Virus record (IMG/VR): IMGVR_UViG_3300026518_000010
DNA: 20,000 nucleotides
Reading direction: 5' to 3' (one strand)
Source: an uncultured virus (IMG/VR IMGVR_UViG_3300026518_000010)
Taxonomy: Duplodnaviria > Heunggongvirae > Uroviricota > Caudoviricetes
Shown: positions 1 to 20,000 of the stretch, in pieces
Layout: each line of letters starts with the position of its first letter
How positions within the stretch are numbered: position 1 is the first letter of the stretch
Notes under the pieces: generated by a model
Seen by the model: only the letters and a program-made list of their open reading frames with translations
What the model was told of the DNA's origin: nothing
The model's database searches: none
Translations under genes and position numbers: made by a program

Positions 1-1
1 A

Positions 2-109
2 TTTAAATCAGGAGAGACTCTAGAAAAATACTTTAGTAATATTAAAGAATTATTTAGTTACTATATAAAACTTGAATATAATAGGACAGAATTATTTTCA
101 GCAGTATAA
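2..109 (+). CDS. 3' end of a gene entering from the left edge (hypothetical protein, partial)
   Basis: Open frame from the window edge, FKSGETLEKYFSNIKELFSYYIKLEYNRTELFSAV*, with TAA at 107-109, converging on the hairpin at 133-155. Confidence 0.55.
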   Translation, partial: FKSGETLEKYFSNIKELFSYYIKLEYNRTELFSAV

Positions 110-132
110 AAAAAAATAAAACTAAAGGAGAG

Positions 133-155
133 AGGTTAGAGATAAACTCTAACCT
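133..155 (-). terminator. Intrinsic terminator-like hairpin between convergent genes
   Basis: AGGTTAGAG-ataaa-CTCTAACCT 9-bp stem overlapping the stop of 136..525. There is an A-run on the left and a T-run on the right. Confidence 0.6.
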
Positions 156-525
156 TTTTCCAATTCTCCCAAGTCTTATCCCTATTAAATAACCAAGCTG
201 TTTCTTTCACATCTTCACGTGAAAGTTCGTCCACAGTAAGTAATAAGTATTTGCTACTTACTCCTAACTCAACTGCTAGTCTTAGAGCATTAGCAAACTT
301 TTTAGCTTGTCTAACCTCTTTAACTTTAGCTTCTTCAAAGTCATAAATGACTTTTTCAATTAACCCTACTGCTAACGATAAGTATTTAAACTCATCATCT
401 GTTAAACTATAGTATTCACAAATATCTTTAAAATAACATAAATAAATACTGCTATTAGTTAAACTACCATCAATTACATCACCGCTTTTATTTAGTGTTA
501 CATTTCTAAATTTTACTTTTGACAT
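136..525 (-). CDS. Hypothetical phage protein (129 aa)
   Basis: ORF with an AAGGAG SD and a promoter-like motif at 606-630. No family motif recognised. Confidence 0.75.
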   Translation of the reverse strand: MSKVKFRNVTLNKSGDVIDGSLTNSSIYLCYFKDICEYYSLTDDEFKYLSLAVGLIEKVIYDFEEAKVKEVRQAKKFANALRLAVELGVSSKYLLLTVDELSREDVKETAWLFNRDKTWENWKKVRVYL

Positions 526-605
526 TTTTGTCTCCTTAAAGACTGAATAGTGTTCATAATTTTCCTACTTTAAAAGCGTACTCTGTTACTACTAACTATT
601 CAAAA

Positions 606-630
606 TTATTTTTTACATTTTAGACATATG
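606..630 (-). promoter_or_regulatory. Putative phage early-type promoter (variant copy)
   Basis: Minus strand CATATGTCTAAAATGTAAAAAATAA resembles the motif at 3426, 15991 and 16547. Confidence 0.4.
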
Positions 631-661
631 TAATCATTATTTCTTTAAAATAAAAAAAAAT

Positions 662-689
662 ATATAAGTGAGAATTTTCTCACTTATAT
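662..689 (-). terminator. Intrinsic terminator after the nvRNAP beta subunit gene
   Basis: ATATAAGTGAGAA-tt-TTCTCACTTATAT inverted repeat followed by a U-tract on the minus strand (A-run 652-660). Confidence 0.8.
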
Positions 690-690
690 T

Positions 691-2364
691 TTAATCAGCA
701 CCTTCTACTTTAGCATCATCACTATCGATAAGTTTATCTAATAAATCGTTATTTTCAATTTTACCTTCTAACATCACATTAACTTTATCTACAAAGTTTT
801 TATAGTTGTCTAATTTAAATTTACCTGTTTGTTCATCTACATCTGTAAATAAGTTTATTCTAACTCTAGGTGTAGGTGATTTCTTAGGTAAATATAATAT
901 TGAACCTACTACTGCATCTTCTGCTCTAATCTGTCTAGTATATCTAGGGAAAGCATTATTCTTATCTCTAACTACTCCAGCTCCTCTATTTTGGTCTTCT
1001 AAGAAAGCTGCTATTTTAGGATATAAATTATCTGCAGTATAATCGATAGGCATAATAGCTAAATTAACTCCACTAGATTTAATAATAGAATATATCTTTC
1101 TAGTAGATATCTCTTTATTAAATACATTGTTAATCTCTTTAATAGATATCTTACCTTTACTGTAATTCTCATTAATTTTAAAGAATGCTTTATTAATTCC
1201 AGTAATAATATTAAATAAGATATAGTAAAGTATTTCGATATATCTATTATTTATATCTCCTGATCTTTTTTCACTATTAACAGTTAATGCTAAGAAATTC
1301 TTAATAATATAAGCTAATAAATCATAGAAATCTTCTACGAATATATTAATTTCTTTTAATTTCTCTTTAACCGTAACATCTAAATAACCATCTAATAATG
1401 TTAAATGTACATCCATATTTTCGATAAGTTTATCTATTTTAAACCCATCTCTGAATATGATTTTACCTAATAGTATTTTCCAGAACTTATTCTCATTAGG
1501 TGTATTAATTCTTTTAAAGAATGCCATAGTTACATAATCTGGATATAAATCAAAACTTGCTAATAACCCTGCTATAAGATTTTGTACAAAAATGTTGTCT
1601 TGTTCTTTAGGAACTAAAATCTTTATACCGTGCGGTCTATAATTGTTAGTTTTGATAATTTTAGGTTTAACACCTATTGATTCATACACATTATATTTAT
1701 CAGTATACTTGCTAGCATCTTCTTCTTTAGTAAGTATTTTAATATCAGCACCTGCTCTGTTCTTAAATGTGTTCATTATACCGTCTTTATAAAATAAGTA
1801 TAACGCTAATGGTATCTTATCATACACTCCGCTATTTTTTAATTTATAAGATTTAGCATAGATGTATGATAATCTAATAACTACTCCATTTTTAATATAA
1901 TTTCTATCTATCCTTTTAGCTGTAATTTTATCTTTTAGTAATCTAATAAAGATTTCATTACCTGTTGGATTAATAGAATACTCAGTAAGTACTGGAGTAA
2001 TTACATAAGGTGTATCTGATAGATAAATTATACTTCCATTTTCTTCTACATAAGGTAAAGCCATAATTCTAGTTATCTCTTCACCTTTAAGATTAAATTT
2101 AAATTCTACTTTATATAAATAGTTTTTAGCTATATCGTATCTATTATTATTTAAATCAAATCTATATTCTTCTTCCGGAGTAAGAGGTCTATAACCTTCG
2201 TACACTAATCCTATATTAGGATTAAGATTATTTACATTATTTCTAATAAGACTATCTATAAATTCTACTGCACCATAAATAGATTTTTTAGCTAATCCCT
2301 CTATAATATCTCTATTAATTTTTTTCTTAGTACCGTCTAGTACATCTCTTAAAATGCTATTCAT
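691..2364 (-). CDS. Non-virion RNA polymerase beta subunit, N-terminal part (phiKZ gp123-like)
   Basis: 557 aa. Motifs Y-x-GYR-x-LTPEEEY, ALPYV...LSDTPYVITPVL and C-terminal GSILYLPKKSPTPRVRIN are as recalled for gp123-family proteins. It lies three genes downstream of the major capsid gene, as in phiKZ. Confidence 0.8.
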   Translation of the reverse strand: MNSILRDVLDGTKKKINRDIIEGLAKKSIYGAVEFIDSLIRNNVNNLNPNIGLVYEGYRPLTPEEEYRFDLNNNRYDIAKNYLYKVEFKFNLKGEEITRIMALPYVEENGSIIYLSDTPYVITPVLTEYSINPTGNEIFIRLLKDKITAKRIDRNYIKNGVVIRLSYIYAKSYKLKNSGVYDKIPLALYLFYKDGIMNTFKNRAGADIKILTKEEDASKYTDKYNVYESIGVKPKIIKTNNYRPHGIKILVPKEQDNIFVQNLIAGLLASFDLYPDYVTMAFFKRINTPNENKFWKILLGKIIFRDGFKIDKLIENMDVHLTLLDGYLDVTVKEKLKEINIFVEDFYDLLAYIIKNFLALTVNSEKRSGDINNRYIEILYYILFNIITGINKAFFKINENYSKGKISIKEINNVFNKEISTRKIYSIIKSSGVNLAIMPIDYTADNLYPKIAAFLEDQNRGAGVVRDKNNAFPRYTRQIRAEDAVVGSILYLPKKSPTPRVRINLFTDVDEQTGKFKLDNYKNFVDKVNVMLEGKIENNDLLDKLIDSDDAKVEGAD

Positions 2365-2378
2365 TTTGTCTCCTTTTT

Positions 2379-3410
2379 TTATAATAATTTTAAAACATCT
2401 TTTATAAAACCAAATGCTGAACTAACTTGCTGTTCTTCTGCTCTCATTTCCTTTAACTTAATCTCATGTGTTAGTTTCCTTTCAGATAACTCTACATCTT
2501 TCTCTGCTTTAGCTAAACTAAGATCATTTGTATACTCTAAAGTTTTTATATCATTGTTAAACTTTATTTCCATCTTAGTCAAATCTATTATGTCGCGATA
2601 TTTTTCATACGCAATTTTTCTTATTTCTTTTTTAAGATTTATTTCATCATTCACCTTACTTTCTAATCTATCTTTTGTAAATGATGCTAATTTATTACTA
2701 GTTGTAGATATGTCATCGCTTAAATCTCCTAAAAATCTATTTAACCTATGCTCTTTACCATCAGTATCTAAATATAATCCTTCTGGTAAATCTTTATTTT
2801 TCACAATAGGAATTCTTAATTTAACTTTTTCATCTATTTGTATTATCTTACTATCAGATGGTGTAATAAAATCTACATAAAATAATTTTATTGGTAATCC
2901 TAAATCGTTACTATTAATTTTGCTTTGTTTATTACCATATTCATTTATGTCTTTTATTATAATAAAACTATCAACATTAAATACTTTATATTCATTTACC
3001 ACTTTTTCAGGTATGAAATAAATTAATCTAATATTTGCATTAAATCTATAATTTTCTTTTATCTCTGTTAACTTATTTATATACTCATTATTGTTAGTAT
3101 TACTATAACCTAACTTTATATATAAACTAATAAACTTATCTATGGTATCTATATCAATACCTTTATAATAAATAGTCTTTATAATAAAATATCCTTTATC
3201 TGGTAATATTTTATTCATCTCTGGTTTGTACATAAACATATGTACTAAATCATTATCCATTAAATATATTTCACTATCGCTAGTTCTATAAAAATTATAT
3301 CTAATATTCGGATATACAACATCTTCGTTTTCAGAAATATTACTTCCTCTATATGAATATAGAGTATCGTCATTCACCATTTCTGTATCAAACATTCTTT
3401 TAATTGTCAT
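2379..3410 (-). CDS. Conserved phiKZ-like hypothetical protein (gp122 position) with C-terminal coiled coil
   Basis: 343 aa, AAGGAG SD, charged helical C-terminus, syntenic position upstream of the gp123-like gene. Confidence 0.6.
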   Translation of the reverse strand: MTIKRMFDTEMVNDDTLYSYRGSNISENEDVVYPNIRYNFYRTSDSEIYLMDNDLVHMFMYKPEMNKILPDKGYFIIKTIYYKGIDIDTIDKFISLYIKLGYSNTNNNEYINKLTEIKENYRFNANIRLIYFIPEKVVNEYKVFNVDSFIIIKDINEYGNKQSKINSNDLGLPIKLFYVDFITPSDSKIIQIDEKVKLRIPIVKNKDLPEGLYLDTDGKEHRLNRFLGDLSDDISTTSNKLASFTKDRLESKVNDEINLKKEIRKIAYEKYRDIIDLTKMEIKFNNDIKTLEYTNDLSLAKAEKDVELSERKLTHEIKLKEMRAEEQQVSSAFGFIKDVLKLL

Positions 3411-3425
3411 TTCTTCTCCTTTAAA

Positions 3426-3450
3426 TTTATTCTTGCAGTTTAGTAATTTA
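3426..3450 (-). promoter_or_regulatory. Putative phage early-type promoter
   Basis: Minus strand TAAATTAC-TAAAC-TG-CAAGAATAAA. Its 3426-3443 segment is 17/18 identical to 15991-16008 and it resembles the phiKZ early TATATTAC box. Confidence 0.55.
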
Positions 3451-3472
3451 TCTATGAGAAAATATTGAAATA

Positions 3473-3502
3473 AAAGTTTACAGGTTTTTACCTGTAAACT
3501 TT
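3473..3502 (-). terminator. Intrinsic terminator
   Basis: AAAGTTTACAGGT-tttt-ACCTGTAAACTTT 13-bp stem just past the stop of 3504..4418. Confidence 0.8.
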
Positions 3503-3503
3503 A

Positions 3504-4418
3504 TTATTTATTAAAGAATAATTGAATATTGTTTTTAGCTACTGGTGATAAACCTTGTGTTGCTTTATCAATATTAATTTTTTTACTAACATTAACTACA
3601 CCATAATTACAAGTTGCGAATATTAAAGTAACTAATGAATGGAATCTAGTAAATTCGCCAGCTCCCCATTTCCAAGAACTATCGTGTTTTAAAAATGTTA
3701 CTTCATTAATATTATTATCTTTCATAGATTTACACATTAATGTTAAGTAGTATTTAAATTTAATACTAAATTTAGAGAAATCTTTTTCTTCTAAAATATT
3801 TTTACCAGATGTGTAAACACTATAATTAAATCTAACATATTCTTCAGGATTAACTGCTTTACCAATATTTTCAGCGTGTCTAGCCATAACGTCAGCGAAA
3901 GGTTTTAAATCGCTATATTGTCTACCTAATTCAACAACTTCTTTAAAATTAGCTTTAGCAATTTCAGCATTCATTTTTGAATGTTTAGGAAGCCCTTTAA
4001 AAAACACTTTTTTATCAACACCACTTTTAATATCTGACATACTATCAGTACTTGTATTTAAACTTGTTTTTTTATCTTTAGCAGCATTTACTTTATCATT
4101 ACTTATTGTTTTACCGTCATTTGCTTGTTCAGCATCTGGTTTATTATTTACATTAGTTTCAGTAGTTGATGCACCATTCTCAGTAGGTTTAGCAGTTGTG
4201 CTGTTTGCATTAGTACCAGTACTATTTGCTTGTTTAGTATCAGTAGAAGTAGTTGACTTATCTGTACTAGTTTTAGCAGTAGCTGGTTTAGCAGTTGTTG
4301 TGCTACTTGTATTAGTATTAGTATTAGTAGTTGTCGATTTAGTATTAGACGTACTATTTGTATTAGTGCTAGTAGTTGTTTTATCTGTACTAGCATTAGT
4401 ATTTGCTGTTTGAGCCAT
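3504..4418 (-). CDS. Hypothetical protein downstream of the capsid gene, with a ~125-aa Thr/Ser/Asn-rich low-complexity N-terminus and a globular C-terminal domain
   Basis: 304 aa, AAGGATG SD, compositional bias visible in the translation. It occupies the phiKZ gp121 position. Confidence 0.75.
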   Translation of the reverse strand: MAQTANTNASTDKTTTSTNTNSTSNTKSTTTNTNTNTSSTTTAKPATAKTSTDKSTTSTDTKQANSTGTNANSTTAKPTENGASTTETNVNNKPDAEQANDGKTISNDKVNAAKDKKTSLNTSTDSMSDIKSGVDKKVFFKGLPKHSKMNAEIAKANFKEVVELGRQYSDLKPFADVMARHAENIGKAVNPEEYVRFNYSVYTSGKNILEEKDFSKFSIKFKYYLTLMCKSMKDNNINEVTFLKHDSSWKWGAGEFTRFHSLVTLIFATCNYGVVNVSKKINIDKATQGLSPVAKNNIQLFFNK

Positions 4419-4465
4419 TGTTCATCCTTTTTAATTAATTTATTTCAATACAAATAAAAATAGAA

Positions 4466-4487
4466 TTAGATAGGGAATCCTATCTAA
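4466..4487 (-). terminator. Terminator after the major capsid gene
   Basis: TTAGATAGG-gaat-CCTATCTAA stem followed by a U-rich tail on the minus strand. Confidence 0.7.
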
Positions 4488-4496
4488 CCTAATTCA

Positions 4497-6632
4497 TTAA
4501 GATTGTGTGATATATACATTTTTTCCAATAATGTTTTCAATGTCAGTAACATTAAGAACTGCAATAATTGGTAAATTAATATAGTGTAAGAATCTTGGGA
4601 ATGTACTAATTTCTGTTCTAACACCTTCACCAATTGTTTTCTTAGTATTAATTACTAATTCTGGAGACCATAAACATACACCGAAGTTTAATGGATCGAT
4701 ATCTTTATTTTCATTACCATTTCTAACACCTAATGAAATAATAATTTTATCTTCCACAGATGAGAAAGGAGTTCCAGCATAGTTAAATCTTAAATCTCCA
4801 ACTAGTTCTTGTTTAGTGTCACCAAATAAGTTAAGTTTAAGTTTAAGACCCATACCAATTAATACGTCAATTGGACCAGTGTAACCTAAAGTATCTCTTG
4901 CAATTTTGTAATTTGCTTTAAGAATCATATCTGTTACAATAAGTTTAATTTTATTAACAACTGCTGTTCTAATGTCAGTTAATCTTTCTGTAGATTTAAT
5001 ACTATCTACTAATGTAGAAATAGTTAAGTTATCTTCGAAGAAATAGTTATTAATAAAGTATTGACTTAATCCTTGGATTTTTTGGTTTGGATTAGCTCTC
5101 ATATCGTTTACGAAATCCATAACAGTTTTAACACCATAAGCGTTAAGTTTCATTCTTGTACCCATTACTTGTCCGATTAGGTCTGTTGGATCACCATCAT
5201 CACCAATTACAACGGCAGGTAAAATTTCTGTAAATCCATTTCTATATGGAACTGTAACTACTGCAGTTTGTTTTCTAGTTAATAAATGAATACCTTTTCT
5301 TTTTGCATTTGCTAATGTAGCGAAAGCTTCTAGAACATATCCACCAGCTTTAGTTGTAGCAACAACATCTTGAACTTTTTGGTAATCATCACTAGCAGAA
5401 TCTAATTTAGCACCACTATCAGTAGTAATTTCTTTAATTTCTACAGTATTTAAGTGTGCAACAACGTCACCAAGTGCAACATTTGCATTAGCAGTTAAAC
5501 TTAATTCTAAGTTAACATGTAAATTAGCTGGTAAGTTAGCCATAATTTCAGAATCAACTTCATTACCATTAGCATCAATAGCTTTAGTAGACGGAGTTAA
5601 CATCATAAAGTTATCATCGTCGAAGTTAAGAACCATTTGTTTATTAGTTCCAGTAATTGTTTCATAGAACCAACTATTTCTATTTTTAAGGCTAAATCTA
5701 AATGTTTCAGTAACATCATCACCATTAGAATTTTTACCAGTCATTCTTACGAATACTTGTTCTAATTTAATAGATTTGTTAATTCCATCAGTAAAGTCTG
5801 CACCACCTTTAGCTAGCATACTATCATTTTGTGCTAAACCAACTAAACTCATTCTTTTACCAAATACTAATGGAGATGTAGTAACTTCTTCACCATTATA
5901 TTCAACTTTTTCTTTTACTTCATTAAAGAATTTATCACTGTTTTTATCTCTCCATACTGGGATTAATCTGATATTTTCAGTTGTTAAAAGTTTAGTATCA
6001 GTAACAGCTTTAATTAATGGACTTTCATTAATTTTATCACCTGCAGGTGAACCATCAACTGTATGTTTATATTCTTTCCAGATATTAATTAATCTAGCAC
6101 TAATTCTAGCACCAGCTTTAACTGGGTCAATTGTAACCATTGGGAAGAATAATTCTGCAAATTCATCTTGTTTTGGTGCAAATGCGTTATATACAACATT
6201 AAATACTAATGAAGTAGAGATATTTTGCATATCGAAGTACTCAATACCTACATCGATAGAATCGTCCATACCATATCTATAATCTGTAACGATATTATCT
6301 TCTGTACCTGCATCAACTTTTCTTTCTTTACCATATAGAGCTTTAATAGCTGAAGTACCATCAATTGCTAATGAAGCAATATATTCACTAGACATAATTT
6401 GTGCTGCTGTAAAATCTTCAGAACCTTCACCTACATTACTAATGCTTTCAATTACTGAACCAATACTAGATTGTAATAAATCTAAACTAGGTTCTGTGCT
6501 TAAAGCATCTTCAATACCTCCAGCTAAAACAGCTTGCGTAATTCCTTTTTCATTAAACACGGCTTGATCAAGATCTTTTCTTTGATTTAAATTCTCACCG
6601 AATTCTTTCATTAACGTTTCAATGTTTGCCAT
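4497..6632 (-). CDS. Major capsid protein (phiKZ gp120-like)
   Basis: 711 aa. Motifs KQDEFAELFFPMVTIDP, GYVLEA...N...G and DPLNFG...W.PE...PRF.H..NLP. The acidic N-terminus has G-x-E motifs typical of a cleaved propeptide. Synteny with the DnaB and gp123-like genes. Confidence 0.9.
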   Translation of the reverse strand: MANIETLMKEFGENLNQRKDLDQAVFNEKGITQAVLAGGIEDALSTEPSLDLLQSSIGSVIESISNVGEGSEDFTAAQIMSSEYIASLAIDGTSAIKALYGKERKVDAGTEDNIVTDYRYGMDDSIDVGIEYFDMQNISTSLVFNVVYNAFAPKQDEFAELFFPMVTIDPVKAGARISARLINIWKEYKHTVDGSPAGDKINESPLIKAVTDTKLLTTENIRLIPVWRDKNSDKFFNEVKEKVEYNGEEVTTSPLVFGKRMSLVGLAQNDSMLAKGGADFTDGINKSIKLEQVFVRMTGKNSNGDDVTETFRFSLKNRNSWFYETITGTNKQMVLNFDDDNFMMLTPSTKAIDANGNEVDSEIMANLPANLHVNLELSLTANANVALGDVVAHLNTVEIKEITTDSGAKLDSASDDYQKVQDVVATTKAGGYVLEAFATLANAKRKGIHLLTRKQTAVVTVPYRNGFTEILPAVVIGDDGDPTDLIGQVMGTRMKLNAYGVKTVMDFVNDMRANPNQKIQGLSQYFINNYFFEDNLTISTLVDSIKSTERLTDIRTAVVNKIKLIVTDMILKANYKIARDTLGYTGPIDVLIGMGLKLKLNLFGDTKQELVGDLRFNYAGTPFSSVEDKIIISLGVRNGNENKDIDPLNFGVCLWSPELVINTKKTIGEGVRTEISTFPRFLHYINLPIIAVLNVTDIENIIGKNVYITQS

Positions 6633-6670
6633 TTTCTTTTCTCCTTATAAATTAATCGTTGAATTATCAA

Positions 6671-6693
6671 AATATTAAACCTCGTTTAATATT
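6671..6693 (-). terminator. Hairpin between the gp119-like gene and the capsid gene (terminator or mRNA-stabilising stem)
   Basis: AATATTAAAC-ctc-GTTTAATATT 10-bp stem. Confidence 0.5.
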
Positions 6694-6696
6694 AAA

Positions 6697-7419
6697 TTAA
6701 TCTACGAATAGAATTCCATATGATTTATTCATATTTAAACCATCTGTATCTATAATAACATCACCTATTCCAGGTTGATTAGCTATTGTATTTTTAACTA
6801 TATCGTTAAATATTAACCTTATTACTAAATATGAACTAACAATAAGATTACCATTAGTTAATTTTTTACTATATAGTCTATTAATTAATTCTGAAATTGT
6901 GTTTACTAATTTTAAAGTTTTATCTTGGTCTACTACTACTATCAATAAAGTACCATTACTTATAGGAATAGTATAAGTATCTTTAAATATATCTATTATA
7001 TCATCGTTATTTCTATCTTCCATAAGTCTTTTATAAATAGTTAATAAAGTAGTATCGATATATATGTCATCAGACACTTTACTGTTTTTGGTTACTGAGT
7101 CAACTACAACATCATCATAGCTACCATCAAGCACATTATAATTAGTATTTAATATTTTATTACCTAAATTTGTAACCCTATTAATAAATTTAAAAATATT
7201 ATCATTCGCTTTAAGAGCTAGTCTGTTTAATCCGTATAATGAAACAAACATATTTAACCCATTAAATAAATTTAATGTTTTAATTTCAGAAGAAATAACT
7301 AAATTTTTAATTTTTATTTCTATATCATCATTTATTAAATTACTGCTAGCAGCTCTAATAAGAGGTAAAAATTTATCCATACCTTTATCAGGTATTATTA
7401 TAGTTCCATCTACCGCCAT
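6697..7419 (-). CDS. Putative virion protein (phiKZ gp119 position)
   Basis: 240-aa ORF with an AAGGATA SD, lying between the DnaB-like helicase and the capsid gene as in phiKZ-like phages. Confidence 0.6.
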   Translation of the reverse strand: MAVDGTIIIPDKGMDKFLPLIRAASSNLINDDIEIKIKNLVISSEIKTLNLFNGLNMFVSLYGLNRLALKANDNIFKFINRVTNLGNKILNTNYNVLDGSYDDVVVDSVTKNSKVSDDIYIDTTLLTIYKRLMEDRNNDDIIDIFKDTYTIPISNGTLLIVVVDQDKTLKLVNTISELINRLYSKKLTNGNLIVSSYLVIRLIFNDIVKNTIANQPGIGDVIIDTDGLNMNKSYGILFVD

Positions 7420-7513
7420 TGTATATCCTTTATATTAATTTATTTTTATTAATTTCAAGAAAATCAATACTGTGAACTAAATAATAAAGAGTAAAGAAAG
7501 TTAAGGAGATATT

Positions 7514-8989
7514 ATGGATAAATTAATAGTATTAACTAATATGGTTATATTGTTATTAAAGAGTAAAGATGAGTTAACAGTAGAACTTGGAAATGAATTA
7601 TTAGAAAATATTAAAAGTAAACTTAAAGGATTTAATACTGGAGACATTATTAAAGATTTAGCAGGTATTATTGAAACATTAATAAATACTGATGTAGAAG
7701 ACATAGATGGTTTCATAGACAACCTAAAATTAACATTATCTAATAGATCAGATATTATAGCATTAATAGCTAAATATAAAAAAGAAGATTTAACAAAAAA
7801 TACTAATTTAAGAAAATATTTAATATCTACGATTAAAGATTATTTAAAAAGAGAAGAATTAATAAATCTATTACAAATGAATTTATTCAGAACTAAGACT
7901 ACTACTAGCTATGCTATAATAGAGCAGAATATAAGCAATATGATAGAGTCTTTTCAAAAATTATCTACTCTAAAAAAACAAGACACTACTGGTGTAGTTG
8001 AAGAAGTTGATATAGATGCTGATGATGGTGTTCTAGACAATATTGTAAAAAGAATTAAACAAAAAAGAGATGATAAGTTTATTTATCAATTAGGATGGAG
8101 TTGTATAAACGAAATGACACAAGGTGGTTTAAGACTTGGAGAATTTACTACATTTGCCGGTTTACAACATAACTATAAAACAGGTTTTACATTAAGTGCT
8201 TTTACACAATTAGTAACTCTTAATAAACCTATAGAAAGAATACCAGGTAAAAAACCGTTAGCTGTTCTTTTTAGTTTAGAAGATGAAAATGAGAATGTGT
8301 TTGAATTTATATATAGGTATTTAAAAATAACTTATGATAATGAAGTTATCAAAGACTTTGAAAAAATAGATGATAAAGAAGTAGTGAATTATATTAAAGA
8401 AAAACTTAAACAACAAGGATGGAGTGTTAAAATAATCAGAATGGATCCTAACGATATAACTTGGATGGATATTAAAAGAAAAATGGAAATATTCCAATTA
8501 GAGGGTTATGATTTACAAATAGTATTAATAGACTATTTATCACAAATAAGAAAAGATGGTTTAGCACAAGGACCAGCTGGTAGTGATTTAAAAGATTTAT
8601 TTAAAAAAGCTAGAAACTTTGCTAATATTAATAAAATACTATTTATCACGCCACATCAATTATCTACAGACGCTAACCAATTATTAAGAAACCAATTACC
8701 ACCACTAGAATTTGTAAAATACATAGCTAATAGAAACTACTACGATGGAAGTAAAAGAATAGCACAAGAGATAGATTTAGAGCTATATATACATATTGCT
8801 ACAAAAGATAAAAAACCTGTTCTCACAGTACAAAGAGGTAAACACAGAGGACATCCTAATATAGATGATGATAAAAAATATGCTTTATTAGAATTTGTTA
8901 TTAAAAATAACGCACCTATACCTGGAGAAGGAGAACATCATAATCCTTGTATTAAAACATTAAGTGATGATTTAGACTTGGATATATAA
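7514..8989 (+). CDS. dnaB: DnaB-like replicative helicase (phiKZ gp118-like)
   Basis: GGLRLGE, variant Walker A GLQHNYKT, FSLED, Walker B IDYL, HQLS and RGKHRG arginine finger. Divergent from the capsid operon as in phiKZ. Confidence 0.9.
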   Translation: MDKLIVLTNMVILLLKSKDELTVELGNELLENIKSKLKGFNTGDIIKDLAGIIETLINTDVEDIDGFIDNLKLTLSNRSDIIALIAKYKKEDLTKNTNLRKYLISTIKDYLKREELINLLQMNLFRTKTTTSYAIIEQNISNMIESFQKLSTLKKQDTTGVVEEVDIDADDGVLDNIVKRIKQKRDDKFIYQLGWSCINEMTQGGLRLGEFTTFAGLQHNYKTGFTLSAFTQLVTLNKPIERIPGKKPLAVLFSLEDENENVFEFIYRYLKITYDNEVIKDFEKIDDKEVVNYIKEKLKQQGWSVKIIRMDPNDITWMDIKRKMEIFQLEGYDLQIVLIDYLSQIRKDGLAQGPAGSDLKDLFKKARNFANINKILFITPHQLSTDANQLLRNQLPPLEFVKYIANRNYYDGSKRIAQEIDLELYIHIATKDKKPVLTVQRGKHRGHPNIDDDKKYALLEFVIKNNAPIPGEGEHHNPCIKTLSDDLDLDI

Positions 8990-8990
8990 C

Positions 8991-9021
8991 TACTATTAGT
9001 AAGGATCCCTTACTAATAGTA
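8991..9021. terminator. Bidirectional terminator between convergent genes
   Basis: TACTATTAGTAAGG-atc-CCTTACTAATAGTA 14-bp perfect stem. Confidence 0.8.
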
Positions 9022-9032
9022 ACTATACTTTT

Positions 9033-9233
9033 CTATCTAAAAACTACATAGATATCTTTACAATTTTCATTATTTTTAACACTATCATAAGCAGTATAAA
9101 ATTTAATAAAATCTGTATACGAATCTAACACAGACTTATATTCACCATTTTCTTGTTTTTCTTTATAGTGTATAAAATACACATCTTTATAAAGACAAGT
9201 AAGAAATAATTTACATATCTCAAATATTTTCAT
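9033..9233 (-). CDS. Small hypothetical protein (66 aa)
   Basis: ORF with an AGGAG SD, filling the space between two terminators. Confidence 0.6.
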   Translation of the reverse strand: MKIFEICKLFLTCLYKDVYFIHYKEKQENGEYKSVLDSYTDFIKFYTAYDSVKNNENCKDIYVVFR

Positions 9234-9266
9234 ATCTTACTCCTATTGATTAAAAAAAAGTAAGAA

Positions 9267-9286
9267 GTGGATAATTTATTATCCAC
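9267..9286 (-). terminator. Terminator after the 279-aa structural gene
   Basis: GTGGATAAT-tt-ATTATCCAC followed by a U-tract on the minus strand. Confidence 0.7.
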
Positions 9287-9299
9287 GTCTAATACTTAA

Positions 9300-10139
9300 T
9301 TATTTGTTGTCGATTGGTCTCCAGAAGTAACTTAACATAGCTTTAGCTGATTTAAGTTGGTCTGCATATTTTTTAGCATCGTCAGCACTAATTTGTGCAT
9401 CATAAACTTTACCAGTTTTATCATCTGCATTTCTACCTACAGTAACAGTAAAGATTTCAACAATGTTTCCGTTAGCATCATTGTAGTAAACAACTGCATC
9501 ACCATTCATAACGTCACCAAATGGAACTTTAGATAATGTTACAGTGTGTTTATCAGAAAGTGTTAAATCTTTTTCGAATGCATATACAGGAATACTTGCT
9601 TGTACATTTGCAATTGAATTTTCAAGAGCTTGTTTATCAGCAGCTTGTGCAGCGATAACTTCTTTAATTCTTGCTTCAACAGCTTCTAGTGTTTTATAAC
9701 CGTCAGATGCTTTACCAATTAATGCGTCAACTCTACCATTTACAGCATCAATAAGTTTATCAATACTTACTTCTTCATTTTTAAAGTAATCAATAATTTC
9801 TTTAAGTGTGTCTAAATCTTCTTTAGCTCCACCGATAAGTTTTTCTACAGCAGCACTAATTTTAGCATCTACTGAACCTTCAGTTTTAGAATCACCGTTT
9901 AATACAGCAACTGCATCTTGTAATTTTTTAACATCACCAGTTTTAAGAGCGTTAACTAAATCATCAGCGTGTTTTTTAGCGTCAGCTACTCCGTTATTAA
10001 GGTCAGTTCTGATTGTTTGTAGTTTACTATTTACATCATTCATAGCTGCATTATGTGTAGTGATATCTACTTTATTTGTGTTAAGACTTTTAATACCTTG
10101 TTCTTGATTTAAATCCTCTAATCTTAAAATTAAAGCCAT
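9300..10139 (-). CDS. Putative fibre/virion structural protein with coiled coil and LDTLKEI-type fibre repeats
   Basis: AVEKLIGGAKEDLDTLKEIIDYF and the second copy VDALIGKASDGYKTLEAVEARI resemble the L-x-x-x-A-x-x-x-LDTL-x-E motif of phage tail fibres. Own SD and terminator. Confidence 0.65.
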   Translation of the reverse strand: MALILRLEDLNQEQGIKSLNTNKVDITTHNAAMNDVNSKLQTIRTDLNNGVADAKKHADDLVNALKTGDVKKLQDAVAVLNGDSKTEGSVDAKISAAVEKLIGGAKEDLDTLKEIIDYFKNEEVSIDKLIDAVNGRVDALIGKASDGYKTLEAVEARIKEVIAAQAADKQALENSIANVQASIPVYAFEKDLTLSDKHTVTLSKVPFGDVMNGDAVVYYNDANGNIVEIFTVTVGRNADDKTGKVYDAQISADDAKKYADQLKSAKAMLSYFWRPIDNK

Positions 10140-10221
10140 TGTATATCCTTTATAAAATATTAAACCTTTTTTAGGTTCATATTAATATATTTAATTTTTA
10201 GTTAAAAAAAAAATAATACTA

Positions 10222-10253
10222 AAAGTATTAGCTAGTTAACTAGCTAATACTTT
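10222..10253. terminator. 32-bp perfect palindrome centred on a stop codon; probable terminator
   Basis: AAAGTATTAGCTAGTT|AACTAGCTAATACTTT, with a U-tract downstream on the minus strand (A-run ~10204-10213). Confidence 0.65.
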
Positions 10254-11126
10254 AAAAAACTTAGGTGCAGTAACATCCCCATTTACATATTCGTAAATAA
10301 CAGATAATAGATAAGTTCCTTCTGGATTCTTAAATACTTCTTTAGGAATATCGAATATAAATTTATCTTCTTTAGTATTGTATACTGTTATAGGTTCTCC
10401 TGCTCCAACCATTTTTAATTCTACATAAACATTTTTAATATCATCAACTGGATTAAGCTTAACAACCATGCCATTATGTGTAGCATCGTCTACTTCTAAT
10501 TTAGAAATAACTTTAGCTACATTATTACCAGGAACATATATTAATTTTTGTCCTAATGGTGAAATATCTCCAGATGTAGATTTATGAGAAGCTTTAATTA
10601 AATAGAAATTATCGCTAGGTAATTCTATAGCTGAAACTAAATGATTAACTAAATCATCAGTATTATCTAAACTACTATATAAAATATTTCCATTTAGGTC
10701 ACTAATGAAATAATCTGTAGATTCGTGTCTACTATTACTATTAGTAGATAATGGAGAAGTTTTTATAGTAAACATAGTAGAAGGTACCTCAGTAATTGGA
10801 AAGTCAATATTAATTTCAGGTTTAGCTATAACGCTAGGTATATCCATATCTAAGTCTATTTTATCTAAATCTTCAGTTCTCATAATGTCTATATCAGACC
10901 AATCAGATGGACCAGTATTCATAATAACTCTGGCTCTAGCATAATAAACTTTATCAGGATCCAACGTTATATCAAATAGAATACTAGTTAAATGTTTTTT
11001 ATCATTTCTAGATTCTTTAACAATAGAACCTTTTCTAAAATATTTATCTGTTGCTATTTGCCAGTCAGAAGAATCGTGTGTAAATCCTTCAGGTATATCT
11101 AAATTTTTGAACATTAACACTATCAT
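10236..11126 (-). CDS. Putative virion structural protein with repeated Ig/FN3-like modules
   Basis: Two copies of an H-x-S(S/T)D(W/Y)-x-I...S..D...L module (HDSSDWQIATD; HESTDYFISD) and YYARARV, as seen in phiKZ-like virion proteins. Confidence 0.65.
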   Translation of the reverse strand: MIVLMFKNLDIPEGFTHDSSDWQIATDKYFRKGSIVKESRNDKKHLTSILFDITLDPDKVYYARARVIMNTGPSDWSDIDIMRTEDLDKIDLDMDIPSVIAKPEINIDFPITEVPSTMFTIKTSPLSTNSNSRHESTDYFISDLNGNILYSSLDNTDDLVNHLVSAIELPSDNFYLIKASHKSTSGDISPLGQKLIYVPGNNVAKVISKLEVDDATHNGMVVKLNPVDDIKNVYVELKMVGAGEPITVYNTKEDKFIFDIPKEVFKNPEGTYLLSVIYEYVNGDVTAPKFFKVLAS

Positions 11127-11129
11127 TAA

Positions 11130-11783
11130 TTACTCCTTTATTTTAGTTAGAATTTGCATACTAGTTTTAAAACCAGTAAGTCCGTTTTTCAAATCTAATT
11201 TTTTCATAGATTCTTCATCAATAGTTAGTTTAATTTTACCATCAGCTAATTTAGGACTAACCATACATTTTATAACAATTCTTCCTAAATCATCATAACT
11301 ATATATTGGAACCATAAAATCTAATATATCTATAATTTCATATCCAATATCTATCTCACCGTCAATACCTATATCAATATCTTTTACTGTAATAGGTATT
11401 TTAATCCTAGAAATAATATCATTTTTTACATCATTAAGTTTATTATTTAATTCGTCTTTTAATTTATCTATTACCCCTGACTTTATTAATATATCATTAA
11501 CTTTAGATTCTAAAATACTATCTGTTCCTGAAGTTAATTCGTCATATTTTTTTATTAGATTTAATAATTCATCTATTTTATTATTATCCATGCCGGATAA
11601 TGATTCTAATACCTTATTAAGGTCTTTAATGTTTAATGAATCTAATGTATTAATCTTTTCTTTTAAGCTATCTATAGTAAAAGATATGTCTTCCATAGCT
11701 ACTTGGAACTTTAAAGTGTCTAATTTTTTATTTAATTCCTCTTGGACTTTATGTATTTCTTCAAATATAACAACGCTTCCCAT
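11130..11783 (-). CDS. Hypothetical coiled-coil protein with beta-rich C-terminal domain (possible virion protein)
   Basis: 217 aa, AGGAG SD, heptad-rich N-terminal half, tightly coupled to its neighbours. Confidence 0.65.
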   Translation of the reverse strand: MGSVVIFEEIHKVQEELNKKLDTLKFQVAMEDISFTIDSLKEKINTLDSLNIKDLNKVLESLSGMDNNKIDELLNLIKKYDELTSGTDSILESKVNDILIKSGVIDKLKDELNNKLNDVKNDIISRIKIPITVKDIDIGIDGEIDIGYEIIDILDFMVPIYSYDDLGRIVIKCMVSPKLADGKIKLTIDEESMKKLDLKNGLTGFKTSMQILTKIKE

Positions 11784-11785
11784 AT

Positions 11786-12370
11786 CTATCTCCTATAATA
11801 CGTTAAATTTATTTTACCGTTATGATTTAAATCGCCAGTATAAAATTTACGCCCATAATAATATTCTACATCATCTAACATAACAATTGTACCATCGTCT
11901 TTTTTTAATATATAATCGCTATTTAAAAAATAAAATTTATTATCTATAAGTTTAAAATCATATTCTAATTCAAACATACCTTTTCTAACCTCTACTGTTT
12001 CTTTTACTAAATTACCAAAAACATTATCAACGGCATTTAAATTAATTTTACTATATAAGGTATTTATATTTGTCTGTATATCTACAATCTTCATAACCCT
12101 CTCATCTATTTCTTTTACTATATCTTTTCTCTGATTTAATTCATCTAACGTTTTAGCTAAATCTGGTTCATTATCTTTAATAAAATTAATTAGATTAAAA
12201 ACAGCTTTAGCATAAGTCATATCCATAAATTCACTTATAACTTTGGCTGCTTCATTTATACCTGCTTTCTCTCTAATTTTCTTACTTAATTCATCTATGG
12301 ATAAATTAGTATTTTTTAAATCTTTACATACAGCAGCTATATCTTCTGCTTTAAAATATAAATCAGCCAT
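11786..12370 (-). CDS. Hypothetical coiled-coil protein with beta-rich C-terminal domain (possible virion protein)
   Basis: 194 aa, AAGGAG SD, first gene of a three-gene operon. Confidence 0.65.
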   Translation of the reverse strand: MADLYFKAEDIAAVCKDLKNTNLSIDELSKKIREKAGINEAAKVISEFMDMTYAKAVFNLINFIKDNEPDLAKTLDELNQRKDIVKEIDERVMKIVDIQTNINTLYSKINLNAVDNVFGNLVKETVEVRKGMFELEYDFKLIDNKFYFLNSDYILKKDDGTIVMLDDVEYYYGRKFYTGDLNHNGKINLTYYRR

Positions 12371-12421
12371 TGGCTCTCCTTAATGCATTTTTATTCATTT
12401 GAAATCGAAAAAAAAAAGAAA

Positions 12422-12449
12422 TACACTAATCCTAGACAGGATTAGTGTA
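12422..12449 (-). terminator. Terminator overlapping the SF2 helicase stop codon
   Basis: TACACTAATCCT-agac-AGGATTAGTGTA followed by a long U-tract on the minus strand. Confidence 0.8.
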
Positions 12450-13946
12450 GTTTAAGTTCATTATGTTAATAACTCTATCCCTAAATATATTTAATCTATC
12501 TTTATGATAATTATTATGTTTAGAAATATTGTTAGCATACATATAAACAAATCTAACTCGTTTATCTTTTAATCTTCTAAGTCTACCTAAAGATTGAATA
12601 TTGGCTGTAGCTGATTTAATCATAACTGTTTGTACTACAGTAATCAAGTTAGGTATGTCTAAAGCAGTACCTGCTGAACCTAATGTAGATATGATAATAT
12701 CTGATTCTTCAATTACCTTATAATCATCCTCAGCAGTATACTTATTTATTTTAAGACCTTTTATTCTCTTTCTTAAATCATCTCTAATAATACTACACAT
12801 ATCTACTGTATAAGCAAATATTATACATTTATCTCCATCTTTCCTAAATTTAATATAAAATCCATTAGTTATAAAGTAAATTAGATTAAGATAATTTTTA
12901 AGAGTTGTTTTTCTTTTCTTAATTTTATCTTCAAATTTACCGTGATTATAACCAAATTGATTTTCTGCTCTTAAAGCTTTCACATTAGTAACCTGGTAAG
13001 ATATAGGATACAATTCTATATACTTCTCATATTCTATAATACCTGATAATCTATAATTATTAGGTAAAAAGTAATTTTGTATCTTTTGTTCATTTTTATT
13101 ATTACTAATAAGAGTAGCGGTTAAAGCTAACATAAATTTAGGGTCTAGTACAATAGTTAGATTAAATACATTATGAAACTCTTGATGCGTTTCATCAGAG
13201 ACTATAGTCTCTATTTTTATTCTTCTAATAAAATCTTTAGGAGAAATATCAAATTTAAATTCTTCAGTTATACTTAAATAATTATCTACATATCTTTTCA
13301 TAGTAGTTAACGAAAATATATAGCATTTATATTTATCTAATTCTTCTTTAGGGGCAGTAGATAAATATCTTATACTATCGCTTCCTTGTACTACATATAT
13401 TTCTTCCTTTTTAAGATTAGTATATTTTAATAAATCACCAATCCATTTTTCTATATATGTGGCTAATACAAGTAAGCCAAATTTCTTTTTTCTTCTAACT
13501 ACTGAAATAGATGCTATTAATGATTTACCATAACCTGTGTATAAATCGACTAAAATCCTAGGAGTTTTATTATTCACGATTGCTTTAATATATTCTTCTT
13601 GATAGTCTCTAGGTATAAATTTACTATCAATATTAACACCTAATAATGCATCTGCTTTATAATCTTTATTTTCTATAACATTTATTTTAAATATACTACT
13701 GTATATATTAATAAATTGTTTAAAATAAGTGTTTACAAATATTACTTTTTCATTTCTAAAGTCTATTGAAAAAAATGATTTTTCCAATTCGTAATTAGTT
13801 CTTTTGGTTACCGGATCCCTGTTTAACCTATAAAGAGAAAATTCTTTTATAGATTGTTTTATTTTATTAACCATATCTATAAAATCTATCTTCGCAGGAA
13901 CAACAGAGAAAGATTGGAAACCTTTCTCAATTTTAATTTCTTGCAT
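12432..13946 (-). CDS. SF2 (DExH) helicase, phiKZ gp75/UvsW-like
   Basis: Q motif PRDYQ, Walker A TGYGKS, motif II SDETH, motif III LTAT and motif VI QSLGRLR. It overlaps the end of the nvRNAP beta' gene as gp74-gp75 do. Confidence 0.9.
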   Translation of the reverse strand: MQEIKIEKGFQSFSVVPAKIDFIDMVNKIKQSIKEFSLYRLNRDPVTKRTNYELEKSFFSIDFRNEKVIFVNTYFKQFINIYSSIFKINVIENKDYKADALLGVNIDSKFIPRDYQEEYIKAIVNNKTPRILVDLYTGYGKSLIASISVVRRKKKFGLLVLATYIEKWIGDLLKYTNLKKEEIYVVQGSDSIRYLSTAPKEELDKYKCYIFSLTTMKRYVDNYLSITEEFKFDISPKDFIRRIKIETIVSDETHQEFHNVFNLTIVLDPKFMLALTATLISNNKNEQKIQNYFLPNNYRLSGIIEYEKYIELYPISYQVTNVKALRAENQFGYNHGKFEDKIKKRKTTLKNYLNLIYFITNGFYIKFRKDGDKCIIFAYTVDMCSIIRDDLRKRIKGLKINKYTAEDDYKVIEESDIIISTLGSAGTALDIPNLITVVQTVMIKSATANIQSLGRLRRLKDKRVRFVYMYANNISKHNNYHKDRLNIFRDRVINIMNLNYTNPV

Positions 13947-15975
13947 CTTTTATACCTTCATAAACTTTATTATAATAATCAACAACTTCATTAGGTTTAA
14001 ATAAAGCATCTAATGGATGGTCTATTTTATTCTTTGTCTCTAACATATAAGGGTTAAAGATTTTTTGTAATAATCTAGACCAACCGAAACTTCCACCTAT
14101 ACTTCTATAGTCAATAGCATATTTAAGACCTACTAAGTCTAAATATTTACTATTTCTACCTAAGTCAAAATTATTCTTATCTAAATCAAATACTGTAAAC
14201 CCATAAACCATCATTTCTATTTGTTTAATGTTTATGCTTAATTTAGTATTAAGTAAATCGAATATTTTTTGCACAAGTACTTCAGCTGTAAATTCAGAAG
14301 TTCTTCTACCTTCTTGTAAAACATATTTTCTTCTAAATGCTAACGACGCAAATTCTTTAGCTAATATGTTAAAGTCAAATTCTGATTTTTCATATTTTAG
14401 AATAGGTGTTTTTCTAACACTAATATCTGTTATATCTATTACATAGTTATCTTCTTCATCGATAGTATAACCGTGTTTCTTAATATAGAATAAGAATGGT
14501 AATGTAAAGAATCCTCCTCTATTCCCATTTTTAATTTTAATAGGATATTTTTCAGATTCTTCACCTTTCTTAATTTCTAATGTAAACCCTAGGATACGAG
14601 ATATTTTATTAATATTTACATTAAGTAAGTTAATAGTTTCTAATCCTCTTAATCCTAATACTTGCCATTGAGGTATATGTAATAATACTCTTGTTGTTTT
14701 CTTACCTACGAATTGAGGTTTAATATAAATTTTATCAGAACCTTTAACATTAAAGAATTCAGATGTTATTTTATCTAAATTAACTTCTGATGCCGCTGCT
14801 GATTTTAATAAGTGTTTTGTAGAAAGTAATGATTGAGAAATAACTTTAGTAATATTAGTACTATTAATATGTCCTAAGTTACTATGTTTAAATAACCCAT
14901 AAGTTAAATCTCCATAACAAGCACTACATACTTGTTTTTTGTTTCTAAGTTTACAATGTAAAACACTTCTTAATTTTATGCTAGTTCCCTCTAAATGTTT
15001 ATGGTCTGGTGTTATAACTTCCCATTCATTATTGCTGTTCATATATCTACTACCAATGAGATTTTTTAAATCACCTCCATAAGTAAGATTACCATTTTCG
15101 TCATATTCTTTACCTCTAACGAATATCTCCATATAATCTGTATTACCACAATCTGTATGTACTATTTCCTCTACAGGCATAGTAGCTAATTGAAATTCTC
15201 TAGCATATTGTTCAGATTTTCTAATAGCATTAGTACTCATAAATAATGCTTTAGCACCTGCTCTAGATTCTATCAATGCTTCATACATATTTTTAAATCC
15301 TAATGTAAAACTATTTACCATAGGATGTTTAAATATTCTACTATCAATCTCTGTTAAGAATCCTCTTGAACCAAATAACTGTCTAAGCTGGTTAATATTA
15401 ACCATACCAGACTGATAAACAAGAGTCATAATGTTATTTGCATATTTACCCTCTTTAATAATTCTATCAAGAGTTAAATAACTTTTTTCGATATTATCCT
15501 GTGTAGGCTCTTCGTTTACTTTTTTAACAGATTCTAATATTTCTTCATCTAACGCTATAGGTAAAATGTTAGATATCTCAATTCCAATATCATAATCTTG
15601 AATTATGTATACAAATTCATTTTGGAAATAGTTAATTGTTTTATACATATCTTTTAATATATATTTATATTCAGTATGTAAATTGTTAGGTTCTAAATAT
15701 TCTTTAATAATTCTATAGTAAAGTATAGAATATAATTTAAGATAAGTACCTGATGAAAAATAACCATTAGTGTAATAATTACTAATAAGTATATCTGGTA
15801 ATATTCTTATTTGCCAGTACGGTAAAAATTTTGTTAATAAAACAGATATAATAAGTTCTTTATGTGGTACTACCATTTTAGTACCATCTTCAAACTCTAT
15901 TTTTAAGTCTGTTTTTAATCTAATCAATTCTTCAAATTCTAAACTGTACACTGATCTAATTTTTACTGCTTTCAC
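13933..15975 (-). CDS. Non-virion RNA polymerase beta' subunit, C-terminal part (phiKZ gp74-like)
   Basis: GTG start with AAGGAG SD. QLFGSRGF, ESRAGAKAL (bridge helix region), Zn site DCG...RSVLHC...VCSACYG and trigger-loop-like SQSLLSTKH. Confidence 0.9.
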   Translation of the reverse strand: MKAVKIRSVYSLEFEELIRLKTDLKIEFEDGTKMVVPHKELIISVLLTKFLPYWQIRILPDILISNYYTNGYFSSGTYLKLYSILYYRIIKEYLEPNNLHTEYKYILKDMYKTINYFQNEFVYIIQDYDIGIEISNILPIALDEEILESVKKVNEEPTQDNIEKSYLTLDRIIKEGKYANNIMTLVYQSGMVNINQLRQLFGSRGFLTEIDSRIFKHPMVNSFTLGFKNMYEALIESRAGAKALFMSTNAIRKSEQYAREFQLATMPVEEIVHTDCGNTDYMEIFVRGKEYDENGNLTYGGDLKNLIGSRYMNSNNEWEVITPDHKHLEGTSIKLRSVLHCKLRNKKQVCSACYGDLTYGLFKHSNLGHINSTNITKVISQSLLSTKHLLKSAAASEVNLDKITSEFFNVKGSDKIYIKPQFVGKKTTRVLLHIPQWQVLGLRGLETINLLNVNINKISRILGFTLEIKKGEESEKYPIKIKNGNRGGFFTLPFLFYIKKHGYTIDEEDNYVIDITDISVRKTPILKYEKSEFDFNILAKEFASLAFRRKYVLQEGRRTSEFTAEVLVQKIFDLLNTKLSINIKQIEMMVYGFTVFDLDKNNFDLGRNSKYLDLVGLKYAIDYRSIGGSFGWSRLLQKIFNPYMLETKNKIDHPLDALFKPNEVVDYYNKVYEGIKDARN

Positions 15976-15990
15976 AATATCTCCTTTTTG

Positions 15991-16015
15991 TTTATTCTTG
16001 CATTTTAGAAATATA
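15991..16015 (-). promoter_or_regulatory. Putative phage early-type promoter of the nvRNAP beta'/helicase operon
   Basis: Minus strand TATATTTC-TAAAA-TG-CAAGAATAAA immediately upstream of the SD. Confidence 0.55.
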
Positions 16016-16053
16016 CCTATAAATTAAATTAGAAAAAAATAAAAAAAAATAAA

Positions 16054-16077
16054 TAACTGAGTTATTTAACTCAGTTA
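16054..16077 (-). terminator. Terminator overlapping the stop of the MazG-like paralog
   Basis: TAACTGAGTTA-tt-TAACTCAGTTA plus long U-tracts. Confidence 0.75.
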
Positions 16078-16349
16078 CTATTAAATTTATTGTACCATTT
16101 ATTTAGTTTATTTTTGATTACTTCTTTAAACTTTTTTTCATCATCTAAATTATGAAATAAACCATAATTTACTGATATAATATCTGCTACTTCTTCTATT
16201 ACTTTCTCTCCAGTACCTTCAGCTGATTTTAAAGCATTAATATCTTCTAAAACTCCTTGCGTTGCTTCTTCAATTTCTTCTAGTAATTCTGATACTTTTT
16301 CTTTTAATACATCAGCTACTGATGTAAATTTACCATCTTTATTTTCCAT
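16071..16349 (-). CDS. MazG-like NTP pyrophosphohydrolase paralog (diverged duplicate)
   Basis: EEIEE...KSAEG...IEEVAD. Clearly homologous to 16712..17020. Start placed at ATG 16349 behind an AAGGA SD. Confidence 0.7.
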   Translation of the reverse strand: MENKDGKFTSVADVLKEKVSELLEEIEEATQGVLEDINALKSAEGTGEKVIEEVADIISVNYGLFHNLDDEKKFKEVIKNKLNKWYNKFNSN

Positions 16350-16372
16350 TATTAATCCTTTATAATAATCCA

Positions 16373-16531
16373 TTACTTAGAAAAGTAATCGTTGAAATTT
16401 GTCTTATATTCTACTACTTCTCCATTACTTAATTTACAAGAAATCTTCTTATAACTATAATTATCTGTTTTTAATCTAATTAATTCTTCGAATTCCAGAC
16501 TGTACACTGTTCTAATTTTTATTGCTTTCAC
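16373..16531 (-). CDS. Chimeric 52-aa ORF: first ~23 codons of nvRNAP beta' fused in frame to the C-terminus of the 174-aa protein (possible pseudogene)
   Basis: GTG at 16531 with duplicated SD and promoter. Translation MKAIKIRTVYSLEFEELIRLKTD-NYSYKKISCKLSNGEVVEYKTNFNDYFSK*. CAA has become TAA relative to the parent. Confidence 0.65.
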   Translation of the reverse strand: MKAIKIRTVYSLEFEELIRLKTDNYSYKKISCKLSNGEVVEYKTNFNDYFSK

Positions 16532-16546
16532 AATGTCTCCTTTTTG

Positions 16547-16571
16547 TTTATTCTTGCATTTTAGAAATATA
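16547..16571 (-). promoter_or_regulatory. Duplicated copy of the putative early-type promoter
   Basis: Identical to 15991-16015. Confidence 0.55.
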
Positions 16572-16597
16572 TTAGTATATAAAATTAAAAAACAATA

Positions 16598-16627
16598 TAG
16601 TAGAGTAAGTATTAACTTACTCTACTA
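16598..16627 (-). terminator. Terminator after the MazG-like gene
   Basis: TAGTAGAGTAAGT-atta-ACTTACTCTACTA 13-bp stem with a U-rich tail. Confidence 0.75.
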
Positions 16628-16711
16628 CAACTTACCGTTTATATCCATTCTACTAAATATTAATTACTCTCATCTATACATAACTCTAAAAATTAGATTT
16701 TTTAATTATAA

Positions 16712-17020
16712 TCATTCTTTATTAAATTTATTATACCATTTATCAATTTTCTTTTGTAACGTTTCTTTAAATTCTTTTTCACCATCTAAGTGGTATATTA
16801 AATCATAAGCTACTAATATAACATCACTTACTTCTTCTATTATTTTTTCTCTACTACCCTCAGCTGATTTTGAAGCATTTTTACAATTAACATATTTTAG
16901 AACTTCTTGTGCTACTTCTCCAGTTTCTTCTGTTAATTTTAATGCTTTTTCTTCTATAGTAACTTTTAATTTCGATACTTCAGCTACTGTAGTAAACTTA
17001 TTATATTTAAATATTGCCAT
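16712..17020 (-). CDS. MazG-like nucleotide pyrophosphohydrolase (all-alpha NTP-PPase)
   Basis: KLTEETGEVAQEV...IIEEVSDV matches the EExGE...E-x-x-D motif. Start at ATG 17020 behind an AAGGA SD (the ORF track starts at 17044). Confidence 0.85.
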   Translation of the reverse strand: MAIFKYNKFTTVAEVSKLKVTIEEKALKLTEETGEVAQEVLKYVNCKNASKSAEGSREKIIEEVSDVILVAYDLIYHLDGEKEFKETLQKKIDKWYNKFNKE

Positions 17021-17022
17021 TT

Positions 17023-17547
17023 TTAATCCTTTACAATAATCCATTGTTTAGAAAAGTAATCATCAAAATTTGTTTTATATTCTACTACTTCTCCATTACT
17101 TAATTTACAAGAAATCTTCTTATAACTATAATTACCTGTTTTTAATTCGATCTTATCATTCTCGTCTAGATAAATATATTCAAAACTGTCATTTTCTTTA
17201 TTGGTTAATTTATAACCGTCTTTGATCAAATTTAAAGTTTCTGAAAATGTAAATTCTGAATCTAGTTCTTTGTAGTATCTATCTACGATTGGTTTAGGTA
17301 TAAATTTTACATACTGATTTCTATGGATTTTTTCTTTCTTTAGTGATTCTATGTCTAGTAATAAATTAACTAGATTATATCTCAATACTCCTACAATGTC
17401 ATTTGGTTTTGAATGTACAAGATATTCTATAGCGTCTTTCTCGATAAGTACATAATCACATAAGTTATTTATTTTTTCTAATTCCTCTTTTGTAACTTCT
17501 ACTACATCTTCAACTTTTTCGCATATGTATAATTTCTTTACTTCCAT
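17023..17547 (-). CDS. Hypothetical phage protein (174 aa)
   Basis: ORF with an AAGGA SD, translationally coupled to the MazG-like gene. C-terminal FTFSETL..IK.G.K.....D.FS..W module. Confidence 0.75.
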   Translation of the reverse strand: MEVKKLYICEKVEDVVEVTKEELEKINNLCDYVLIEKDAIEYLVHSKPNDIVGVLRYNLVNLLLDIESLKKEKIHRNQYVKFIPKPIVDRYYKELDSEFTFSETLNLIKDGYKLTNKENDSFEYIYLDENDKIELKTGNYSYKKISCKLSNGEVVEYKTNFDDYFSKQWIIVKD

Positions 17548-17777
17548 TTTCTGTTCCTTCTTTTGTCTACTCCTGGTGATTTAATAATTTATTTACTCTT
17601 TGCAATAAATAGCTTATTTTATAAAAAATATTCTAGACCCTAATTCTTAACCTTTGGTTCCATTTCACAAAACTTATCAATTACTCGGTATTTCCCTTGT
17701 TTTTCTTAATTTAATATTTTTTTTTATTTTTTATTATAGAGTGATTTATAGGAAGTATTAGTACCTTATATACACGC

Positions 17778-18025
17778 GATAAAATATATAGAAAGAGATA
17801 AAGAGTAAATAAAAGAAAAAAATAAAGAAAATAAGCACTAACATAAAGACTAATATATAAATCTTATATATATTATATTATATATTATTATATATATACT
17901 ACGTATATATATTATTATTATATTATACAATATACACAAAATTCACATATCACCCTCCATCCTAGTCCTCATTCTCTCTATTTCCTTCTCTCATCTTCTC
18001 TTCATCCCTCTCTATATATTTTATC
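17778..18025 (-). other. Giant strand-specific fold-back (122/123-nt arms, C-GTA-G loop)
   Basis: Manual alignment of 17778-17899 with the reverse complement of 17903-18025 gives 93 Watson-Crick pairs, 22 G-T/U wobbles (minus strand), 7 purine-purine mismatches and 1 bulge. Confidence 0.9.
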
Positions 18026-18091
18026 TATAAGTTGAGGATGCAACTTTGAAATATACGTTTATTTATAGAATTTTAAACTTATAGATAAAAT
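18018..18091. repeat. 16-bp perfect inverted repeat overlapping the base of the giant hairpin
   Basis: ATTTTATCTATAAGTT (18018-18033) pairs with AACTTATAGATAAAAT (18076-18091). Confidence 0.8.
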
Positions 18092-18429
18092 GAATCTGAC
18101 TTAAATTTAGAAATTTACTGTTTAAAGAGAATAAGACTTTGAAAAACAGAAAATAAAATTAAATATAAAAAACTAAAAGAAAAATGAAGAAGAGAAAAGA
18201 GATTTAAGAATTTAAGTTAGATTCTGAAAAAGCATATATTGATACAAAAAAGTATCGAGAGAATTTGTCCCAATTTTCTAATTTAAATTTAAAGCATATG
18301 GTATTGAATTTATAACTGACATTAAGTTAACAAAAAATTCGCTAGTATAGCTTTAAATCGTGTGGTAAAAAACAAAAATAATACTAGTTGCCATTTTGTA
18401 TTATTTATTTACGAGTTTTGTCTTTTTTA

Positions 18430-18880
18430 GTAAAGTAGGAAGTTTTATACTTCTTGCTTTATGAACTTTTTTAATTAAAAATTTACTTTATGCTATATAG
18501 TGACAGCGTAAGTAAAACAACATCAAACACAATTTTTAGAATAGACTTGTTGAACATACAGTCCTATTTGATAATCCAAGGCTACACACCTAAGTTAAAA
18601 AAAATTACAGCTTTTACTCGTTCCGAACATAGATAAAAATTCCAGAGTGTCATTGAGAGTTAATGTTACTTGCGCATTAGCAATTAGAAAATACATAAAC
18701 GTTACTTTACTTTTCCATATGGTAGCTGCAATGTAATTCTCTTTTTTTGTTTACTAATTTTAGATTTTTAATAAAATCTTACGCTGTCGTAAATATTTCC
18801 TTTAATTTAGTTTTTTTACTCGGACTAAATATTTAATATCTAAGTAGAGCGTACCTCTACTTAGATACTCCTTTTTTTTA
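18430..18880 (+). ncRNA. Candidate structured non-coding RNA
   Basis: No long ORF. Long-range helix 18500-18512/18778-18790, several internal stems with plus-strand G-U pairs, and a terminator at the 3' end. Confidence 0.45.
18837..18880 (+). terminator. Plus-strand intrinsic terminator upstream of the nuclease gene
   Basis: TATCTAAGTAGAG-cgtac-CTCTACTTAGATA followed by ctcc and a T-run. Confidence 0.75.
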
Positions 18881-18926
18881 TTTTATAATGATTATTTAAA
18901 CAAATTATAAAATACAAAGGATGTGA

Positions 18927-19685
18927 ATGAACAATGGAACAGAAAGATATAGTGTTTTATTCTTTATCGTTAGTATATTTTTATTGTTTACTACAAATCT
19001 ATTTGGTTATGAGCCATATGGGAAAAGGTGGTTAAACATGAAAATATTAGATATGAATAAAGTAGATAAAAGGGTAAATTTAAGAATAGAAGCAAAATGT
19101 GATCAGGTATTAACTAATCCAGGTAGTTATATATGTTACGATTATAAATCTAAAGGACCTTTATTTAACATATATACTGCTGACAATAGAGTTAATAAAG
19201 TTAATCTTAAACATAGATTAAAATTTAGACCAGATAAAAGAATACCTGTAGAGTATAGAAGTGATATTAGATGCTTTGCTAATAATGATTACGATTTAGG
19301 ACATTTAAAACCAGATGCTGATGCCGACTGGAGTGTTAAAAGTTTAAAATATACTTATTTAATGTCTAATGTCGTACCACAACCATCTAAGATAAATAGA
19401 TATGTGATTTCTAAATGGGAAGATGTTGAAAGAGATATGACTAAAGTTGGAGTTATTATTGTTATAACTGGAGCTGATTATTATAATAGTCAACATTTAA
19501 ATAACGATTGTAATTGTACAAGCTTACCTAAAGATTATTATAAAATAATATTTGTTAAAAATAGTGATGGCAATTATTATCCTAATATGATGTTTGTGGC
19601 TTATAAGTATGGTAAAGTTAAGTTCTACTCTAAAGAAAGATATATTTATAATTTTTTAAGAAGAAGAGGAATTAAAATTTTATAA
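18927..19685 (+). CDS. DNA/RNA non-specific endonuclease (NucA/Serratia nuclease/EndoG family) with N-terminal signal or membrane anchor
   Basis: F-x-PD-x-RIP, YDLGHLKP (DxGH catalytic His), MSNVVPQ...IN...W...E, VITG and LP..YYKI. Hydrophobic N-terminus YSVLFFIVSIFLLFTTNLFG. AAGGATG SD. Confidence 0.92.
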   Translation: MNNGTERYSVLFFIVSIFLLFTTNLFGYEPYGKRWLNMKILDMNKVDKRVNLRIEAKCDQVLTNPGSYICYDYKSKGPLFNIYTADNRVNKVNLKHRLKFRPDKRIPVEYRSDIRCFANNDYDLGHLKPDADADWSVKSLKYTYLMSNVVPQPSKINRYVISKWEDVERDMTKVGVIIVITGADYYNSQHLNNDCNCTSLPKDYYKIIFVKNSDGNYYPNMMFVAYKYGKVKFYSKERYIYNFLRRRGIKIL

Positions 19686-19796
19686 ATAGCTATATTATGA
19701 AGAGATAGTATCATGAATCGAATAACCTTTTTTAGATTTTTTATAACCAATATACTACATAAGAAATCTATCTCTTCACTTATAACAAATAATTAA

Positions 19797-19826
19797 ATAA
19801 CTAAGTAGAATATTCTACTTAGTTAT
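19797..19826. terminator. 30-bp perfect palindrome; probable terminator of the nuclease gene
   Basis: ATAACTAAGTAGAAT|ATTCTACTTAGTTAT with a T-rich tail. Confidence 0.7.
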
Positions 19827-19877
19827 ATTTTATATTTTACACAAAAAAAAGAAAAGACAGAAGCCTATGATAGGCAT

Positions 19878-19899
19878 AGGTGATCTTTAAAGATCACCT
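19878..19899 (-). terminator. 22-bp perfect palindrome centred on the stop codon of the partial minus-strand gene
   Basis: AGGTGATCTTT|AAAGATCACCT, followed by a small hairpin GCCTAT-g-ATAGGC (19863-19875) and U-runs. Confidence 0.6.
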
Positions 19900-20000
19900 T
19901 CATACACTTCTGGTAAAACCCATTGTTTACGTGCATCAGTGTATGATGTTTCGTCTATCATTTTTGCTTTGCCTTTCATTGGTTCATTAGGAACACCTAG
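19887..20000 (-). CDS. 3' end of a gene entering from the right edge (hypothetical, partial)
   Basis: Open frame LGVPNEPMKGKAKMIDETSYTDARKQWVLPEVYEGDL* with TAA at 19889-19887. Confidence 0.65.
   Translation of the reverse strand, partial: LGVPNEPMKGKAKMIDETSYTDARKQWVLPEVYEGDL

Follow-up and report, generated by a model that had tools for sequence, protein, structure and literature searches.

The 248 nt at positions 17778–18025 of the window (the whole stretch of 20,000 nucleotides that was analysed) form an imperfect inverted repeat that folds into a long, near-unbroken hairpin on the minus strand alone, and they raise the question of which molecule adopts this fold and whether selection maintains it. 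What could be observed directly is the fold, its restriction to one strand, its location and the lack of a counterpart in the sequences examined, and we class the locus as a strand-specific long hairpin element, which is distinct from N4-type promoters, terminators and Rfam families. On sequence grounds, an RNA transcribed leftward appears to be the most likely form of this hairpin, and its biological role is a guess.

Genomic context of the hairpin

As judged from its predicted proteins, the window is that of a very divergent phiKZ-like phage. This assignment, which had been made from the letters alone in an earlier, sequence-only reading of the locus, is borne out by a PhiKZ-type major capsid protein (PF25620, E 6e-92) and by a multisubunit-type RNAP beta (phrog_3015, E 1.8e-109); the window also encodes a "polymerase" (phrog_2943), a divergent DnaB-like ATPase and an SF2 helicase. 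The capsid protein matched 212 phage records, all with less than 60% identity, the best-covering ones being about 25% identical. The GC content of the window is about 25%, and all its start codons are preceded by AAGGAG-type sites. The stretch is present in five sequencing runs from three studies (shares of 0.97, 0.97, 0.95, 0.33 and 0.17), which are hydrothermal-vent metagenomes and two of which may be its source, and no RNA run containing it is listed among these five.

The positions of the hairpin, of its parts and of the surrounding features are collected in Table 1.

Table 1. Coordinates of the hairpin, its components and the neighbouring features in the window.
Feature	Position	Strand	Remarks
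First leftward gene, 174 aa	17023–17547	−	Weak Tad2-like C-terminal match; phrog_872
ORF-poor gap with the hairpin, flanked by divergent genes	17548–18926		1379 nt; largest ORF-free gap in the window
Whole fold-back	17778–18025	−	114–115 bp stem and 3-nt loop
Hairpin 3′ arm, U-rich	17778–17899	−	70 T, 36 A, 10 C, 6 G
(TA)n-rich apex, near-symmetric on both strands	17853–17927		TRF period 2, 41.5 copies
Triloop	17900–17902	−	GTA closed by C-G; TAC on the plus strand
Hairpin 5′ arm, purine-rich	17903–18025	−	54 A, 34 G, 33 T, 2 C in 123 nt
Perfect 16-bp inverted repeat, left half	18018–18033		Shares 8 bp with the end of the hairpin base
Perfect 16-bp inverted repeat, right half	18076–18091		100% complementary; 42 nt between the halves
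Terminator-like hairpin and T-run	18430–18462	+	Terminator scan
Second terminator-like hairpin and T-run	18837–18867	+	Terminator scan
First rightward gene, DNA/RNA non-specific endonuclease	18927–19685	+	PF01223, E 1.5e-20; phrog_14168

The leftward block comprises the Tad2-like gene (the match of its 174-aa product to PF11195, E 0.0011, being under the curated cut-off), two MazG-like paralogues and RNAP beta, and it includes a tandem duplication of the Tad2-like/MazG cassette near the hairpin. The hairpin sits 230 nt upstream of the start codon of the 174-aa gene, and no U-run follows it. The sequence-only reading had placed the hairpin in the sole large intergenic region, at a switch in gene orientation; the window indeed has no larger ORF-free gap, and gene orientation switches divergently there, but two further orientation switches exist at about 7420–7513 and 8990–9299. 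Similarly, the comparison with the GC skew suggested by that reading revealed a sign change at about 18000, with the cumulative minimum at 17501–18500 (as calculated within the 20-kb window), but this skew switch coincides with the gene-orientation switch, and it is therefore not independent evidence for a replication origin.

The segment 18018–18091, directly upstream of the hairpin, carries promoter-like hexamers on both strands. The 19-mer 18070–18088 within it is repeated exactly on the opposite strand at 11940–11958 (blastn E 9e-5), and looser copies of its core are not enriched in the window. Matches to sigma-70-like promoters number six, versus 14.0 expected from shuffles, and phiKZ-like phages are transcribed by RNA polymerases of their own. 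The motif CTAAAMTGCAAGAATAAA, a likely phage promoter, is present in three copies on the minus strand elsewhere in the window (0.3 expected), and it is absent from the gap 17548–18926. As a promoter, AACTTATAGATAA was rejected, since it has just three exact copies and its looser matches stay near expectation (8 versus 7.0, and 3 versus 2.1).

The two terminator-like sites (0.4 expected) both lie on the plus strand. We rejected the identification of the hairpin itself as an intrinsic terminator, since no T-run follows the stem on either strand and the terminator scan lists other sites. No tRNA was found in the gap 17548–18926, and no Rfam family matched the window at the gathering score; at the E-value threshold, Rfam returned one weak, chance-level match elsewhere in the gap (E 0.82). 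After the tRNA, Rfam and ORF scans, the tRNA, Rfam-family and coding readings of the gap were thus discarded.

A long hairpin formed by the minus strand only

The repeat finder reported arms of 113 nt each (17778–17890 and 17913–18025) that are 74% complementary. A global alignment of 17778–17899 with the reverse complement of 17903–18025 yielded 93 matches, 22 transitions (21 A/G and one C/T), seven transversions (four T/A and three C/G) and one gap of 1 nt, i.e. a complementarity of 76% over 122 nt at the DNA level, and it reproduced exactly the counts made by hand in the sequence-only reading. The other structural claims of that reading were recovered as well. All 22 transitions correspond to wobbles on the minus strand (21 G-T and one T-G) and to mispairs on the plus strand (21 A-C and one C-A), and, again on the minus strand, the seven transversions become four A-A and three G-G mismatches. 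At its MFE the minus strand folds into one stem of 114 pairs (about 115 of 122 had been estimated), made of 80 A-U/U-A, 12 G-C/C-G and 22 G-U pairs, the last amounting to 19% of the stem, and it is capped by the C-GTA-G loop that had been noticed. With its flanks, this loop reads ACGTAGT on the minus strand, one C-G pair being followed by A-T.

The positions that deviate from Watson–Crick pairing avoid the 15-bp base and the 10-bp apex of the stem (P 0.0036), such that the stem termini are perfect over 15 bp. Inside the stem, where the longest perfect run is 6 bp, the interruptions are spaced more evenly than expected by chance (P 0.0004 for the gap variance and P 0.018 for the largest gap). 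Both the even spacing and the 6-bp maximum fit the earlier idea that the fold is kept while the DNA palindrome is broken. The even spacing may itself follow from the sequence, which is of the AGAG type and has a 12-nt period. Read on the plus strand, the left arm is an A-rich tract with a 12-nt periodicity and the core ATAAAG (TRF period 12, 4.2 copies, 17781–17831; lag-12 autocorrelation z of 3.8–3.9), and the lag-12 periodicity is weaker in the right arm (z of 1.0–2.0); a short tandem repeat is, from these periodicities, the probable source of the arms. The wobbles depend on context, in that the U-rich arm carries U at 10 of the 10 sites that precede A, versus 9 of the 19 that precede T.

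Stability of the fold and chance controls

Folding both strands, as the sequence-only reading had advised, confirmed that the minus strand folds far more strongly than the plus strand. With RNA parameters the MFE is −124.6 kcal/mol for the minus strand (z −19.8, none of 200 dinucleotide shuffles being as good) and −46.8 kcal/mol for the plus strand (z −7.9). With DNA parameters the values are −38.4 (z −9.2) for the minus strand and −16.8 (z −2.6, 3 of 200 shuffles being as good) for the plus strand. At 70 °C, a temperature that may matter because the runs containing this DNA are hydrothermal-vent metagenomes, the minus strand retains −35.7 kcal/mol versus −2.8 for the plus strand. The stem is unchanged when the minus strand is folded in its context (17548–18260, 713 nt; z −12.4), and the context fold of the plus strand (17700–18300) is weak (z −2.7).

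When each arm was shuffled separately, the minus strand reached −38.8 ± 3.9 and at best −50.1 (n = 200), which falls far short of the real −124.6. The pairing is thus not a low-complexity effect, and the element withstands the shuffled-sequence control that the earlier reading had named as a way to dismiss it. The same within-arm shuffles, which keep the composition fixed, produced by random pairing a mean of 21.2 G-U and 4.9 A-C. Since the composition of the arms alone gives about 21 G-U for 5 A-C, the "22 of 22" emphasized in the sequence-only reading, though correct as a count, largely restates the unequal composition of the arms, and the surprise attached to it was overstated: given this composition, the lack of any A-C is only moderately surprising. 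As composition explains the excess of G-U, the real anomaly is that the 34 G of the 5′ arm face merely 10 C in the 3′ arm. One wobble, the U-G formed by 17940 and 17863, carries its G in the opposite arm, which indicates that the pattern tracks the strand and not the arm. A symmetric neutral change would predict as many wobbles as A-C, and the 22:0 split then has a two-sided binomial probability of about 5e-7 (2 × 0.5^22).

An assembly fold-back artefact was rejected by reasoning, since such artefacts are perfect repeats and the arms are here 76% complementary with unique flanks.

Absence of the hairpin from the relatives examined

A DNA search with positions 17400–18900 found no match in 50,697 phage records, and exact words of the right arm were absent from viral_contigs (26-mer) and from genome_contigs (20-mer). 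Searches of viral_contigs with the endonuclease and the 174-aa protein gave no match. A profile of the endonuclease retrieved one locus from metagenome_contigs (L001, 49% identity), which is non-syntenic and without the fold-back. A profile of the helicase retrieved nine loci from viral_contigs (L002–L010, 30–62% identity) and none from genome_contigs. Closer protein relatives occur on ENA contigs, namely P0001, an endonuclease that is 98% identical and encoded on a 3.6-kb contig, and P0008–P0010, helicases that are 62–71% identical (71% for P0008).

The core block (RNAP beta, helicase, DnaB and capsid) is syntenic in L002–L007, but the small genes that flank the hairpin and the endonuclease gene are not. 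In L003 and L007, the genes that precede RNAP beta are co-oriented and without a large gap, and in L002, the RNAP beta of which is 78% identical, the 1.66 kb upstream contain three co-oriented small genes. In L003 a 746-aa protein is encoded ahead of RNAP beta, and the partial minus-strand ORF at 19887–20000 of the window shows no match to it.

We used a gapless fold-back scanner that allows strand-specific wobbles; it scores the hairpin at 92 for the minus strand and 26 for the plus strand, and nothing else in the window exceeds 22. The relatives scanned were L001–L010 (best score 23) and two whole contigs of 179,975 and 185,491 bases (best scores 22 and 28), the contigs that encode P0001 and P0008–P0010 being left out. 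Hence, the search for similar fold-backs in related jumbo phages, which the sequence-only reading had proposed, came back empty: no comparable fold-back exists in the approximately 545 kb of relatives' DNA scanned, the best score being 28 versus 92. From this absence and the non-syntenic surroundings, it follows that the hairpin belongs to a lineage-specific accessory island.

Comparison with known systems

A parallel in principle is the hpRNA[G:U] transgene, in which C-to-T changes in one arm are described to break the DNA inverted repeat while G:U pairs keep the hairpin RNA paired (PMC9263138). Similarly to these constructs, which are reported with 18–26% G:U and stems of 200–450 bp, the present hairpin has 19% G:U in a stem of 115 bp (PMC9263138). 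Unlike them, it is natural and of phage origin, the transgenes being described as artificial, made for plants and avoiding DNA methylation and self-silencing; furthermore, just 22 of the 34 G positions are here wobbled, and seven true mismatches are present (PMC9263138). The likeness is, on our comparison, an analogy of principle and not a family membership.

GNA loops are reported to form very stable DNA mini-hairpins and to be found at the G4 origin, ssiA and the N4 promoters (PMC13037366). The hairpin shares a GNA triloop with such priming hairpins, in the form of GTA and on the minus strand only, and it resembles Frpo, ssiA and the G4-type sites as they are described, in being a strand-specific non-coding fold upstream of early or anti-defence-type genes (PMC9849209; PMC13037366). 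These elements differ from it in that they are reported to act on DNA that enters or exists in single-stranded form (PMC9849209; PMC13037366), and Frpo in that it is said to rebuild −35 and −10 boxes for the host RNA polymerase (PMC9849209). The identification as a GNA mini-hairpin priming signal was rejected, since the published motif GCGNAGC has two G-C pairs (PMC13037366) and ACGTAGT has one C-G pair. The N4 vRNAP promoter is described as a short hairpin, a GC-rich heptamer centred at −11, with a purine at the loop centre that is contacted by a T7-like polymerase (PMC4496689). It shares with the present element a DNA hairpin with a 3-nt loop, which in N4 forms on the template strand (PMC4496689), and both phages supply an RNA polymerase of their own. 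The N4-type promoter that the sequence-only reading had evoked was nonetheless rejected, since apart from the GNA loop its defining features (length, heptamer and loop centre) are missing: the stem is 114–115 bp long, AT-rich and closed by one C-G pair, and the centre of the minus-strand loop is T (the plus-strand loop being TAC), where N4 needs a purine. The polymerase found in the 20-kb window is of the multisubunit type (RNAP beta), that of N4 being T7-like and single-subunit.

The ERIC/IRU, Correia and RUP elements are interspersed fold-back repeats from which RNA hairpins are transcribed; they are multi-copy, imperfect palindromes of 100–150 bp that are intergenic, have defined ends and often fold on one strand. 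The hairpin is likewise an imperfect intergenic palindrome that folds on one strand, but it was seen in a single copy, it is twice as long, and its sequence is periodic and of low complexity. A limited survey of the literature on the non-coding RNAs of jumbo phages brought up no long one-strand fold-back. The sRNAs described in giant phages, such as sRNA005 of 201phi2-1 and the sRNA upstream of gp182 in phiKZ, are 5′UTR-associated, structured and non-coding (PMC11512511). As reported, they were filtered to less than 250 bp and have branched folds, unlike the single 115-bp stem found here, and the position of sRNA005 is conserved across genera, whereas the hairpin is unconserved and lies in an accessory island (PMC11512511). 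The T5 injection-stop region offers a loose analogue, in that it is described as a large untranslated phage region which acts in cis on DNA and is crowded with palindromes and with direct and inverted repeats; unlike the hairpin, it is reported to be conserved across 25 phages, and it is defined by 8 DnaA boxes in a terminal repeat (bioRxiv 10.1101/866236). An iteron-type origin would call for arrays of initiator-binding repeats next to an AT-rich unwinding element at the skew switch. The 12-nt periodicity of the locus is clear in the left arm (z of 3.9) and weak in the right arm (z of 1.0–2.0), a (TA)n tract is present, the skew switch is confounded with gene orientation, and no initiator was recognized.

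Possible origin and function of the hairpin

The strand-specific fold is probably under selection, and we propose, with somewhat less than even confidence, that it is the fold of a minus-strand hairpin RNA maintained by selection under AT pressure. Leftward transcription from the divergent control region at about 18030–18090 would make this hairpin RNA, with the hairpin at or near the 5′ end of the transcript, and the RNA would either stand alone or lead the leftward block. In a genome of about 25% GC, the G-C pairs would decay to A-U pairs. Selection for the minus-strand fold would permit the G-U route alone and remove the A-C intermediates, thereby leading to the 22 G-U, the 12 G-C and the lack of A-C pairs. 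The same changes would lower the DNA self-complementarity to 76%, with interior runs of at most 6 bp, so that the dsDNA palindrome should be tolerable. The RNA may serve as a 5′ stabiliser, as an RNase III processing site or as a dsRNA decoy in an anti-defence-like island. Of the roles listed in the sequence-only reading, those in replication origin, packaging and nucleus tethering found no specific support. RNA is favoured as the folded molecule because it is the common single-stranded form, because a G-U share of 19% is typical of RNA stems, and because of the placement of the hairpin, 230 nt ahead of the first leftward gene and immediately downstream of a compact, symmetric control-like region. 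The 22 of 22 wobbles, including the U-G pair with its G in the other arm, support a fold that follows the strand. Further support comes from the MFE difference between the strands, which persists at 70 °C and in context, from the distribution of the interruptions, and from the 16-bp inverted repeat and the promoter-like hexamers that adjoin the hairpin upstream. A more specific proposal, according to which the element is a naturally evolved, G:U-buffered long hairpin whose RNA acts in the anti-defence island of a nucleus-type jumbo phage as a decoy or sponge for the dsRNA-acting factors of the host (RNase III, RNA-sensing immunity), or caps the 5′ end of early transcripts with a heat-stable structure in a hot-vent host, would in our opinion be a long shot, both variants taken together.

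Several observations run against these proposals. Seven purine–purine mismatches (four A-A and three G-G) are tolerated in the stem together with zero A-C, which speaks against selection; the selection reading then needs a purging of A-C that is stronger than that of purine–purine mismatches, or else a mutational bias. In the neighbouring pair of paralogues, a weak control as it is coding sequence, the minus strand shows 32 A/G and 16 C/T differences, with a transition:transversion ratio of 48:26. Given this ratio, selection is by our own arithmetic self-consistent only on condition that the changes which create mismatches, of either kind, were mostly purged. Against the hairpin-RNA reading also stand the location of both terminator-like sites of the gap on the plus strand, the absence of CTAAAMTGCAAGAATAAA from the gap together with the sigma-70-like matches being below the shuffle expectation, and the absence of the hairpin from the relatives examined, its island being non-syntenic.

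As an alternative that we regard as unlikely, the minus strand may fold as ssDNA and operate as a strand-specific priming or primosome-loading signal, or as a hairpin promoter, at a replication origin or close to one, much as the G4-type origins, ssiA or Frpo do; the transcript or primer would then run rightward, in the plus sense. This kind of dsDNA phage is not known to pass through an ssDNA stage, which weighs against such a role, as does the fact that, once 115 bp were extruded from the duplex on one strand, the plus strand, which pairs poorly, would stay unpaired. The strand asymmetry holds under DNA parameters, the minus-strand loop is a GNA triloop, and the (TA)n tract with the 12-nt periodic arms, the GC skew switch with its cumulative minimum and the plus-strand orientation of the terminator-like sites to the right speak for this reading; yet the skew switch coincides with the gene-orientation switch, and the relatives examined have no counterpart. 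In Frpo, as described, early genes are likewise preceded by a long stem-loop of ssDNA (PMC9849209), but the known signals are reported to be short, ssiA spanning 40 nt and the mini-hairpins being heptamers (PMC13037366), and their GC-GNA-GC motif contrasts with the single C-G pair that closes the loop here before A-T pairs begin. We are equally doubtful about a non-functional, decaying palindrome in which the wobble pattern would be a mutational scar. Template switching would have duplicated a 12-nt-periodic purine tract in inverted orientation, and C-to-T changes restricted to the minus strand would have followed, through deamination of the non-template or lagging-template strand that was possibly driven by heat. 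Such a scar would agree with the lineage-specific, recently rearranged region (the tandem Tad2-like/MazG duplication), the simple and periodic sequence of the arms, the context dependence of the wobbles, the tolerance of seven transversions and one indel, and the strong C-to-T pressure that goes with about 25% GC. It requires, however, that 22 of the 34 ancestral C of the minus strand were changed versus none of the 34 G, an outcome with the above chance of 2 × 0.5^22 at symmetric rates, and even a two-fold strand bias gives about (2/3)^22 by our own arithmetic; the bias needed far exceeds the local skew. In addition, a random scar predicts neither the spared stem ends nor the over-dispersed interruptions, and the neighbouring paralogues display both A/G and C/T differences and thus no hint of a process restricted to one type of change, with the caveat about coding sequence given above.

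Two further explanations appear weaker still. It is very unlikely that the hairpin is a copy of a mobile repeat of the fold-back type (MITE, ERIC or Correia-like) that came from the phage or its host and kept its one-strand fold. The perfect 15-bp termini and the location in an accessory island would suit a mobile repeat, but the element occurs in a single copy in the 20-kb window and in none in the 545 kb of relatives' DNA, the phage collection and the right-arm word searches returned nothing, the flanks ACACGC and TATAAG share no direct repeat that would be a target-site duplication (as judged by eye), and the arms are periodic and of low complexity, with no defined terminal repeat. We hold it to be most improbable that the plus strand is the functional one, its C/U-rich right arm being accessible through a fold weakened by the A-C mispairs and acting as a regulatory RNA. 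The plus-strand terminator-like sites downstream, the 34 C of the right arm and the AAGGAG-type sites before the start codons could be accommodated by such an RNA, which has no known target or conservation and which leaves unexplained both the 76% complementarity over 122 nt and the mismatches that pair on the other strand.

Significance and further features of the arms

If the minus-strand fold is selected, the locus would be an unusually clean natural case of a long RNA or ssDNA hairpin that avoids an unstable DNA palindrome, by the same trick that plant biotechnologists have reached by design. It would then also add a kind of non-coding element that is undescribed in phiKZ-like phages, whose known sRNAs were filtered to less than 250 bp and are branched, and it would show on which strand, and where, an early or accessory transcription unit of this uncultured vent phage begins. 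If the pattern is a mutational scar only, it would record an extreme strand bias of cytosine loss, of some relevance to mutation in hot, AT-rich genomes. The weight of either conclusion is limited, since the hairpin is a single, unconserved instance.

Three features of the arms deserve mention in their own right. The (TA)n-rich apex contains an inverted repeat with 16-nt arms that are 88% complementary and 3 nt apart, and a small cruciform could be extruded there. The right arm, with its 34 C on the plus strand, bears anti-Shine–Dalgarno-like strings such as AUCACCCUCC. On the minus strand the same segment, i.e. the hairpin 5′ arm 17903–18025, displays Shine–Dalgarno-like GGAGG strings together with five AUGs (ATG at positions 21, 32, 54, 66 and 78).

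Motifs and repeats in the window

The 18-nt motif CTAAAMTGCAAGAATAAA is present three times in the window, as compared with 0.3 copies expected, a number that was reached in 0 of 200 shuffles, and a ribosome-binding site lies 15-30 nt downstream of every copy (3/3). We propose that this motif is probably a phage-specific promoter.

The minus strand of the window also carries a tandemly duplicated two-gene cassette. One copy (~16712-17150) comprises the 3' end of the Tad2-like gene (174 aa) and a MazG-like gene, and the second copy spans ~16071-16560; when the two are aligned locally, 340 positions are identical, 74 carry substitutions and 31 fall in gaps. The two MazG-like ORFs, which measure 110 aa and 100 aa, are paralogous.

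The 5' arm of the 248-nt hairpin contains five AUGs, spaced by 11-22 nt. The extended Shine-Dalgarno-like sequence GGAGGGUGAU is followed by an AUG start codon and, at once, by a UGA stop codon; being located in the stem, this string would be sequestered if the hairpin is folded. To the right of the hairpin, the region 18026-18926 (~900 nt) harbors no ORF longer than 48 aa and two terminator-like hairpins, and it may specify one or two plus-strand transcripts, non-coding or with micro-ORFs. An exact 19-nt repeat, ATTTTAAACTTATAGATAA, has one copy next to the hairpin, in the control-like region, and the other within a 194-aa gene. As to the non-specific endonuclease, its N-terminus (window 18927-19020) is hydrophobic (SVLFFIVSIFLLFTTNLFG), which suggests a secreted or membrane-anchored nuclease.

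Coordinates of the motifs, repeats and hairpins (window positions, unless a locus of a relative is named)
Feature	Position	Strand	Remark
18-nt motif CTAAAMTGCAAGAATAAA	3426-3443, 15991-16008, 16547-16564	minus	
Two-gene cassette, tandem duplication	16071-17547	minus	local alignment
GGAGGGUGAU-AUG-UGA	17946-17972	minus	hairpin 5' arm
Terminator-like hairpins (2)	18430-18462, 18837-18867	plus	
19-nt repeat ATTTTAAACTTATAGATAA	18070-18088, 11940-11958	opposite	blastn E 9e-5
31-pair hairpin	L023:5490-5554 (G002 contig 45490-45554)	plus (contig)	
Palindromic hairpin cluster (3)	L025:10107-10411 (G002 contig 90107-90411)		
~20-nt tandem motif, TCTAAT-TGTAGCATTAT-like (3 copies)	L002:1465-1565		

Hairpins and repeats in relatives

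The relative contig G002 carries a hairpin (stretch L023) that is strand-specific like that of the window, but shorter; its plus strand forms 21 Watson-Crick pairs and 9 G-T wobbles, with no A-C and one other mismatch. The three hairpins clustered in another stretch of this contig, L025, are perfect or near-perfect, with stems of 21-26 bp devoid of wobbles, and all lie inside 300 bp; they could act as clustered terminators or constitute an origin-like site. In L002, the closest relative among those fetched, the three tandem copies of the ~20-nt motif lie in the spacer that precedes the RNAP-beta gene. A string related to CTAAAMTGCAAGAATAAA, CTAAACTGAAATTAAAA, also stands ahead of this gene.
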